Source: a bacterium (GTDB lineage Bacteria; Hinthialibacterota; Hinthialibacteria; Hinthialibacterales; Hinthialibacteraceae). From it: a stretch of DNA of 64,000 bases. Positions 1-64,000 of the stretch are shown here, one piece after another. The first letter of the stretch is position 1. Every line of letters begins with the position of its first letter. The translations under genes and the position numbers were made by a program. The stretch covers positions 96,001-160,000 of the forward strand of contig CAXXMV010000003.1 of the NCBI GenBank assembly GCA_963662285.2, read 5' to 3'. Below the pieces are notes generated by a model. The model saw nothing but the letters and a program-made list of their open reading frames with translations. It was not told where the DNA came from and ran no database searches.

Positions 1-1827
1 TCCAGTTTCGTCGATCAAGTAATCGTCATGCGCATCACGGCTGATCAACCTGGATCGATTCACTGCATCATCACCAAAACCTCTCCCCACTCCAATGGAA
101 CAACCACCAATACCATCAAGGGCAAAACTGGATTAATCATACTCAGCGGTCAATTGCAGGACTACCACAAAGATCGTGAAAAACTGACGAAACCAAGCAT
201 ATTGCGCTTCGAGTCGCAGCTTCGCATCGAATCGCCTGATGGTGAAATCTACAAACTGGGACAAGGCATCGAAATCAAACAAGCCTCAGAAATCATCCTC
301 AAATTATGCGCCGCCACCAGTTATAAGAATTTCCGCGACATCGGCAATGATCCCGCCAAAATATGCGCTCAAACTATATCTCAAACAGCCGATAAATCCT
401 ATCAAGAATTGAAAGATAGGCACATCGCTGATTACCAGAACCTGTTTAACCGCGTAGCAATCAACCTGGGCGATTCCGAAGCATCAAAACTGCCCACCGA
501 TCAACGCATTGCAGACTTCACCAAAAACAATGATCCCGAATTGCTCGAAATATATTTCCAATATGCGCGTTATCTTCTCATCTCCAGTTCACGTCCCGGC
601 AGCCAACCAGCCAACCTTCAGGGAATCTGGAACTATCAAATCCAACCTCCCTGGGATAGTAAATGGACCACTAACATCAACACCGAAATGAACTACTGGC
701 CAGCGGAAATGTGCAACCTCTCTGAATGCCACCAAGCCCTCTACGACATGATTGATGACCTGACCATCACCGGCGCTAAAGTCGCCCGCGAACATTATGG
801 ATGCCGGGGCTGGGTGCTTCATCATAACACCGATATCTGGCGCGGGGCCGCCCCCATCAACGCCGCCAATCACGGCATCTGGATGACCGGCGGCGCATGG
901 CTTTGCCAACACCTCTGGTGGGGATACGAGTTCACTCAGGATAAGGAATTCCTCAAAAACCGCGCATATCCTGTCATGAAGCAAGCCGCATTATTCTTCG
1001 TCGATTTCCTCGTAGAAGATCCCCGCTCAGGCTTCCTCATCAGCGCCCCTTCCAATTCACCTGAAAACGGAGGTTTAGCGGCCGGACCAACTATGGATCA
1101 TCAAATCATCCGCAACCTGTTCGCCAACTGCATCACGGCCAGTGAAACGCTTGGAGTTGACAAAGCCTTCCGCAATAAACTAACCAAATTACGCCAAAAA
1201 ATAGCGCCCAACAAAATCGGGCAATATGGTCAACTCCAGGAATGGTTAGAAGACAAAGACGATCCCAAAAACCAACACCGCCACGTTTCCCATCTCTGGG
1301 GTCTGCATCCCGGTAATGAAATCACACCGCTAAAAACGCCTGACTTGGCTGAGGCCTGCAAAGTAACCCTATCCCATCGAGGCGATGGTGGAACAGGTTG
1401 GAGCAAAGCGTGGAAAGTCAACTTCTGGGCGCGGCTGCACGAAGGCGCCCATTCCTATAAAATGCTCAGCGAACTGATCGACAAAAGCACTCTGCCCAAC
1501 ATGTTCGATTCCCACCCGCCATTTCAGATCGACGGCAATTTCGGCGGAACGTCGGGCATAACCGAAATGCTTCTACAAAGCCACGACGGCCAGATTCATC
1601 TACTTCCAGCCCTACCCGACGCTCTCGCCCAGGGATCAGTATCAGGCCTATGCGCACGGGGAGGATTCGAAATCGACCTAACCTGGAAAAACGGCGCCTT
1701 AGAATCAGCAGCCATCCTATCCAAAGCAGGACAACCATTAATCCTGCGCTATAAAGACAAAGTAATAAAAATGAAAACTCAAAGCAACCAGACATACATT
1801 TTCGATCAAAACCTAAAAAGACAATAA
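1..1827 (+). CDS. Glycoside hydrolase family 95 alpha-L-fucosidase, 5'-truncated by the window edge
   Basis: GH95 motifs QYARYLLISSSRPGSQPANLQGIWN, TNINTEMNYW, HRHVSHLWGLHPG and HPPFQIDGNFG; the frame is open back to base 1. Confidence 0.93.
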   Translation, partial: SSFVDQVIVMRITADQPGSIHCIITKTSPHSNGTTTNTIKGKTGLIILSGQLQDYHKDREKLTKPSILRFESQLRIESPDGEIYKLGQGIEIKQASEIILKLCAATSYKNFRDIGNDPAKICAQTISQTADKSYQELKDRHIADYQNLFNRVAINLGDSEASKLPTDQRIADFTKNNDPELLEIYFQYARYLLISSSRPGSQPANLQGIWNYQIQPPWDSKWTTNINTEMNYWPAEMCNLSECHQALYDMIDDLTITGAKVAREHYGCRGWVLHHNTDIWRGAAPINAANHGIWMTGGAWLCQHLWWGYEFTQDKEFLKNRAYPVMKQAALFFVDFLVEDPRSGFLISAPSNSPENGGLAAGPTMDHQIIRNLFANCITASETLGVDKAFRNKLTKLRQKIAPNKIGQYGQLQEWLEDKDDPKNQHRHVSHLWGLHPGNEITPLKTPDLAEACKVTLSHRGDGGTGWSKAWKVNFWARLHEGAHSYKMLSELIDKSTLPNMFDSHPPFQIDGNFGGTSGITEMLLQSHDGQIHLLPALPDALAQGSVSGLCARGGFEIDLTWKNGALESAAILSKAGQPLILRYKDKVIKMKTQSNQTYIFDQNLKRQ

Positions 1828-1858
1828 ACTCTGAACAAGAAAAAATGAAAGCCTGTAC

Positions 1859-1902
1859 AAAAAGAACGCCCGGACTTCAAAAAAAATCCGGGCGTTCTTT
1901 TC
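1859..1902. terminator. Bidirectional intrinsic terminator
   Basis: AAAAAGAACGCCCGGA / TCCGGGCGTTCTTTTT inverted repeat between convergent genes. Confidence 0.8.
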
Positions 1903-1917
1903 ATAGTTTGTATATGC

Positions 1918-2847
1918 CTAATGCATCTCCGTACTGCACTCGCCAATCCCGCCGCGATAGAAGTTAAACTGCACATTAGGATGATCAGCCAATAAAGACA
2001 TCGGCACTGCGCTATCAGCAATCCCCTTACCGATCATCAGCGTGGTCAAACGCATTCCGAAGGGGTTGTCGTGCGTCCCGGCCTGCCAGATAGAAACCTT
2101 CTCCGCCTGCCAGGTCTGCACTGGACCAACCGTAACCGCCTGCATAGGAACTCCGGTAACCACTCCACCGCCGCTAGTGCGGGCGTTCTGCATACAAGTT
2201 ACGGGATGCAGGTCAACGATGCGGGTGGCCAGTTTTCTATACTCCTCCGGCGCAGGCGGCTGGTCTTTATAATCACTATCTCTTCTCAGTGGATCATTAA
2301 ACGCCCAATGCTTGATATCGCCCTGTCCGCCCTGCATGACGGCGCAACGTACGCCATCCCAGCTCTTGATATATTCACTGACATCCGCTTTGGGAAAATG
2401 CAGGTTAACATCAGGCATACATAGTTTCTTATTGATTCTATCAAAGCAAAGCTCGCGATCAGCTTTTTCAAACGACAATGGATGAGTTACATCAACCGCC
2501 TTACCATCTTCGATCCATTCGTCCATGCCCCAGAAATGCGCGTCGCCCAGATTTAGTTCTAACTCATTGACTAACCGCGCAACCAATGGCAATTGTTCAG
2601 TCGGACCGATGGGGCCGCAAACTCCTACCGGATTATCCGCCGTAGACTGTTTCCATGCAGTGATATATTCCAACGCTTCAGCCAGATAGAAATCTTCCAG
2701 CGTATCATAGAAAACCACCTTGAATCCATCGCGCGACATCCCCAGCATATCCTCTGGAGTCAGCCGGGCTGCGTCATTCAGGATATCATCTTCCAAAGTG
2801 GTAAAATCCCACCAATCCGGCGCCAACATACTTATTTTTCGAGCCAT
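1918..2847 (-). CDS. Glucosamine-6-phosphate isomerase/deaminase-like protein (NagB/RpiA fold, divergent)
   Basis: [30 protein letters not shown] and [14 protein letters not shown] resemble the NagB family; GGAGG RBS. Confidence 0.75.
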
Positions 2848-2897
2848 GTCTTTACCTCCCCTGACTTATATTTTTTTTAATATGTGACGAGACGGGA

Positions 2898-2938
2898 CGG
2901 GCGCCAAGGGCAAGACCGCATTGCGGTCAGCCTTTGAT
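2898..2938 (-). repeat. Family C palindromic extragenic repeat (reverse-orientation copy)
   Basis: Reverse complement of ATCAAgGGCTGACCGCAATGCGGTCTTGCCCTTGGCrCCCG; about 10 full or partial copies in the window. Confidence 0.85.
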
Positions 2939-2992
2939 CAAACCACCTAATATATACAAATCCCGCTATTTATCACTAAACCATCACTATAA

Positions 2993-3745
2993 CTATATAG
3001 TATGACAAGTCCCTACAGGTAATATTTCCTCAAGGATATTGTCTTTCGGATAAGCATGACCTCTATGCTGCCGGAAACCTTCCGCATATTCAACTCCGAT
3101 CATGCCTCCCCGGTTGGCCGACCACTCCTTCATGGAAATTATATACTGATCCACCCCATGATGAGCGCGCAGCCATTCCCGTTGCGATTGATGACAACCC
3201 AGCATCTGCTCTTTTAACTCTATTGAGGTAGTAATGTCAACGCAAAAATCCGGCTGGATCGAATTTCCGAAATGGTCAGTTCCTTCAAGCGGATCCATAT
3301 AATATAGAGCAGGAATCTTATTAATTGGTTTTGCGCCGTTGGTTTCATAATTCCGTATGCCAGCCACAAAACATGCGTTGCGCGTCAAAACCGATGCGCC
3401 TTCATGATCCGCCATATAATCAACCGGAGAAGCGGTTATCACGATATCAGGATTGATATTACGCAGACATTCAGTCACCTTGCGGCGGCTGGCGTCATCA
3501 TCGAATATTTCAAAATCCCTCATTTCGATGCAGGTATAACTGGCGCCCAGCAGATCCGCCGCATGTTTGGCCTCTATCCGGCGTATCTCTGATATCTCGT
3601 CCTGCGATTTATCCGGCGTCCCTTTATCTCCGGGACTCATGGTGGCGATAGCGATATCGTGTCCACGCTGCTTCAGCAAAGTCAAAGTACCAGCGCACAA
3701 AAATTCAACATCATCCGGGTGCGCATGAATAGCAAGTATTTTCAT
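2993..3745 (-). CDS. PIG-L/LmbE family N-acetyl deacetylase
   Basis: AHPDDVE, DYMADH, HQSQ and YAEGF motifs. Confidence 0.9.
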   Translation of the reverse strand: MKILAIHAHPDDVEFLCAGTLTLLKQRGHDIAIATMSPGDKGTPDKSQDEISEIRRIEAKHAADLLGASYTCIEMRDFEIFDDDASRRKVTECLRNINPDIVITASPVDYMADHEGASVLTRNACFVAGIRNYETNGAKPINKIPALYYMDPLEGTDHFGNSIQPDFCVDITTSIELKEQMLGCHQSQREWLRAHHGVDQYIISMKEWSANRGGMIGVEYAEGFRQHRGHAYPKDNILEEILPVGTCHTI

Positions 3746-3757
3746 TAGAGCGCCTTA

Positions 3758-4780
3758 TTAGGATATAACAACCGTCTGGCCGGTATTAGCGGATTCTTCC
3801 GCCGCAAAACAGACTTCCATAACATGAGCGGCGTATTCAATCGGCGTGTCTGAATCAATACCCTTGGTGATGCAATCAACGAAATGATCGATCTCGCCCT
3901 GGAATGGATGATGACTTACATCACCGCTATCCGGCAAAATGGTTGGAATGGTAGAGAATCCAGTTTGTCCCGGCATGATATCTGAATAGAACTGATTATC
4001 TCTAATAGTTCCCTTGGAACCGAAAAGCCGGATGGGAAACATATAAGGCGACTTGCATTCAATCGAGCTGGTAACCTTGCCGATCTTACCATTGTCAAAC
4101 TTGCACATTGAAACAATGGTTGGATCATACTCATAGGTCTTATAATCTTCAGCGGTAGAATGAGTGGAAAAAGCATGAATTTCCTTAACTCGCCCCCCCA
4201 TAAACCAGATCAAGCCATCAAGCGCATGGCATCCCGCCGAAAGCAGCGAGTTGCCCCCGGCTTTCTTGGTCCGGTTCCACTCAAATTGCTTATACCAGGG
4301 GCCGATGCCGTGATAATAATCGACCTCGCCATAATATAAATCTCCCAGGGTATTATTATCGATCAACGAACGGATAATGGAAAACAATGGATTCCATCTC
4401 AAGACAAAACTTACGATAGACTTGGTATTATGTTCTTTAACTGATTTAACCAACTGGTTCATTTCTTCACGCCCCAGCGCGATAGGTTTCTCCAAAACAA
4501 TCTGCGCCCCGCTCTCAATAGCGCATAAGGCATGTTCCACATGTAGATGAGGCGGTGAAGTGATCGAAATAATATCCGGTTTTTCGTTGCGAATCATAGA
4601 TTCAATCGAATCGAAGCACGAAACCGATAAGTCGCACTCATCAGCCTTTTGGGTTGCTTCTTCGGTAGACAAAGAAGCCAATCCGACGATTTCAACATTA
4701 GGGTTATTCTGATAAGCCCGGATATGCTCTCCGGCAACCCAGCCGCAACCAACTAAACCAACACGATATTTTGGCGCCAT
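3758..4780 (-). CDS. Gfo/Idh/MocA family oxidoreductase
   Basis: VGLVGCGWVA Rossmann motif, LEKP and GCHALD; start chosen at ATG 4780 after GAGGA. Confidence 0.9.
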   Translation of the reverse strand: MAPKYRVGLVGCGWVAGEHIRAYQNNPNVEIVGLASLSTEEATQKADECDLSVSCFDSIESMIRNEKPDIISITSPPHLHVEHALCAIESGAQIVLEKPIALGREEMNQLVKSVKEHNTKSIVSFVLRWNPLFSIIRSLIDNNTLGDLYYGEVDYYHGIGPWYKQFEWNRTKKAGGNSLLSAGCHALDGLIWFMGGRVKEIHAFSTHSTAEDYKTYEYDPTIVSMCKFDNGKIGKVTSSIECKSPYMFPIRLFGSKGTIRDNQFYSDIMPGQTGFSTIPTILPDSGDVSHHPFQGEIDHFVDCITKGIDSDTPIEYAAHVMEVCFAAEESANTGQTVVIS

Positions 4781-4908
4781 TTTTCTCATCCTCATTTTTA
4801 TATAATAGAATCAAATATTTTATTTGTGCCGCACTATTACAATACCACATCTCAATAATAAATTAAACACTGATAAAAGCGCTTAACAAAAAACTGTTAA
4901 TTCAATAT

Positions 4909-4999
4909 GTAGGGTGCGCCCCTTGTGGGCGCCCGGAATTTCCAGCCACAAACGATAGATGCTTCTCCTCTCCCACCGGGAGAGGGAAAGGGTGAGGGG
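4909..4999 (+). repeat. Repeat cluster: GTAG-type REP (family A, 4909-4934) plus family D palindrome (4967-4999)
   Basis: GTAGGGTGCGCCCCTTGTGGGCGCCC and CCTCTCCCACCGGGAGAGGGAAAGGGTGAGGGG; both recur in the window. Confidence 0.85.
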
Positions 5000-5025
5000 A
5001 TATGTTCAAACACTTAATTATAAAC

Positions 5026-5054
5026 AAAAAAATGCGCCAGAGGTCATCTGGCGC
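5026..5054 (-). terminator. Intrinsic terminator
   Basis: Minus strand GCGCCAGA-TGACC-TCTGGCGC followed by ATTTTTTT. Confidence 0.8.
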
Positions 5055-5186
5055 CAACGGGGCACAAGGCCCCCAGGGTTGAGGGCGATGAGGGAGGAGT
5101 TCCAATACTACCATGAGGAATGGTGATACTCCTCTCACATCGTGGTTGCTAAATTTGGGTGTTGCTCGCTGCTCTCTTTTTCTTCT

Positions 5187-5501
5187 TTACACCTCGTCCA
5201 GGTCCCGGATTTTGTTGTGCTTTAAGGTTTGTACGTATTCATCGAGTTCCTGTAAGGTCATGTGATGATTAAAATTCACTTTCTGCATTTTAGGCTTGAG
5301 CAACGTATCTTTTCCTGCGAACTGCTTATCTGGATCAATGTCTATATATTGTAGCGCTTGATTCGACTTATTTCTCTTATTCATTTTCTTCCGCCCTGGT
5401 TCCCAGAAATAAACGATAAGCATGGCGGTTATAATCGTTAGGCAGATTAGGATTTTGATGCTTAGTGGTACTGTATATTCCAGGAACCCAATCATCCTCA
5501 T
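5187..5501 (-). CDS. Small hypothetical membrane-anchored protein
   Basis: 104-aa ORF with one hydrophobic helix, lying between a sigma54 promoter and a terminator. Confidence 0.6.
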   Translation of the reverse strand: MRMIGFLEYTVPLSIKILICLTIITAMLIVYFWEPGRKKMNKRNKSNQALQYIDIDPDKQFAGKDTLLKPKMQKVNFNHHMTLQELDEYVQTLKHNKIRDLDEV

Positions 5502-5541
5502 CGCCTTTGCTTCGTTTTGTTTGCTTACGATCTCTCATTAA

Positions 5542-5557
5542 AGCAAAGGCGATGCCA
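5542..5557 (-). promoter_or_regulatory. Sigma54 (-24/-12) promoter
   Basis: TGGCATCGCCTTTGCT: GG-N10-GC in a TGGCA...TTGC context. Confidence 0.7.
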
Positions 5558-5757
5558 ACTTCATTTTAACACACTTAACTAACTGTAATAATTAAACTTA
5601 TGCAATCCTTTCAATATGACAGTCAATTTGAAAGTGTAGAAATATTTGCTCTTTTTTACTACCTACCCGGTAAATAATTCCTTTAATGGCTCTTTCTTAT
5701 CTACCGAAACTATTATTTTTCAAGGTCTTGCAAGTATTTATAAATCCGTACCCGCAA

Positions 5758-8319
5758 TTATTCGTCAGATTCCTCAAATTCTGAAGCAATTTCTTCAGTT
5801 TCTTGGTCATCCACTTCATCTTCAAGCAATTCAGTCTCTTGGTCTTCCACTTCATCCTCAAGCAATTCCGGTTGATATTCGACGCTTTTTTCTTCTTTGG
5901 CTTCCGGCAATTTACCTATTGCGGAAACTTCATCGGACTCTTCTAGCCGTATAATCTTCACGCCTTGAGTATTACGCGAGATGGTTCGTACGCCTTTTAC
6001 GCTGGTCCGGATGGCGACGCCGCCTTTGGTAATAACCATGAACTCATCATCCTCGACGCATTCCAGGATGCCTATGACCTTACCATTGCGTTCTGTAGTC
6101 TGTATATCAATCACGCCTTTTCCGCCCCGGCGAATCTTACGGTATCCATCCACCAGAGTTCGTTTTCCATATCCCTTTTCCGTTACTGTTAATAGACAGG
6201 CGTCAGATTGAGTTACCACCATGCCGACGATTTCATCATCTTCAGCGATTTTCATGCCCACCACGCCTCGGGCGGTGCGTCCCATAGCCCGTACGTCAGA
6301 TTCGATAAACCTGATCGCCATACCGTTCCTGGTCGCCAAAATAACTTCATCGTTGGCGGTTGTCATAAAGACGCTAAGCAACTGATCACCCTCATCAAGG
6401 TTAATAGCATTGATGCCGCCGCGTCTTGGATTAGAGAAGGATTTTAAGTCTGTTTTCTTTACGATACCCTTACGGGTCGACATAAAGAGGTAGCGTTCCC
6501 CATTAAATTCAGCTACAGGCACCATTGCTGTAACGGTTTCGCCTTTATCCAACTGCAATAGATTAACAATCGCCTTGCCTTTGGATTGTCGCCCGACTTG
6601 TGGAATCTCATATACCTTGAGCCAATGAACCCGGCCCCGGTCAGTAAAGAACAGAATGTAATGATGCGTAGAAGCAATATAGAGTTGTTCTACAAAATCC
6701 TCTTCCTTGGTATTCATGGCGGTTATGCCGCGCCCGCCGCGAATCTGACGGCGGTAAGTGGAGGTTGCAATCCGCTTGATATATCCGGTATGAGAAATAG
6801 TAACCACCATGTTCTCTTCGGCGATCAAGTCTTCTATCTCCAGGTCTGATGCGGCGTCTACAATATGAGTCCGGCGTTCATCATTGAACCGCTCTTTGAT
6901 TTTAAGCAGTTCTTCTTTCATGATGCTCATAACAATTTCAGGCGTGGCAAGAATTTTTCTATAGTGTTCAATATCTTTAATTAATTGGTTATATTCCGCT
7001 TCCAGTTTATCCCGTTCCAGTCCGATAAGACGAGCCAACTGCATCTCTAAAATAGCCTTGGCTTGAATTTCAGATAGTTCAAAACGCGCCATCAAACCAG
7101 ACATTGCTTCCGGACGATCCTTGGATTTCCGGATCAACTCGACCACTTCGTCAATATTGTCTACCGCAATGCGCAATCCTTCAACAATATGACAACGAGC
7201 CAGCGCTTTATCCAGATCATACTTGGTTCTGCGCAGAATTACCTCACGCCGGTGATTGATAAAATGACTTATCATTTCCGACAGGGTAAGGTACTGCGGC
7301 CGGTTATCAACTAAAGCCAGAAGAATGATGCCAAAAGTGGACTGCATGCGGGTATGTTTATACAACTGGTTAAGCACAACCTCAGGATTCTCGTTGCGCT
7401 TAAGATCAACTACTATCCGCATTCCTTCACGGTCTGACTCATCACGCAGATCGGATATCCCCTCAATCTTTTTATGGCGCACCAGCATCGCGATCTCTTC
7501 GACCAGGCGGGCTTTGTTAACCATATAAGGAATTTCAGAGACAATAATTGACTCTTTGCCTTGAGGCGACTGTTCTCTCCGGGTCACGGCGCGCATGATG
7601 ACGCGCCCCCGTCCCGTCTTGTAGGCGGAATGAATCCCCTCCCGGCCGCATATATAAGCGCCGGTAGGAAAATCAGGACCTTTGATATGCTTCATCAATC
7701 CTTTTATATTAATATCAGGATTATCGATCATAGCCACAGTCGCATCAATCACTTCCCCCATATTATGCGGGGGAATGTTGGTTGCCATACCTACAGCGAT
7801 GCCCGATGAACCATTAACCAAAAGGTTGGGGTATTCAGCCGGAAGAACCATCGGTTCTTCCAATTGCCCGTCAAAGTTGGGCATATAATTTACAGTGTTC
7901 TTTTCGATATCGGTCAGCAGCATCTCGGTGATGGCGGACATTCGCGCTTCTGTATAACGCATGGCGGCGGCGCGGTCACCATCAATAGAACCAAAGTTCC
8001 CCTGCCCGAATACCAGTGGATAGCGATAAGAGAAGTCTTGAGCCATACGAACCAGCGTATCGTAAATGGCGGAATCGCCATGAGGATGGTATTTACCCAT
8101 CGTCTCACCTACGATACGGGCCGACTTCTTGAAAACTGAGCGATGAGTTAAACCCAGTTCTTTCATTGCGTAAATAACGCGGCGATGCACTGGCTTCAGT
8201 CCATCGCGAACATCGGGCAAAGCTCGTTGCACAATGACCGACATAGCATAACTGATGTACGAAGTGCGCATCTCGTCTTCAATATTAATTGGTTTGATGC
8301 GCTCATTTTGGCCAAACAT
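5758..8319 (-). CDS. gyrA: DNA gyrase subunit A
   Basis: [31 protein letters not shown] active-site Tyr, GyrA-box QIRGGRG and acidic tail; GGAG RBS before ATG 8319. Confidence 0.97.
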
Positions 8320-8521
8320 AGATATCACTCCACAAATTAGGTCTCAGACCGGAAAAATTATTTATATATAGAAACAGCGGCCCTGGGAAACATCTCTCCG
8401 ACGTACCACTGGATCGTTGGCAGGAATACAGGGTGAGTCCTCAACCAGGGATTCTAAACCGTCAACCCGACACATAATAACCAAACCAGTGCGCGGGAGA
8501 AGACATTACAATAAGCTTTGT

Positions 8522-8550
8522 ATTTTACATTCAAATCATATATATTGCAA
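8522..8550 (-). promoter_or_regulatory. Putative sigma70 promoter for gyrA
   Basis: TTGCAA-N17-TAAAAT on the minus strand, implying a ~200-nt leader. Confidence 0.5.
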
Positions 8551-8738
8551 TAGTTTGCAAATAAAGGTTGCCCCAAAGTAAAAGGAAATTGAAATTCCCA
8601 GATAAAGATATGAAATTCCCCCAATTTTTGCTTTAATACAACATAATTAACATTTATGATTTTTTCGGGACTTTTATAGGATATTTCATTGGAAACTACC
8701 GCTTGTAGAATTATTGAACTTAAAATGAGGTTAGAATA

Positions 8739-9596
8739 ATGACTTTTCGTATAAATCCTTCCCGGTGCTTTTCTTCAATAATTGCAATAACACTGCTATT
8801 TTCTTGTATTTCTTTTCCCGCATCCGCTAAAATCCTGACTAGTTATCAGGATAGCGGCATCAATACCATCAAAATGCATGTTGCAGTTCATAACCTGATT
8901 ACAAGCAGTTCAAGCACCATTCGAACTGATCCTTCCACTGGCAATCCCATAGCGGGGGACGCGCACAATTGGGAAATAATCCTGATCGACGCCGCTAATA
9001 ACCGAACTGTACAAAGAATATTTGACGGAGTAGAAAAACCCGCTTTTGCGGCCAATCCTCAGGCTGAGACTTACTTGATCGGCGATATAATAACATCAAT
9101 AAACCATATCAAAAAACAAGCCTTTATCCAAAAATCAACTCCCGGCGCCATGTCCAGCATATCAATGGTTTACGCAGGCCGGGTGCATGATGGGAATAGT
9201 CTAGCCAAAATCATTTCTGAGGCTAGCAAAACTGGTAAGTTGAATAAACAAAACGGTTTATACAACTTGAAAATTGGCTCTCCCTACTTCACGCCACCCA
9301 AATATAGCCAACCCGTCATTCTGGAACTAAATTCCCATTATCTCCCCAACAAATTAATAGAGCAAAAACGCATCTTTACTTTTGACTGGAAACAAAATCA
9401 ACCTGGAAAACTCTGGTACGTCAATCACACGCAGATGACAATGCAAAATGGCGACTACCACATGAAATATGAGCAATGGATTAAAGAAATAGAGATCAAT
9501 GTTCCTATACTTGATAAAGAATTCGATTTCTCAATCCCCCCGAACTACAAAATTCACGATATGTCAAAACGTTTGCGCTCTCCCTTCTCGAGATGA
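8739..9596 (+). CDS. Hypothetical secreted protein with LolA-like C-terminal signature
   Basis: Signal peptide ending ASA; C-terminal INVPILDKEFDFSIPPNYKIHD. Confidence 0.7.
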   Translation: MTFRINPSRCFSSIIAITLLFSCISFPASAKILTSYQDSGINTIKMHVAVHNLITSSSSTIRTDPSTGNPIAGDAHNWEIILIDAANNRTVQRIFDGVEKPAFAANPQAETYLIGDIITSINHIKKQAFIQKSTPGAMSSISMVYAGRVHDGNSLAKIISEASKTGKLNKQNGLYNLKIGSPYFTPPKYSQPVILELNSHYLPNKLIEQKRIFTFDWKQNQPGKLWYVNHTQMTMQNGDYHMKYEQWIKEIEINVPILDKEFDFSIPPNYKIHDMSKRLRSPFSR

Positions 9597-9798
9597 TAAC
9601 TAGAATTTTCCAATGCATTATGCGCATTCAAATCCAATTTCAAGCCTACAATTATGCATTTTCTTTAACAAGATGCATTCAATCCCTTGCATCACACTTC
9701 ACAAATAGAGTTAAATCCAAGAATATATTATTGAGATATTTAAAATAATTTTTCTCCAAAAATAAATCATCGGTTGATCCGGTTTTAGGAGGCTTAAC

Positions 9799-11292
9799 AT
9801 GCGTAATACATCAATCGGCATCGCTATGCTGAACGACGAAAGAGAACACGTCTATACCGCCAATAATGCTGAAAACATAGTAGTGGTTAATGCGTGGGCT
9901 GATTATCTTAAAAATAACATTATAAATATTGACGGCTCAGCACCGGAAATTGTCATTGGCAGCGAGATCATAACCGGAACCCGCTCCGCTCAGAAAGTGG
10001 GGGAAGAACTGTCCCGAGCCAACTGCAAACAAGTTATAATGCTATACAACGTGTGGAATTTCCCCTTCCTCTGTTGGCCTTTCATCAACAGTTTGGGCGA
10101 TGTTCCCATTCTTAGCCTATCCAATAATAATGGTAAATTCCCCGGCAACGTCGGACTGTTAGCTACTGACGGCGCTCTCCGCCAGGCTGGCAAACGCACT
10201 CACCGCATTATCGGCGACTTGAATGATGAAGGAACCCAAAAGCAGGTAATCGCCTGGATTCGCGCCAGCCAAGCCGTCACAACCATTAAAAACGAAGTTT
10301 TCGGCTGCTACGGCGGTCACTCTATGGGTATGGAAACCGGATTCGCGCACCTGACCCCGACCCTGAAATCACTGGGTTGCACTGTACGTCAGATAGATCA
10401 ACTATGGCTGGTTAAAGTCATGGAAACCATTGACGATAAAGAAGTTAAAGCAGGACGTAAGTGGCTCGAATCATTGATGGGCGACCGTGTTAAGTATGAT
10501 AACAACATGCTCACCGAAACCACCCTCGAAACCCAGATCAAACTTTATCTGGCTATGCAGCAAGTTAATGAAGATAAGGGTTTCGATTTCTGCGGCCTCA
10601 AAGGCCAGCGCGAAATGACCGAACACATTTGTTTGGGCGACGTCCCCGAAATGATGATGAACGATCCATACGACTGGCGCGGATCCAAAGAATCAGTAGT
10701 ATGCTCGACCGAAGCGGACGCTTACGCCGCCATCACCATGCAACTGATGAAATACATCACTGGCGGCCTGCCCACTCTATTCATGGATGTCCGGCTTTAC
10801 CATCCCGAATTGGACATTTGGGACTTTTGCAATTCCGGTAACCATTCCAGCTACTACAGCGCATTAAGCATGGATCCTCAAGAGAATTTCAAAAACATTA
10901 CTCTACATCCGGCATTGTCCTTCTATTTCAAAGCCGGCGGCGCCTCAGTCGAATTCGACTGCGCTCCGGGAAAATACACTTATGCACGTCTCGGTTTATG
11001 GGATGAAAAACCATACATGGTCATCATCCCTGGGGAAGTAGCTGAACTATCCGCAGATAAACGTAAGGAATTGAACAAGTTAACCGATCCTACCTGGCCT
11101 CATTCTCATACAAAACTGGATTGCTCTTTCGAAGAATTCGCCAACGTATTCCCTTGCAACCATATTCTTGGAGTTATCGGCGACTACTCGCAAGCCCTGG
11201 TTTACCTCTGCGAAATTACCGGCATAACACCAGTAGTCCTAGGCAAAACCGCCGCAAATTATTGCACCCCAATTTGGGATCGCATAAAATAG
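9799..11292 (+). CDS. fucI: L-fucose/D-arabinose isomerase family protein
   Basis: GGHSMG, KGQREMTE, TEAD, FMDVR, NSG, DPTWP and NH motifs align with FucI; AGGAGG RBS. Confidence 0.8.
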   Translation: MRNTSIGIAMLNDEREHVYTANNAENIVVVNAWADYLKNNIINIDGSAPEIVIGSEIITGTRSAQKVGEELSRANCKQVIMLYNVWNFPFLCWPFINSLGDVPILSLSNNNGKFPGNVGLLATDGALRQAGKRTHRIIGDLNDEGTQKQVIAWIRASQAVTTIKNEVFGCYGGHSMGMETGFAHLTPTLKSLGCTVRQIDQLWLVKVMETIDDKEVKAGRKWLESLMGDRVKYDNNMLTETTLETQIKLYLAMQQVNEDKGFDFCGLKGQREMTEHICLGDVPEMMMNDPYDWRGSKESVVCSTEADAYAAITMQLMKYITGGLPTLFMDVRLYHPELDIWDFCNSGNHSSYYSALSMDPQENFKNITLHPALSFYFKAGGASVEFDCAPGKYTYARLGLWDEKPYMVIIPGEVAELSADKRKELNKLTDPTWPHSHTKLDCSFEEFANVFPCNHILGVIGDYSQALVYLCEITGITPVVLGKTAANYCTPIWDRIK

Positions 11293-11330
11293 TTCATCTA
11301 CCAATCAATATCAATTAACTTATTATCATC

Positions 11331-11368
11331 AGAGACCGGAGATTAATCACCTCCGGTCTCTTTTTTTT
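11331..11368 (+). terminator. Intrinsic terminator of fucI
   Basis: AGAGACCGGAG / CTCCGGTCTCT followed by a T run. Confidence 0.88.
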
Positions 11369-11385
11369 ACGTAATTCCACACCAA

Positions 11386-11411
11386 GTAGGGTGCGCCCCT
11401 CGTGGGCGCCC
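11386..11411 (+). repeat. GTAG-type REP, family A
   Basis: GTAGGGTGCGCCCCTCGTGGGCGCCC. Confidence 0.85.
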
Positions 11412-11521
11412 GATATCGAAACTCCTCCGCCCACCATTCGCCAAATAAACAAAATTTATCTTTACAAATCAGCCACCCATCCTTGAAACAAACCATTCTA
11501 TTTGATATTGAATACAGTATT

Positions 11522-12334
11522 ATGAAATGCTACCGAATGGGCGATTTCGCATTACGATGGAGAGAACAGGAGAGTCAAGTATTATTGCTTGCTATCGGTA
11601 ACGAAATCTATAAAACCATCCTGGAACTTAATTTCCTACGATTATCTGTAAGTAAAACCATTAAATTATACAACTCTTATTTTGAATGGATATCTCACAT
11701 TGCAAACATTGAGCAGAAGGAGATCCCGCAAATTCACCAATTTTTTAAAGCCTTGCAGAAGGTTCTTTTCATCGAAAATGATTTAGATGTCTGTTTCGCC
11801 ATCTCACACCATTTCCATCACTCCCCCTATGGTGAACGTGAAAGAACCCCAATCGGGCAATTTCTCTATAAAGCAAAACCATACAACCACTCCGTAACAT
11901 TAAAAAATTACTGGTATGCACACCGATTGGCTCAACAAATGCACGGATTCTTAAAGCACTATCCCGCATTTATGCAAGCTGATTGGATTATTCCATCTCC
12001 TTATCATAAATCGAAAAACGGCTTCGATTTACCTGAAACTTTGTGCAATCATCTTTCAAAATGGTGTAACATCAATAACGGCTCTCATTTAATAATAAAA
12101 AACCGGGTAACCACGCCCATGAAGGAATGTTTTGGGATTTCTCAAAAACTAATCAATATCAAGGACGCATTTGATGTCACAGACCCGTCTTGCATAAAAG
12201 GACGCAAAATCCTCATAATTGATGACTTATATCAAAGCGGCGCTACCCTTGCCGAAATTTCCCGAACACTTAAAAAATCAGGCGCGCTTTGCGTTTATGG
12301 ATTATGCGCCACCAAAACTATAGGGGATGGATAA
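11522..12334 (+). CDS. ComF-like phosphoribosyltransferase without a zinc ribbon
   Basis: PRPP-binding loop ILIIDDLYQSGATL and RTPIGQFLYKAK; the ORF-track start 11402 lies in a REP, so ATG 11522 was used (uncertain). Confidence 0.8.
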   Translation: MKCYRMGDFALRWREQESQVLLLAIGNEIYKTILELNFLRLSVSKTIKLYNSYFEWISHIANIEQKEIPQIHQFFKALQKVLFIENDLDVCFAISHHFHHSPYGERERTPIGQFLYKAKPYNHSVTLKNYWYAHRLAQQMHGFLKHYPAFMQADWIIPSPYHKSKNGFDLPETLCNHLSKWCNINNGSHLIIKNRVTTPMKECFGISQKLINIKDAFDVTDPSCIKGRKILIIDDLYQSGATLAEISRTLKKSGALCVYGLCATKTIGDG

Positions 12335-12401
12335 ATTGGATGATAGAATTAGGATTGTCGAGGTGACTTATGTCGGATCACACCAGTACGCGCCCTACTG
12401 A
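12327..12401 (+). pseudogene. C-terminal remnant of a RelE/HigB-like toxin
   Basis: Reads MDKLDDRIRIVEVTYVGSHQYAPY*, overlaps the HTH start as in toxin-first TA pairs, and has an in-frame stop just upstream. Confidence 0.55.
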
Positions 12402-12726
12402 TAAATTGATTGAAATCCAGTTAGTAGGTCCAGCGACGAAAAAGAAATTCTTGCTTGAAGCCGTAAAGGCAATAGGATTTCGCTATGTCAACGATTCAAT
12501 TCCCTGGCGTGACGCTTTCCCGGAACTTACCAACGAACGGCTACCGGGCGCGTATTTAAAGGGAATTCGCAAACGTGAGGGATTATCCCAAGCAAAACTT
12601 TCCGAACAAACGGGAATCCCCCAACGGCATTTATCAGAAATGGAAAACGGGAAACGCCCCATCGGAAAAAAGAACACCGTAATCCTGGCAAATGCCTTAA
12701 ACGCCGACTACCGCAATTTGCTTTGA
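12370..12726 (+). CDS. XRE-family HTH protein (HigA-like antitoxin)
   Basis: LKGIRKREGLSQAKLSEQTGIPQRHLSEMENGKRPIG. Confidence 0.88.
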   Translation: MSDHTSTRPTDKLIEIQLVGPATKKKFLLEAVKAIGFRYVNDSIPWRDAFPELTNERLPGAYLKGIRKREGLSQAKLSEQTGIPQRHLSEMENGKRPIGKKNTVILANALNADYRNLL

Positions 12727-12739
12727 TAGGATAAACCGT

Positions 12740-13678
12740 ATGGACTCAATCGCAATTCTCATGCTGATGCATATATCAGGCTTTGGACATACGACCATCA
12801 ACCGTCTTCTATATAAAATTAAGGGTCAAGAACTAACTCCAGGCGCTTTGCTTGATTTATCACCGCAGGATATCTCTCATCAATTCGGCCTGCGGCCTGA
12901 TATCGCTGAAGAATTCTTTACCTACCATGATCAGGCTCAACAAACTTACCAGGAATTAGAGGATCATGAAATCAGGATAGTGCATAATGAAGATCAGGAT
13001 TTCCCCACAAACTTAAAACTAATCCTCGGCGATTCCGCCCCGCCTGTTCTATTCGTCCGGGGCAATACAGAATTATTGAAACAAAAAGCCTTGACCGTAA
13101 TTGGAGTCCGGGATCATTCCGAACAAGGCATGAAGGCCGCCCGAAAATGCGTTGAAACGGTAGTCAATGAAAAGAATATTGTCATTATCAGCGGAAATGC
13201 CCAGGGAATCGATACTTTCGCCCACCAAACCGCTTTAGAATCAGGCGGCGCCACTATCTTCGTTCTTCCACATGGAATCCTGCATTTTCACTCTAGAAAA
13301 TGGATGACGGATTGCTTGACTGAGCAGAACCACCTTATCCTATCCGAGTTTCCGCCAAACTTACCTTGGGCTGCTCACGCCGCCATGCAGCGCAACCGCA
13401 CTCTCTGCGCGTTATCTCAAGCTGTTCTTCTTATCGAAACGGGAACCTCCGGCGGCTCATTCGCCACAGCGCAGAACGCCTTAAAGTTAAATATTCCACT
13501 TTTTGCCATTGATTACGATCCTATCTCTCCATCAGCTAAAGGAAACACCATCTTCCTTAATCAGGGAGCGCAACCGATAAAAGAATATAAATCTGATTTA
13601 ACTCTTCTTTTCAGTGTGTTTAGTAACACTTATAAAAATCATAAACTATATGACGAACCCCGTCTATTTGACGATTAA
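12740..13678 (+). CDS. dprA: DprA/Smf family DNA-processing protein without a C-terminal winged helix
   Basis: PPVLFVRGN, VIGVR, ISGNAQGID, ILSEFPP, QRNR and GGSFATA. Confidence 0.88.
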   Translation: MDSIAILMLMHISGFGHTTINRLLYKIKGQELTPGALLDLSPQDISHQFGLRPDIAEEFFTYHDQAQQTYQELEDHEIRIVHNEDQDFPTNLKLILGDSAPPVLFVRGNTELLKQKALTVIGVRDHSEQGMKAARKCVETVVNEKNIVIISGNAQGIDTFAHQTALESGGATIFVLPHGILHFHSRKWMTDCLTEQNHLILSEFPPNLPWAAHAAMQRNRTLCALSQAVLLIETGTSGGSFATAQNALKLNIPLFAIDYDPISPSAKGNTIFLNQGAQPIKEYKSDLTLLFSVFSNTYKNHKLYDEPRLFDD

Positions 13679-13844
13679 TGGGTTAAATTTCCAAAACATT
13701 GAGTAGATAGACGCAATCTGAACGTTCTATCCCTTGTACTGAAACGCTGCCATTGATAATCTTGAGTCTTACTGATTGTGAAGCGTTGATCTATAGATGA
13801 CGTTTATCGGTCTGATTTTCGTATTTGAAGAAGGAGTCAGGTTT

Positions 13845-15935
13845 ATGAAAGAGGTGGAGGTTGGCAAAAAACGTAATATCGCTGTCGTAGGACATCATGG
13901 TGCGGGTAAGACATCGTTAATCGAAGCCATTTTGTACCATACGGGAGCAACCGACCGATTGGGGCGGATAGACGACGGTAATACTACCGGCGATTATCTG
14001 GACGAAGAAAAAGAAAAAAAACACACTCTTACCTCCAAACTACTGCAATGCACCTACAGGGACCATCTATTCAATTTAATTGATACACCAGGGTATTCGG
14101 ATTTCTTGGGTGACATCAAAGGCGCTCTACGCGCTGCTGATGGCGTGATTCTCGTAATCAACGCGCAGAACGGTGTGGAAGTCGAGACGGAAAAGATTTG
14201 GGAATACATCGAAGAATACAACCTTCCCCGATGCGTTGTAGTCAACCGCATGGATAAAGAACGAGCTGATTTCGGCGCTTCTCTGAAATCTTTGGAAGAT
14301 GTTCTCGGAGCACAGGTTTGTCCAGTGCGTTTGCCCGTTGGCAGTGAAGATTCGTTTAAGGGGGTGATCAATCTGATCACCAACAAATTTGAAACTTTCG
14401 ACGACAAAGGCAAAATCATCAATCAAGCGCCAATTCCTGATGATATGAGCGACGAAGAAGAAGAATACCGCCAGAAAATGATAGAAGCATCAGTCTATGC
14501 CGACGAGGAACTGATGGAACGCTATCTTTCAGACGAAAAAATCTCCAACGATGAAATTCGTAAGGGATTGGCGGAAGGCGCGCTTCAAGGCGCTATCGTA
14601 CCTATATTCGCAACAGACGCATCAAAATGCATTGGCATTCAAACTCTTCTGGATGGGCTGATTAACTACATGCCCAATCCTCTCGCCAGTAAAACATTTC
14701 AGGTCATCAAAAAGGGAGATGACAAAATCCAGGATATGGATATGAAAGAAGATGGCCCTGGAATCGGTCTGGTTTTCAAAAGCATGATTGATCCATTCGC
14801 TGGCAAAGTATCTTTCATACGCGTATTCAGCGGTAAATTCCACTCCGAGACGGAATGGTATAATATTACGACTGATCACCGTTGCCGCGTCGGACATATC
14901 CAGTTAGTCAACGGCAAAAAACATAATTCCATAAACCAAGCCTCTGCTGGAGATATCATTGCTGTTACTAAAATGGATGATTTCGAAACCAACTCCACTC
15001 TCTCATCTCATGACGGGATTCTGCGAGTTGTTCCCACTAAATATCCTCAACCTCCTATACACATGGCGGTTCATGCTTCTGATAAAAACGAAGAAGATAA
15101 AATCGGCAGCGTTTTACCTAAAATCATATCCGGCGATCCAACTCTAAAAGTGGAACGCAGCCCGGAGACCAACGAAACCGTTATTAGCGCCGCAGGCAGT
15201 ATGCAAACTGAACTGATCGCCTATCGTCTGCGCCACCAGTTCAAACTGAACGTTGAACTCACTATCCCACAAATCGCTTACCGCGAAACCATCACCGCCC
15301 CGGGTGAAGGACGCTACCGCCATAAAAAGCAATCTGGCGGCCGTGGACAGTTTGGTGAAGTCCAGATGCGCATCAAACCCCTGGAACGCGGCAAGCAATA
15401 CGAATTCGTTAACAGCATCTTCGGCGGTTCAGTGCCTACTAAATTCATCCCTGCCGTTGAAAAAGGCGTTATTGAAGCGATAGCCGGCGGCGTCCTGGCT
15501 GGTTATCCAGTCGTCGATGTATGCTGCGAACTGTTCGACGGACAGTATCATGATGTTGACTCTTCTGAAATGGCATTTAAAATCGCCGGACGCCAATGCT
15601 TCCGGCAAGTCGCCCGCGATCAATGTAAAGCAGTGCTTCTCGAACCTATCATGAATGTTCGCGTCACCATTCCCGAATCATACATGGGTGATGTAATGGG
15701 CGATCTCAACTCACGTCGCGGTAGGGTTCAAGGCATGGATGCTGAAGGCAATAAACAGATCATTAAAGCCCAAGTGCCTTTATCTGAAATGTATACTTAT
15801 TCCATTGATCTTCGCTCTATTACCCAGGGTCGAGGCAGTTTTGAAATGGAATTCACCAGTTACGAACAGGTTCCTAAAGAACAGGCAGACAAGATCATCT
15901 CTGGCAAAAAGACTGACGAAGAAGAGGAAGATTAA
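13845..15935 (+). CDS. fusA: Elongation factor G paralog (EF-G II type)
   Basis: GHHGAGKT, DTPG, NRMD, HKKQSGGRGQFG and YHDVDSSEMAF; AAGGAG RBS before ATG 13845. Confidence 0.92.
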   Translation: MKEVEVGKKRNIAVVGHHGAGKTSLIEAILYHTGATDRLGRIDDGNTTGDYLDEEKEKKHTLTSKLLQCTYRDHLFNLIDTPGYSDFLGDIKGALRAADGVILVINAQNGVEVETEKIWEYIEEYNLPRCVVVNRMDKERADFGASLKSLEDVLGAQVCPVRLPVGSEDSFKGVINLITNKFETFDDKGKIINQAPIPDDMSDEEEEYRQKMIEASVYADEELMERYLSDEKISNDEIRKGLAEGALQGAIVPIFATDASKCIGIQTLLDGLINYMPNPLASKTFQVIKKGDDKIQDMDMKEDGPGIGLVFKSMIDPFAGKVSFIRVFSGKFHSETEWYNITTDHRCRVGHIQLVNGKKHNSINQASAGDIIAVTKMDDFETNSTLSSHDGILRVVPTKYPQPPIHMAVHASDKNEEDKIGSVLPKIISGDPTLKVERSPETNETVISAAGSMQTELIAYRLRHQFKLNVELTIPQIAYRETITAPGEGRYRHKKQSGGRGQFGEVQMRIKPLERGKQYEFVNSIFGGSVPTKFIPAVEKGVIEAIAGGVLAGYPVVDVCCELFDGQYHDVDSSEMAFKIAGRQCFRQVARDQCKAVLLEPIMNVRVTIPESYMGDVMGDLNSRRGRVQGMDAEGNKQIIKAQVPLSEMYTYSIDLRSITQGRGSFEMEFTSYEQVPKEQADKIISGKKTDEEEED

Positions 15936-15973
15936 TTATACTCTTCCACTTTATTGCCTTTTAATTCAAATTC

Positions 15974-16004
15974 AAAAAGCGTCGGATTTTTCCGGCGCTT
16001 TTTT
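15974..16004. terminator. Bidirectional terminator
   Basis: AAAAAGCGTCGGA-TTT-TCCGGCGCTTTTTT between convergent genes. Confidence 0.75.
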
Positions 16005-16042
16005 AGATAAGTTGGCATAAAAACGTTCTTATGGAAACGCTT

Positions 16043-17137
16043 TTAACTTCTCGTGACAGGGCTTTCAGTCGTTTCCAGATCAAGTCTTATTCTGTTTCGT
16101 AAAAAGTAGGCCTTAAATACATAAAAAAGAATCACTCCAACGCCGGATATACCGCTTGCAAATAACATCACTTTACTTCCCATATTAAAGTACACATCCC
16201 ATCCCTGATCCATATCCAGCCAACCTAACTGGCGAAGATAAATGGGTACTGCGATTCCCCGGCTAATAACGCACAGGAAAATAACAATAACCGTTACCAG
16301 CCGGATATAAAGTTCCTTGACTACTTTCGTTCCATAAGCGCCGATATTAAGTCCAATCAGTGAACCAACATATAGAAGCAGGGAAAGCCGAATATCCACA
16401 TAGCCCAAATATACATAGTTTGATGCCAGAAAAGCGCCCATAAACATAGCGAGAAACAATTCGGTTCCGGTTGCGACTGTTGTGGGTAAACCAAATACAT
16501 ATATCATGGCGGGAACACCGATAAAACCACCAACTCCAATTGTTCCAGCCAAATAACCCGTCGCTAATCCTACTATCAATAGAATCCACAAGGAAATACG
16601 AACATCAGCCACAGGAAAAGTGATCATGGGGAATAATTTTAAATGAGACAATAACTTTATGATCTTTCTGGAGGGCCCAATTGATTCTTTCATTGTATTC
16701 CGAACATCTCTCATCATGAATATAGCAACTAATCCAAGCATCACGATAAACACTATACTGATATATAAATCAGCGGCCGCTGCACCACCTGCTCCATGAG
16801 TATCCACTTTACCAGCGAACAAAAAATCGTTAATGCGAACTGCAAGGTAATTTCCGGCAAATGCAGTCATGATGAGAAAAATACCTAGCTTTTTATCCAC
16901 ATTCCCCATCTCAGCATGCCGCTTGGCGCCCATCATCGCCTTTCCGAATTTGTGCGCCACATTGCTGGCTACGGCGACAACACCCGGAACTCCTAGGTTC
17001 ATCAAGCCGGGCGTCATGAAAAAAGCGCCCCCGCTTCCAATAAAACCACTAAGCGTTCCTCCAATGAAACCTAAAAGTATTACTTCAAAAGCGTCTAATA
17101 AATGGAGATCGATAAATTGATTCAAATCCAATGGCAT
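16043..17137 (-). CDS. TauE/SafE (sulfite exporter) family membrane protein
   Basis: Duplicated GFIGSGGAFFMTP / GTIGVGGFIGVP motifs and many TM helices; AAGGAG RBS. Confidence 0.88.
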   Translation of the reverse strand: MPLDLNQFIDLHLLDAFEVILLGFIGGTLSGFIGSGGAFFMTPGLMNLGVPGVVAVASNVAHKFGKAMMGAKRHAEMGNVDKKLGIFLIMTAFAGNYLAVRINDFLFAGKVDTHGAGGAAAADLYISIVFIVMLGLVAIFMMRDVRNTMKESIGPSRKIIKLLSHLKLFPMITFPVADVRISLWILLIVGLATGYLAGTIGVGGFIGVPAMIYVFGLPTTVATGTELFLAMFMGAFLASNYVYLGYVDIRLSLLLYVGSLIGLNIGAYGTKVVKELYIRLVTVIVIFLCVISRGIAVPIYLRQLGWLDMDQGWDVYFNMGSKVMLFASGISGVGVILFYVFKAYFLRNRIRLDLETTESPVTRS

Positions 17138-17200
17138 CTTTTTTTCTCCTTCTCTTATGAACAATAACAAACCTTAAAAATAACAGAAATCAGATTCTCA

Positions 17201-18736
17201 TTACTCCAACCTTACTAACTTACACAGCAAACGGGAAAACATGCCATAGGAATAAGAAAATACAGGGATAAATATAAATAATACCACGATGGATAGAATC
17301 CTCATGCTAAATACATCATTCGATAAAAATCGAAGAACCCAAACCTGATTCTTAAACACTAAAACGAATAGTATTATGGAAAATAGTAAATAACCTATCA
17401 TTTGCATTAACTGTTTTTTCCCGAAAAGAAACTGAGTTTGTAGGTCTTCAGCCAATACAACATGGCATTTCAACCGTTCGGCGAGAAAAGCGCATAGTTC
17501 CCGGCATAACCTTTTACGGGCGTGAATTCCTTTTGAAAGAAACAGTTCACCAACCACCACCAAACTGTAATCAACTCCTTTATCAATTCCCGAAAAAATC
17601 TGCTTGGGGGATGCTTTCAAGCAACTGCCTCCACCGGCGCGCTCCATTTTTATGAGATCGCAAAAGGTTTCTTTCATCCCGGCGTCATCCAAGCAACTAT
17701 CTTTAAAATGGTCCTCATTTTTCTCGCTTTGATCAGTTCTCCGTGTAGGAGCGATTTCAGAAAGTTCCATAGGACTCAATGAATGAATTTCATCTTCTTG
17801 TGAAATTTCAATATGTTGTTCTTCATCCATGGGAATAAAACGAAGCAATTCAATGGCGGCGTCCCACTTATTTGCGATATCCATAAGATGATTAAAGGCA
17901 TCACAGGAAGGATCAAATTTTTCCTGAATCCATAAGATGTTCGTACGAGCCATGGTACAGTAAATTTGTTTAACGCCATCTAGGGATTCAAGCAGAGGTG
18001 AGATATATTCAGATACTTGCGCTTGAAAGGGTTGATATGTTACTGATACTACTCCATTTGTAGACTTCACTTTCACTTGAGCATCACAGGTTTTTTCGTT
18101 CTCAGCCAAAATAAGTCTGGCGCGGGAAGCCAGCAGCTTATCTTCCAGCGCTCTTCGGGATGCCGGAGTTTCTTGAAAATCCGGCAGTTGAGAAAAAGAA
18201 CATAAAGCCACCGCTACGTTTTCAACATTCATTTGCGCCAGATTGACGACCATGTCATAATTCTCAGTCAATTCCCAGTCTACATTGTATAATTGCTTGA
18301 CCCATATTTTCCTATCTTCTTCCACTTGCTCTATATAATCTCTAGCCTTTTCACGGGAATAATCAAAACGTTGCATAACCGCCTGAATCCGGTATTCCAA
18401 ATCCGATATGACGCGCACCCGCAATACATGGCTTACTCCACTTAACAGAAGGTGACCAGCTCGACCATGATAGACAATATTTGATGCCAAGGCCCGCTCG
18501 CAAAGAAACTTTGTAACAAATGCTAAATATTGATCTTTAGCAATAAGAAGCGATTCCGTCATATAGTATTTCTTAAGCATGGCGGCTTCTATTTCTTTCA
18601 CTGGAAATCCTTGACGGTTGGCTTCTTCAAGCATTTCTTCTCTAGAGACGCAATCATATCCCAATTTACCGGCTAAACGTTCCGCAAGTTCTTTACCCCG
18701 GCTATAACTGCCTCGGGAAATACAAATGATCTGCAT
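17201..18736 (-). CDS. Cytidylate-kinase-like family protein with extra domains and a two-helix C-terminal membrane anchor
   Basis: IICISRGSYSRGKELAERLA, VYHGRAG, LRVRV and YDMVVN; hydrophobic C-terminus; GGAGG RBS. Confidence 0.8.
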   Translation of the reverse strand: MQIICISRGSYSRGKELAERLAGKLGYDCVSREEMLEEANRQGFPVKEIEAAMLKKYYMTESLLIAKDQYLAFVTKFLCERALASNIVYHGRAGHLLLSGVSHVLRVRVISDLEYRIQAVMQRFDYSREKARDYIEQVEEDRKIWVKQLYNVDWELTENYDMVVNLAQMNVENVAVALCSFSQLPDFQETPASRRALEDKLLASRARLILAENEKTCDAQVKVKSTNGVVSVTYQPFQAQVSEYISPLLESLDGVKQIYCTMARTNILWIQEKFDPSCDAFNHLMDIANKWDAAIELLRFIPMDEEQHIEISQEDEIHSLSPMELSEIAPTRRTDQSEKNEDHFKDSCLDDAGMKETFCDLIKMERAGGGSCLKASPKQIFSGIDKGVDYSLVVVGELFLSKGIHARKRLCRELCAFLAERLKCHVVLAEDLQTQFLFGKKQLMQMIGYLLFSIILFVLVFKNQVWVLRFLSNDVFSMRILSIVVLFIFIPVFSYSYGMFSRLLCKLVRLE

Positions 18737-18922
18737 GGTACGGCTGCCTCCTCATAACTAAATAAAATGATTTGATGTCAAGACAAAACGGATTCTGCGT
18801 ATGCTTAAAATTCTAATTTTTAAAACCTCGAGTAGGATATTTGTGTAGTATTCGTCCCAAAAACGATAATACGTGGGAAAAGAAAAGGCATGTAGCATTC
18901 CTCAAAAAATCATTTCCCTTGT

Positions 18923-18938
18923 TGGCAACATGATTGCA
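18923..18938 (+). promoter_or_regulatory. Sigma54-like promoter with unclear target
   Basis: TGGCAACATGATTGCA (GG-N10-GC). Confidence 0.5.
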
Positions 18939-19414
18939 ATGAAAAACACTTATGGTATTAGACCTGATAACATTTTATATGTCAATTTTTATATGGCATT
19001 TTTTCCAAAAAAATATTGAACAATGTTCAAAATCATGTTCCTTTATTATTCCATGCACTCTGGAACTTATTTCAACTCATAATGTAGATAGATCGAGTCA
19101 ACCACCCAAGGCATGGCCTGAGTTTAGCCCTATCATCGCTTTTGGAGACTTATTCTCTAAGAATCATAATAATATTATCTGTGACCGTATACATTACAAA
19201 ATATTATATATATGTAATCCTACAAGCTACTTATTTATTAGATGATTATCATTATCTCTATTTTAATATTAAATATTTCCCTATCAATAATTGAAATTAA
19301 AAAAAATATAACAATTATAACCTATTTATTCATAGATACTTACATCGTATACATCTGAAAATCCACCAATCTCTATTATCATTGAATTGCACTGAAATTA
19401 AATCAAATCATAAA

Positions 19415-19430
19415 TGGCGCCACTATTGCT
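19415..19430 (+). promoter_or_regulatory. Sigma54 promoter of the chemoreceptor pair
   Basis: TGGCGCCACTATTGCT, 57 nt upstream of ATG 19488. Confidence 0.7.
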
Positions 19431-19487
19431 CATTAAGCAATGCGAGTTATCGCAAAGATAACTAATTCAAAAAAGATGGAGATTATT

Positions 19488-21680
19488 ATGTATAGAATTA
19501 ACTCGATAAAATCAAAAATAATGTTTCTCTGCTCTGGAGCGGTGTTGTTAACTGCCGTCGTTCTGGTTAGCGTACTTGTCTGGCAGAAGGGTATTTTAAC
19601 CACAAAGGTTACTAACGAACTAAATATCCTGGCCCAAAACGAAATCAGTAAAATTGCTAAAGACGTTTACCTGATGTGCCGGGCGACTAGCGAAAGCGTT
19701 AAACAAAAAGTAACTGAAAATGGCAATGTGGCTCGCAGTCTATTGGATAAAGCAGGAAACATCTCCTTATCTGAAGAAACGAACAGCATCAATGTCATTA
19801 ATCAATCTAACAATACATCGAGTCAAGTTCAACTGCCAAAATTAATGGCTGGCGATAAATGGTTGGGCGAATTCGATAGCGCATCAAATAGATTTCCTGT
19901 AGTAGATGAAGTTAACCATCTGGTTGGAAGCATGTGCACAATCTTTCAACGCATGAACGATCAGGGCGATATGCTTCGCATCAGTACAACAATAACTGAT
20001 TCAAATGGCGTACGGCAGATTGGCGCTTATATCCCAGCCAAGATGGCTGACGGCTCATCAAATCCCGTCATTTCAGCTGTTCTGAGAGGATCAACATTTA
20101 ATGGTAGATCAAAAGTCTTAGGTGATTGGTGTCTCTCGGAATACAATCCGATCAAAGATACAAACGGTAATATTGTAGGTATGTTGGGCGTTGCCGTCAA
20201 AGAAGAAAGCGTTAAAAGTTTACGAAACGGCATCATGGATATCGTGGTTGGAAAAACTGGTTATGTCTTCATCCTGGGTGGTTCTGAAGATCAAAAAGGA
20301 GACTATATAATTTCATATAAAGGCGAACGAGATGGAGAAAATATCTTGAACGCCAAAGATACTAATGGCAACCTGTTTATTCAAGAAGTTATACAAAAAG
20401 GTCTTACCACATCTAACGGCAAATCAGAATTTCACTCATACCCCTGGCAGAATAAAGGCGAATCAATTATTCGCAACAAAATTACCGCTATCACTTATTT
20501 CAAGGATTGGGATTGGATTATTGGCGTTGGCGCCTATGAAGAAGATTACTTAGACACTCAACAAAGGGTAAATGATTCGTTGAACACAATGCAATTCATT
20601 ATAATTTTAGGGGCAATTATACTCTGTATTGCATTCGGATTTCTGGCTATATTCATTGCTTCAAAAATCGCCAATCCAATTAAACAAGCCGTTGATTTCG
20701 CTTCCATTGTTGCTGACGGCGATTTGACCAAAACTATTGATAACAAACAAAAGGACGAAGTCGGAGTACTGTGCGCCGCCTTGAACCGCATGGTATCCAG
20801 TACGGCTGAAGCCGTTATGAGCATCCAGGCCGGCGCCGAACAGGTGGCCGCCAGCGCAGAAGAACTCTCCGCTTCATCCCAAAGCCTGGCCAGCGGCGCA
20901 ACCGAACAAGCCGCCAATCTCGAAGAAACATCAGCTTCAATTCAACAACTAACCAGTTCGATTGATGATAACGCGGCCAATGCCAGCGGCGCTAATGATA
21001 TTACCATAAAAGCGGCCTCTGAAGCCGAAGAAGGCGGCAAGGCGGTGCAGGAAACAGTCAGCGCCATGAAAAAAATCGCCGAACAAATCGGCATCATTGA
21101 CGACATCGCCGATCAAACTAACCTGCTGGCTCTCAACGCTGCCATCGAAGCGGCCCGCGCAGGCGAAATGGGTAAAGGATTCGCCGTGGTTGCGGTTGAA
21201 GTTCGAAAACTGGCTGAACGCAGTCAGGAAGCGGCTAAAGAGATCAGTTCCGTTGCTCAAGACAGCGTTATTAAAGCGGAACAAGCTGGCGCATTGATCG
21301 CAAGCGTTGTTCCCGCCATTCAGGATGCTTCCGATAGAGTAAAGGGAATCAATCAATCCTGCGATGAACAATCAAACGGCGCCGATCAAATCAAGCAGGC
21401 CATTATCCAACTGGATGAAGTAACGCAACAAAACTCCGCCGCCAGCGAAGAATCCGCTTCAGCCAGCGAGGAACTCGCTTCACAAGCCCAGTTCCTACAG
21501 GAAACTGTCAGCCGGTTCAAAACAAATCAGCAAAGGTTTAATCCAACTAAGTCACTCAGTCATACCAACAATGATATATATCATACTCAACCTGGCTCAA
21601 ATACAGCATCTTTGCCTGCTCCAACCCGCTTAACATCTAACAGTGGAACTAGCAACGCAGATGAATTCCGTGAATTCTAA
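19488..21680 (+). CDS. Methyl-accepting chemotaxis protein (Cache 3/Cache 2 fusion sensor)
   Basis: TM-Cache-TM-HAMP layout, [31 protein letters not shown]-terminal EFREF; GGAG RBS. Confidence 0.93.
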
Positions 21681-21817
21681 ATAAAGAATCAAGCGTCCTG
21701 CTTTGTCATAATCGAAGCAGGGCGTGTAATTTCGCATACATAACCTTTCTAGTGAACATCAATCATGATTTACTAAAACATTTTGTAGTAAACAAAACAT
21801 ATAAGTGAGGGATAATT

Positions 21818-23746
21818 ATGATGAGACTCAATATTCGTAACAAGATTTTTATTAGTGTTGTACCGGTAGTTTTGCTCGCATTAGTAGGAACGGGATTGAT
21901 CACCTATAATCAATCATCAAAAACAATCAAAGCTCAAGAATTAAAAGGCATTGAACAACTTACCGATAATCTTGTCCGCACATTAGACCACTGGTTTCAA
22001 TCCAGATTGAAATTCGCGGAGACTATAAGTGAAGACGCAATTTTTGCACAGGCTTGTAAAACAGGCGGAGTTGAAGCTGCCAACCTTTGCCTAAAAAACA
22101 TTTTTGACAAGCATGGAGTTTACGAAAATCTAATCTTGATGAATCCTGACGGAATCACCATCGCCGCCGCGATACCGCAAGCCATTGGATTGGACGTTAA
22201 GTCTGTCCCAGTTTATACCATCAATATTGACAAGGGAAGTCAAGGAAAAACCCATATCGGCGACGCTTTTGCCTCACCTGTTACCGGACGCCCTGTTTCA
22301 TTAATTACCGTACCAGTTTTTGATGCAGGACAAGTTGTAGGTATATTAGGCACCCCCATCGAACTCGAGACTTTCTCTAAGACGTTTATTGATCCCATCA
22401 CTCTTGGCAAGACCGGAAATATTGCGGTTATTGATAAAAACGGCATCACTCTGGCGCATAAGAATAAAGATTATATTTTGAATTTAGATCTTTCAAAACA
22501 CGATTTCGGTAAAAAAATCCTTGCTCAAAAAAATGGCAACCTCGAATATGAGTGGGACGGAATAGATAAAATTGCGGTATTTAAAGAATACGAAAACTTG
22601 AACTGGATCGTTCTTGGTCTGGTGGAAACAGAAGATTTTCTTTCTAGCATTAAAGTTATTCGAACAGTTGTATTTATCTCCATTTTACTATGCTTAATAA
22701 TTGTAGCTTTTATAGTCTTCTACCTTGCTCAATCTATCACCGGTCCGTTAAAAGAAAGCGTTCAATTAGCCAAAAAAATGGCTTTGGGAGATTTCACGGA
22801 AATACTGACCGCCCGAAGCAAAGATGAAGTAGGTGAATTGGTTACAGCGCTCAATGAAATGACTTTAACCCTGACTCCTATAATTGCTCAGATCAATGAA
22901 GCATCAGAACAGGTGGCATCCAGCGCAGAAGAACTTTCCTCTTCTTCCCAAAATCTTGCTAGCGGCGCTACCGAGCAAGCCGCTAATCTCGAAGAGACTT
23001 CCGCATCTATCCAACAACTTACCAGTTCTATCCAAGATAACGCTACCAATGCCAGTGATACCAATAACATCACAATTAAAGCTGCCTCCGAAGCCGAAGA
23101 AGGCGGCAAAGCTGTTCAAGATACTGTCGGCGCTATGAAAAAAATCGCTGAACAAATCGGCATTATCGACGACATCGCCGACCAAACCAACCTTCTGGCT
23201 CTCAATGCCGCCATCGAAGCGGCCCGCGCTGGAGAAATGGGTAAAGGATTCGCCGTGGTTGCCGTCGAAGTACGCAAACTGGCCGAACGTAGTCAGGAAG
23301 CAGCTAAAGAGATCAGTTCCGTCGCTCAAGACAGCGTTGTTCAGGCTGAACGTGCAGGCGCCTTGATTCAAAACGTTGTACCCGCCATCCAGGATGCTTC
23401 CGATAGAGTCAAGGGAATCAATCAATCCTGCAATGAGCAAGCCAACGGCGCCGATCAAATCAAGCAAGCCATTGTCCAATTGGATGAGGTCACCCAACAA
23501 AACTCAGCCGCCAGTGAACAATCCGCTTCGGCAAGCGAGGAACTCGCTTCACAAGCGCAATTCCTACAAGAAACAGTTAACCGCTTCAAGATTAATCGAC
23601 AATTCATCCATGCCAATTCATCCACCAGTAAACCAATAAGTAGTTATAACGCACGACCTGGTTCATCCAGGGCATCTCTTCCGGCGCCTTCCCGCTTCTC
23701 AAAAAAAGATGAAATTAATGATGCGGATGAATTCAGTGAATTCTAA
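21818..23746 (+). CDS. Methyl-accepting chemotaxis protein (dCache sensor)
   Basis: Same MCP signalling hairpin, dCache-like [11 protein letters not shown]-terminal EFSEF. Confidence 0.93.
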
Positions 23747-23777
23747 GGCAACTCAATCCTTAATAACGTAAATAGAC

Positions 23778-23816
23778 GCGCCTCTTTTCTTTCAATAGAA
23801 AAGGGGCGCATATTTT
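23778..23816 (+). terminator. Intrinsic terminator
   Basis: GCGCCTCTTTTCT / AGAAAAGGGGCGC followed by ATATTTT. Confidence 0.7.
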
Positions 23817-23982
23817 ATCATCCTCTCTAATACATAAGTCATATCAATACAGAGTATTAAAAGTCAATCTGCAATAATGCTGCTAAAATCTTTCCATGAT
23901 CATAATCAACTATAAAGATGTGCTGTAAAATGTCGATACTGGTACTAAGCACTTTAATTGAAATGACGAGGGCAGGTTGATT

Positions 23983-24180
23983 ATGCCAAGTAATAGAGAT
24001 CCAGATGATCCTACGCGCTCCGAGCGCACGCCATTCAATATCCAGGCGGATTTCCGCGAAACGGACCGCTCGTTTCGCATAAAGTTGGGCGCCATGCTGC
24101 CCAATGAGTTATCCGACCGGGTAAACGAAATTATCTCCGCCCGTTTTCCAGATGTGGAAAAAGAGCAGGAAGCAATTTAG
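23983..24180 (+). CDS. Small hypothetical protein (65 aa)
   Basis: GC-richer ORF in AT-rich intergenic DNA with a purine-rich upstream; no recognisable motif. Confidence 0.45.
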   Translation: MPSNRDPDDPTRSERTPFNIQADFRETDRSFRIKLGAMLPNELSDRVNEIISARFPDVEKEQEAI

Positions 24181-24231
24181 TTATTTCCCTTTCCCCTATA
24201 ATTTATTCAAAATTACCTGATTTATCAACAC

Positions 24232-24259
24232 TTAGTTTATAATAGACGCTATGTTTCAT
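24232..24259 (+). other. dif-like 28-mer (candidate XerC/D site)
   Basis: TTAGTTTATAA-TAGACG-CTATGTTTCAT; right arm 8/11 to the E. coli XerD arm TTATGTTAAAT; lies at the G/C bias switch. Confidence 0.35.
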
Positions 24260-24260
24260 A

Positions 24261-24286
24261 GGGCGCCCACTAGAGGCGCACCCTAC
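24261..24286 (-). repeat. GTAG-type REP, family A (reverse)
   Basis: GGGCGCCCACTAGAGGCGCACCCTAC. Confidence 0.8.
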
Positions 24287-24363
24287 TTTTTGTGCGGCTA
24301 TCAATAATACTTAAAAAATCATAATATGTTTGAGTTTGTAAAATTCGAATATGGAGAAAATCG

Positions 24364-26466
24364 ATGTGGACTTGGCGTTCAGAATTTAAATTAGTGCTTT
24401 CAATTTGTGTCTGTTTTACTATATTGGGAGGTTCTACTATAGTGGCATTTGGAAATGATGGATTTCGTCCTCCGGCGGTTCCTTTGATGGTTCATGATCC
24501 CTACTTCAGCATGTGGTCGATGAATGATTGTTTAACTGATGATTGGACCAAACATTGGACCGGGCAGACTCAAGCCATGTGCGGTCTGGTGCGTATTGAT
24601 GATAAACCATATCGCATCATTGGCCCGCAGCCGGATAAGGTTCCTGCGCTGAAGCAATTATCGGTTGAAGTTTTGCCGACTAGAACCATTTATTCTTTTC
24701 AAGGCGGTGGGATTGAGATTGAATTGACCTTTTTGTCTCCATTGCTGGTTGATAATCTGGAGATACTGAGCCGTCCGGTTAGTACGATTAATTGGAGAGT
24801 GCAATCGATTGACGGCAAAAAACATGAGGTATCGGTTTATTTGGATATTACTGGTGAACTGGTAGTTGATAATGCAAATCAAGCGATTACATGGACACGG
24901 TTGAAGATTGACGATATGAATGTGCTGCGTATGGGTACGGTGGAGCAGCCGGTGTTGGAGAAGACGGGCGACAGGCGGTGCATCGATTGGGGATATGGTT
25001 ATCTGATCGCTTCTGAAGATACAGATACGGTGATTGCAGAAGATAAATTAACGCGGAACCTTTTTGTTGAAAACGGGAAATTACCCGATACCGATGATTT
25101 TCAGATGCCCCGCGCTGCTTCTGATAAATGGCCGGTTATGGCTGGTCTGATGGATTTCGGCAATATCGGAGAACATCAGGTTGACCGTCAAATTCATGTC
25201 GCTTATGACGACCTCTATTCGATTGAATATCTTGACCGCCCCTTGAAGCCTTATTGGCGCAAGTTCTACAACAATGCGCAGGAATTGATTAGCGCTGCGG
25301 TGGGGCAGTATGATGAAGTGTTGGCTAAATGCATCAGGTTCGATGAAGAACTGATGAAGGATATGGAACGAATCGGCGGCGCTAAATTCGCTGATATCGG
25401 GGCGTTGGCTTACCGTCAATGTCTGGGGGCGCATAAACTGGCGATGGATTTTGATGGAACGCCATTGCATTTCTCTAAAGAAAACTTCAGCAATGGCTGC
25501 ATCGCTACAGTTGACGTCACTTATCCGGCATCACCGTTTTTTATGTTGTTTAACACTGAACTTTTGAAAGGTCAGATGATTCCCATATTGGAATACGCCG
25601 GGTCGAAGCGCTGGGTTTTTCCATTTGCGCCGCATGACCTGGGGCAGTATCCCAAAGCTAATGGGCAGGTTTATGGCGGGGGCGAGAAATCTGAAGAGAA
25701 TCAAATGCCGGTTGAAGAATCGGGCAATATGCTGATTATGTGCGCCGTTATCGCCCGGATTGAAGGTAATGCCGATTTCGTCAAAGAATACTGGCCTTTG
25801 TTGAGCCGATGGGCTGAGTTTCTGGAGCAGCAAGGCATGAACCCTGAAAACCAACTATGCACTGATGACTTCGCCGGACATCTGGCGCATAACAGCAACC
25901 TTTCGCTTAAAGCCATCATGGCCTTGGGCGGCTTTTCTAAACTATGCGCTATGGTGGGCGATGATGAAAAAGCGCAATACTATTTGAATCTCTCCAAACA
26001 GATGGCGCAGCAGTGGATCAAGATTGCTGATGATGGCGATCATTACCGTTTGGCGTTTGATAAATCAGGAACCTGGAGCCAGAAATATAATCTGGTATGG
26101 GATGAATTGCTGGATTTAGACTTGTTTCCCGAAGAGGTAGTCAAAAAAGAGATTGCCTATTATAAGACGGTGATGAATTCATACGGGTTGCCTTTGGATA
26201 ACCGTTCGAAATATACCAAGGCTGATTGGCTGGTGTGGACGGCGTCGCTTACCGATAACCGGGATGATTTTATTAGTTTTATTGATCCATTACACCGTTT
26301 CCTGAATGAAACGCCTGACCGCATCCCATTCACTGACTGGTATTGGACCCATGAACCGAAACAACGCGGTTTTCAGGCCCGGTCTGTTGTCGGGGGGGTG
26401 CTTATTCCATTGTTGTATGATGATGATATTTGGGAGAAATGGTCGCGGCGGTCTATGGTGAAGTAG
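24364..26466 (+). CDS. Glutaminase-A-like (DUF5127/DUF4965/DUF1793) secreted protein
   Basis: RPPAVPLMVHDPYFSMWS, SKENFSNGCIATVDVTYP, APHDLGQYP, MPVEESGNM, TDDFAG, WSQKYNL and ARSVVGG. Confidence 0.88.
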   Translation: MWTWRSEFKLVLSICVCFTILGGSTIVAFGNDGFRPPAVPLMVHDPYFSMWSMNDCLTDDWTKHWTGQTQAMCGLVRIDDKPYRIIGPQPDKVPALKQLSVEVLPTRTIYSFQGGGIEIELTFLSPLLVDNLEILSRPVSTINWRVQSIDGKKHEVSVYLDITGELVVDNANQAITWTRLKIDDMNVLRMGTVEQPVLEKTGDRRCIDWGYGYLIASEDTDTVIAEDKLTRNLFVENGKLPDTDDFQMPRAASDKWPVMAGLMDFGNIGEHQVDRQIHVAYDDLYSIEYLDRPLKPYWRKFYNNAQELISAAVGQYDEVLAKCIRFDEELMKDMERIGGAKFADIGALAYRQCLGAHKLAMDFDGTPLHFSKENFSNGCIATVDVTYPASPFFMLFNTELLKGQMIPILEYAGSKRWVFPFAPHDLGQYPKANGQVYGGGEKSEENQMPVEESGNMLIMCAVIARIEGNADFVKEYWPLLSRWAEFLEQQGMNPENQLCTDDFAGHLAHNSNLSLKAIMALGGFSKLCAMVGDDEKAQYYLNLSKQMAQQWIKIADDGDHYRLAFDKSGTWSQKYNLVWDELLDLDLFPEEVVKKEIAYYKTVMNSYGLPLDNRSKYTKADWLVWTASLTDNRDDFISFIDPLHRFLNETPDRIPFTDWYWTHEPKQRGFQARSVVGGVLIPLLYDDDIWEKWSRRSMVK

Positions 26467-26490
26467 GTATGTTGAATCGGAAGTGATCGT

Positions 26491-26748
26491 ATCAAGGGCA
26501 GAAAATACACTGCCCTTGGCACCCGCTCATCATTAACATAAGTTGTTTTGAAATTCCCCCTCACCCTTTCCCTCTCCCATCGGGAGAGGGGAAGCGTTGA
26601 TAGAAGGTGATAGATTTTAATAAGTGGCTTGATCAAGGGCTGACCGCATTGCGGTCTTGCTCTTGCCACCCGTCTCTCCCGATGGGAGAGGGGAGGTGTT
26701 GATAGACGGTGTTTGGTGATTCGGGCGCCCACGAGGGGCGCGCCCTAC
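26491..26748. repeat. Mosaic repeat cluster (families C, D, C, partial D, A)
   Basis: C-like 26491-26525, D 26556-26591, C 26632-26672, D core 26674-26693, A reverse 26723-26748. Confidence 0.85.
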
Positions 26749-26792
26749 AGGATTTATGGAATTCTTTATAAAACGATAAAGAAGGTGTGATT

Positions 26793-28382
26793 ATGGAGAG
26801 ACGGCAGTTTTTGAAAACTTCGATGAGTTCGTTATTGGGGATCAACTTTTTGGCGAATGTCAGCAGGGGTGATGCTAAAACCAAACGTCCCAATATTCTC
26901 TTTTGCATCGCAGATGACGCCTCTTATCCACACATGAGCGCTTATGGCTGTCCTTGGGTTGATAGTCCGGGTTTTGACCGGGTGGCTAAGGATGGGATTT
27001 TATTTACTCATGCTTATACTCCAAACGCCAAGTGTTCGCCGTCACGCGCATGCATCTTAACTGGTCGCAACTCTTGGCAATTGGAAGAGGCCGCAAACCA
27101 TATATGTAATTTTCCACAGAAATTCAAAACTTATCCAGAGACATTGTCGGAGAATGGGTATTTTGTAGGATTTACGGGAAAAGGTTGGGCGCCGGGGAAT
27201 CCTGGTGAGATTAATGGTAAGAAACGTCAACTCACTGGTAAAGCATATCAGAAGAAAACTACCAGACCTCCAGCTAAGGCTATCAGCAACCGTGATTATA
27301 CTGAGAATTTCCGTGATTTTATGGATGACAAACCTGATGATCAGCCGTTCTGCTTCTGGTATGGCGGTCATGAACCGCATCGGGGCTATGAGTATGGCGC
27401 CGGGATCCGTAAAGGGAATAAAGATATAAGTGATCTGGATCGCGTCTTATCTCATTGGCCGGATAACGATACGGTGCGGACCGATATGCTGGATTACGCC
27501 TTTGAGATTGAGTATTTTGACAAGCATCTGCGTCAGATTCTCGACCTGTTGGAAGAAAAAGGCGAACTTGATAATACCATCGTGGTAGTTACAGCTGATA
27601 ATGGTATGCCGTTTCCCAGAGTTAAGGGGCAGGAATACGAGCAATCCAATCACATGCCGTTGGCGGTTATGTGGAACGATGGCATCAAGAATACTGGCCT
27701 GGTGGTGGAAGATTACGTCAGTTTTATCGACCTGGCGCCGACGTTTCTGGATGCGGCTGGCGTGGATGGGGAGGATTGCGGTATGCAGCCCATTACGGGG
27801 CAGAGTTGGCGCGGAATATTTAATACATTCAAATCCGGGCAAGTTGATCCGAAGAAAGACCATGTGCTGATTGGCAAAGAGCGTCATGATATCGGGCGGC
27901 CTGATAATGTAGGGTATCCAGTGCGCGGCATCGTCAAGAACGGATATCTTTATTTGCATAATTTTAAGCCCGACCGTTGGCCGGCGGGCAATCCTGAGAC
28001 GGGCTATACCAATACTGATGGCAGCCCGACCAAGACTGAGGTTTTGCAGACGCGCAAAGATTCCAGGCCGGTTAAGTATTGGCAAGGCAGTTTCGGCAAG
28101 CGTCCCCAGGAAGAACTTTATGACGTGCGGATTGATGCTGATTGCACGAATAACCTGGCCGGGATTGCCAGTTATGAGAAGCTCAAAAAACAACTGAAAG
28201 AGCAGTTGTTCAAGGAATTGAAAGAGCAAGGGGATCCACGTATGTTTGGCAGGGGTGATATTTTTGATGAGTATCTCTATGCTGATAATAAATGGAATAA
28301 CCTCTATGAAAAGTTGATGAGAAAAGAGATTGAGACTCCAGGATGGATTAATCCATCGGATATTGAAGAAAGATTGGATTAA
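26793..28382 (+). CDS. Tat-exported sulfatase (sulfamidase-like)
   Basis: ERRQFLK Tat motif, PNILFCIADD, CSPSRACILTG formylglycine motif and ADNG. Confidence 0.93.
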   Translation: MERRQFLKTSMSSLLGINFLANVSRGDAKTKRPNILFCIADDASYPHMSAYGCPWVDSPGFDRVAKDGILFTHAYTPNAKCSPSRACILTGRNSWQLEEAANHICNFPQKFKTYPETLSENGYFVGFTGKGWAPGNPGEINGKKRQLTGKAYQKKTTRPPAKAISNRDYTENFRDFMDDKPDDQPFCFWYGGHEPHRGYEYGAGIRKGNKDISDLDRVLSHWPDNDTVRTDMLDYAFEIEYFDKHLRQILDLLEEKGELDNTIVVVTADNGMPFPRVKGQEYEQSNHMPLAVMWNDGIKNTGLVVEDYVSFIDLAPTFLDAAGVDGEDCGMQPITGQSWRGIFNTFKSGQVDPKKDHVLIGKERHDIGRPDNVGYPVRGIVKNGYLYLHNFKPDRWPAGNPETGYTNTDGSPTKTEVLQTRKDSRPVKYWQGSFGKRPQEELYDVRIDADCTNNLAGIASYEKLKKQLKEQLFKELKEQGDPRMFGRGDIFDEYLYADNKWNNLYEKLMRKEIETPGWINPSDIEERLD

Positions 28383-28409
28383 GGTTTATGGATTTGGGAT
28401 ATTTATTAT

Positions 28410-29243
28410 ATGAATATAAAATCAATTATTGATAATACGCCGGATGCAGCGCATTTATGGGATGGCAAGTATAAGATTCCCTGGGATGATGTGGCGTTCA
28501 GCCGCAGAATGTTGAACGAGCATCTCTCGCAGGATCATGACCTGGCCAGCCGTAAGCAGGGAATTATAAAAGCGCAGGTTGAATGAATTCATGAAAAACT
28601 GAATAGTTCGTCTGCAAAGCGTCTGCTTGATGTTGGATGCGGACCGGGGCTGTATATCGAGCAGTTGGTTAAACTGGGATATGAATGCAGCGGGATCGAT
28701 TTTTCTCCCGCTTCTATAGAATACGCCAGAAACCATCTGGGTGACAAAGCGCATTTGATTGAAGGCGACGTTCGTACGGTAGACTTTGGCGAAGGTTATG
28801 ATATGGTCATGATGCTCTATGGCGAGTTGGATGTCTTCTCTCCAACAGAAAGCAAGCGAATATTGCAGAAAGTCCATAGTGCATTGAAGCCCGGCGGCCA
28901 GTTATTGCTTGAGGTTCATAAATTTGATGCAGTTAAGCGGTGTGGTGAGGCGCCAGGCAGTTGGTATAAATCGGGCGCTGGTTTGACGGGGCTTCTTTCT
29001 GATGATCCGCATATCTGTTTAATTGAAAACCATTGGTTTGATAAACAGAATACATCTTTGCAGGTTTTTAATGTTATATATGCTGACAGCGGTGAGGTTG
29101 AGTCATACCGTAGTACGACTCAAGCCCGGACGGATGGGGAATATAAGAATTTATTGATTGAATCGGGTTTTACCAATCCAACATTTCATGCTGATTGGCC
29201 GCTTCAGAATGAGGACTTTGCTTTTATCAGTGCAGTTAAATAA
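28410..29243 (+). pseudogene. Class I SAM-dependent methyltransferase with an in-frame TGA at codon 59
   Basis: Continuous frame KIPWDDVAFSRRMLNEHLSQDHDLASRK...QVE*IHEK...LLDVGCGPGLY; TGA at 28584-28586. Confidence 0.8.
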
Positions 29244-29285
29244 TATTCAGGTACGTAACAAAGTAAATAATGGGAGGATGAAATA

Positions 29286-29486
29286 GTGGATTTATTAGCG
29301 CCTTTTCTCTATCAGTTTATTGGAGGCGGTTTGTTGTTGCTGGCGGGGATGTTCGGGGCGGTTCGAGTGGGCGCCATTGATCTTTCATCAGGTAAAGACC
29401 GCTTGTGGACGGTGCTGGTTTTCGGTGTTGTTGCAGCGTACTTTATCGTGCAGGCCGCATTCCAATTTATTTTCGGCGCTTCTTAA
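29286..29486 (+). CDS. Small two-helix membrane protein upstream of the symporter
   Basis: GGAGG RBS, GTG start, two hydrophobic helices, 15 nt before the SSS gene. Confidence 0.75.
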   Translation: MDLLAPFLYQFIGGGLLLLAGMFGAVRVGAIDLSSGKDRLWTVLVFGVVAAYFIVQAAFQFIFGAS

Positions 29487-29501
29487 GGAAAGGTATATTA
29501 A

Positions 29502-31352
29502 ATGACTCCCTCACTCGGATCTAATATCGACTTGACAGTAATTATTATTTACTTTTTGGCTATTCTGGTTTTTGGTAGTTTTTTCGGGAAATACACCAAG
29601 ACCACCAAAGATTTCTTCTTCGCCGGTCAGCGTTTTTCATGGTGGCTGATCGCCATGAGTTGCATCGCTACGCTGGTGGGATCTTATAGTTTTATAAAGT
29701 ACTCCAACCAGGCTTTTGAATACGGTATGCCCGCAACTCATGCTTATTTGAATGACTGGCCCTGGCTTTTTCTATGGCTGTTCGGCTGGTTTCCAGTGCT
29801 TTATTATTCAAGAGTTATTTCAGTGCCGGATTATTTTGAGAAGCGCTTTGGTTCGGGATGCCGGATGGCGGCTACTTTTATCCTATTGATCTATATGATT
29901 GGATACATCGGTTATAACTTTCTTACTATCGGTGTGGCGCTTGAGCCAATCCTGCAATGGAACCTATACGTCATTGTGGTTACGGTGGCTGTTATAGCTG
30001 CAATCTATGTTACGGCTGGTGGACAGACTGCCGTTATCATGACTGACCTGTTTCAGGGAGTGCTTTTGCTGTTGGCCGGACTGACCATACTAGTGGTCGG
30101 GTTCCATATGGTGGGCGGTTTTGGTGCGTTTTGGGATAGTTGGCCGGTTGAGCAGCGCAAAGCTTTCATGCCTCTTACCAAGCCCAGCGGATTCAATACC
30201 GTTGGAGTGTTCTGGCAGGACGGTATGGCCAATTCCGCTGCCTTCTGGTTTATGAACCAGGGGATTATTCTGCGCTTTCTCTCGGTAAAGAATGTTAAAG
30301 AGGGACGCAAGGCGATGATGGCTATTATGCTGATTCTGATGCCTCTTGCGGCCATTGCGGTCTGTTGCAGCGGGTGGATTGGCAGGTCTTTTGTGAATCA
30401 GGGAATTATGGAAATCCCTGAAAATTCCGAGACAGTTTTTGTATTGGTGGCAGATGCGGTAAGCCGGTTTTTGGAGATTCCCGGAATGTTCGGATTGATA
30501 ATCGCAGCGCTGACTGCGGCTTTGATGTCAACGGCGGATACTTTAATTAATGGAGTGTCGGTGGTTGCCACAAACGACGTCATCCGTCCTTATATATGGA
30601 AGAATCGTGCAGATGGATTTTATTTAAAATGCGCTCGATGGGTCTCTATCGGGGCGGCGCTGATCGGGATTTGTCTGGTTCCATTATTTCATTCATTTGG
30701 AAACCTGTATGATGCGCACGCAGCTTTTACGGCTTCGGTTACTCCGCCCATGGTTATGGCCATTATGATGGGATTTATCTGGAGGCGATATTCAGCCATG
30801 GGCGCCATGGCTACCTTGGTCGGCGGCATCCTATTCATGGCTTTGTCGATGGTGGAGCCTGCGGTGATTTATCCATTCAGTCATGGTATGGAAGCGGGAG
30901 GTGAAGGCATCAAGGCGTATAAATATATCCGGGCTTTTTATGGTATGTTTATGTCGGGCTTACTAGGAATCATTTTCACCTACTTGAGCGAGGCGCCGGT
31001 CAGAGAGAAATTGTTGCGTTATATCTGGGGCAGGGAACGGGTTCTTATGCAGGAATTTAAGGGATTTGAACCCAATACCGAATGTGGATCAACCGTGAAT
31101 TTAGCTATTAAGGTTTGTGAAGATTTGCAGGAAAACTCGGTTCGTATACCAACAGGCGCTATGCAAGAGATGAAGGCTTTGCAAGGCGACCTGGTGTTTC
31201 TTTCAGCGCCAGGTTGGATGCATGGCGGGCTTAAATCAGCTCATGGTCAGATACTGGGTGAATCGAAAACAGAGGTCGAAATTTCTGCGGCGTTGCTTGA
31301 TACAATTAGCGTCTCTGACGGTGATATGATTGTTGTGGAGAAGAATTTTTAG
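29502..31352 (+). CDS. Sodium:solute symporter with a soluble C-terminal extension
   Basis: DFFFAGQR, SVPDYFEKRFG, YVTAGGQTAVIMTDLFQ and AALMSTADT. Confidence 0.92.
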   Translation: MTPSLGSNIDLTVIIIYFLAILVFGSFFGKYTKTTKDFFFAGQRFSWWLIAMSCIATLVGSYSFIKYSNQAFEYGMPATHAYLNDWPWLFLWLFGWFPVLYYSRVISVPDYFEKRFGSGCRMAATFILLIYMIGYIGYNFLTIGVALEPILQWNLYVIVVTVAVIAAIYVTAGGQTAVIMTDLFQGVLLLLAGLTILVVGFHMVGGFGAFWDSWPVEQRKAFMPLTKPSGFNTVGVFWQDGMANSAAFWFMNQGIILRFLSVKNVKEGRKAMMAIMLILMPLAAIAVCCSGWIGRSFVNQGIMEIPENSETVFVLVADAVSRFLEIPGMFGLIIAALTAALMSTADTLINGVSVVATNDVIRPYIWKNRADGFYLKCARWVSIGAALIGICLVPLFHSFGNLYDAHAAFTASVTPPMVMAIMMGFIWRRYSAMGAMATLVGGILFMALSMVEPAVIYPFSHGMEAGGEGIKAYKYIRAFYGMFMSGLLGIIFTYLSEAPVREKLLRYIWGRERVLMQEFKGFEPNTECGSTVNLAIKVCEDLQENSVRIPTGAMQEMKALQGDLVFLSAPGWMHGGLKSAHGQILGESKTEVEISAALLDTISVSDGDMIVVEKNF

Positions 31353-31524
31353 GTATTCTTGGTGGGCTACGCTTTCGCTTTTAGCCCACCCTACGCGTAG
31401 GTGGGTTCAATCAAGGGCAGAAAAAAATACTGATGGTGATATGATTATTGTGGAGAAGAATTTTTAGGTTTTACATAGGTGGCATCAAGGGCTGACCGCA
31501 ATGCGGTCTTGCCCTTGGCACCCG
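31315..31524. repeat. 40-bp direct duplication of the SSS 3' end flanking REP family B and a partial C, followed by a full C copy
   Basis: 31315-31354 vs 31430-31469 (38/40 identical); B at 31361-31394; C at 31484-31524. Confidence 0.85.
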
Positions 31525-31579
31525 CTTTCGTCCCGTTATGGCGCCTGTCAGTATTCGTTTTGCCATTTTTTTATGATTA

Positions 31580-32233
31580 TCAATCAGAACTCCATCCGGG
31601 TTTTTTGAAAAAGTTGTTGTATTCGGAGTTGGTGATTCCCGGTTTGAATAACCAGACATACCATATATCGCCGTTGCTGGCTACTCCATTGGTTGAACCG
31701 TACGCAATGGTTTTGTAGTCGGGGTGCCAGTCGCCATTGTCGGCGTCAGGGCCTGAAGCTGCCAGTACGCCGAAATAACCTCCTTTATTAGAACATCCCC
31801 AGTCTTCATAGGAATAATATAATCCATCGGCGAAGGGATCGGTGGGGATGCTGCTGATGTAGGCGATTGGAGTGGTAAGAGGTAGATATATTTCTCCGTT
31901 GAAATGGTTAGCGCCTTTTTTTACGGAGATAGTAGATTGATCGGGATGCTTGCCGATGAAGGGGCCTTCGAAGCAGCATTCAGGAGTACCATCGCAATCG
32001 TTGCCGTCAATCAGCCACATATTGGTATCCATGTGGAATATATCAACCTGTTGTTTTATCATTTTGATGTCGGCCATAGTGCGGGCGACTTTGGCGCGAA
32101 TCTGGGCGTTGAGAAAGTTTGGTACAGCAATGGCGGCCAGGATGCCGATGATGGCGACTACGATCAGAAGTTCGATTAAAGTAAAGCCAATATTTGAGTG
32201 TATGGATTTTTTTTCTAAGTTTGAAAAATGCAT
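31580..32233 (-). CDS. Prepilin-type N-terminal cleavage/methylation protein (GspG-like pseudopilin)
   Basis: GFTLIELLIVVAIIGILAAIAVPNF, LTTPIAYISSIPTDPF, SGPD and YGSTNGVASNGDI; GGAG RBS. Confidence 0.9.
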   Translation of the reverse strand: MHFSNLEKKSIHSNIGFTLIELLIVVAIIGILAAIAVPNFLNAQIRAKVARTMADIKMIKQQVDIFHMDTNMWLIDGNDCDGTPECCFEGPFIGKHPDQSTISVKKGANHFNGEIYLPLTTPIAYISSIPTDPFADGLYYSYEDWGCSNKGGYFGVLAASGPDADNGDWHPDYKTIAYGSTNGVASNGDIWYVWLFKPGITNSEYNNFFKKPGWSSD

Positions 32234-32250
32234 AGTATTTTTCTCCAGGG

Positions 32251-32287
32251 AAGAAAATGGGGATGAATCAGTGAACGATTCATCCCC
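32251..32287 (-). terminator. Intrinsic terminator of paralog 1
   Basis: GGGGATGAATC / GATTCATCCCC followed by ATTTTCTT on the minus strand. Confidence 0.8.
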
Positions 32288-32345
32288 CAATTACTCATCT
32301 TTTGTTCAACGATGTAGCAGTCAATTAACGTAACAACGTTAATTT

Positions 32346-33785
32346 TTAGTATAGCGTCCAGTCTGTTACAGGCGTTCCTTTGTCTACGGTTACGCGGACG
32401 TTATCAACGACCCAGAAACCTTCCATTTGATCAGGATCGGCGCCTTTGGCTGCAAAGCGGAAGATGACGCCGCTTTTACCGGCAGCTTCAGGAACTTCAA
32501 AGTAATGATGGGTGAAATAAGGAGATTCCTCGTAATTCGTCAAAGCTTCGTGATAAGTGAAGAGGCGGGTGAAATTAGCGCCAGAGTCAACGCTGTAGAA
32601 AACTTCATAACGGGCAATACTATTACCAACCAGCACTTCTGAATCGAAATCCATGTAAACGGCGGCAGCGTCGCTAAGATCGAGAGTTGGAGTATCGAGG
32701 TCAGCGCCTTGATCTACATCTTCGGCCAACATACCTTCTTGCCACATGGCGTAACCCTGACCAGCCAGCATGAGTACCCATCTGCCATCAAGCGTGCCAT
32801 TAGGATTAAGCAATTCATCAACTTCTGTGGCTAGGTCAATAGTATATTCGTAGAATTTTGCATGGTTGAGTAGGTCGATATCAACGAATTCACCGTTTTT
32901 CTCTTTAAGAGGACCTTCATCCAAATACCATAGGCAGCGTACATCCCACTTTTGATCTTTTGCAGGAGTATTGCCCCATTCGGCTGGAATGCCATTTTCA
33001 AAATCTTCAGAAAGAACAGTTTCTGCGCCTAGTGGAGCAGGGGTAGAATCAATCACGAGGTCATCGATAGCAACCCACCATGCATCGGCTGGTTCAAAGT
33101 AACCAAAACGCAGGCGAACTTCAGCTTGATTGGCTGCTGCGGCTGGTAATGGAAAATGCACCCGGCCATGAATTCCGTCAAAACTCAAAAATTGATTGGC
33201 GCTTCCCAGTTCTGGATATCCACCTGAGAAAGCTGCGCCGTCAATGCCATTATCCCAGCCTTTGATGGGGCGTTGTGGTTCAACGCATTGCCAGATGGGA
33301 AGCCAGGTTGCGCCGCCATCAATAGTGACAGCAAACTGGAAGACGCATTCGCCGTTGTTATTTGAATCAACTTCGACATTGGCGTGCATCCAGACTTCGC
33401 TGGCGCCGACTGTGCTGAAAACTGGCGTTAATGCCCAGATTTCGGATTCTGAGCCAATATTGTCAGAACCGCTGCCAGCATCAGAGTCGGCCATTAAGTA
33501 ACCGCCATCAGAAGCAGTACCATCGGCTTTAGGTGGATTGATAAAGCCTGTGTCGGTTCCAGGACCATCCTGGCCTTCAGGCCATTCTGGAGCGATAATG
33601 AAGTTACTGCCAACTTCAGCAACAAATTCGTTTTCAGTAAATTCCCAACCACGGGATAGTGCGCCGACGGTGCCTCCCGTGTTAAAATCGTCTTCGAAAA
33701 AAACTTGAGCATTACTTTGAGGTACGCACAATATGAGAGCTGCGAGACTAGTTAAAGCGAAAATTTTCAGAGATGTTCTTATCAT
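32346..33785 (-). CDS. Secreted 479-aa protein with two jelly-roll/MAM-like repeats (paralog 1)
   Basis: GGAGGA RBS, signal peptide ending SNA, internal repeat EDDF..W..IDDL / EDFENG..W..VDNV, ends TPVTDWTLY. Confidence 0.85.
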   Translation of the reverse strand: MIRTSLKIFALTSLAALILCVPQSNAQVFFEDDFNTGGTVGALSRGWEFTENEFVAEVGSNFIIAPEWPEGQDGPGTDTGFINPPKADGTASDGGYLMADSDAGSGSDNIGSESEIWALTPVFSTVGASEVWMHANVEVDSNNNGECVFQFAVTIDGGATWLPIWQCVEPQRPIKGWDNGIDGAAFSGGYPELGSANQFLSFDGIHGRVHFPLPAAAANQAEVRLRFGYFEPADAWWVAIDDLVIDSTPAPLGAETVLSEDFENGIPAEWGNTPAKDQKWDVRCLWYLDEGPLKEKNGEFVDIDLLNHAKFYEYTIDLATEVDELLNPNGTLDGRWVLMLAGQGYAMWQEGMLAEDVDQGADLDTPTLDLSDAAAVYMDFDSEVLVGNSIARYEVFYSVDSGANFTRLFTYHEALTNYEESPYFTHHYFEVPEAAGKSGVIFRFAAKGADPDQMEGFWVVDNVRVTVDKGTPVTDWTLY

Positions 33786-34177
33786 GGATAATCCTCCTAT
33801 TTTATTATACTTATAGTCTTTCTTTACTTCATTAAGGCTGTTCGTTGAAACATTGATGAGAAACCAAATCATATTAATTTGAAAATTTAACATAATTTTA
33901 ATACTGATGGAAGTAGAAAATACAAAAAATCAGAAAACATTCGATCTAGTGGTGGATGGATATATTACCTCGCTTTCTGTAATATTCATTAGATTAAAAG
34001 AATATATTTTGTAAATCGCTCTAGTCGGCGGTTATGATGTGAAATATTTCTTTAATTATCACATGAGAAGAATATATAGCGGAAATGTTTTGGCTTTATA
34101 AAGGGGATGTTTGATTTGTGTGATTTTTCGTGAGAGGGAGGTGGTTAAAAGGAAAATCAGTTATTTTTTAAACCGGG

Positions 34178-34214
34178 AAGAAAAAGGGGATGAACCGTTT
34201 CCCGATTCATCCCC
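34178..34214 (-). terminator. Intrinsic terminator of paralog 2
   Basis: Minus strand GGGGATGAATCG / CGGTTCATCCCC followed by TTTTTCTT; homologous to 32251-32287. Confidence 0.8.
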
Positions 34215-34382
34215 CATACTCATCTTTTGTTCAACGAAATGACTGTTAATAAGAGCGATTCTTAAAATAACGTGCTTTAATCCGGGTGTTTAAAGTCCCC
34301 AGAAGATGGGACTTTAAACAAATCCAAAGTTATCAATGCGCATATATTTTTGTTAACCGCTATAACCATAAAAACGTTAATT

Positions 34383-35822
34383 CTAGTATAGCGTCCAATC
34401 TGTTACAGGAGTTCCCTTGTCAACAGTTACGCGAACGTTATCAACAACCCAGAAACCGTTCATTTGGTCAGGATCGGCGCCTTTGGCTGCAAAGCGGAAG
34501 ATTACGCCGCTTTTACCAGCAGCATCAGGAACTTCAAAGTAATGATGGGTGAAATAAGGGGATTCTTCGTAATTCGTCAAAGCTTCGTGATAAGTGAAAA
34601 GGCGGGTGAAATTAGCGCCGGAATCAACGCTGTAGAAAACTTCATAACGGACATCGCCATTACCAGCCAGCACTTCGGAATCGAAATCCATGTAAACGGC
34701 GGCAGCGTCGCTAAGATCGAGAGTTGGCGTATCTAAGTCAGCGCCTTGATCTACGTCTTCGGCCAGCATACCTTCTTGCCACATGGCGTAACCCTGACCA
34801 GCCAGCATGAGAACCCATCTGCCATCAAGGCTGCCGTTGGGATTTAGAAATTCGTCAACTTCTGTAGTAAAGTCGATGGTATAGTCCATGGATGCTGCAT
34901 GGTCAAGGATGTCGATATCAACGAATTCGCCATTATTTTCTTTGAGAGGACCTTCATCCAAATACCAAAGAGCTCTTACATCCCAAGCTTGAGTCATCAA
35001 TGGAGTGTTGCCCCATGTTGCCGGGATGCCATTTTCGAAATCTTCAGAAAGAACTGTTTCTGCGCCTTGAGGAGCAGGATTAGTATCAATCACGAGGTCA
35101 TCTAGAGCAATCCACCATGCATCGGCAGGTTCTAAGTATCCAAAGCGTAAACGAACTTCAGCTTGGTTAGCTGCTTCGGCTGGCAATTGGAAATGCACCC
35201 GGCCATGAATACCATCATAACTTAAAAATTGGTTAGCGCTTCCCAGTTCGGGATATCCGCCGGAGAAAGCTGCGCCATCAATGACATTATCCCAGGCTTT
35301 AATGGGGCGTTGTGGTTCAACGCATTGCCAGATGGGCAACCAAGTGGCGCCGCCATCAATAGTGACGGCAAACTGGAATACGCATTCGCCGTTGTTATTT
35401 GAATCAACGTCAACATTGGCGTGCATCCAGACTTCACTGGCGCCTACGGTGCTGAAGACGGGCGTCAAAGCCCAGATTTCAGATTCGGAGCCAATGTTAT
35501 CAGAACCGGAACCGGCATCTGAGTCAGCTATTAAGAAACCGCCATCTGATGCAGTACCATCGGCTTTAGGTGGATTGATGAAATCTGTGTTAGTTCCAGG
35601 GCCGTCTTGACCTTCAGGCCATTCTGGAGCAACGATGAAGTTACTGCCAACTTCGGCAACAAATTCGTTTTCTACAAATTCCCAACCACGAGCAACGGCG
35701 CCAGCGGTGCCGCCTGTATTAAAATCGTCTTCGAAGAGCACTTGAGCATTACTCTGAACTACGCCCAATGTAAGAGCGGCGATGCCGGATAATACTAAAG
35801 TTTTCAGAGATGTCTTGATCAT
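34383..35822 (-). CDS. Secreted 479-aa protein with two jelly-roll/MAM-like repeats (paralog 2)
   Basis: Same length as paralog 1 with long identical stretches; GGAGGA RBS; ends TPVTDWTLY. Confidence 0.87.
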   Translation of the reverse strand: MIKTSLKTLVLSGIAALTLGVVQSNAQVLFEDDFNTGGTAGAVARGWEFVENEFVAEVGSNFIVAPEWPEGQDGPGTNTDFINPPKADGTASDGGFLIADSDAGSGSDNIGSESEIWALTPVFSTVGASEVWMHANVDVDSNNNGECVFQFAVTIDGGATWLPIWQCVEPQRPIKAWDNVIDGAAFSGGYPELGSANQFLSYDGIHGRVHFQLPAEAANQAEVRLRFGYLEPADAWWIALDDLVIDTNPAPQGAETVLSEDFENGIPATWGNTPLMTQAWDVRALWYLDEGPLKENNGEFVDIDILDHAASMDYTIDFTTEVDEFLNPNGSLDGRWVLMLAGQGYAMWQEGMLAEDVDQGADLDTPTLDLSDAAAVYMDFDSEVLAGNGDVRYEVFYSVDSGANFTRLFTYHEALTNYEESPYFTHHYFEVPDAAGKSGVIFRFAAKGADPDQMNGFWVVDNVRVTVDKGTPVTDWTLY

Positions 35823-36319
35823 TGATTGTCCTCCAATAATTTATTGTACGTCAAAAATCTGATAAAACCTGTCGTTAAAACAAGGATGAGTAATGTATAA
35901 CATATCATAATATAATATTCTTAACTATTTATTATTACATATATGAATACACTTTACGAGTTATGCAAGGGGGAATATATTAATTTTTCATTAAAAATAC
36001 ATTAGAATAACGGTAAATTTATGGCTTAAAGTAAAATATATGCTTTTTGCATTAACAATATGTAATCAAATTGGCAATATTATATGCGACCATGCCTTTA
36101 ACAAGATAATCAACCAAGTGAATTGGGGATTGGGTATTCAATATTCGAGGTTTTTGCATGAGTGCTAACAACAGTTTCAGGATAAATGAGATTGTTTCTA
36201 AATAGTAATGTTAGTTTGCAGTAGTTATCTAGAGGGAGATATAATATAAAATATCATGGAATGTTTTATTGCAAATTTCTATTAAGAAAAAAAATAGTGA
36301 TATTACCCGAAAAAAGTGA

Positions 36320-36348
36320 TTGACAACGTAGAAATGATAGAGTATATT
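36320..36348 (+). promoter_or_regulatory. Near-consensus sigma70 promoter
   Basis: TTGACA-N17-TATATT. Confidence 0.8.
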
Positions 36349-36354
36349 TATAAG

Positions 36355-36573
36355 TAGATCGACGGATAACAGATCCGGTTTCGATAAGGATTGAGCGCCT
36401 TAACAGCTCTGCGTGGGCAATGTGGCTAATGCCATGAGCCGCGAGAATAGGTCCCTAAGGGGATTACGAATATATTGTTAACTAAGGTGAAAGAGAGGTC
36501 ATACAGCGTGGAAGAAACGCTTATAGACTTTTGAGAAGGAGTCGTTCGAAACTGAATGACTCCTTCTTATTTT
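36355..36573 (+). ncRNA. Candidate stand-alone structured ncRNA (~220 nt), family not recognised
   Basis: Bounded by the promoter and a plus-polarity terminator (36534-36573); GC-richer than its flanks; several helices; only very short ORFs. Confidence 0.65.
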
Positions 36574-36615
36574 AAATGAATTATTAATATATCTTTACAA
36601 TTGTAAAAATATATT

Positions 36616-38526
36616 CTATTTTACTATATTACTTGTTCCAAGTAATGCATTCAGCGTGTGATTTGCAACGCGTATTACGTATTTATTATTGTCTTTCATA
36701 ACTGCCTGTAGACTGGTAATCGAAGGACGAGCCATCTCTCCAATATTGTCTAGCGCAATTGCCGCGTTAAGGCGAATCCATTCTTCTTCACTTTTTAATA
36801 GTTTTTCCAAAACAGGAAGCGCTTTTTCAGGTTGATTCATGCGGCAAAGAGCGCGAGCTGCTGCGATTTGTACGCTGCCGGATTGGTCGCTGAGGGCTTC
36901 GGTTAGAAGAGTTTCCGCTTTTGATGCGTCTGAGCCAAGGTTGCCCAGGCCAATGGCGCCCCAATAACGAACTATCGAATCGACGTCGTTCAATGCTTCG
37001 ATAAGACTATTGATGCCTTTGGCGCCTTGTTCTGGAAGTTGGGCTGCGGCAATGGTGCGTTCGATTAATGCGTCTCCGCCAGTTTGCCGGGCAATGGCGT
37101 ATTCACTACCGAATTTTTTAGTGCGCTCGCGGATTTCCGGTTCGGGAATAAAACCTATGTCTTTGGTCTCTTTGACCCACTTTACATGAGCCTTACGCAT
37201 ACGTTTAAGAATATCTTGGCATCGGGGCGACTTCGCTAAGTTATTGGTTTCGTGGGGATCGTTTTGCAAATCATACAGTTCTTCCAAAGGCTTTTGCGGC
37301 GCCATGAATAGTTGCGCTTGGGGTGGTAACTTTCCTTCAGCATGAACCCGGCGGATTTCTTTCATGGTGGCGCCCTTTTCGGGGGTGTTCATGTATTGAT
37401 AGTAGGTTTTGTAAGGTTCGTAGTTACGGATGTACTTGTAGCGTTTGTCGCGAACCGCACGGATTATGTCGTAGCGTTCATCCATGCGGTCTCGTGCGCC
37501 ATATATGTAGTCGCGTGGTCTGGTGAGGTTCTCTCCTAGAAAAGCGCGTCCCTGCATGTGATCGGGTATCTTGATTCCCGCCAGGTTAAGAACGGTCGGG
37601 GCGAGGTCGACGAAACTGACCAGTTCGTCATTGGTTGAACCGGGTGCGCCAGGTTTAGGGCTGCGCAGTTTTTCAGGGATGTGAACGATCATTGGTACGC
37701 GCAATCCAGAATCGTATAACCAGCGTTTGGCGCGGGGCAAACCAATGCCATGATCGGAGAAAAAGATAACGATAGTGTTATCCGTTAATCCATCATCATC
37801 CAATTGCTTTAGAATTTCCGCGACCTGCATATCCATAGCGGTAATCAAATCGTAGTTACGCGCCCAATCTTTTCGGGTGATCGGGGTATCTGGATAGTAG
37901 GGGGGAAGGGTGGTTAATTTTTCTGGATCATGCTTTTGGTCATCAGAAAGGTTTTGGGTTGCTTTGTTATATAATTCTTCGCTGGCGATGCGGCTTTCAT
38001 GAGTGGTTACGAAATTGAAGATGGAGAAGAATGGTTGGTCTTTATTTTTGCGGTAGCGCCAGTGGGCTTTATTATCGCATTGATCCCAGGCCGATTTTGG
38101 GTGATTGAACTGATAATCAGTCTTGGCGTTATTGGTGCAATAATATCCTGCATCACGCATGTATTCGCTGAAGCATTTGATGTGGGGCGGGGGAGTCGCT
38201 TTGCAGCGCATGTGATGCGAACCTAGGGTGGTTTGGTATACTCCGGTAATGATGCATGAGCGGTTGGGAGCGCATACTCCACATACGGCGTAGGCGTTGG
38301 TATAGCGAACGCCATTGCGGGCGAGACGGTCGAGAGTGGGCGTGGTTGCGTGAGGATCGCCGTAACAACCCAGGTGGGGGCTGATATCTTCACAGGTGAG
38401 CCATAGAATATTGGGCTTCTGGCTATCATCTTGACTAGCCAGCGTATTGTGCGCTATCGATATTGATGCGGCGCTCAGGCTGGTTGTTTTGAGAAAACTT
38501 CGTCGGTTTAGATTATTGAGTTTCAT
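36616..38526 (-). CDS. Tat-exported sulfatase with C-terminal HEAT repeats
   Basis: NRRSFLK, PNILWLTCED, CAPNRSCIITG and SDHG; VRYWGAIGLG, VQIAAARAL and IRLNAAIAL repeats. Confidence 0.93.
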   Translation of the reverse strand: MKLNNLNRRSFLKTTSLSAASISIAHNTLASQDDSQKPNILWLTCEDISPHLGCYGDPHATTPTLDRLARNGVRYTNAYAVCGVCAPNRSCIITGVYQTTLGSHHMRCKATPPPHIKCFSEYMRDAGYYCTNNAKTDYQFNHPKSAWDQCDNKAHWRYRKNKDQPFFSIFNFVTTHESRIASEELYNKATQNLSDDQKHDPEKLTTLPPYYPDTPITRKDWARNYDLITAMDMQVAEILKQLDDDGLTDNTIVIFFSDHGIGLPRAKRWLYDSGLRVPMIVHIPEKLRSPKPGAPGSTNDELVSFVDLAPTVLNLAGIKIPDHMQGRAFLGENLTRPRDYIYGARDRMDERYDIIRAVRDKRYKYIRNYEPYKTYYQYMNTPEKGATMKEIRRVHAEGKLPPQAQLFMAPQKPLEELYDLQNDPHETNNLAKSPRCQDILKRMRKAHVKWVKETKDIGFIPEPEIRERTKKFGSEYAIARQTGGDALIERTIAAAQLPEQGAKGINSLIEALNDVDSIVRYWGAIGLGNLGSDASKAETLLTEALSDQSGSVQIAAARALCRMNQPEKALPVLEKLLKSEEEWIRLNAAIALDNIGEMARPSITSLQAVMKDNNKYVIRVANHTLNALLGTSNIVK

Positions 38527-38551
38527 GGCGGTTCCTTATTGATATGGTTGA

Positions 38552-39370
38552 TCATGTAGGGAATAGGCGTTCCATATCGCTCTGGTCGGGATTTCGTCCA
38601 TATTCACAAATTTCGAAAGCTTCGGCGAATTGAATGGTTTTGGCTTTGTCGGCGCCATATTGTTTACTTAGCGTGTCACGGGAGCATTCCGTAATCTGAG
38701 TTAGAAATGGCGTCCATATTTTAGGAAGCCATGCTCGGCGATCCGCATCCTCTTGGGGGACTGGTTCTGTAACTTTTTCAACATAGGGCAGCCATTCATA
38801 GAATTGCGAGCTATGGCAATGCATCATATCCCATTTTTTAGTCATAACGTCATCAACGGATATGGCTGCATCAGGTTGAAACGAATATGGCTTCTTGAAT
38901 TGATCCCAAAAATAGAAGAAAAATGGATTCTTGGTTAATGGAGCAGCTTCAGGGCAAATGGGAGGAACTGTAACCAGGTATGCTGAGTCCTGTACTAATG
39001 AACCGGTGTAGCGGTGGTCAGGGTGGTAATCGTTGGGGCGGTGCGAAAAGACTACATCTGCTTTCCATTCCCGAATCAAGCGAATAATCTGGTTGCGGGC
39101 TTCGAGAGATGGCAGCAGTTCTCCATCGTTAAAATCAAGCACCTCATATTCAATGCCCAGGATCCGGGCGGCGTTCTGGGTTTCCTTTAATCGTATTTTA
39201 GCGAGATTGTCTCTCGTTTCGATGTGGTGTCCGGCGTTTCCATTGGTGACAGATACGAATTTTACTGGATATCCGAGAGAGACGTATTTTGTTGCAAGGC
39301 CTCCGCAAATGATCTCGCAATCGTCAGGGTGCGCTCCAAAAGCGATGAGGCGAATTTTATCTTCAGACAT
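38552..39370 (-). CDS. PIG-L/LmbE family deacetylase
   Basis: GAHPDDCE, DYHPDH, HSSQ and FAEAFE. Confidence 0.9.
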   Translation of the reverse strand: MSEDKIRLIAFGAHPDDCEIICGGLATKYVSLGYPVKFVSVTNGNAGHHIETRDNLAKIRLKETQNAARILGIEYEVLDFNDGELLPSLEARNQIIRLIREWKADVVFSHRPNDYHPDHRYTGSLVQDSAYLVTVPPICPEAAPLTKNPFFFYFWDQFKKPYSFQPDAAISVDDVMTKKWDMMHCHSSQFYEWLPYVEKVTEPVPQEDADRRAWLPKIWTPFLTQITECSRDTLSKQYGADKAKTIQFAEAFEICEYGRNPDQSDMERLFPT

Positions 39371-39521
39371 AGTTGTTAACCTTGAAAGTATATTTGATAA
39401 CGGTACTGGATATTATGCGCTATATGAGTACATGAATCCAGATAGATGGAATGTAGGGGTAGTCTTGGCGCCAGTTTTGTATATTAGCGTGAGGGTGGTT
39501 GATGGGAGAGGGTGGATTTTT

Positions 39522-39551
39522 GGTGGGTCGGTGAGGCGCAACCCACCCTAC
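39522..39551 (-). repeat. GTAG-type REP, family B (degenerate)
   Basis: GGTGGGTCGGTGAGGCGCAACCCACCCTAC. Confidence 0.7.
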
Positions 39552-39592
39552 GCATAACCCGTATTAGGCGTTCCATATTATTAGCATCATTT

Positions 39593-42097
39593 TCACTTGG
39601 GCGGTTTTTCTATGAAATTGATTTTATAATTGAAGGAGTAACTCATATCATTATCCAGTATGGCTGGTTTTGTGGTCAGGTTTAGATGCGCCAGGGGGTA
39701 GCGGTCGCTCCACCAGAACGTAGGTTCCTGGTATTTATCAGGATCATAAGAGATTTTGACGCCATATTTTTTCTTATAGTTATAGAGAGCGTATCCGCCG
39801 CCTGCGGCATTCTTTAATAGACCGCTGTTGGGGCCTTCATCGTCTTTCCAGTCTTGGTTAAATTTGATCCACTTATTATCAAGAATGAAAGCGCCGACTT
39901 TGTCGCTGTCGTTGGTGGGTAAACCAGTGTTTATTTCGGGACGCACGCGGAACTGGTATTCTTTGGATTCATGGCCTTTATGATTGACTTGCGTTTCAAA
40001 TGATATAGTTTCATTTTGTAGGGCGATCTTTCTAGTGATGATAGAGCCGTCTTTTAAGGTTTTAGATAATAGTAATCCTGAATCTTGTTCACTTATCGAA
40101 AATTCAGCGGGGGCATTATGGTCGTAACCTTTTTCGCCCAGTTCCTGGAGGGTTGAATAATCAAACAAGTTTCTGAGGCAGCGAAATTCGGGTTGCATCA
40201 GGATATGCTTTTGGCTTGGTTTGTGAAATAACTCAACAATTTTACCGTTATCATCCGGCAGTATAATCAGGCGCCAGGTTTTATTCTCTAATGTTTCTGC
40301 TTTGAATCCATCCTTTGTAGTTTGTTGGAGAATTTTGTAATAATGGTCGATGGGCTGCCATTCTTCAGCTCGGGTTTGTCCGTGTTTCTTGGTGAGTTCA
40401 ATATATTTTGAGACGATATCGCCATATTTCTCAGGGAAAACGACGCGAAGTTTGTGGTTTTTGTTCTCCAATTGTCCGCCAGTTTCGAGCACTGATCGAT
40501 AGGCGCAGATTGAGGCTTTCTCTACCCGGTTGCGAATGGTTTCGTTTTCGGCTTTTTTTAGCGCTTGTTGGAAGAACCTGAAAATTCTGTCTGATGTTTT
40601 GGCGTTTAATCCCAGTTCAAACGGGGTGGGGAAGCAGGTTGGTTCGTAACCGGCTTTCTCTGCGTTGTCGTGCAGGAAGGTCAGATACTTAATTATGGTG
40701 TTGCCAGCTTTGCCGTAATGCAATTTACAGAATTCTTTGGCTAAACTCCAACTATCCAGTTGAGGATTCCACAGGCAACGCGACATGACGTAATTCCTCA
40801 AGTCGCACATTTCACCTGAATTTCCATTGCCGTTGGCCTGCATGAAAATGCCTTTGACATTGTTCTTGAGGAAATATTTTATGTTGGGTCCAATGGCGCG
40901 CAGGTTGGGGAAGGGAAGATCGTAAAACCTGAAATTGGTGTTGTAGTGCCAGACCCAGATATCATTACACATGCCGCCCCAAATGTCCATATCATTGCAG
41001 AACTCACGATTCTTTTCGCTTTCTGGATTATCCAAAGCGTAGAGCGTACAGCATTCGATGCTGCATAGTTGGATTTGAACGTTATGGCGTGGTTTAATGG
41101 TTTTGGGCGGTTTGCGGGTGTACCAGTAAGAAAGAGTTCCAATTTTTACATTGGGGTATTTCTTTTCGACGCGTTCCGCTACGGCGTTGACCAAGGCCAG
41201 ATGCGATCCCATGGGAGTTCCTTCGCGTTGGTTGATCGCCTCGCATTTGTCGCAACGGCAATAGGCGGCGTTGTCGTTTTGGCTCACGCTGTAATTTTTG
41301 AGAGTGGGATTTTTGTCCAGTTCTTTAATAACATTCTGCGCTACTATCTCAATCACTTCAGGATTGGTTACGCATAGTTCCGGGCCGCCGCCTCCCATTT
41401 CCAATTTTCGTTCTCCATCAACCAGGGCGAAATATTCGGGGTGATCTTTGCCGTATTTTTCAACTGGCAATAAATGATTAAACGAGTGGCTAATCAGATT
41501 CTGCCGCGTAACGCCGCCGTATTTTTCGTCATGAGTCGTGGTGTTGACGCGCAGACGGGCGGCTAAATCCTGATGATCCGCGTTTTCTTTGTAATAACTC
41601 CAACGGAAGGTGAATGACGGTTTGTATGACCATTCTTCGCAGGGGATATTTTTTTGTGGATTGTCGGGAATGTACGTGTGATCGAAGGTCAGGAATCTGA
41701 TGTCCAGGTAACGTTCCATGAATTCATACACGCCGTACAATGTTCCCCGTGGTCGTCCACCGGCTATGATTATATTATCTTTGGTGATGCGTATGCGGAG
41801 TTCTTCTTCATTGAAGCCTTCTATATCAAAGCCAATGGCGCTGGAGCGCATGGCCGGGCTGGCGCCGATGAAAATATTATGAGTGGGATCGCCTGGCGCT
41901 TGCTTGATGGGCAGTTCAAAACCTGCGGCTTTTTTTATCAGGGCTTGAAATTCATTGGCGGCGTATTGTTCGCTTGGGATGGCGTCTTCCGCAGTAATAA
42001 TAGTCCATGATTTCAGGTCGGATAATTTTATGGTATCCTTGGCTGATGCTATATTGCTGATAAAAAGTAAGGTGAATAATACTATCCAGCGATGCAT
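39593..42097 (-). CDS. Secreted DUF4838-domain protein with GH67/GH20-like N-terminal domain
   Basis: Signal peptide, RGTLYGVYEF, HPEYFALVDG, LCVTNPEV and NDN..CRCDKC. Confidence 0.82.
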   Translation of the reverse strand: MHRWIVLFTLLFISNIASAKDTIKLSDLKSWTIITAEDAIPSEQYAANEFQALIKKAAGFELPIKQAPGDPTHNIFIGASPAMRSSAIGFDIEGFNEEELRIRITKDNIIIAGGRPRGTLYGVYEFMERYLDIRFLTFDHTYIPDNPQKNIPCEEWSYKPSFTFRWSYYKENADHQDLAARLRVNTTTHDEKYGGVTRQNLISHSFNHLLPVEKYGKDHPEYFALVDGERKLEMGGGGPELCVTNPEVIEIVAQNVIKELDKNPTLKNYSVSQNDNAAYCRCDKCEAINQREGTPMGSHLALVNAVAERVEKKYPNVKIGTLSYWYTRKPPKTIKPRHNVQIQLCSIECCTLYALDNPESEKNREFCNDMDIWGGMCNDIWVWHYNTNFRFYDLPFPNLRAIGPNIKYFLKNNVKGIFMQANGNGNSGEMCDLRNYVMSRCLWNPQLDSWSLAKEFCKLHYGKAGNTIIKYLTFLHDNAEKAGYEPTCFPTPFELGLNAKTSDRIFRFFQQALKKAENETIRNRVEKASICAYRSVLETGGQLENKNHKLRVVFPEKYGDIVSKYIELTKKHGQTRAEEWQPIDHYYKILQQTTKDGFKAETLENKTWRLIILPDDNGKIVELFHKPSQKHILMQPEFRCLRNLFDYSTLQELGEKGYDHNAPAEFSISEQDSGLLLSKTLKDGSIITRKIALQNETISFETQVNHKGHESKEYQFRVRPEINTGLPTNDSDKVGAFILDNKWIKFNQDWKDDEGPNSGLLKNAAGGGYALYNYKKKYGVKISYDPDKYQEPTFWWSDRYPLAHLNLTTKPAILDNDMSYSFNYKINFIEKPPK

Positions 42098-42206
42098 GGT
42101 ATTGAATCCTTTTCAGGTATTTTTAACTTTAATATCATATTGTTAAATCAAAGTAACAAATATTATTGACAATTGCAAGCGGATGACAAAAAACTGAAGA
42201 AGAATT

Positions 42207-43379
42207 GTGGAAAATATAATGAACCGAATTGAATCTGTAGTGCGGTTGTATGTTGTCGGGGGATTTTTGGGAGCGGGGAAGACTACTGCCTTGACTGCGC
42301 TTGCAGCCCACTTTATTAGACAGAAGAAACGCGTGGCGGTTATCACTAATGACCGGACTGATGGATTGGTGGATAGCGATATCATGCGAACCTTAGGGAT
42401 AAATTACCGTGAAATTTCAGGCGCCTGCATCTGCGCCCGGTTCAGGGATTTTCTGAGTGCTGCTGATGCGTTGTTGGAGAAGCATCAACCTCATGTCATT
42501 CTGGCTGAGCCGGTAGGATCGGCGGCCGATTTGATATCCACCGTCATCAGGCCTTTACGCGCTTATACCCAAAACCGTTATGAAATCATGCCGTTGACTG
42601 TTCTGGCTGATCCAGTGCGGGTCTGTGAAATGCTGGGTGATGAGCATAATCCTGATGAAGAAAGCGCGTGGCCTGAGGATATTAAACAATTATATGATAG
42701 GCAATTGAGTGAAGCGGATCGCATTTTGATGACCAAGACTGATGCGGTTGATGAAGAGACCATTGCTAAATCTCATGCCATATTAAAGAAACTTTATGCT
42801 ACTCAAAATCCATTGATTGGCATCCAAACATTTTCGGCGTTAACCGGGGAAGGTCTGGTTGAATGGCTGCAAGCGCTGGATGACTTTGATGCGTCGAAAT
42901 CGTCTGAGATTAAGAACTCTGATCTTGATCACTCATCAGCCGAATCTGCTTTGGGATGGGTTAATCTAGAGGTTAAATTGATCCCCCGGAATGAGGATCA
43001 TGACGTTGACGACAGTTTGGATGGAGTGGCATTGATACAGGGCTTTTTTCATCGGTTGCATGAGCGGATGCAAGGCGCCCCTATCGGGCATTTGAAACTC
43101 TTCGCTTCCATGAATAATAAATTGCTCAAAGCCAATGTGGTGGATTGGCGCAGGGGATATCAAATAGAAAATATGAATGCTTCTGAATTTGTTGTTGATA
43201 AATCGCATATCAGGATTAACCTACGGGCGGTTATGGATCATACGCAACTTGAGCGGATTGCCATTGATTCAGTTTTCGAGGCTGCTGGTTTTCAGAATAG
43301 TACGGTTGAAGTGATTAAATTATTGTCGGTTAAGCCGGATCGTCCGGAACCTACTTACCGAATTGGTCGCTTAACTTAA
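42207..43379 (+). CDS. CobW/HypB/UreG (G3E) family GTPase
   Basis: GGFLGAGKTT, ITND, GACIC, AEPVGS, TKTD and IGHLK. Confidence 0.85.
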   Translation: MENIMNRIESVVRLYVVGGFLGAGKTTALTALAAHFIRQKKRVAVITNDRTDGLVDSDIMRTLGINYREISGACICARFRDFLSAADALLEKHQPHVILAEPVGSAADLISTVIRPLRAYTQNRYEIMPLTVLADPVRVCEMLGDEHNPDEESAWPEDIKQLYDRQLSEADRILMTKTDAVDEETIAKSHAILKKLYATQNPLIGIQTFSALTGEGLVEWLQALDDFDASKSSEIKNSDLDHSSAESALGWVNLEVKLIPRNEDHDVDDSLDGVALIQGFFHRLHERMQGAPIGHLKLFASMNNKLLKANVVDWRRGYQIENMNASEFVVDKSHIRINLRAVMDHTQLERIAIDSVFEAAGFQNSTVEVIKLLSVKPDRPEPTYRIGRLT

Positions 43380-43381
43380 GT

Positions 43382-43639
43382 TATTCTTGGTGGGCTACGC
43401 TTCGCTTTTAGCCCACCCTACGCGTAGGTAAATTAAATCAAGGGCTGACTGCATTGCGGTCTTGACCTGGGCGGCCATGCTCTCCAGTGGGAGAGGGGAT
43501 AACTCGGTTAATTTTATGACATTGCCATGAAAGGCGCCCCTACGATTTCGAATAAAAAAACCTGTTTATCCTTAAATCCTGTAAATCCTGATTCAGACAA
43601 AACAACCCCCCTCTAACTCCCCCCAACTTGGGGGGAGAA
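43382..43639. repeat. Mosaic repeat cluster (B, C, D core, partial A, AAATCCTG unit, CCCCCCTCTAACTCCCCCC palindrome)
   Basis: B at 43389-43421, C at ~43438-43472 and further motifs up to 43639, between convergent genes. Confidence 0.8.
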
Positions 43640-43647
43640 TGTAAGGC

Positions 43648-44904
43648 TTAGATTTTTATGGGGATTAACCTTTGGTTTTCATCGAATTCCATATCATATA
43701 GATCGGATATGCCGGAGACGTTTGGATGATTCTTTAATTCTGGTAGTAACGCTTCAGAGGCTTCGATTCGGGTCAGACTCAAGGTGTCTCTAATACGGAG
43801 CAAGCGCACTTTTTCTGTAGAGATATCGCCGATGGAAATTAGCATTTGCTCCATCATCTCGCGGTCGGTATCGAAATGAAGGGGGATGTTAGAGCAGACG
43901 GTGTTGCGTGATGTTACGGCGTTGAGGTAAGTGAAGCGTTTGTTAATTTTGTTAACCAACGTTGTGCTGCAGAAATCGGCCAGACCTACTCCGACCGCGT
44001 TGCCCATTGATTCCGGCGTAATATCCATTACCGCAAGACGGGTTATGTTTGGATTGTCCGGCCAATGCCGATTGATGCGGTATCGTCGTCCGGTGATATT
44101 AGGATCGATTCCCACGCCGCTTATGTTTTTGCCTAGGCGGTCGATTATCAGAATGTCCGCTTCCTCGACTGGAAGCGATGGCATGAGTTTTTTTGAGTAA
44201 AGTAGAAGTTCTTTTTCCCTTAACTCAATGTGATCGGGTGGTATGGCTTCGATGGCAGCCGTCTGGTGATATGCGTTTTCTATAATGGCTATGCCGCATA
44301 ATATTTTACCTGTTGCTATGACCTTGCGGGCGATGGTCTGTACCAAGTAGTCGTATGAGTGACCCGCCGTGCGGCTGTGGAAAGTTTTGGCGCCATCAAT
44401 TTTTCCCATACCAACCGTAATCATTTTCATTAATCCGCTCTCTACTTCGCCAGTGAAATCGGTATGGGGTTTTATGCGGTTGATAACCACCACGCCATCT
44501 GATTCAAAAGCGGTTTTTGCGATATTGACTGGTAATCCGTCTACCGTTTCACCGATGCAGACCGTCTCCATAGAAGCAAGTATGGGGACATCCATTGATT
44601 CCGGCGTGATGTCATAATCAGACAGAATATGCAACTGACCTTCAGAGGTTGCTCCGCCGTGAGAACCCATGGCGGGAATGATGAATGGCTTGCCGCCCTT
44701 TTGGCGGATGGTTTTGATAAGAGTTTTGAGCATATCCGCCATGTTGCTGATGCCCCGGCTGCCGGCGGTTATGGCAATTCGTTTTCCTGAGATTTTATCA
44801 TCAGAAACGATGCCGTTGAATGAATTGGATATCTCTTGTTCGGTTGATTCTACAAATGGTTTTGGGAATTTTTGATCGATTCTGGCTATGCGGGGAAAAT
44901 TCAT
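43648..44904 (-). CDS. Lactate-racemase (LarA) N-terminal-domain-like protein
   Basis: IAITAGSRGI, PAMGSHGGAT, INRIKPHTDF, ESGLMKM and GKNISGVGIDPN. Confidence 0.8.
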   Translation of the reverse strand: MNFPRIARIDQKFPKPFVESTEQEISNSFNGIVSDDKISGKRIAITAGSRGISNMADMLKTLIKTIRQKGGKPFIIPAMGSHGGATSEGQLHILSDYDITPESMDVPILASMETVCIGETVDGLPVNIAKTAFESDGVVVINRIKPHTDFTGEVESGLMKMITVGMGKIDGAKTFHSRTAGHSYDYLVQTIARKVIATGKILCGIAIIENAYHQTAAIEAIPPDHIELREKELLLYSKKLMPSLPVEEADILIIDRLGKNISGVGIDPNITGRRYRINRHWPDNPNITRLAVMDITPESMGNAVGVGLADFCSTTLVNKINKRFTYLNAVTSRNTVCSNIPLHFDTDREMMEQMLISIGDISTEKVRLLRIRDTLSLTRIEASEALLPELKNHPNVSGISDLYDMEFDENQRLIPIKI

Positions 44905-44935
44905 GGTTTGGTTCTTTTCTGGGGTTTTGGATATC

Positions 44936-45024
44936 GGGCGCCCATAAAAGGCGCCCCTACGTTTGTAATTGCGGGCATTGATTATTTCACCCTCACCCTA
45001 GCCCACTCCCGTGGGAAGAGGGGA
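44936..45024. repeat. Family A (reverse) plus family D repeats
   Basis: GGGCGCCCATAAAAGGCGCCCCTAC and CCCTCACCCTAGCCCACTCCCGTGGGAAGAGGGGA. Confidence 0.75.
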
Positions 45025-45041
45025 CAAGAATATTTTATACA

Positions 45042-46379
45042 TTAGTTGAAAAGTTGATAAGCCGAACGGGCGGCCATGTATCCTATGGAGGCTACGCTGA
45101 TCCATAGAGTGGCATCATACAGAATTGACGGGCGTAATGCTGCAATGGCGTTGCGATAGCGGAATACCAGCGCTTGATAGGCAACGACCAGTAAATATAT
45201 AGTGTTGCTGATTCCCATCAGAACCACCAGAAAGAGAGGTTTTTGGATCAGCAGGAAAATCGTTCCGCTTATGAGAGGGAAAACCCATGCCATCACTGCG
45301 ATGGATCTGATGCGTTGTTTGGGATCATTCCAGTCGATTATACGGAAGAGGCCAAAAGCGTCAGTCCATAGTCGGGAGAAGCCTGCGGTGTTGGAGAAGA
45401 TGGTTGAATAGAGAACAGTAAACGCACAGATCATGAATACATTACGCGTTCCTTCTCCCAGCGATTCGGTGAACAGGTTTGATAGTTGAAGAATTAATTC
45501 ATTACCGTCGGCTATAGTTGCCTGGGTTGATAGTATGGCGGCGCCGAGAATGTAGAAAGCGCAGGTAGTGATAGTGTATATCACCATAGATACTAAAGCG
45601 TCAAAGGTCATGACGCGTATCCAGCCCCGCGCCCGTTGCGCCCATTCCGGCGACCCGTCATTGGGGCCGGTCCAGGCGGCGTAGCCTTTTTCGATGCACC
45701 AGTAGGGATAGGTGGTTATTTCGCCTGAAGCGACGCCGGTTATGCCAAAGGCGGTTAGTGCGAATACAAGCGCATTAGACGGAAGATGAAAGGTTAATCC
45801 ACTGGCCAGGTCACTCAGTGAAAATGCATAGTCCGTGCTTTGGATGGCGAAGACGCAATAGAGGATAGCCGAGGCAAACAAGACGTTGAACAAGGTTGCG
45901 ATTTTCTCTATCGGCCCATACTTGCCATGAAAAACCAGCAGGCCAATGGATATCACTATTATCATAGACCATGCCTCGGTCGAGATTGACGGGAACATGA
46001 AAGCGGCGGATTGCGCGGCGCCGCCCAGTACGCCTCCCTGACCGGCGAAATTGCTCAGCATGAATAGTACGCCGCAATAGACTGACCAATGAACCTTGGA
46101 TATCTTAAAGCGGCCTACTTTGTTCCAGGCCTGGAATGAGGGCAGGCCGTGTGATATGCAATAGCGGCCATATTCCAATTGCACGGCGACTTTGACCAGG
46201 CAACCGAGAAGAATGACCCAGAGTAATGTATATCCTGCTTTAGCGCCAAGTGATGTTGTGGCGATTAATTCACCTGATCCAACGATGGCGGCGGAGAGGA
46301 TTAAGCCCGGGCCTAGGTAGCGCAGAGACGAGAAGAATCCGGTGGGTGGATTTTGTATTTCAGAATTGGTTTGGTTCAT
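45042..46379 (-). CDS. NRAMP-like family transporter
   Basis: LGPGLILSAAIVGSGEL, GYTLLW and YPYWCIEKGY; about 11 TM helices. Confidence 0.85.
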   Translation of the reverse strand: MNQTNSEIQNPPTGFFSSLRYLGPGLILSAAIVGSGELIATTSLGAKAGYTLLWVILLGCLVKVAVQLEYGRYCISHGLPSFQAWNKVGRFKISKVHWSVYCGVLFMLSNFAGQGGVLGGAAQSAAFMFPSISTEAWSMIIVISIGLLVFHGKYGPIEKIATLFNVLFASAILYCVFAIQSTDYAFSLSDLASGLTFHLPSNALVFALTAFGITGVASGEITTYPYWCIEKGYAAWTGPNDGSPEWAQRARGWIRVMTFDALVSMVIYTITTCAFYILGAAILSTQATIADGNELILQLSNLFTESLGEGTRNVFMICAFTVLYSTIFSNTAGFSRLWTDAFGLFRIIDWNDPKQRIRSIAVMAWVFPLISGTIFLLIQKPLFLVVLMGISNTIYLLVVAYQALVFRYRNAIAALRPSILYDATLWISVASIGYMAARSAYQLFN

Positions 46380-46441
46380 GTCGATCTAACCTTGGCTGTT
46401 CTTTGTGAACCAGGGGATGTTTTGAAATCGAAAGTGATTGC

Positions 46442-46482
46442 ATCAAGGGCTGACCGCGATGCGGTCTTGCCCTTGCCACCCG
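46442..46482 (+). repeat. Family C palindrome
   Basis: ATCAAGGGCTGACCGCGATGCGGTCTTGCCCTTGCCACCCG. Confidence 0.85.
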
Positions 46483-46624
46483 GTCTTAACCTATATGATC
46501 AACAATGATCTTAATATATTCAGTAATTATTATCCACCTTAATAAAACAAAAACCACCGCCGGGTGGTAACTGTCTCCCGGCGGCGGTATCATATATAAG
46601 GAGTAAAAAGCAATATCGACCAGA

Positions 46625-47227
46625 TTATTTTACTGATTGTTTACTACCAGGGTACTTTGTTCCCATAAATGATGTAAAGGATGAATGTTTATCAGAAATT
46701 TCAACAGTTACTGAATTCGAGGTAGCGTTGCATGTTCGTTGATTTTGAAAATCTGTAAATGAACATGTTGCTGATATGACGTATTCACCGCAGATAGACA
46801 TATCATAATACCTGTTGATCAAGCGATGATTTTCCAGTGTTTTTCCCGGACTCAAAGAAATCATTTTCCCTGAACTGATTAGTCCCTTGTTTATTGGATC
46901 ATTTTGGATTTTACTCATATACTCGGTATAAGGCGCCTTTTTTCCGTTTCTAAAGACCGATAAATGAAAATTTCTGCAAAACTCAGATCCAATGGGAACA
47001 TCCGTAGTGACATCGTCTATATTTTTTATGGCTACAGAAATTAAGATTGGTTCAGCTGGCCCGTATTGTTTTTCTTCAATAGCAACTTTTAATTGAAGAA
47101 AATTACTATTTATATGTGTAGAAGGTAAATCAGGTATTTCTGCTTTTGAACCTTCATCACAAAAATTGATAGTTTGAATTCCGATTACAATAAAAACTGT
47201 TAATACTAAATAAGCAATTTTGTTCAT
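46625..47227 (-). CDS. Hypothetical secreted protein, probable Ig-like fold
   Basis: GAGG RBS, signal peptide, EPILISVAIKN...LSPG...GEYVISA...SNSVTVEI pattern; hairpin terminator at ~46545-46589. Confidence 0.7.
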   Translation of the reverse strand: MNKIAYLVLTVFIVIGIQTINFCDEGSKAEIPDLPSTHINSNFLQLKVAIEEKQYGPAEPILISVAIKNIDDVTTDVPIGSEFCRNFHLSVFRNGKKAPYTEYMSKIQNDPINKGLISSGKMISLSPGKTLENHRLINRYYDMSICGEYVISATCSFTDFQNQRTCNATSNSVTVEISDKHSSFTSFMGTKYPGSKQSVK

Positions 47228-47322
47228 GATTACCTCGTATTTTTAGCAGACGCCAAGGACAAAAAGAATGCCGCAGAGCATGAAATCTCTGCGGCCATAA
47301 ACGAAGTGTAAAACGAAATCGG

Positions 47323-48624
47323 TTATACGATTTCTGGAACAACGAATTCTCCACGGTAGTTGCGTTTGAGGAATTCGTTGGCGTAATCGTTATTTCTGAA
47401 GCGTTCGGTTGATGGATCGAAATCAAGCGTATCGCCTACGCGGAAGGCGACATTACCTAGATGAGCGATAGTCGATGAAAGGTGTATAGTTTCAACAGGT
47501 CCGTTTTGATCGGACATCTTGCGGCTGCGGATTGCTTTATGGAAGTTAGTGAAATGGTCAATTTCGTCACCTTCTTTTCCTTTTGGACCGGGTTCATTCT
47601 TACTGCCCAAATAGGTTTCGAATGAATTATATCCCTTGATAACCATATAACCTTTTTCGCCATAGAAGATATTACCGACCGTGGCGCCGCTTTCAGAATT
47701 GGTGTTCCAGGGACGAGTTTCGAATTGGACCATCTTGTTGAGTCTGGTGTACTTGTAGAGAGTGGAAAGCAGCTCGGGAGTTTCCTTGTCGTCATCCCAC
47801 AGGAACTTACCTCCCATTGCGCATACTTTGTCAGGATGGGTCTCTACACCGAGTCCCCAGAGGCACATATCGGTTTCGTGAACGCCCTGGTTGCCGACGT
47901 CGCCGTTGCCGAAGTCCCAATGCCAATGCCAGTTATAGTGAACCAGATTTTCGGTATATGGACGCCACTGCGCAGGTCCGAGCCACAGGTTGTAATCGAT
48001 GTAATCTGGAACCCATTTAGACGGTTTTCTGCCAATTGACGGTCTAGTGCGGTAGCATAGACCACGAGCTAGATATGGTTCGCCGATGACTCCCTCGCGC
48101 AGCAGTTGGACGGCTTGTTGCAGAGCCGGGGAACTACGCAGCTGGACGCCATGCTGGACGATGCGTTTATACTTATAAGCCGCTTCGATCATCTTGCGGC
48201 CTTCATATATATTATGCGATCCAGGTTTTTCTACATAAACGTCTTTGCCCGCCTGACAGGCCCAGATTGTTGCCAGAGCATGCCAGTGGTTGGGGGTAGC
48301 GATGCTGACGGCGTTGACATCCTTATCGGCGAAGACGTCGCGCATGTCGACGTATGTTTTGACATCTTTGTTGTAGGTTTTTTTGAACTCGCTAGCGCGT
48401 TCGGCCAAGACGTGTTTGTCGATATCGCACAAGGCGACGACTTCGACATTTTCGGATGACTGATGATTTCTGATATGTCTTCCACCGCGTCCATGTATAC
48501 CGATTACGCCTATGTTAATCCGGTCATTGGCGCCGGCCCATGATTGGGACGTCCCAATCAATTGACCTGCCGCTAAAGCGCCCGCTGTACTTTTTACAAA
48601 TGATCTTCGGTTGACATTTCCCAT
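47323..48624 (-). CDS. Tat-exported Gfo/Idh/MocA oxidoreductase
   Basis: NRRSFVK, IGVIGIHGRG, ATPNHWH, DVYVEKP and NQGVH. Confidence 0.92.
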   Translation of the reverse strand: MGNVNRRSFVKSTAGALAAGQLIGTSQSWAGANDRINIGVIGIHGRGGRHIRNHQSSENVEVVALCDIDKHVLAERASEFKKTYNKDVKTYVDMRDVFADKDVNAVSIATPNHWHALATIWACQAGKDVYVEKPGSHNIYEGRKMIEAAYKYKRIVQHGVQLRSSPALQQAVQLLREGVIGEPYLARGLCYRTRPSIGRKPSKWVPDYIDYNLWLGPAQWRPYTENLVHYNWHWHWDFGNGDVGNQGVHETDMCLWGLGVETHPDKVCAMGGKFLWDDDKETPELLSTLYKYTRLNKMVQFETRPWNTNSESGATVGNIFYGEKGYMVIKGYNSFETYLGSKNEPGPKGKEGDEIDHFTNFHKAIRSRKMSDQNGPVETIHLSSTIAHLGNVAFRVGDTLDFDPSTERFRNNDYANEFLKRNYRGEFVVPEIV

Positions 48625-48814
48625 TTTGTTCTCCCATAAATATATTGCTTCTGATAGCGTTAACGTTAATCTCTCAATAATAAATTAGCAGATTCAATGA
48701 ATGTCGGAAAGGTTTGTAGAATGATATCGTTGGACGTTAATTACATTTATTGTAATATGGTTGTAACCATCAGTTTTTCTTTTCAAAATAACGTGCAAGT
48801 GGAATGCGGCTGGA

Positions 48815-49561
48815 ATGATGCGAAAGAAGAAATCCAAGATTATCAAGAAATCATTTACTGAGAGTGACCTTTATGAACCGATACATGGGTATTTGGTTAA
48901 ACATGGATATACGGTGCGCAGTGAAGTGCTGGATTGCGATATAACCGCCGTCAAAGGAGATGATCTGATTGTGATTGAGTTGAAAAAGAGTTTTAATGCT
49001 TCTCTTTTGATTCAAGCGACCCAGCGGCAGAAAATTACTGATTCGGTCTATGTCGCTATTCCTTATCCTAAAGAGGGGATTCGCAATAAAAAGTGGCGGC
49101 GCATCCAGCATCTGCTCAAACGTCTTGAATTGGGTTTGCTGCTGGTTACATTGCAATCAATCAAACCTGCCGTCGAGATAGTTTTTCATCCACTGCCTTT
49201 AACGCGACAAAAAAGTACCAGTAAAAAACGGGCGGTTCTCAAGGAGATTGATGGTCGTTCGGGGGATTATAACCAAGGGGGTAGTTCTGGTTGCAAGATA
49301 GTCACGGCATACCGGGAAAACGCCATTTTTATCGCCTGCTGTCTGGAGAAATATGGTCCGCTGGCGCCCAGGGATTTAAGGAAACTGGGCACGGGCGATA
49401 AGACTCAGGCTATTTTGTATAATAATCACTATGACTGGTTTGACCGGGTGGAAGTCGGCGTGTATGCGCTCAAACCATCGGCGATGGTTCAAGTTAAGGA
49501 ATTTAAGGAATTGTGTGATCTGTATAGCAAGCAGATTGAGAAAATAGAAATAGAAGAATAA
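48815..49561 (+). CDS. DUF2161 family putative PD-(D/E)XK protein
   Basis: ESDLYEP, EVLDCDI..VIELK, N.GGS, VTAYRE and NNHYDWFDRV..GVY. Confidence 0.8.
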   Translation: MMRKKKSKIIKKSFTESDLYEPIHGYLVKHGYTVRSEVLDCDITAVKGDDLIVIELKKSFNASLLIQATQRQKITDSVYVAIPYPKEGIRNKKWRRIQHLLKRLELGLLLVTLQSIKPAVEIVFHPLPLTRQKSTSKKRAVLKEIDGRSGDYNQGGSSGCKIVTAYRENAIFIACCLEKYGPLAPRDLRKLGTGDKTQAILYNNHYDWFDRVEVGVYALKPSAMVQVKEFKELCDLYSKQIEKIEIEE

Positions 49562-49640
49562 CAGTGTAAAAGCCTATCTAGGTCAAATGTTTTATGTTAA
49601 TTTCGGGATGCATTAATAATATAATAATGAGGAAAAAATT

Positions 49641-50729
49641 ATGAACGATGTCATTAGTTCTAAAGCCACCCAACGCCTGACTTCGCTCGACGCGTTTCGC
49701 GGCATAATCATGATCTCTTTGATCTCGCATGGATTTGGATTTTCCGCTTTTGAGGGACATTCATTTCTGGGTTTTCTCGCTCGTCATACCGAGCATGTGG
49801 AGTGGAGCGGGTGCGTATATTGGGATCTGATCCAGCCAGCCTTTATGTTTATGGTTGGCGTGGCTATGCCATTCGCATTCGCCAAAAGGTTATCCCAGGG
49901 CGATTCTCATGCCAAGATTTTTATCCATTCTATACGCCGTTGTTTTAATCTGGTGCTGTTGGCGGCGCTGTTTTCTTCCATCCATAGCGGATCGCCCACC
50001 TGGAACCTGGTTAACGTGTTACCCCAGATCGCCTTTGGTTATCTGGTGACAATGTTGATCTTGAATATGGGATTAATGACGCAGGGCGTGATCGCACTGT
50101 TGATCGTGGTGATATATACCATTGTCTGGATTATGTATCCCGGCAACAGTCCTGACGGTCCCTGGGCGATGGGCAATGTCAACATGGGGTCTGATTTTGA
50201 TTTATGGCTGATGGGCAAACATTACAGCGGCTACTGGATCGCTTCGAACGCCATTCCTTCGACATCGACGATTATTGCGGGCGCCATGTGCGGTAAACTG
50301 ATTGCCAGCGACCGTTCCCACAAAGAGATTATGAAGATTTTCGCGATTGCGGCGGCGGTATTGATTGCCTCCGGCTGGTGTCTCAGTTTTTATATTCCGA
50401 TCATTAAACGAATCTTGTCAGCCTCATTCGCCTTGTACTCGACTGGTTGGGCTATCCTTTTCTTATTGTTCTTCTATTGGTTTATTGATGTGCTGGGTTA
50501 TAAGCGCTGGTGCTTCTTCATGGTGGTGGTTGGTATGAACTCCATAACCGCTTATGTGATCTTTCAACTTTTCCGTGGATGGATCAACAGTTCCATCCTG
50601 GTTTTCACTAGTTTTATTATCACCCCTATGGGATCTTACGGAACTGTACTGCAGGCGTTTCTAGTGCTTGGCGCGCAATGGTATATTCTTTACTTCTTCT
50701 ATAAGAATAAGATATTCTTTAAGGTTTAG
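49641..50729 (+). CDS. Heparan-alpha-glucosaminide N-acetyltransferase-like membrane acyltransferase (DUF5009)
   Basis: RLTSLDAFRG, HVEWSG..WDLIQPAFMFMVG, PIIK and VGMNSI. Confidence 0.85.
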   Translation: MNDVISSKATQRLTSLDAFRGIIMISLISHGFGFSAFEGHSFLGFLARHTEHVEWSGCVYWDLIQPAFMFMVGVAMPFAFAKRLSQGDSHAKIFIHSIRRCFNLVLLAALFSSIHSGSPTWNLVNVLPQIAFGYLVTMLILNMGLMTQGVIALLIVVIYTIVWIMYPGNSPDGPWAMGNVNMGSDFDLWLMGKHYSGYWIASNAIPSTSTIIAGAMCGKLIASDRSHKEIMKIFAIAAAVLIASGWCLSFYIPIIKRILSASFALYSTGWAILFLLFFYWFIDVLGYKRWCFFMVVVGMNSITAYVIFQLFRGWINSSILVFTSFIITPMGSYGTVLQAFLVLGAQWYILYFFYKNKIFFKV

Positions 50730-50757
50730 GATATGAGATATGCGTAGGTGGTAATGT

Positions 50758-50796
50758 GGTGGGCTACGCCGCTTTGCGGCTTTTAGCCCACCCTAC
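50758..50796 (-). repeat. GTAG-type REP, family B
   Basis: GGTGGGCTACGCCGCTTTGCGGCTTTTAGCCCACCCTAC. Confidence 0.8.
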
Positions 50797-51580
50797 GCGC
50801 TACGCGATAATTGAAAGGAATGATTATGTTTAGATTGATGATTCTTCTATCACTTTTCGCCATATCGTCTTTTAATTGTTTTGCGTCAGATATTTATGAA
50901 ATTGATGTTATTTTCTATGATAAACAATACCCGAATACTAGTGCGAATGCTGATTTTGTTAATGAGAAAGCAGCATTGGCGGAACAAGCGACCAATAAAG
51001 AATTTAAAGAATTATTTATGAACAATTCAATGAATGCAATTATAGTTGATAAATTTGGATACGACTATAATGTTCCATTTAAAGGATATATTGAAATTAC
51101 TGACGGTGAAATATCACGATATCGCTTCGAAGGTATAACCCCGTCAGTAGATATGTCAGGTGAAAAAGTTTTTAATTCACCTAGAATTTCATATGACCTT
51201 TATATGAAAGAATTGCACGATGGAAAAGATTTATATAGAGAAATAAAAACAAATAATGCGCCTGATCAAACTAATAAGGCTGTTTTTCGCAATCAAGATG
51301 TAACTAAAAATAAATTTTGGGGATATTGGGGTAATTATGTGACTAGATGTAATCAATTAAAAAAATACAATGCTATGCTTAGTGATGAATCAATACCTAT
51401 GGTTGAAGATTCATCTTTTTTTAAGTACCAAATTAATAGTGACATCAGTTTAAGCGTGCTGAAAGATGAATCGACTGCCTTTTTGAGTTCAAACAATGAC
51501 GAAGGAGAGAAGATAATTACACAGTGGTCACATCTAAAAAATAAGATTGATTTTCTTGTACCTGAAATCATTATATTTTT

Positions 51581-52971
51581 GCCTCTTCAAAAAAATCTGT
51601 GGGTGAAATTTGGTTCTGGTAAATCGCCAAGTGTATGATATAAGGCGATTTCCAGCGCTTTGTAGGTTCGAAAACCGTACGCCATTTTGGTAGTCACTTT
51701 GGCCTTGTTGTTTAAGCCTTCCACCACTCCAGAAGAAAACTCCTTTTTCGCCCGAAACCAGTTCAAAATCAGTTCGCGATGGTTGCGCAGCATCTTGGCC
51801 ACTTTCTTCATTGGTTCGATTCGCGAGCGCATGGTTTTAGTACACCACTGATCCATGAAGCGTCCAGCCCACCATGCTGATTTATATTCCCAGAAAAATT
51901 GAAATTCCTCTTTGAGAAGATAACTTCTCACCGTGCGCAGATTATATCGAACCACGTTGGCTAATTTATCGACCTGCTTGACTGTCAAATTATCCGGGCG
52001 TTTCAGAAACCACCAGCGACTTCCTTTTAATACCGGTTCTAATCCCTTGGCCTTCAATTCACGGGATTCTCCAGCGCGGACTTGATCTATGGCTTTGTTC
52101 ATATGAGCCATGATGTGAAACCGATCCAATACATTCAGCGCGCTTTTGGCTTTTTTGCGAATGACTTTGAGATAAGCTTTCCACATATCACTGCACACAA
52201 ATTCCAATTTTTTTGAACGCTCTTCCCCGAACCATCTGAAGAATTTCAACAGTGTTTTGATCTTTCTTTTTTCCCCGATCCACAGCAGCCGTTTGCAATT
52301 CTCATTGATTTGATATACCACTGTCACATACTGATGGCCGCCGCCCCATTGCATTTCATCGATTCCAATGGCGGTGATTCCTTCCAGGTTCACATGCTGG
52401 CGGCCCCATTCTACCGCCCGTTCAACCGAATGAAAAACATTGTACCAACTTGTTTGAAATGCTTCCGCCACTTGGCTCCAACTCATCCGCTTGGCCCAGC
52501 TCGCCAAGAACCATTGATAGATATGCGTTAATTCATGTTTACCATCGGCCCAAGGTACCTTTTCAACTTTCACTCCACAGCGGTGACAATTCACGCGGCG
52601 CATGGCATAGATCAGGAATACGGTTAATCCCCATATCGGGATAAACTCAAATCGGCGCGCATCTAATCTGTCATAACCTGATCCTTTTTCTCCGCAGCAT
52701 GAACATATCGGGCGGCTTTTGACATGAGCACGGACTTTTACCTCTATGGATGTTTTACCATTCCATTCACCAAATTTGCTAGAAGCATATACATACCCCT
52801 TGATTTTATGAACACGATTGAGGATTCTAATGACATCCATCCGGTTTCCTCCTGGTTGATGATTTTTCGCTGATTTCATTCTTTCAGGATAAGAGACCGG
52901 ATGTCTTTTTTATACCTCTACTATTCGAAGTATTTTTGCTATCATTCACCCACAGATTTCTTTATAGAACC
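51581..52971 (-). mobile_element. ISL3-family insertion sequence, 1391 bp, with 8-bp target duplication ATATTTTT
   Basis: 27-bp imperfect IRs GGTTCTATAAAGAAATCTGTGGGTGAA / GCCTCTTCAAAAAAATCTGTGGGTGAA; TSD at 51573-51580 and 52972-52979. Confidence 0.95.
51587..52840 (-). CDS. ISL3 transposase (intact ORF)
   Basis: CxxC zinc motifs, IGIDE, CSDMWKAY, DRFH, VEGLNNKAK and AYGFR; GGAGGA RBS. Confidence 0.95.
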   Translation of the reverse strand: MDVIRILNRVHKIKGYVYASSKFGEWNGKTSIEVKVRAHVKSRPICSCCGEKGSGYDRLDARRFEFIPIWGLTVFLIYAMRRVNCHRCGVKVEKVPWADGKHELTHIYQWFLASWAKRMSWSQVAEAFQTSWYNVFHSVERAVEWGRQHVNLEGITAIGIDEMQWGGGHQYVTVVYQINENCKRLLWIGEKRKIKTLLKFFRWFGEERSKKLEFVCSDMWKAYLKVIRKKAKSALNVLDRFHIMAHMNKAIDQVRAGESRELKAKGLEPVLKGSRWWFLKRPDNLTVKQVDKLANVVRYNLRTVRSYLLKEEFQFFWEYKSAWWAGRFMDQWCTKTMRSRIEPMKKVAKMLRNHRELILNWFRAKKEFSSGVVEGLNNKAKVTTKMAYGFRTYKALEIALYHTLGDLPEPNFTHRFF

Positions 52972-53174
52972 ATATTTTTAGATAACTCAGAACAAAAATT
53001 CGATGTTATTCGATGCGAGAAAATTGAAGGTGATAACGATGTATTATTTGAAATTCCTGACGATGCAGTGGAAGCAGGTTTTGTAGAAGCAAAACAAAAT
53101 TAGAATTTTTAATAAAGAGCACATACGCATTGCATGGAAGCATCATCACGATAAGTGTTGGTTATAATATTGGT

Positions 53175-54197
53175 TTACGATAAAACGGCTTTGATATTTC
53201 TGACGAATTCCATGACGTCGTCTGGAGTTGTATCGAATGAGGTCATCCAGCGGACTTCGGAGGCGGCTTCGTTCCAGACGTAGAAAAAATGTTTTTCCTG
53301 CAATTTGGGGATAGCATCTTTCGGGATGACCGCGAAGACGCCATTTGATTCGACCTCTTGAGTCAGTTGTACTTGGGGGATGCCGCTTACTTGCTCTGCC
53401 AGTAGTTGCGCCATATCATTGGCTTGTTTGGCGTTTCTGAACCAAAGATTGTTGGTTAGGTAGGCGTGGTATTGAGCCGCGATATAGCGCATTTTTGAAG
53501 TTAACTGCATGCCCTGTTTACGCACGTATTTGAAATTGGTTGACAGGCCTTTTTTTAGAAATACGATGCACTCGCCAAACATCATGCCGTTTTTGGTCCC
53601 GCCAAACGAGAGGATATCCACGTCGACATCGGTCGTCATTTCACGAAGACTTGTTCCCAGATGCACCGCCGCATTACATAACCTGGCGCCATCGACGTGA
53701 AGCAGCATATTATGCTGATGGGCGAGAACTGCAATATCTTTAATCTCATCCAGTGTGTATACGGTTCCAACTTCGGTCGCTTGAGTTATAGAGACTACTT
53801 TGGGTTGTGCATGATGCTCGAAACCAAAACCGTGCAGATGATATTTGAAGCCTTCCAGTGATAGTTTTCCATTGGGGGATGGTGCGGTCAGTAATTTACA
53901 TCCCGTAAAATGCTCAGGGGCGCCGCATTCATCGTTGTGGATATGGGAAGACTCGGCGCAAATTATGGAATTATAACTATCAGTAACCTGCTTCAGGCTG
54001 AGAACATTGGCTGCGGTTCCACCAAAAACAAAAAAAGGGTCGGCGTCATCGCCAAAGCAGGCTTTGATTTTCTGTATAGCTGCTTTGGTGTAGGGATCGT
54101 CTCCATAGGCAATGGCGTGTCCGGTGTTGGCTGCGGCTATGGCGTCCATCACCTCTGGATGAACGCCGGAATTATTATCGCTGGCAAAGCTTCTCAT
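53175..54197 (-). CDS. ltaE: Low-specificity L-threonine aldolase
   Basis: FASDN, GTAAN, HNDECGAPE, TEVGT, HVDGAR and SFGGTKNG (PLP lysine). Confidence 0.9.
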   Translation of the reverse strand: MRSFASDNNSGVHPEVMDAIAAANTGHAIAYGDDPYTKAAIQKIKACFGDDADPFFVFGGTAANVLSLKQVTDSYNSIICAESSHIHNDECGAPEHFTGCKLLTAPSPNGKLSLEGFKYHLHGFGFEHHAQPKVVSITQATEVGTVYTLDEIKDIAVLAHQHNMLLHVDGARLCNAAVHLGTSLREMTTDVDVDILSFGGTKNGMMFGECIVFLKKGLSTNFKYVRKQGMQLTSKMRYIAAQYHAYLTNNLWFRNAKQANDMAQLLAEQVSGIPQVQLTQEVESNGVFAVIPKDAIPKLQEKHFFYVWNEAASEVRWMTSFDTTPDDVMEFVRNIKAVLS

Positions 54198-54257
54198 GGT
54201 TGTTTGATATTCCTGTTATTATTTATGTATTCATTACACCTTATATGGGGTGGTTTG

Positions 54258-54353
54258 ATCAAGGGGTGGATGCAATGCGGTCTTGCCCTTGAAGCACATT
54301 GAGTTTCCCCGGTTTGTACTGTATTGCGGGCGCCCACGAGGGGCGCACCCTAC
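54258..54353. repeat. Family C (degenerate) plus family A (reverse)
   Basis: C at 54258-54291 and A at 54328-54353. Confidence 0.8.
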
Positions 54354-54428
54354 TTTTCTGGATATTTGTTATATTTACAGTATGTTATGCGTTATTATAT
54401 AAATGTTACTCCATGGGAGGGGTATATT

Positions 54429-57400
54429 ATGAGTGGTCTATCGGGCGGCGTATGGCGTCTTATTTTTGTTTATTGTTTAATGGCTTATCCGGTTTTGGCT
54501 GATGGGATTGATCTTTTGCAACGGTATCCCACAACATTAACTGAAGTAACTACGCAGGATTTTGCCTGGAATTTTAGCAAAAATGATATCTTTGAACTAT
54601 CTGAATTTAATCTTACCGTAAAAGATTCGTTAGAAATCAAACTTGATGCAGCAGATGTCGGCATCGGCGTTTCAGAAAATGGCGCTGTCTGGGCCGCGGT
54701 TATCCCCCGTGCAACTGGAACCATACTCAGTGAAGCGGCGCCCATGTCTGAAATCGTAGCTCATGTCTGGCTTCGATTTAATCCCTCTGAAATTGTTAAA
54801 CTTTTCCCGCCTGATACTGTCAAAGCGTCCGGTGATGCTAAGACCTATAACCGGATGCGTCAAATATGCGATTTGCGGTTTCGATCCAGTTATCACCGGG
54901 GCAATAACGCCTTGATTCCTGCGGTTGGCGTTTATGGCGTGGATGTTGATGTAACTGAAGGCCAGAGACGATTCTTTAGCATTGATCTGAACAAGAAAGA
55001 GGTAAAACACTTCCCCGATTTAAACAAAGCTATATCAGTCAAACGCATTTCCCAGAATGATGCGGAACTTAGTTTCGATATGATATGGAATGCTTTTGAC
55101 CGGGATTACGCTATGTTCGTGATCCGGCCTGAGGTTGATTGGGACGCCTTGAAAGTGCAATACCGTCCCTTGGCCATTGAGTGCAAAACCGCTTATGATT
55201 TTGCCTGCGTTTGCGCGGAGATGTTGGCTCACCTGCGCGATTTGCACGTCTGGGTGCGTATAGGGAGCGACAGCATCCCGGTGTTCAACAGGCCCCGTAT
55301 ATTGAACGCTAATCCACAGGCGATTCCTTCTATTGTTGGTGAACTTGAAAGAGCCAAATCCGTGCAATGGGCGGTGACTAAAGATAAAATTGGATATATC
55401 GCTATCAATTCATGGAGCGACCAGAAGGCGCCCAAGAGTTTTGAGAAGGCCATCGCAACTATGGCTGATACGAGGGGGCTGATTGTTGATGTCCGTATGA
55501 ATGGCGGAGGTAGTGAGACTTTAGCAATGCCGGTCGCCGGGCGGTTTCTGGTTGAGGAAGCGACTTACGCTTATAGTCAATACCGCAGTGATAAATCTGA
55601 TCGCACTGCACTTTGCGACATGATAGCGAGACGCGTTAAACCAGCTGGAGACTGGTGTTATGACCGTCCGGTAGTGTTGTTGATCGGACAGAAATGCCTG
55701 AGTAGTAATGAGGCTTTCGCCGCCATGATGGACCAGGCGCCGCAGGTTACCTTGATGGGCGACCATACTGGAGGTTCCAGCGGCAACCCCAAAATGATAG
55801 AAACGCCGATTGACGTGCGGGTCAGCGTTCCGCGCTGGCTCAGTATATTGACCGATGGGAAGCCGCTTGATGAACGCGGCGTGCAGCCGGATGTGTTTTT
55901 TGACGCTCAGCCTGACTCATTCACCAATGGCGATGCATTGCTCGAAGCAGCTTTAGAGCGGTTGCGTGGGTTTGATCTTCCTGAAGAACCGATTGATATT
56001 CCCGTTGTTGAAGAGGCGCCGCCGGATGAGATTGCGCAACAGCAATCTTCAAGCGGCATGGCGCAAGGTTCGACTGGCCAACAGCCGCCTTCATATATGT
56101 ATCTTGATCCTTTATTCGGCAATGAAGAGGTAGAACCGGACTATGAAATTATGATCTCTTTTGATCAGCTGATGAAGCCGGATTGCGTCCAACTGCAATT
56201 TTCTAAAGGCGGAGTGCGTGCGGTGAAAGATATTTCGTATGATGAAGAGACTTATGGCTTTACTATGCCCGTGCAGTTTGAACCAGAATGCGAATTCGAG
56301 ATAACCATTCCCGCAAATGGCTTCCAAACTATAAAAGGGGCTGGTTCGTCCCGGATGGCTTGGACTTTTAAGACGACATCTTTTGAACCGGATAAGGAAG
56401 CGCCTGATCCGAAACTTATAGCAGTTGATCCGCCCGAAGGTTCTACCGTCTCGCGCATTACGCATCTGCGTTTGCAGTATGACTGCCCAATGGCGCCGCG
56501 CAGCGTTTACTTGCAATACACCGGAGGCAACAAAAAAGCGAAAGCGCAATTATGCCCGGATGTGCAGTATGAATCTGAAAGCAATACTCTTGTGTTACCA
56601 ATAATTTTCCCCTCTGATTGGGATGGAGAAATATTACTGAGCGGATTGCAAAGCAGAGCGGGGAAGCCAGCTGATGCAGTAAAACTTAAATTCAAGACTA
56701 GCGACCAAATGTTTTCTGAGTCGTATTTGAAAGAATTTGAGCAGACTGAGAAGGAGAAAGAACTGCTCTCTTTATTAGCCTCTATAAAGAAAGCCCGTAC
56801 GGCGATTAAATCACTGGATGAAACGGTTCAGCGCATTGCTTTGGGAGGTTTAAGGAAATTTGGATTCACTGAGTTGCGCGTCCAGTCGGCCAGTTATAAA
56901 GTGCAGGGCGCCAGCCAGTTTGTCGCTGATATCAGTGGTTACATGGCAGAGCCATTTTTTATCGGTTCCACTGGTAGGCGTTATTGGCAGTATTCCAATG
57001 AATCAGGCAAAAAATCGCTTCAGGGTTGTTTTCCCGATGAGGTCAATGAGGTTGCATTAAGCGTATTTGATCCCTTTGGTTTAACATCTAAAACTATTGA
57101 TACCGTCATGAAAGACAATAATCTGCAATACCTGGGGACTGAGCAATTGATAGACCGGGATGTGCATATTATTCGCGCTTGGCGGGTAGTGCAGCGCAAC
57201 GGTCAAGACTTGCTATGTTTGGATCGCTGGTTTGTTGATCAAGAATCTTTTCTGCCATTACGAATGCTACGAGCCTCAAGCGATGGGGCATGTTTTATAT
57301 ACGTTTTCCAGATTAACCATACCAATGAAGAATATACCACTACTGATTTCGCTCCAGCCAAGGTAACCCGGATGCCTATGACATTTGAAGAGGGATTGGG

Positions 57401-57512
57401 TGAAGGTTTCGACTCGCGGTTTATCCATGTGATGGATGGCAGCGATGGCGACTTCCAGGTTGACTGGGGTAAATCCGGGGTGGATAAATATGAAAGCGTT
57501 GGATTGAATTGA
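54429..57512 (+). CDS. Secreted S41 peptidase with two Ig-like (Big_5-like) domains and a LolA-like C-terminal domain
   Basis: LIVDVRMNGGG, CLSSNEAF, GDHTGGSSG and GVQPD; ISFDQLM and LQYDCPM Ig-like strands; GGAGG RBS before ATG 54429. Confidence 0.8.
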   Translation: MSGLSGGVWRLIFVYCLMAYPVLADGIDLLQRYPTTLTEVTTQDFAWNFSKNDIFELSEFNLTVKDSLEIKLDAADVGIGVSENGAVWAAVIPRATGTILSEAAPMSEIVAHVWLRFNPSEIVKLFPPDTVKASGDAKTYNRMRQICDLRFRSSYHRGNNALIPAVGVYGVDVDVTEGQRRFFSIDLNKKEVKHFPDLNKAISVKRISQNDAELSFDMIWNAFDRDYAMFVIRPEVDWDALKVQYRPLAIECKTAYDFACVCAEMLAHLRDLHVWVRIGSDSIPVFNRPRILNANPQAIPSIVGELERAKSVQWAVTKDKIGYIAINSWSDQKAPKSFEKAIATMADTRGLIVDVRMNGGGSETLAMPVAGRFLVEEATYAYSQYRSDKSDRTALCDMIARRVKPAGDWCYDRPVVLLIGQKCLSSNEAFAAMMDQAPQVTLMGDHTGGSSGNPKMIETPIDVRVSVPRWLSILTDGKPLDERGVQPDVFFDAQPDSFTNGDALLEAALERLRGFDLPEEPIDIPVVEEAPPDEIAQQQSSSGMAQGSTGQQPPSYMYLDPLFGNEEVEPDYEIMISFDQLMKPDCVQLQFSKGGVRAVKDISYDEETYGFTMPVQFEPECEFEITIPANGFQTIKGAGSSRMAWTFKTTSFEPDKEAPDPKLIAVDPPEGSTVSRITHLRLQYDCPMAPRSVYLQYTGGNKKAKAQLCPDVQYESESNTLVLPIIFPSDWDGEILLSGLQSRAGKPADAVKLKFKTSDQMFSESYLKEFEQTEKEKELLSLLASIKKARTAIKSLDETVQRIALGGLRKFGFTELRVQSASYKVQGASQFVADISGYMAEPFFIGSTGRRYWQYSNESGKKSLQGCFPDEVNEVALSVFDPFGLTSKTIDTVMKDNNLQYLGTEQLIDRDVHIIRAWRVVQRNGQDLLCLDRWFVDQESFLPLRMLRASSDGACFIYVFQINHTNEEYTTTDFAPAKVTRMPMTFEEGLGEGFDSRFIHVMDGSDGDFQVDWGKSGVDKYESVGLN

Positions 57513-57526
57513 GGATTTGGAATTCT

Positions 57527-57623
57527 CCCTCACCCTTTCCCTCTCCTGTCGGGAGAGGGGATGTGTTGAACGTGAGTAGTTGCATCAAGGGCTGAACGCA
57601 TTGCTCTCTTTTCTTGGTATCCG
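57527..57623 (+). repeat. Family D plus degenerate family C
   Basis: CCCTCACCCTTTCCCTCTCCTGTCGGGAGAGGGGA and ATCAAGGGCTGAACGCATTGC. Confidence 0.75.
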
Positions 57624-57724
57624 ATAGTATATATTATGATCTTGCGCAATAGCACTCTTCCTTATCCGTGCCCAGTGCCTTGTCGTGCGATTTATATGTT
57701 ACCATGCTTCAAAATATATTTCTT

Positions 57725-59197
57725 TTAAATCTTCTTTTCAAATTGTTTAAATTTACTTAAATCATACACCATATAGTCAATATAGTCTATTTCATCTTTA
57801 TAAATATTTTTCAAAATACATTGGCTTTCCATTTTTCCAATTTCCTCAAGCGAAAAGGATTCATTGTTTCTACTAAGTAGAAATTCTGATAACTTATCTT
57901 TGTCTTTTGAGTCTATAAAGAATATAACTTTATCTGCGCTTGCTCTGTGTTGTTCCTCAAATGCTTCGCTTGGCAGGTGGATTACTTTTACATATTTGAA
58001 TTCTCCACGCTTTGTTCTTATGACTACTTGATGATTGTGAAATTTTTGGAATTCATATTTATTTACATCTATAATACGAAAAAAATTACAACGAATAAAT
58101 TGGCCTCTAGATTTTAAGTCATAATATTCTGTGTATTTTATAAAATCAATCGTGGCTTTATAGTATTCTTTGTTTTTTTGGGGGGCTTTTTTTTCTAATT
58201 CTACTAACCTTTCCACTAAATTGCTGTAACCTTTGTTTTGCCATTTTGTTATCCAGTCAAGTGTCAAATAGGGTGAAGCACTTTTTAAATCTTCTTTGAG
58301 ATGTTTGAGATAGAGTGGAACAACAAGTTCTTCATTTAGTTCATGTCGAATTTGTTCATTAAGGAATGATTCTCCAAATGAGGCACCAACCCATTTTTGT
58401 GATTTTTCAAGTTTCGCTGCTTCAATAATTGCATCGCCTATAAATGTATTAGTAGCTTTATGCATAATTGCTTCACCAAAGCATATACTTCCACGAAGTG
58501 GAATCCCCAATTTTAATGCCTCACACATTAAATCTGCGCACTTTGCTGTAAAGGGAGATGCGTGATTATCCGTTGCTGTTGTCCATAATAAAATTGTGTC
58601 ACTAAAATAAGCATACTTTACTGGAACATAAGTCGTTCCTAATAAATATTGATTGAATCCAACTTTTACCTTTTCAAAAGATTTATACCCTTTTTTTAAA
58701 ACCGATAAATTGATAAGGTTTTGATATAATTCTAGTACGGCTTGGCTTCCTATTTTTGTTACAAGATTTGAAAAACCTAAAACATCAAAAAATGCAACAA
58801 AATAAAGTTGAGGTGTCAAGACTTCTTCAAAATCACACTCTGTTGTGGGGGGAATAGTTTCGTTAATATTGACAAATTCAACTTTATCACCAACATGTTC
58901 CCGTTTACCTGCAAATACTACAATACACTCTATGTCAGTTTTATCTTTAATCCCATTTATTGGAAGTTTTCCCAAGGATTCAAAGTAATCAAATTCACTT
59001 TCTGAAATTCCAAGTAGATCTGCAAATGTAACTGGGAATAAGAAATCAACAATTGTTTTTCGTTGGGTTTTCGAGTCATACTCAGTTTTATCCCACTGTT
59101 CCTTACAGTGTTGGATATATTCTTCACGTGTCAGTCCTCTTTTTTCGTAAGCTTTAAGATCAAGATATTTTTTAATTAAGTTTTCTGAAAATTCCAT
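57725..59197 (-). CDS. AT-rich protein with a class III nucleotidyl-cyclase-like domain
   Basis: FVAFFDVLGFSNL, YFSDTIL, LRGSICFGE and IGDAIIEAAKLE; start uncertain (59197 or 59215). Confidence 0.7.
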   Translation of the reverse strand: MEFSENLIKKYLDLKAYEKRGLTREEYIQHCKEQWDKTEYDSKTQRKTIVDFLFPVTFADLLGISESEFDYFESLGKLPINGIKDKTDIECIVVFAGKREHVGDKVEFVNINETIPPTTECDFEEVLTPQLYFVAFFDVLGFSNLVTKIGSQAVLELYQNLINLSVLKKGYKSFEKVKVGFNQYLLGTTYVPVKYAYFSDTILLWTTATDNHASPFTAKCADLMCEALKLGIPLRGSICFGEAIMHKATNTFIGDAIIEAAKLEKSQKWVGASFGESFLNEQIRHELNEELVVPLYLKHLKEDLKSASPYLTLDWITKWQNKGYSNLVERLVELEKKAPQKNKEYYKATIDFIKYTEYYDLKSRGQFIRCNFFRIIDVNKYEFQKFHNHQVVIRTKRGEFKYVKVIHLPSEAFEEQHRASADKVIFFIDSKDKDKLSEFLLSRNNESFSLEEIGKMESQCILKNIYKDEIDYIDYMVYDLSKFKQFEKKI

Positions 59198-59304
59198 ATC
59201 CAATTCTTCTTTCATCCAACTGTGATTGTACTCTGTGCCAAGATACCTTGAGACACCTAGCCTGATTACCTCCAAGTGGGAAAGGGTACGCTTGAGATGT
59301 TTGC

Positions 59305-59361
59305 ATCAAGGGCTGGACACAATGCGTTCTTGCCCTTGGCGCCTGCTCTCCTTGGCACCCG
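59305..59361 (+). repeat. Family C (degenerate) with duplicated 3' arm
   Basis: ATCAAGGGCTGGACACAATGCGTTCTTGCCCTTGGC...CCTTGGCACCCG. Confidence 0.75.
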
Positions 59362-59368
59362 TATCGCT

Positions 59369-62101
59369 TTACTGCCATCTGTTCTTAAGTTGAACCGGTT
59401 CAATTACAACTCCACAGAGCATTGCTTTATCTACTATTGGCGTAAGTATAATATCTAATTCTCCATCAGATATTTCAATGGGATATGATAGGATAAGAGC
59501 CTGATTGCCTTTGCCTGCCCGTTGTACGATATCGATGCGCTCTTTTACTAGAGGTATTGGTGAACGCTTATCCCGTGGAGTCGTCATAATACGTAGATCG
59601 AATACTCTTTGTCCCGATTGCGTAAATTTTGGATCAGCGAACAACAGGTTGAGGTTATATTTTCCCGCAGGTAGATATTCGGCTTGGAACGGCGTTGGTT
59701 GAAGGCGGGCGGTTTTGTTGCAGATAATGCCCGTACTGCAAATTTCCCTGGTTGATGCATTCAGACCAGTGATCTGATTATCCGTTTGGAAGGTTTGCAG
59801 CCCGGTCTCTTTTTTTCCCAGACCAACCCACCAGTCGGAGTTCTTATCAACCATGAAGGTATGATGTCCTGAAGCCTGGGCTAGAGGGTCATGTTGGGTT
59901 GGTTGGTAATTGATACGGATCGGTTCGAGCTGCAGCGCTTGACGCTGCGCCATGAAATATGGCATCCAGCGCAAATTAAGTGAAACCAATACGCCCTTTT
60001 CTCCGGTTGATATGCCGCCCAGGGATGATAAGCGGGCGTAATCCTTGATAACCGCTTCGGGATCGCATCGCTCAAGCGCATTGTACATTTGGGCGATTTG
60101 AAATTTTTTGGCGTATTGCTTACAACTGTCCAACGCCGTTTGGCTTTCATAGAAACGGATGCAGAATTTTTCCAGCATTATATAGTATTGAAAGCGTTCC
60201 TTCGCTTTATCGTTCATTAATGATGGATCAACATTTTGCAGAAGCGCCAGCCGCCCCCGGCATCCCTTGATCATGGCTTCAGCATCTTTCAATGGGAGGT
60301 CTATAAAACGGTCAGTGGTTTCACGGCCAAACATGGGGCCTTCAGTTACCCAGCTATTTAGATATTGACCCATATTTATGCGGTAATCTGGTCCGAAATT
60401 GCTCTCAGCCATATTTAAGCAAGTCTCTTTAACTGGTTCGTCTTTAGTACGGCGCCAGACCTGTTGCGCCATATTTTTGAAATAAAGATCAAGCGGACGG
60501 GTAGTCCAATGGATAATGCCCAGGCTGGTGAACTTATTCTGCTGCATGTAAGAAGCATAGTTGGCAAATGGCGTATAAGGGCGTCCGATGTAAGTATGGT
60601 CGTCATGATGCGCCCAGACGATTGGCGCGACATCCCGTTTCCGGCTGGTCTGCGCTACTTGGTTGGTTACGTCTTCATTGGTCAGGTGAACCGAATAATC
60701 CAGCGGCAGCAGTTTAACCTCTTCGGGCAGGAAGGTATGAGCATCTGGCAGGAAATCGAACCCCCAACTTCCAGCGGATAGGGAGACGTCATCGCGTCCG
60801 ATCTCTTTCAATATGCTTCGCATGGCCTGCGCTATCTTGCCTATAGCGAAAAGGCTGGCGCTTTCCATTGAGTCTTTTACTTCCGGCTTTTCTTTAAGGA
60901 TGGCTTGGTATTGCTCTTTCCAATCATTGGGGAAATCTTCCTGTTTTATGGCTCTCCAGATAGTCCAGGGATTATTCATGCTGGCGCGGCGGAACCAGAT
61001 GGCTATTTGATCTATCTGAGGATAATGATTCAGCAATGCGCTGATGCGTGATTTATAATAGGCGTATCCTTCTGGCGCGTCGGGATTGGCGACCTGCGCA
61101 TCTTTAACCTTAATTCGGGCATGATCCGGCAGGGTGTTGATGATGTTCTGTGGATTTGCGCTATAGGTATCAACGTCTATAGCGTATATAACGTCCATAC
61201 CTCTGGATTCAGCGAAGGAGAAGGTCTTTTGCATTAAACTTATGGCCGCTGAGCTGCGTTGCTCATCTGGAACTTGCGCTGCGCTCGAACCATATACCGG
61301 ACTATCAAAAACACCTTTCCCACCGATTATCCGTCGCACGTCATTGACGTGTTGCGCTCCCCAATCGCGTCCTTTTTGAGTTGTGGTGAGATAGCCGACA
61401 GGTTTTTGTAAACCGTTATGGGTGAATGTCGCTATGGGATTATTGCCATAGGCGTGAACCATGATGGCGTTGTATCTCATCTTGGATAGTTGGGTTATCC
61501 ATTTCCGCCAGTCATCAAGGTCCCAGGATGAGCAGCCGCTCATGAAATTGTGCCAGTTGAGGACGAAGCGTTCGGCGAAGATGGGGCTGTCTTTGAGGTT
61601 CCATGCCGCAAAATCGAATTTAACATTTTGGGGCGAGGGCGCTGCGTCGTAGGATAGATAAAACCCATAACCCAGTTCTTCCAGTAAAGCGTAAACTCCA
61701 TATAGCGTTCCGCGCGGATCCGCCCCCGCTATGAACCCAATGTTTTTATGATTAACTTTGGCCGTTGTTACAACATAACTATCAGTGATCTTTAAATCAT
61801 TTACGGCAATATAATCGCGTATTACAGGCCTGTTTTTGGTCCCAATAACTATGCATGAATCTTGCGGCATGTTGTTTTGGATGGAGAAATCGGCGTTGGG
61901 GTAAATAGTTTTCAGGCAACGACTCAGTTCATCAGCTGCAAAGCGCTCTAACTCACTAGCCGGGCCTGGGACTACTATAGGGATGTTTTGTTGGGGGATA
62001 TGCGCTGTTTTATGTTGCGCTGGAACGCATGAATATAAAAATGCTGTGTATAAAGCAAATAAGAAAAATAAGCCAGATTTCTTGATGAATTTTTTTTCCA
62101 T
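59369..62101 (-). CDS. Putative lipoprotein: GH67/GH20-like N-terminal domain, unknown barrel and C-terminal malectin-like domain
   Basis: Lipobox LYSC, RGTLYGVYALLE, and GKYNLNLLFADP...GQRVFD...IDI malectin signature. Confidence 0.72.
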   Translation of the reverse strand: MEKKFIKKSGLFFLFALYTAFLYSCVPAQHKTAHIPQQNIPIVVPGPASELERFAADELSRCLKTIYPNADFSIQNNMPQDSCIVIGTKNRPVIRDYIAVNDLKITDSYVVTTAKVNHKNIGFIAGADPRGTLYGVYALLEELGYGFYLSYDAAPSPQNVKFDFAAWNLKDSPIFAERFVLNWHNFMSGCSSWDLDDWRKWITQLSKMRYNAIMVHAYGNNPIATFTHNGLQKPVGYLTTTQKGRDWGAQHVNDVRRIIGGKGVFDSPVYGSSAAQVPDEQRSSAAISLMQKTFSFAESRGMDVIYAIDVDTYSANPQNIINTLPDHARIKVKDAQVANPDAPEGYAYYKSRISALLNHYPQIDQIAIWFRRASMNNPWTIWRAIKQEDFPNDWKEQYQAILKEKPEVKDSMESASLFAIGKIAQAMRSILKEIGRDDVSLSAGSWGFDFLPDAHTFLPEEVKLLPLDYSVHLTNEDVTNQVAQTSRKRDVAPIVWAHHDDHTYIGRPYTPFANYASYMQQNKFTSLGIIHWTTRPLDLYFKNMAQQVWRRTKDEPVKETCLNMAESNFGPDYRINMGQYLNSWVTEGPMFGRETTDRFIDLPLKDAEAMIKGCRGRLALLQNVDPSLMNDKAKERFQYYIMLEKFCIRFYESQTALDSCKQYAKKFQIAQMYNALERCDPEAVIKDYARLSSLGGISTGEKGVLVSLNLRWMPYFMAQRQALQLEPIRINYQPTQHDPLAQASGHHTFMVDKNSDWWVGLGKKETGLQTFQTDNQITGLNASTREICSTGIICNKTARLQPTPFQAEYLPAGKYNLNLLFADPKFTQSGQRVFDLRIMTTPRDKRSPIPLVKERIDIVQRAGKGNQALILSYPIEISDGELDIILTPIVDKAMLCGVVIEPVQLKNRWQ

Positions 62102-62213
62102 GACCAATTGTCTCTCTTCTGAAAATATACCGATATAAATTTGTTGTACTGATCATATTACGAATGCTTTATGTATTGAAAGGGGTAAGAACTTTTCATG
62201 TTGAAGTAAAATG

Positions 62214-62255
62214 AAAAAAGCCCTCAAACCTGAATTGATGGATTTGAGGGCTTTT
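62214..62255 (-). terminator. Intrinsic terminator
   Basis: AAAAGCCCTCAAA / TTTGAGGGCTTTT. Confidence 0.8.
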
Positions 62256-62275
62256 GATAATTAATTGAAAGTCTA

Positions 62276-64000
62276 TTAGTGAATAGGCCAGTTTGGAACA
62301 GGTACTGGTACGGTTTCATCGAACCAATAGAATCCCGTTGATGTACCTATGACTAAATCATCCCAATATAGTACATTGACGGTTTCTCCATTTAATCCGG
62401 CGCTGTAGAGGGCCCAGGTGTTGGTTGGTACGTCGAATTGATAAACGTCCTGGTCTACTCCGACATAAACTTTTGATCCGGCGTCATTGGTTTCTATGGC
62501 GGTAAAATGACCGCCGATTGGAGCTCCGGGCAGCATGGTTAAATCGGTTTCCCCGATAACATTTAATCCAGAAGCATCATATTCAAGCCGCAATACGATT
62601 CCGGTTCCCGGATTAATTTGCAGGGTCATATATTGGAAGGACGGATTGACCGGGTCTTGGGCTAAGTCAGTGGCGATGCCCATGTAGGGGCCGCTGGTAT
62701 TAACCACCTGTTGCCAGGTGGCGCCGAAATCGTCCGTTACCCATAAACCCGTGTTGGTGGTAGAAGGGAAATCCCGTTCATGGCCGACAGCTGCGTATAT
62801 TAAATGTGAACCTACGACTTCAATCGCGTTTGGGAATACGGCGCTCAGGTTGGTAATAGTCCAGGTTTGCCCACGGTCATCGCTGCGTAAGATGATTCCA
62901 TCATTGCCCTCTTCGGTGAAACCTAAAGACGCATATACCGTGTTGCTTCCAGCGGCGTGATCAATATCGCTGACCATAGAACGGCTTTCTATCGGAGATG
63001 CCATCCAATGGAATACCTCTCGCCAGGTTAAGCCGCCATCATCCGTCTTGTATATGGACTCATTGTTGTCGCCAGCCAGAAATTCTGTAGTACTGTCCAG
63101 CAGTATAGCAACCGCTGATAGGGGAGGGCCGCCGTTCCCTTGGGGGAAGACCGGATAATTCCAGTCAGCTGGCGTAGGTGGTTTTTGAAATACGTTAGTG
63201 ATAGCAAGACCGCTCTTACTGGCGACTATGGCGACGTCTTTAGTGAATTTATCTACATCTACATCATAAACGCTTACTGCTTCTATACCGTTATTGCGCT
63301 CTTCAAAAGTCATTCCTCCGTCGAGTGAAACAGAGACGCCGACATCGCTGGCGATAAAGATAATGTTAGGATCGTCGGGATCGAAAGTCAGTGCTCCATC
63401 ATTGACATGGGTTCCGCTGATGGTGTCTGGATGAGGCGCCCAGGTTCCGCTGGCGACATCATAGGTGTTAGCGGTAGTCCACATCAGGCCGCTGTGGAAT
63501 TGAATCTGCTGGGGATAGCGATGCTCGAATGAAAGAGGCGTAATATCTACCCATGTCGCTGGATCAAGAAAAGATTGGTTTTCGTATATAGTAGCTTGGG
63601 CGGAATCTCCCGCAATATAAACGTAGCCTATATGATTGGGGTCTTCAGCTATAACTTCGATAGAAGTTGTTATGAGAGGCGGCAGCGTGACAGGCGCCCA
63701 GGTCGCACCGGCATCGACCGAAACAAAAAGGGCATTAGTTGCAACGGTAGGATGCATCATATCATTCATTACGGCGAATATAGTGTTTGGATCGCCGGGC
63801 CGCGAGGCCATAGAAGATATTCCCATATCTGGAGGGGATGGATTAACGATATGTTGAGTCCAGTCGGCTGGATTGCCTGTGGGATTAAAATACGCTACGC
63901 CGTTGCTGCATCCAGCCATTAAACGGGTTCCATCGTGTTGCAGTGATGTGATCATTTCTCCGGTATAAACTGGCGTTGCTGGATTAAGAATTGGCGTCCA
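62276..64000 (-). CDS. BNR/Asp-box beta-propeller protein, 5'-truncated by the window edge
   Basis: Repeats SVDAGATW, SLDGGMTF, TDDGGLTW, SDDRGQTW and TDDFGATW; frame open to 64000; ends VPVPNWPIH. Confidence 0.85.
   Translation of the reverse strand, partial: WTPILNPATPVYTGEMITSLQHDGTRLMAGCSNGVAYFNPTGNPADWTQHIVNPSPPDMGISSMASRPGDPNTIFAVMNDMMHPTVATNALFVSVDAGATWAPVTLPPLITTSIEVIAEDPNHIGYVYIAGDSAQATIYENQSFLDPATWVDITPLSFEHRYPQQIQFHSGLMWTTANTYDVASGTWAPHPDTISGTHVNDGALTFDPDDPNIIFIASDVGVSVSLDGGMTFEERNNGIEAVSVYDVDVDKFTKDVAIVASKSGLAITNVFQKPPTPADWNYPVFPQGNGGPPLSAVAILLDSTTEFLAGDNNESIYKTDDGGLTWREVFHWMASPIESRSMVSDIDHAAGSNTVYASLGFTEEGNDGIILRSDDRGQTWTITNLSAVFPNAIEVVGSHLIYAAVGHERDFPSTTNTGLWVTDDFGATWQQVVNTSGPYMGIATDLAQDPVNPSFQYMTLQINPGTGIVLRLEYDASGLNVIGETDLTMLPGAPIGGHFTAIETNDAGSKVYVGVDQDVYQFDVPTNTWALYSAGLNGETVNVLYWDDLVIGTSTGFYWFDETVPVPVPNWPIH

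What the first reader, a model, noticed from the sequence alone, without database searches (positions are those of the whole stretch)
32292..35892. Whole-gene panhandle: each paralog's mRNA 5' end is complementary to a conserved 21-mer just before its terminator
Seen: the identical 21-mer TACTCATCTTTTGTTCAACGA lies at 32292-32312 and 34217-34237, immediately before each terminator in mRNA sense, although the two 3'UTRs differ in length and sequence. Imperfect inverted copies lie upstream of each gene: TCGTTGAAACATTGATGAG (33842-33860) and TCGTTAAAACAAGGATGAGTA (35872-35892). Candidate -10 boxes (TATGAT 33873-33868; extended TGaTATGTT 35907-35899) place +1 at the start of these arms. The RNA pairing would be 6+4+6 bp and 8+5+6 bp with the internal loop and U bulge at equivalent positions, closing a 1.5-1.65 kb loop. 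Inference: a selected end-to-end mRNA duplex (protection from 5'-end decay, a processing or circularisation stem, or a protein-binding site), or alternatively inverted sites for a recombinase or DNA-looping protein. I do not recognise it as a described element.
Basis: partly seen in the sequence, partly recalled or inferred. Interest (0 to 1): 0.85.

Follow-up and report, generated by a model that had tools for sequence, protein, structure and literature searches.

The report
Gene-end complementary arms flanking two paralogs
Two tandem copies of a secreted-protein gene each carry a short conserved sequence near the gene's start that can pair with a perfectly conserved 21-base sequence just before the terminator, probably an mRNA end-to-end contact of a kind already known from one Bacillus gene, though this is unproven.

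Summary
The 21-mer is exact at 32292-32312 and 34217-34237, and imperfect inverted copies lie at 33842-33860 and 35872-35892. All four flank two tandem paralogs (479 aa, 88.5% identical) on the minus strand. The degenerate motif occurs nowhere else in the 7.29 Mb genome.

Chance is not fully excluded. An open 200 x 200 nt scan of the flanks does not beat shuffles. The targeted test (28 nt before the terminator against the 5' region) gives p = 0.001-0.005, and the two genes rank 1st and 5th of 638 terminator-bearing genes. Both arms are conserved where the other non-coding flank sequence no longer aligns (21 of 21 against about 69% identity at four-fold sites).

Against selection: six of seven orthologs tested from other genera lack such pairing, the transcription start is unknown, and a conserved TAYAAT box lies downstream of the arms.

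Best reading (0.45) is RNA pairing of the 5' leader with the pre-terminator element. It would act in cis, like the B. subtilis hbs 5'/3'-UTR interaction, or in trans as a 3'UTR-derived sRNA. Rivals are a DNA-binding site pair, chance, and inversion.

The unequal 3'UTR lengths come from a MITE-like insertion. This is not a new kind of element, and interest is moderate.

The parts
31580..32233 (-). Downstream gene: a 217-aa protein with a prepilin-type N-terminal methylation motif (pseudopilin-like). Its ATG lies 26 nt after the copy-1 terminator hairpin.
   Evidence: Pfam N_methyl 1e-07. NCBIfam pilin and GspG N-terminal hits, all below the full-family cut-offs except the IV_pilin_GFxxxE domain. 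The same gene follows the ortholog in 6 of 8 related genera.
32259..32287 (-). Intrinsic-terminator hairpin of paralog 1 (GGGGATGAATC..GATTCATCCCC), followed by ATTTTCTT.
   Evidence: 3' end fold z = -5.1. The hairpin is conserved in 7 of 8 orthologs, with an invariant GGGATG/CATCCC base and a covarying upper stem.
32292..32312 (-). 3' arm of paralog 1. In mRNA sense it reads TCGTTGAACAAAAGATGAGTA and ends 4 nt before the hairpin.
   Evidence: Identical to the copy-2 arm in 21 of 21 positions, although four-fold sites differ at 63 of 204.
32346..33785 (-). Paralog 1 coding sequence: 479 aa, with a signal peptide and beta-sandwich domains of unknown function.
   Evidence: Weak Reelin_subrepeat-B (2e-05, below cut-off) and choice-of-anchor J (0.008, below cut-off). 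Atlas neighbours are named cleaved-adhesin-like.
33804..33809 (-). Alternative -10 candidate TATAAT, 18 nt upstream of the ATG and downstream of the 5' arm.
   Evidence: Read. It is matched by TACAAT at the same relative place in copy 2. Function not shown.
33842..33860 (-). 5' arm of paralog 1. In mRNA sense it reads CTCATCAATGTTTCAACGA, at -75 to -57 from the ATG.
   Evidence: It is 16 of 19 identical to the copy-2 arm at the syntenic place.
33868..33873 (-).
   Evidence: Present in the sequence. Not listed by the consensus promoter scan. Function not shown.
34185..34215 (-). Intrinsic-terminator hairpin of paralog 2, followed by TTTTCTT.
34217..34237 (-). 3' arm of paralog 2, identical to the copy-1 arm and ending 1 nt before the hairpin.
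34252..34364 (.). A MITE-like ~113-nt repeat with its own hairpin, inserted into the copy-2 3'UTR between the stop codon and the 3' arm.
   Evidence: 21 other copies of at least 100 nt at 72-89% identity in the genome. Contig depth is 53 against about 8 here, and contigs break here.
34383..35822 (-). Paralog 2 coding sequence: 479 aa, 88.5% identical to paralog 1.
   Evidence: 86.3% nucleotide identity; third codon positions 72.3%.
35843..35848 (-). Alternative -10 candidate TACAAT, 20 nt upstream of the ATG and downstream of the 5' arm.
   Evidence: Read. Function not shown.
35872..35892 (-). 5' arm of paralog 2. In mRNA sense it reads TACTCATCCTTGTTTTAACGA, at -70 to -50 from the ATG.
35899..35907 (-).
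   Evidence: Present in the sequence. Not listed by the promoter scan. Function not shown.

Best explanation
The 19-21 nt element in each paralog's leader and the 21-nt element just 5' of each terminator are a selected RNA-RNA pairing pair. The single-stranded pre-terminator element pairs with the start of the leader as two 6-8 bp helices around a small internal loop, at about -19 to -21 kcal/mol, and the terminator hairpin stays intact beside it.

I think the most likely form is a cis long-range 5'/3'-UTR interaction of the B. subtilis hbs type. It would hide the otherwise unstructured 5' end or leader from 5'-end-dependent or endonucleolytic attack (RNase Y and RNase E/G are encoded) and so stabilise an abundant secreted-protein mRNA. 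I put this sub-share at about 0.30.

The same complementarity could work in trans. A 3'UTR-derived fragment of about 70 nt (seed plus terminator, Hfq is encoded) would then pair with the leaders of both paralogs. I put this sub-share at about 0.15.

Shown: the sequences, their conservation, their uniqueness in the genome and their thermodynamic plausibility.
Inferred: that the 5' arm is transcribed, that the pairing forms in the cell, and that it has any effect on stability or translation.
For: (1) Both arms are conserved where the remaining flank sequence is not. The 3' arm is 21 of 21 identical, and the adjacent terminator block is 35 of 42 identical with the differences concentrated in the loop. 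Four-fold sites differ at 63 of 204 (K = 0.40), so 0.69^21 is about 4e-4. The 5' arms are 16 of 19 identical at syntenic positions (-75 and -68) in flanks that otherwise do not align.

(2) The two conserved elements are complementary to each other. The 3' arm is the best partner of the 5' arm along the whole mRNA in both copies: -18.7 and -20.8 kcal/mol against window means of -7.8 and -6.7, sd 2.9 and 2.8.

(3) Targeted significance. p = 0.005 and 0.001 when the 5' region is shuffled, and 0.010 and 0.004 when the pre-terminator is shuffled (1000 shuffles each). Against other genes' 5' regions the native pair is reached by 1 of 300. Composition-adjusted z is -4.3 and -3.7, ranks 1 and 5 of 638 terminator-plus-ORF pairs.

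(4) Cofolding the leader with the 3' end puts the arm-arm duplex in the minimum-energy dimer in all 4 combinations, with a gain of -11.0 to -15.1 kcal/mol and the terminator kept.

(5) The leaders fold less well than their shuffles (z = +1.7 and +1.0), so the 5' arms are free. The 3' arms are mostly unpaired beside a strong hairpin.

(6) The four differences between the two 5' arms fall as follows: two in the internal loop, one is C to U opposite G (G-C becomes G-U), and one is at the helix end. None breaks the interior of a helix.

(7) The motif CTCATC-N5-TT-N-AACGA occurs only at these 4 sites in 7.29 Mb, so it is neither a dispersed repeat nor a regulon-wide site.

(8) A precedent has the same geometry and energy: hbs, 14 bp, 3' arm just upstream of the terminator, -19 kcal/mol, proven by compensatory mutants (PMC5737220 section 16).

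(9) RNase Y (1 hit), RNase E/G (2 hits) and Hfq (1 hit) are encoded.
Against: (1) No transcription start is known. The promoter scan lists no promoter upstream of either arm. A conserved TATAAT/TACAAT box lies between the arms and the Shine-Dalgarno sequence. If that box is the promoter, the 5' arms are not in the mRNA.

(2) An untargeted scan of 200 x 200 nt does not beat shuffles. About 10% of genes reach -20 kcal/mol or lower before composition adjustment (63 of 638 real against 61.7 permuted).

(3) The two copies descend from one duplication, so there is effectively one independent instance and no true compensatory change, because the 3' arms are identical.

(4) Of the seven orthologs from other genera with a GGGGATG-type hairpin, only L007 shows suggestive pre-terminator/5' pairing (p = 0.01 to 0.03). 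The other six do not (fractions 0.12 to 1.0).

(5) There is no genome-wide habit of such pairing.

(6) The 3' arm is more conserved than pairing alone requires, because its loop bases are also invariant. It may therefore have another function.

(7) The pairing would have to close a translated loop of 1.5 to 1.65 kb, whereas I recall the hbs ORF as being only about 0.3 kb.
Confidence: 0.45

Rival explanations
1. The complementarity is chance, and the two elements have separate functions. The 5' element is conserved for a promoter or leader function. The 21-mer is conserved for a function tied to the terminator or the downstream pilin-like gene, for example a processing site, a protein-binding site on the RNA, or a sRNA seed for other targets. 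A single ancestral chance match was then copied by the tandem duplication.
For: The open scan of the flanks is at chance level, and inverted repeats of similar quality are common in the 5.1-kb region (93 pairs). The null gives 2 of 638 genes at z <= -3.5. There is only one independent instance. Six of seven orthologs tested show no such pairing, although they keep the terminator hairpin. The 3' arm is invariant even at bases that would not pair.
Against: The best complement of the 21-mer in the 200-nt 5' region is exactly the one block conserved at a syntenic position between the two copies. Targeted p is 0.001 to 0.005. The substitutions between the 5' arms avoid helix interiors.
Confidence: 0.28
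2. The arms are DNA sites for one sequence-specific protein. The asymmetric bipartite site, CTCATC and TTYAACGA about one helical turn apart, would be bound in inverted orientation near each promoter and at each gene's end. The protein would act as an activator or repressor at the promoter, possibly with looping to the distal site.
For: The four sites share two conserved blocks separated by a variable 5-bp spacer. If the conserved TATAAT/TACAAT boxes (33804-33809 and 35843-35848) are the promoters, the 5' arms lie at about -45 to -63 and -36 to -56, which are typical activator positions (read). The 9-bp difference between the two copies is close to one helical turn.
Against: No DNA-binding regulator was found among the ORFs of 150 aa or more that I scanned between 21.8 and 46.4 kb of the window. 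The motif occurs at no other locus in the genome or, outside coding frames, in 34 other genomes of the class. A distal site placed 1-4 nt from a terminator and perfectly conserved through its spacer is not what a protein half-site model predicts. The C/T difference gives a G-U pair in the gene-sense RNA but a plain mismatch in DNA.
Confidence: 0.2
3. The arms are inverted recombination sites. A site-specific recombinase would invert either a whole gene or the 356-bp segment between arms 33842-33860 and 34217-34237, which holds the copy-1 promoter region and the copy-2 terminator. The result would be a phase switch.
For: Arms 33841-33860 and 34219-34238 are inverted repeats 358 nt apart around a promoter-containing intergenic segment (I13). 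On the plus strand this segment carries a promoter-like site (TTGTAA-18-TATGAT, 34009-34038). It also carries a GGGAGGTGG box whose best match is the gene-sense leader of ortholog L004 (score 34, against 17-27 for the other comparisons).
Against: The repeats are only 77-83% matched. No tyrosine or serine recombinase gene lies in the window; the nearest Phage_integrase hit on this contig is at C3:410790, about 280 kb away. Contigs from both DNA runs bridge all four arms in the reference orientation, with no joints. These are low-depth contigs, which drop rare variants. Part of the segment aligns in the same orientation to the region upstream of copy 2, which has no partner repeat.
Confidence: 0.05

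Closest known systems
B. subtilis hbs mRNA 5'/3'-UTR long-range interaction (Braun, Durand & Condon 2017, PMC5737220; abstract and section 16 read)
   Same: [quoted passage not shown] The energy is about -19 kcal/mol there and -18.7 and -20.8 here. The host encodes RNase Y.
   Different: The hbs interaction is 14 contiguous bp, lies internal to a structured leader and overlaps an RNase Y site. It spans a short ORF (length recalled, not checked) and is proven by compensatory mutants. Here the duplex is bipartite (8+2-3+6-8 bp), lies at the presumed 5' end of an unstructured leader, would span 1.5-1.65 kb, and is untested.
Autoregulatory 3'UTR-derived sRNAs OppZ and CarZ of Vibrio cholerae (Hoyos et al. 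2020, PMC7398697; abstract only)
   Same: A conserved 3'UTR end (seed plus terminator) is complementary to its own transcript. RNase E/G and Hfq homologs are encoded here. The seed is more conserved than the target sites, which is the usual pattern for sRNAs (my inference from two copies).
   Different: OppZ and CarZ inhibit translation of a cistron. Here the target lies 40-55 nt upstream of the Shine-Dalgarno sequence and does not overlap the ribosome-binding site. No processed fragment has been shown.
icaR 3'UTR-5'UTR pairing in Staphylococcus aureus, and sRNA protection of a 5' end (RoxS-yflS).
   Same: End-to-end or 5'-end pairing that changes mRNA stability or translation.
   Different: As I recall, the icaR 3'UTR pairs with the Shine-Dalgarno region. 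Here the ribosome-binding site is left free.
STAB-SD 5' mRNA stabiliser of cry3A (review PMC4113751, passages read)
   Same: A device in the leader of a very highly expressed gene that protects the 5' end. Six of eight orthologs of this gene carry a GGAGGT box at -83 to -146 that is not the gene's own Shine-Dalgarno sequence. The two window copies lack it in gene sense.
   Different: STAB-SD works by binding the 30S subunit, not by pairing with the 3'UTR. It bears on the orthologs, not on the arms themselves. No RNase J C-terminal domain was found in this genome, which is 92.5% complete.
Invertible promoter switches (fimS, Bacteroides invertons), recalled from memory
   Same: Inverted repeats of about 20 bp bracket a segment of about 360 bp that holds a promoter region.
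   Different: The repeats here are imperfect, no recombinase gene is nearby, and only one orientation is seen.

Membership tests
hbs-type 5'/3'-UTR long-range interaction | Complementary segments, one in the 5' region and one in the 3'UTR of the same gene, with a duplex energy near -19 kcal/mol | tested here: met
   -18.7 and -20.8 kcal/mol. The duplex is present in the cofold minimum.
hbs-type 5'/3'-UTR long-range interaction | [quoted passage not shown] | tested here: met
   The arms end 4 nt and 1 nt before the hairpins.
hbs-type 5'/3'-UTR long-range interaction | The 5' segment lies inside the transcribed leader | not testable with these tools
   No RNA reads of this organism were available. 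The only RNA run, X3, covers part of the copy-2 coding region at 90-95% identity. Two candidate -10 boxes exist, one upstream and one downstream of the arms.
hbs-type 5'/3'-UTR long-range interaction | Pairing in vivo shown by disruption and compensatory rescue, with an effect on RNase cleavage or stability | not testable with these tools
   This needs experiments. RNase Y and RNase E/G genes are present.
Autoregulatory 3'UTR-derived sRNA (OppZ/CarZ type) | A stable processed RNA comprising the 3'UTR end and the terminator | not testable with these tools
   No RNA data. The seed-plus-terminator architecture is present.
Autoregulatory 3'UTR-derived sRNA (OppZ/CarZ type) | Pairs with its own transcript at a translation-initiation region | tested here: not met
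   Complementarity to the gene's own leader is present, but at -75 to -57 and -70 to -50. It does not overlap the Shine-Dalgarno sequence at about -12.
Autoregulatory 3'UTR-derived sRNA (OppZ/CarZ type) | Hfq and RNase E are available | tested here: met
   Hfq 3.6e-23; RNase_E_G, two hits.
Invertible DNA switch | A recombinase gene nearby and both orientations present in the DNA | tested here: not met
   No Phage_integrase or Resolvase hit in the window. Contigs of X1 and X2 bridge all four arms in one orientation with no joints. These are contigs only, at depth of about 2-9, so a rare variant is not excluded.
Dispersed repeat (MITE or REP) or regulon-wide site | Many copies of the motif across the genome | tested here: not met
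   The 21-mer at up to 4 mismatches gives 6 hits, of which 3 are these sites and 3 are poor. The degenerate motif gives 4 of 4 hits at this locus. Matches in other genomes of the class all lie inside long open frames and have no inverted partner (8 of 9 examined).
Any Rfam family | A covariance-model match at or near the gathering score | tested here: not met
   The best match in 31000-37000 is 26.5 bits against a gathering score of 100, E = 0.22.

The most novel reading that the evidence does not exclude
The invariant 21-mer plus terminator is released as a small RNA from either paralog and pairs with the extreme 5' end of both paralogs' leaders. The two tandem copies would then sense and adjust each other's output, giving RNA-level dosage feedback between duplicated genes. 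The target would be the mRNA 5' end rather than the ribosome-binding site. A bolder version adds that the same 5' element, which resembles the terminator's 3' strand (TCATCC), also tunes read-through into the pilin-like gene.
Probability: 0.12. Interest if true: 0.65.

Novelty: new member of a known kind. Interest (0 to 1): 0.35.

Why it matters
If the pairing is real, it would be a clear second case of the hbs-type arrangement, in which a leader pairs with a segment abutting the terminator. It would come from a sulfatase-rich marine bacterium far from Firmicutes, and the mRNA would be several times longer than I recall hbs to be. That would suggest end-to-end mRNA contacts are a general but rarely noticed stabilising device.

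The locus also offers a compact test system. It has two natural variants of the 5' arm, one invariant 3' arm, and a natural 113-nt insertion that changes the distance between the arms.

If the pairing is not real, the case is a useful caution. A chance inverted repeat copied by gene duplication looks like two independent instances when it is only one.

Tried and rejected
Arms as ends of a mobile gene cassette: rejected. Orthologs in 8 other genera sit in the same synteny (gene, GGGGATG hairpin, pilin-like gene) without arms, and the motif is not repeated elsewhere.

uORF or leader peptide across the 5' arm: rejected. Both copies have an ATG upstream and the arm is read in the same frame. However, there is no Shine-Dalgarno sequence, the frame ends differently in the two copies, and the differences between the copies are at first and second codon positions (read).

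Small ORF across the 3' arm and hairpin: rejected. The frame is broken by the 2-nt indel between the copies.

Antiterminator role for the 21-mer: rejected. The terminator hairpin dominates the fold.

Other targets of a putative seed: 68 other exact matches of 11-13 nt in the genome, about what chance gives. The one near a gene start (C1:121877) is part of a local palindrome after a stop codon. Inconclusive.

Genome-wide habit of 5'/pre-terminator pairing: none. Of the four other loci at z <= -3.5, one is caused by palindromic repeats on both flanks and one pairs inside the coding region. The other two are AT-rich and were not followed up.

Closer relatives: none found. The metagenome scan gave 2 distant loci at 44-45% identity. 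The genome scan gave 4 Verrucomicrobiota MAG loci at 41-50% identity with different terminators. The family search returned the same 8 orthologs.

Unconstrained RNAduplex on long flanks gave meaningless long duplexes and was dropped. My first two terminator finders missed one or both copies and were replaced.

RNA run X3 holds only short contigs at 90-95% identity to part of copy 2 and to the generic pilin N-terminus. It says nothing about the UTRs.

Supplements of papers were not consulted. They might hold hbs structure-probing details but do not bear on this locus. I did not search the literature for this specific locus or organism.

Full report
WHAT IS THERE. The region holds two tandem paralogs on the minus strand, at 32346-33785 and 34383-35822. 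Each encodes 479 aa and they are 88.5% identical at the protein level. At the nucleotide level they are 86.3% identical, with 72.3% identity at third codon positions. Four-fold sites differ at 63 of 204, giving K = 0.40. The proteins have a signal peptide and only sub-threshold beta-sandwich matches: Reelin subrepeat B, choice-of-anchor J, and cleaved-adhesin-like neighbours. Downstream of copy 1 lies a 217-aa protein with a prepilin N-terminal motif. The neighbourhood encodes sulfatases, glycoside-hydrolase-like proteins, a sodium:solute symporter and a chemoreceptor. I found no DNA-binding regulator or recombinase. The window is C3:96001-160000 of a 7.29 Mb genome with 44% G+C.

THE OBSERVATION. 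The 21-mer is exact at 32292-32312 and 34217-34237. Its imperfect inverted copies are at 33842-33860 and 35872-35892. Terminator hairpins with T-runs follow both 3' arms. In the alignment of the two 3' ends, the 21-mer (21 of 21) and the hairpin stems are conserved. The loop and the rest of the 3'UTR differ.

The large length difference between the 3'UTRs has a simple cause. A repeat of about 113 nt sits at about 34252-34364 in copy 2. It has 21 other copies of at least 100 nt in the genome, and it shows up as a depth spike and as contig breaks in the source runs.

In the 5' flanks the only similarity at a syntenic position upstream of the Shine-Dalgarno region is the arm, 16 of 19 identical at -75 and -68. 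Its raw score is no higher than the best score of shuffled flanks. Its position, not its score, is what singles it out. By eye I also find a conserved GTAYAATAAA block just upstream of the Shine-Dalgarno sequence (33804-33809 and 35843-35848), which the aligner misplaced.

IS IT MORE THAN CHANCE? The answer depends on the question asked.
- An open Smith-Waterman scan of 200 nt of 5' flank against 200 nt of 3' flank is at chance level for both copies. Inverted repeats of this quality are common in the region.
- When I ask the specific question, whether the 28 nt before the terminator pair with the 200-nt 5' region, the native energies (-18.1 and -20.6 kcal/mol) are reached by 0.1-1% of dinucleotide shuffles and by 1 of 300 other genes' 5' regions.
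- I built a genome-wide set of 1934 terminator-like sites, of which 638 have an upstream ORF of at least 100 aa. Raw energies show no excess over permuted pairs: 63 against 61.7 at -20 kcal/mol or lower.
- After adjusting each pre-terminator for its composition, the two paralogs rank 1st and 5th of 638, with z = -4.3 and -3.7. Six real pairs reach z <= -3.5, against 2 of 638 in the null.
- Of the other four real pairs, one is explained by palindromic repeats on both flanks and one pairs inside coding sequence.

The feature is therefore specific to this locus and extreme for this genome. It is not a genomic habit, and one ancestral chance pair cannot be excluded on energy alone. What raises the odds is that the best complement of the invariant 21-mer is exactly the conserved 5' block.

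RNA PLAUSIBILITY. Along each whole mRNA, the 3' arm is the best partner of the 5' arm. Copy 1 has one near competitor at 33336, at -17.9 kcal/mol. Cofolding the leader with the 3' end forms the arm-arm duplex in all four own and cross combinations, gaining -11.0 to -15.1 kcal/mol with the terminator intact. The leaders are less structured than their shuffles (z = +1.7 and +1.0), and the 3' ends are dominated by the terminator. The four differences between the two 5' arms lie in the internal loop (two), at a G-C to G-U change (one) and at a helix end (one). RNase Y, two RNase E/G homologs and Hfq are encoded. No RNase J C-terminal domain was found, in a genome that is 92.5% complete.

COMPARATIVE EVIDENCE. 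Orthologs at 50-62% identity exist in 8 other genera of the same family.
- Seven of the eight keep a hairpin with an invariant GGGATG/CATCCC base and a covarying upper stem: 5 of 14 pairs show compensatory change across 9 sequences.
- Six of the eight keep the pilin-like gene downstream.
- Only one of the seven with the hairpin (L007) shows suggestive pre-terminator/5' pairing, at p = 0.01 to 0.03, and its architecture is different. The other six show none.
- The degenerate motif is found in 8 of 34 other genomes of the class, in one or two copies each. All 8 of the 9 places I examined lie inside long open frames and have no inverted partner.
- No closer relatives could be found.

The arms are therefore specific to this lineage, and the test by co-variation cannot be run.

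DNA-LEVEL RIVALS. The contigs of both DNA runs bridge every arm in the reference orientation and show no joints. They are low-depth contigs, so rare inversions are not excluded. No recombinase gene is in the window. A protein-site model stays open because the transcription start is unknown. If the TATAAT/TACAAT boxes are the promoters, the 5' arms sit at activator-like positions. No regulator gene is nearby and no other site exists in the genome.

COMPARISON WITH WHAT IS KNOWN. The closest described case is the hbs mRNA of B. subtilis. A 14-nt leader segment pairs with a fully complementary segment just upstream of the terminator, at -19 kcal/mol, and modulates RNase Y cleavage. This was proven by compensatory mutants (PMC5737220, section 16). 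The geometry and energy here are nearly the same. The differences are the bipartite helix, the position at the presumed 5' end, the much longer loop, and the lack of any experiment.

The second model is the OppZ/CarZ type of autoregulatory 3'UTR-derived sRNA (PMC7398697, abstract). It fits the stronger conservation of the 3' element. It does not fit on target position, because the site does not overlap the ribosome-binding site.

No Rfam family matches.

VERDICT. It is not demonstrated, and it is not a new kind of element. Chance with separate functions (0.28), a DNA-binding site pair (0.20) and inversion (0.05) remain open. Interest is moderate at 0.35.

Noticed in passing
window 34252-34364: A MITE-like repeat of about 113 nt with an internal hairpin (GTTTAAAGTCCC..GGGACTTTAAAC) is inserted in the 3'UTR of paralog 2. 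The genome holds 21 other copies of at least 100 nt at 72-89% identity, plus fragments. Contig depth there is 53 against about 8.
   Followed up: partly
window 32259-32287 and 34185-34215; L002-L008 just after the stop codons: The terminator hairpin between the secreted-protein gene and the pilin-like gene is conserved across 8 genera. Its 6-bp base, GGGATG/CATCCC, is invariant, while the upper stem covaries (5 of 14 pairs compensatory). That is more sequence constraint than a plain terminator needs.
   Followed up: partly
L002, L003, L004, L005, L007, L009 at -83 to -146 from the ATG; window 34135-34147 (plus strand): Six of eight orthologs carry a GGAGGT box far upstream of their own Shine-Dalgarno sequence, resembling a STAB-SD 5' stabiliser. 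The two window copies lack it in gene sense. A very similar box (score 34 against L004) lies on the opposite strand, between the copy-2 terminator and the copy-1 promoter region.
   Followed up: partly
window, codons 331-450 of both paralogs (about 32436-32795 and 34473-34832): Third-position identity is 0.87-0.90 across nucleotides 991-1350 of the coding sequences, against 0.57-0.83 elsewhere. This suggests a more recent gene-conversion tract or stronger constraint there.
   Followed up: no
window 32323-32344 (minus strand): A perfect 9-bp hairpin (AAUUAACGU-UGUU-ACGUUAAUU) starts 1 nt after the stop codon of paralog 1. In paralog 2 the matching place is where the repeat element is inserted.
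   Followed up: no
L007 (G009:C60), 5' region -105 to -61 and the 28 nt before its terminator: This ortholog has its own 8-bp plus 6-bp complementarity between the leader and the pre-terminator (-19.5 kcal/mol, p = 0.01 to 0.03). It includes TCAACG/CGTTGA with the sides swapped relative to the window.
   Followed up: partly
window 34576-35379: A marine-sediment metatranscriptome run (X3) holds short contigs 90-95% identical to the coding region of paralog 2, so a close relative's gene is present in an RNA library. Nothing covers the UTRs.
   Followed up: no
G000:C2:1635201-1635700: A small HTH-like gene of 114 aa is flanked on both sides by copies of a palindromic element (CCTCTCCCA..TGGGAGAGG). 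This produces a spurious 5'/3' complementarity (z = -4.0).
   Followed up: no

What the first reader, a model, noticed from the sequence alone, without database searches (positions are those of the whole stretch)
36320..36573. Stand-alone ~220-nt structured RNA gene of unknown family
Seen: TTGACA-17-TATATT precedes a GC-richer island that ends in a 14-bp terminator whose U tract is on the plus strand only, so it does not simply serve the convergent sulfatase. Helices: AUCGA-CGGAU / AUCCG-UCGAU (36358-36385), UGUGGC-UAAU-GCCAUG within GGC/GCC, GUCCC/GGGAU, and AGGUC-AUA-AGCGU / ACGCU-UAU-GACUU. CCUUA (36398-36402) can pair with UAAGG (36385-36389), allowing a GAGC/GCUC pseudoknot, or with UAAGGUG (36483-36489), suggesting two states. 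It is transcribed divergently from the panhandle paralogs. Inference: a novel sRNA or protein-sponge RNA; a very short peptide is not excluded.
Basis: partly seen in the sequence, partly recalled or inferred. Interest (0 to 1): 0.75.

Follow-up and report, generated by a model that had tools for sequence, protein, structure and literature searches.

The report
New multi-copy structured small RNA family
This is a real small RNA gene of about 220 bases, found in RNA libraries, from an undescribed family confined to one bacterial lineage; the family's shared tail looks like a miniature ribosome-binding site with a 5-10 codon reading frame that ends inside the RNA's own terminator.

Summary
A near-consensus promoter (36320-36348) and a 17-bp terminator with a plus-strand-only U tract (36532-36573) bracket a GC-richer, strongly folding stretch (z -5.3). 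Rfam 15 has no match.

It is not an orphan. Covariance models found 38 forward-strand copies in 18 of 20 genomes of the same family, and none that held up in the other 15 genomes of the phylum. Copies number 1-5 per genome, some in tandem, and neighbours are not conserved. The pseudoknot is only moderately supported.

Short contigs in four RNA libraries from four studies cover 36366-36543 and not the flanks.

New here: the conserved 3' cassette reads as a strong Shine-Dalgarno, a start codon and a 5-10 codon mini-ORF. Its stop codon (UAA, UGA or UAG in 34 of 37 copies, never UGG) forms the first pairs of the terminator. Two loci carry two 5' domains ahead of one cassette.

Best reading: a trans-acting modular RNA with a 5' pseudoknotted binding domain and a ribosome-engaging cassette. 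Function is inferred, not shown. The CsrA-sponge, attenuator and pure base-pairing readings remain open.

The parts
36284..36319 (+). A-rich stretch upstream of the -35 (UP-element-like). Other copies carry AAAAAA(C)C(C)TATTG-
   Evidence: Read. The same A-tract plus CCTATTGNCA arrangement precedes paralogues and homologues. A UP-element function is inferred.
36320..36348 (+). Sigma-70-type promoter TTGACA-17-TATATT
   Evidence: 11 of 12 positions match. TTGACA and the -10 are kept in the G005 and G017 orthologues.
36355..36575 (+). Predicted sRNA, about 220 nt. The 5' end is inferred from the -10 and the 3' end from the U tract.
   Evidence: RNA-library contigs cover 36366-36543. The ends are not mapped.
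36358..36385 (+). P1, the 5' hairpin (AUCGA-CGGAU / AUCCG-UCGAU). Its sequence varies across the family.
   Evidence: a different sequence but always a hairpin at this place.
36385..36402 (+). Candidate H-type pseudoknot: UAAGG 36385-89 pairs with CCUUA 36398-402 in the P2 loop.
   Evidence: the central G-C pairs are kept in 21-24 of 31-32 rows, and the flanking pairs covary but pair in only about half the rows. The rival pairing with 36483-89 is not excluded.
36393..36409 (+). P2 hairpin GAGC/GCUC with the conserved loop GCCNNAAnA
   Evidence: 96% of cells paired, 4 of 4 pairs with changes on both sides.
36412..36443 (+). P3 two-part hairpin. The tip loop is UAAU here and GUGA (GNRA-type) in most homologues.
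   Evidence: 87% paired in both parts, 9 of 9 pairs with changes on both sides.
36450..36465 (+). P4 hairpin (G)GUCCC-UAAG-GGGAU(U)
   Evidence: 94% paired. The G-U pair at its base is kept in 13 rows, which fits the + strand only.
36481..36499 (+). Conserved purine-rich single strand ACUAAGGUGAAAGAGAGGU. GAAAG-A-GAGGU (36489-99) is an extended Shine-Dalgarno complement.
   Evidence: The duplex with the genome's own 16S tail is -13.0 kcal/mol, in the top 2.6% of 3160 crude gene starts.
36496..36530 (+). P5 hairpin. It sequesters part of the SD and holds the start codon at its loop edge.
   Evidence: GGUGAGCG/CGCCACC in most copies, GGUC-AUA-AGCGU/ACGCU-UAU-GACU here.
36508..36534 (+). Mini-ORF GUG GAA GAA ACG CUU AUA GAC UUU UGA (8 codons plus stop)
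   Evidence: same position and frame as the mini-ORFs of 33 other copies. Translation is inferred, not shown.
36532..36573 (+). Intrinsic terminator: stem 36532-36569 plus UUUU. Its first three bases are the mini-ORF stop codon. The arms read AGAAGGAGUC / GACUCCUUCU (SD-like / anti-SD-like).
   Evidence: 96% paired, 8 of 13 pairs with changes on both sides. The arm sequence is conserved across the family.

Best explanation
36355-36575(+) is an independently transcribed, terminated and expressed structured small RNA. It is one of five related genes in this genome and of at least 38 copies in a lineage-restricted family.

The RNA is modular. The 5' part holds a variable hairpin P1, a small H-type pseudoknot around P2, a two-part hairpin P3 and a hairpin P4. 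It behaves as a self-contained binding module: it covaries, it never occurs without the cassette, and in two loci it is duplicated in tandem ahead of a single cassette.

The 3' part is a cassette shared by all family members, including those with other 5' domains. It is a translation-initiation region in miniature. It holds an unusually strong Shine-Dalgarno sequence partly locked in hairpin P5, a start codon at the loop, and a reading frame of 5-10 codons. The stop codon of that frame forms the first base pairs of the intrinsic terminator.

My committed reading is that the RNA acts in trans. Ribosomes (30S, then 70S) engage the cassette. A ribosome standing at the stop codon must melt the lower part of the terminator stem. 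Ribosome loading therefore sets how much of the RNA is terminated and how stable it is, much as was shown for the mccA mini-ORF transcript. The 5' domain binds the unknown specific partner, either a protein or a small ligand, and may gate access to the SD.

Shown: the gene, the family, the structure, and presence in RNA libraries. Inferred: translation of the mini-ORF, the coupling to the terminator, and action in trans.
For: Gene signals: promoter and terminator, fold z -5.3, and a promoter, RNA and terminator all kept at 76% identity in two other genera with compensatory changes.

Family: model R1 hit 11 of 20 family genomes. Model R2 hit G000 plus 17 of its 19 family relatives. It hit 0 of 6 genomes in the two other families of the order. 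Its single hit in the remaining 9 genomes of the phylum proved to be a gene-end terminator.

Structure: on 37 aligned copies, 88.1% of cells pair against 76.9% in shuffles and 41-53% in slid controls. 33 of 41 pairs show changes on both sides. Conserved G-U pairs fit the + strand only.

Expression: contigs of 151-178 nt in RNA libraries X3, X4 and X5, and 9 short pieces in X6 (four studies), cover 36366-36543 at 95-99% identity. Depth is zero over 36150-36359 and 36549-36750.

Cassette: 34 of 37 copies have a stop codon at the foot of the terminator (TAA 14, TGA 13, TAG 7, TGG 0). 25 of those 34 have an in-frame ATG, 8 have only an in-frame GTG, and 1 has no start. ATGs lying 12-45 nt upstream fall 30, 4 and 7 in frames 0, 1 and 2. 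ORF lengths are 5, 6, 8, 9 and 10 codons, so loop-length changes keep the frame.

SD: the organism uses SD sequences (806 of 3160 starts against 74 of 3160 in a control window; 16S tail ...GGAUCACCUCCUUUCU). The SDs of the five G000 copies rank in the top 2.6-4.7% of gene starts.

Modularity: the short paralogues share only the cassette. G010 and G013 have two 5' domains ahead of one cassette. All 19 R3 matches with E up to 5e-6 lie inside a locus that carries the cassette.

Trans action: the nearest downstream ORF is on the same strand in 16 copies, on the opposite strand in 19, and absent in 1 of 36. Neighbours share no family beyond orthologous synteny.

Precedent (abstract read): binding of a ribosome to a 7-codon ORF controls an adjacent intrinsic terminator and makes that short RNA abundant and stable (PMC4231749).
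Against: There are no ribosome-profiling, toeprint or end-mapping data. Contigs cannot show RNA ends, strand or level, and DNA carry-over in RNA libraries is not excluded (caution printed).

In the predicted ground state the SD and start codon are partly buried in P5.

The window's clade starts with GUG, and its peptide (MEETLIDF) is unlike the x-T/A-P-P-x-x of most copies. The peptide itself is therefore not conserved.

The Pro-Pro codons (CCA CCN) are also the anti-SD strand of P5, so part of the 'coding' pattern could be a by-product of RNA structure.

The copies are related, so the frame counts are not independent. At 80% identity they collapse to 29 clusters, of which 24 hold an ATG in that stretch and 21 of those hold one in frame.

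Three copies lack the stop at the junction and one lacks a start.

No antiterminator or other alternative fold was found that would make ribosome binding change termination.

The partner of the 5' domain is entirely unknown.
Confidence: 0.45

Rival explanations
1. A purely non-coding, base-pairing (possibly Hfq-dependent) sibling-sRNA family. The conserved cassette is a chaperone-binding and terminator module, and the purine-rich single strands are seeds. The ORF-like features are by-products of a conserved hairpin plus a conserved URR-GGAAGG junction.
For: Multi-copy, partly tandem paralogues with a shared 3' module and variable 5' parts are typical of sibling sRNAs. Hfq is encoded in the genome (84.1 bits). 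P5 and the terminator covary as RNA. The Pro-Pro codons double as the anti-SD strand of P5.
Against: The junction triplet is UAA, UGA or UAG in 34 of 37 copies and never UGG. ATGs fall 30, 4 and 7 in the three frames, and loop-length changes come in threes. None of this is expected of a seed or a chaperone site. Terminator-arm sequence, and not only pairing, is conserved. The 5' domain is far more elaborate (pseudoknot, GNRA loop) than usual for seed-type sRNAs. No target search was done.
Confidence: 0.22
2. A decoy (sponge) for CsrA or another protein that binds SD-like GGA sequences. The two conserved AAGGA(A/U)GG sites (before P5 and at the terminator foot) bind one dimer per RNA, and many abundant copies titrate the protein.
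For: CsrA is encoded in the genome. The conserved single-stranded motifs are GGA-containing and SD-like. Multi-copy abundant RNAs fit a titration role.
Against: CsrA is present in 35 of 35 genomes of the phylum, whereas the RNA is confined to one family. The profile is therefore uninformative at best. csrA sits directly downstream of fliW. By recalled knowledge, that is the arrangement of the FliW partner-switch systems, for which no sRNA antagonist is known; the abstract of PMC4894983 describes Campylobacter as lacking antagonising sRNAs (listing). At least three of the seven flagellin leaders of this genome show the classical site, GGA in the loop of a GC hairpin about 20 nt upstream of the SD. 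The sRNA family has no such hairpin: the similar P3 tip carries GUGA. Only two GGA sites are conserved family-wide, against many in CsrB/RsmZ-type RNAs (recalled).
Confidence: 0.12
3. A cis-acting sensor: a riboswitch-like or leader-peptide attenuator. Translation of the mini-ORF, or ligand binding to the 5' domain, decides between termination and read-through into whatever lies downstream. For the many convergent neighbours the read-through RNA would be antisense.
For: The geometry is that of an attenuator: SD, short ORF, and a stop codon inside the terminator stem. Tandem 5' domains ahead of one output module recall tandem riboswitch aptamers. By its abstract, ribosome progress at polyproline stretches changes read-through of intrinsic terminators (PMC5021804). 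In the window the terminator ends 43 nt before the stop of a convergent sulfatase gene.
Against: There is no conserved or preferentially co-oriented downstream gene: 16 on the same strand, 19 on the opposite strand, 1 none, with unrelated families. Co-oriented ORFs mostly start 111 nt or more away. Tandem copies each have their own promoter. No antiterminator alternative was found. The 5' domain was never found in front of a protein gene without the cassette. The RNA-library contigs found do not extend past 36543 (this is weak, because contigs do not show ends).
Confidence: 0.13
4. An mRNA for a functional micro-peptide of 5-10 residues. The 150-nt structured leader is merely its 5' UTR.
For: SD, start and stop signatures. 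There is a recurrent x-[T/A]-P-[P/T]-x-x pattern, and one AGG-to-CGU (Arg-to-Arg) change between two congeneric copies.
Against: The peptide is not conserved between sub-families (MEETLIDF, MSNTPPEV, MPIST ...). The last two residues vary freely even among the three near-identical paralogues of this genome. No modifying or exporting genes are linked. RNA structure, not codons, carries the conservation.
Confidence: 0.05

Closest known systems
mccA short transcript of the microcin C operon (ribosome-controlled termination; PMC4231749, abstract read)
   Same: Both are very short ORFs (7 codons there, 5-10 here) followed directly by an intrinsic terminator. The product there is a short, highly abundant RNA, and ribosome binding determines its termination and stability.
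   Different: Here no mccB-type gene is linked. The peptides are variable and do not follow the MccA rule of a C-terminal Asn (recalled). A 130-nt structured 5' domain precedes the ORF. The loci are stand-alone and multi-copy. Control by ribosomes is only inferred here.
CsrB/RsmY/RsmZ-type CsrA-sequestering sRNAs
   Same: Stand-alone, abundant, sometimes multi-copy sRNAs with GGA/SD-like motifs and a strong terminator.
   Different: Only two GGA sites are conserved, and neither sits in a hairpin loop. The genome has the fliW-csrA arrangement. CsrA occurs throughout the phylum, but the RNA does not.
Leader-peptide transcription attenuators (pyrBI-type coupling; polyproline/EF-P effects on terminators, PMC5021804 abstract read)
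   Same: An SD and a short ORF whose translating or terminating ribosome would overlap the terminator stem. Pro-Pro codons lie near the end of the ORF in most copies.
   Different: There is no regulated downstream gene and no alternative antiterminator. Each copy has its own strong promoter and occurs in unrelated contexts. The window's own clade has no Pro-Pro.
Riboswitch-derived or riboswitch-controlled trans-acting sRNAs (SreA/SreB; EutX/Rli55) and tandem-aptamer riboswitches such as glycine (all recalled, not read here)
   Same: A structured, pseudoknotted 5' sensor-like module followed by a terminator, released as a stand-alone RNA. The module is occasionally duplicated in tandem ahead of a single output module.
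   Different: No ligand, no gene association and no known aptamer class applies (Rfam negative). The output module contains a mini-ORF.
Dual-function sRNAs (RNAIII/hld, SgrS/SgrT, SR1/SR1P; recalled)
   Same: A regulatory RNA that also carries a translated ORF.
   Different: Those peptides are 26-43 residues and conserved. Here they are 5-10 residues and not conserved, which suggests that the act of translation matters rather than the product.

Membership tests
Any Rfam 15 family | Score at or above the family's gathering threshold | tested here: not met
   0 matches in the 64-kb window. The best sub-threshold hits in 35800-36700 are terminator-driven junk: rliE at 24 of 90 bits and RefA9 at 23 of 49 bits, both on the - strand. 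0 matches at E<=1 in 20 homologous loci.
CsrB/RsmZ-type CsrA sponge | Many GGA motifs, mostly exposed in hairpin loops or between hairpins | tested here: not met
   The window RNA has 5 GGA (36364, 36388, 36461, 36510, 36538), three of them inside stems. Only two are conserved family-wide, and both are SD-like single-strand or stem-foot sites.
CsrB/RsmZ-type CsrA sponge | Co-occurrence with CsrA and binding to it | tested here: inconclusive
   CsrA is present, but in 35 of 35 genomes of the phylum regardless of the RNA. It is paired with FliW. Binding is not testable here.
Leader-peptide attenuator | Short ORF with SD placed so that the ribosome overlaps a terminator | tested here: met
   The stop codon forms the first pairs of the terminator in 34 of 37 copies. 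In the window, UGA is at 36532-34 and the stem starts at 36532.
Leader-peptide attenuator | Co-oriented regulated gene downstream, and a mutually exclusive antiterminator | tested here: not met
   16 same-strand, 19 opposite-strand, 1 none; unrelated families. No alternative pairing that competes with the terminator was found by inspection.
Riboswitch | Conserved aptamer in the 5' UTR of functionally related genes | tested here: not met
   The 5' domain is conserved and covaries. All 19 R3 matches with E up to 5e-6 belong to cassette-bearing stand-alone loci. The only candidate elsewhere, G004:C45, is a chance match antisense to a gene start.
mccA-type mini-ORF transcript | Linked mccB-type adenylyltransferase and a fixed heptapeptide ending in Asn (recalled rule) | tested here: not met
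   Neighbouring ORFs share no family across loci. The peptides are 5-10 residues with variable ends.
tmRNA | tRNA-like domain plus tag ORF; one per genome | tested here: not met
   A canonical tmRNA lies elsewhere (G000:C1:499970-500323, 201.8 bits). This RNA has an SD and a start codon and is multi-copy.

The most novel reading that the evidence does not exclude
A new class of stand-alone 'ribosome-reading' regulatory RNA. A pseudoknotted 5' sensor domain, sometimes doubled like tandem aptamers, binds a metabolite or protein and gates ribosome access to a super-strong SD. The ribosome then translates a throw-away 5-10 codon frame and parks on a stop codon inside the terminator. The cell thereby converts a ligand signal, or the state of its translation apparatus (free ribosomes, release factors, EF-P at Pro-Pro), into the amount or form of an abundant trans-acting RNA. 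In effect this is an orphan riboswitch whose expression platform is a mini-gene.
Probability: 0.2. Interest if true: 0.8.

Novelty: new variant of a known kind. Interest (0 to 1): 0.58.

Why it matters
Small-RNA biology is almost unexplored in uncultivated, sulfatase-rich lineages such as this one. Here a single intergenic oddity opens onto a whole family. The family has strong comparative support for a complex fold. Short matching contigs occur in RNA libraries from estuary, sediment and other aquatic samples.

Its conserved core is not a seed or a chaperone site. It looks like a complete miniature translation unit fused to a terminator. If ribosomes really load there, the family would be a natural example of an sRNA whose making or stability is set by translation. 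So far that has been documented mainly for the special case of mccA.

The modular 5' domain, sometimes duplicated in tandem, would be a candidate for a new ligand- or protein-binding RNA fold. The family also gives annotators a model for intergenic regions that would otherwise stay blank in these genomes.

Tried and rejected
Known families. Rfam was run at gathering and permissive thresholds on the window and on 20 homologous loci. Nothing usable came back.

tmRNA. A canonical tmRNA lies elsewhere in the genome.

Plain BLAST in 40 relatives found only 2 homologues, so covariance models were needed.

Pattern scan of genome contigs. 80 stretches were listed as loci, and I gave all 80 to R2. Only 2 (L074, L104) are family members and the rest are chance matches. 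The scan therefore says nothing about spread outside the lineage. One of the two real records is titled by its depositor 'Candidatus Omnitrophota bacterium'. That label is not verified here, and I did not pursue the window's identity.

Pattern scan of metagenome contigs. It returned 28 loci, of which 5 hold full-length family members at 56 bits or more. It added little.

False hits. The R2 hit in G034, a genome of another family, is a protein-gene end with its terminator. The R3 hit at G004:C45 is antisense to a gene start.

CsrA phylogenetic profile. It is uninformative: 35 of 35 genomes carry CsrA.

'Two states'. Pairing of the P2 loop with the downstream AAGG(U/C) was counted. The CC/GG core pairs in 21-22 of 29-30 rows, one flanking pair in 18 of 30, and the others fail. 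That is no better and no worse than the upstream pseudoknot, so a switch is neither shown nor excluded.

Antiterminator. I looked by hand for pairing between the first SD and the 3' arm of the terminator. At most 6 pairs form in the window, which cannot compete with 17.

Conserved neighbours. None were found beyond orthologous synteny. The window's sulfatase matches the gene downstream of the G001 copy.

Promoter motif. A genome-wide scan for the promoter motif was too loose to use.

Rows dropped. One search used 32 of the 34 loci; L036 (a partial hit) and L037 (a false hit) were left out. Its threshold of 1e-9 excluded the reverse-strand terminator matches listed. The frame counts used 37 of the 38 copies. 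G013a was left out because it is a 5' domain without a cassette of its own.

Literature. Five full-text searches turned up no description of such an RNA. This covers only the open-access library searched, and supplements were not seen. Two papers were read as abstracts only. The others were seen only as search listings.

Full report
**What is in the window.** Between two genes lies a 790-bp AT-rich spacer. The genes are a divergent 479-aa gene (34383-35822, minus strand; it has a 515-aa paralogue beside it) and a convergent sulfatase/HEAT-repeat gene (36616-38526, minus strand). Inside the spacer, 36350-36573 is 43.8% GC. The stretch before it is 26.8% and the stretch after it 9.5%.

The best sigma-70-like site of the region is TTGACA-17-TATATT at 36320-36348, matching 11 of 12 positions. 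The only terminator-like site is a 17-pair stem at 36532-36569 followed by TTTTAAA on the plus strand. On the minus strand the hairpin is followed by CAAAAG, so there is no U tract there.

The plus strand folds to -78 kcal/mol with z -5.31, and 0 of 200 shuffles fold as well. The minus strand gives z -4.06.

**Not a known family.** Rfam 15 gives nothing at gathering scores over the 64 kb. It gives only terminator-driven sub-threshold hits locally. It gives nothing at E<=1 over 20 homologous loci. A canonical tmRNA lies elsewhere in the genome.

**It is a family.** BLAST in 40 relatives found two homologues at 76% identity, in two other genera of the same family. The -35 and -10 boxes, the RNA body and a terminator of different sequence are all kept.

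A covariance model from these three sequences (R1) hit 11 of 20 genomes of the family. A second model, built from ten diverse members with a hand-checked structure (R2), hit G000 plus 17 of the 19 other family genomes. The two genomes without a hit are 82% and 86% complete.

R2 hit 0 of 6 genomes in the two other families of the order. The one hit in the remaining 9 genomes of the phylum is a protein-gene end, not a member. The collection holds only 35 genomes for this phylum.

I curated 38 forward-strand copies in 18 genomes, with 1-5 copies per genome.

G000 itself has five copies:
- the window copy;
- a tandem pair at C1:602.7-603.2 kb, each copy with its own A-tract/-35/-10;
- one copy on C6;
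- one copy at C1:315.7-316.0 kb.

Pattern scans of the two large public collections added only 2 of 80 and 5 of 28 real members.

**Structure.** The 37 copies were aligned to R2 to give alignment A7. The alignment is fitted to the model, which favours the structure. On it, 88.1% of cells pair, against 76.9% in column shuffles and 41-53% when partners are slid by 1-3 columns. 33 of 41 pairs show changes on both sides.

| Helix | Cells paired | Pairs with changes on both sides |
|---|---|---|
| P2 | 96% | 4 of 4 |
| P3, outer and inner parts | 87% each | 9 of 9 |
| P4 | 94% | 3 of 5 |
| Terminator | 96% | 8 of 13 |

Conserved G-U pairs (13 rows at the base of P4, 16 rows in the terminator) would be A-C on the other strand. 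The plus strand is therefore the RNA.

P1 is a hairpin of different sequence in every sub-family. Most homologues have a GUGA (GNRA-type) loop on P3, where the window has UAAU.

In the window this is A36387-U36400, G36388-C36399 and G36389-C36398, extendable to UAAGG/CCUUA. It has H-type geometry with an A-rich third loop. Its two G-C pairs are kept in 21-24 of 31-32 rows. The flanking pairs covary (C-G, A-U, G-C, U-A, G-U) but pair in only about half of the rows. Overall it is 64% paired on A7 and 72% on the structure-blind MAFFT alignment A8.

A two-state switch is therefore possible but not demonstrated.

**Expression.** Of ten runs offered, seven are recorded as RNA libraries. I laid four of them, from four studies. 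X3, X4 and X5 each hold one contig of 151-178 nt that lies wholly inside 36366-36543, with 4-8 differences. X6 holds nine short pieces within 36380-36498, with sequencing adapters directly at two of their ends. Nothing was laid on 36150-36359 or on 36549-36750.

All five listed variant positions fall in predicted loops, linkers or unpaired junctions (36401, 36410, 36456, 36471, 36483).

Contigs cannot prove RNA ends, strand or level, and the tool warns that DNA can sit in RNA libraries. Short contigs confined to the predicted RNA in four independent studies are nevertheless what an abundant small RNA of a close relative would leave behind.

**The 3' cassette: the new point.** All copies share one module, including short paralogues whose 5' parts are unrelated. 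It runs as follows:
- AGAAAGG-N-AGG;
- a hairpin, mostly GGUGAGCG...CGCCACC;
- six variable bases;
- U-R-R;
- GGAAGGAGUCAU...AUGGCUCCUUCC, followed by UUUUAAA.

Read as a message, this is a Shine-Dalgarno sequence, a start codon at the hairpin loop, a frame of 5-10 codons, and a stop codon that forms the first pairs of the terminator.

Counts on the 37 copies that have a terminator arm:

| Feature | Count |
|---|---|
| Junction stop present | 34 of 37 (TAA 14, TGA 13, TAG 7, TGG 0) |
| In-frame ATG, among the 34 | 25 |
| Only an in-frame GTG | 8 |
| No start | 1 |
| ATGs 12-45 nt upstream, frames 0 / 1 / 2 | 30 / 4 / 7 |
| ORF lengths | 5, 6, 8, 9, 10 codons |

When the 34 copies are collapsed at 80% identity, 21 of the 24 clusters that have any ATG have one in frame. 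The ORF lengths show that changes in loop length come in threes.

The genome's 16S rRNA ends ...GGAUCACCUCCUUUCU. SD cores precede 806 of 3160 crude gene starts, against 74 of 3160 in a control window. The SD:anti-SD duplexes of the five G000 copies (-12.1 to -13.0 kcal/mol) fall in the top 2.6-4.7% of those starts.

In the window the elements are:
- SD: GAAAG-A-GAGGU at 36489-99;
- frame: GUG36508 GAA GAA ACG CUU AUA GAC UUU;
- stop: UGA at 36532-34;
- terminator stem: begins at 36532.

Most copies encode x-[T/A]-P-[P/T]-x-x. The window's clade does not (MEETLIDF, MVDALAEV, MIDTLVET), and the last two residues vary even among near-identical paralogues. The Pro-Pro codons are also the strand that pairs with the SD in P5. 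I therefore read the frame as real but the peptide as unimportant. This is inference, and no translation data exist.

**Modularity and context.** A model of the 5' domain alone (R3) found 19 matches with E up to 5e-6 in the 20 family genomes. All lie in loci that carry the cassette, and only one is in G000, the window copy. Of the three weak extra matches, two lie at R2-detected copies and the third is antisense to a gene start.

In G010 and G013 one promoter drives two consecutive 5' domains followed by a single cassette.

The nearest downstream ORF of 90 aa or more is on the same strand in 16 copies, on the opposite strand in 19, and absent in 1 of 36. Flanking proteins share no family except between orthologous loci. 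That argues for a trans-acting RNA and against a cis leader.

**How it most likely works.** I commit to a modular, trans-acting RNA. The 5' pseudoknotted domain is a binding module for an unknown protein or ligand. The cassette engages ribosomes.

By established ribosome geometry, a ribosome with the stop codon in its A site covers about 12-15 nt downstream. It must therefore open the lower two-thirds of the terminator's 5' arm. Ribosome loading can then influence termination during synthesis and the integrity of the 3' hairpin afterwards.

The closest documented case is the mccA transcript. There, ribosome binding to a 7-codon ORF controls an adjacent intrinsic terminator and makes the short RNA very abundant and stable (PMC4231749, abstract). 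Polyproline stalling is also known to alter read-through of intrinsic terminators (PMC5021804, abstract).

Against this reading, the SD and start are partly buried in P5, no alternative fold links ribosome binding to termination, and the frame statistics come from related sequences.

**Rivals.**
- Pure base-pairing or Hfq sibling sRNA. Hfq is present. This explains the multi-copy pattern but not the stop-codon and frame signatures.
- CsrA sponge. It is weakened because CsrA is universal in the phylum and csrA sits in a fliW-csrA pair. At least three of the genome's own flagellin leaders show the classical GGA-in-loop hairpin plus SD, which the sRNA lacks.
- Cis attenuator or riboswitch. It fits the geometry and the tandem domains but lacks any consistent downstream gene.
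- Micro-peptide gene. It is unlikely because the peptide is not conserved.

**Verdict.** It is a member of a new, lineage-restricted, multi-copy family. No Rfam family matches it, and five full-text searches found no description in the open library. The unusual feature is the conserved mini translation unit fused to the terminator. Function remains inferred.

Noticed in passing
G000:C1:602700-603240 (outside the window; L056): Two tandem short paralogues about 375 bp apart. Each has its own A-tract/-35/-10 promoter and terminator. They share only the 3' cassette with the window RNA and have a different 5' part (three hairpins, no P2/P3/P4).
   Followed up: partly
G000:C1:about 602463-602518: A long, near-perfect inverted repeat (TTGAGTCAATACTATATGCACAAATA / TATTTGTGCATATAGTATTGACTCAA) lies about 150 bp upstream of the tandem paralogues. 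Its meaning is unknown.
   Followed up: no
L010:1420-1830 (G010) and L049:505-960, minus strand (G013): One promoter drives two consecutive 5' domains followed by a single SD/mini-ORF/terminator cassette. The arrangement resembles tandem aptamers.
   Followed up: yes
G000:C1:76894-77778 (L019:874-1758): A fliW-csrA gene pair. Three or four of the genome's seven flagellin genes have leaders with a GC hairpin carrying GGA in its loop about 20 nt upstream of an AGGAGGA SD, which is a textbook CsrA dual site (examples: C2:713689, C2:650058, C2:709386).
   Followed up: partly
window 32346-35822 (-): Two adjacent paralogous genes (515 and 479 aa). Each has only a sub-threshold C-terminal match to Reelin subrepeat B (24.6 and 24.9 bits; cut-off 27). 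They are otherwise uncharacterised.
   Followed up: no
window 36616-38526 (-): A sulfatase fused to C-terminal HEAT repeats. A homologue sits in the same convergent position next to the RNA's counterpart in G001, so this RNA-sulfatase neighbourhood is syntenic between two genera.
   Followed up: partly
window 35823-36319: A 500-bp, 27% GC spacer with several further promoter-like sites on both strands. They are presumably for the divergent 479-aa gene and were not analysed.
   Followed up: no
G000:C1:about 913417 (+): Another A-tract plus CTATTGACA...TATATTATACT promoter-like site of the same style as the sRNA promoters. It may mark a further small RNA gene.
   Followed up: no
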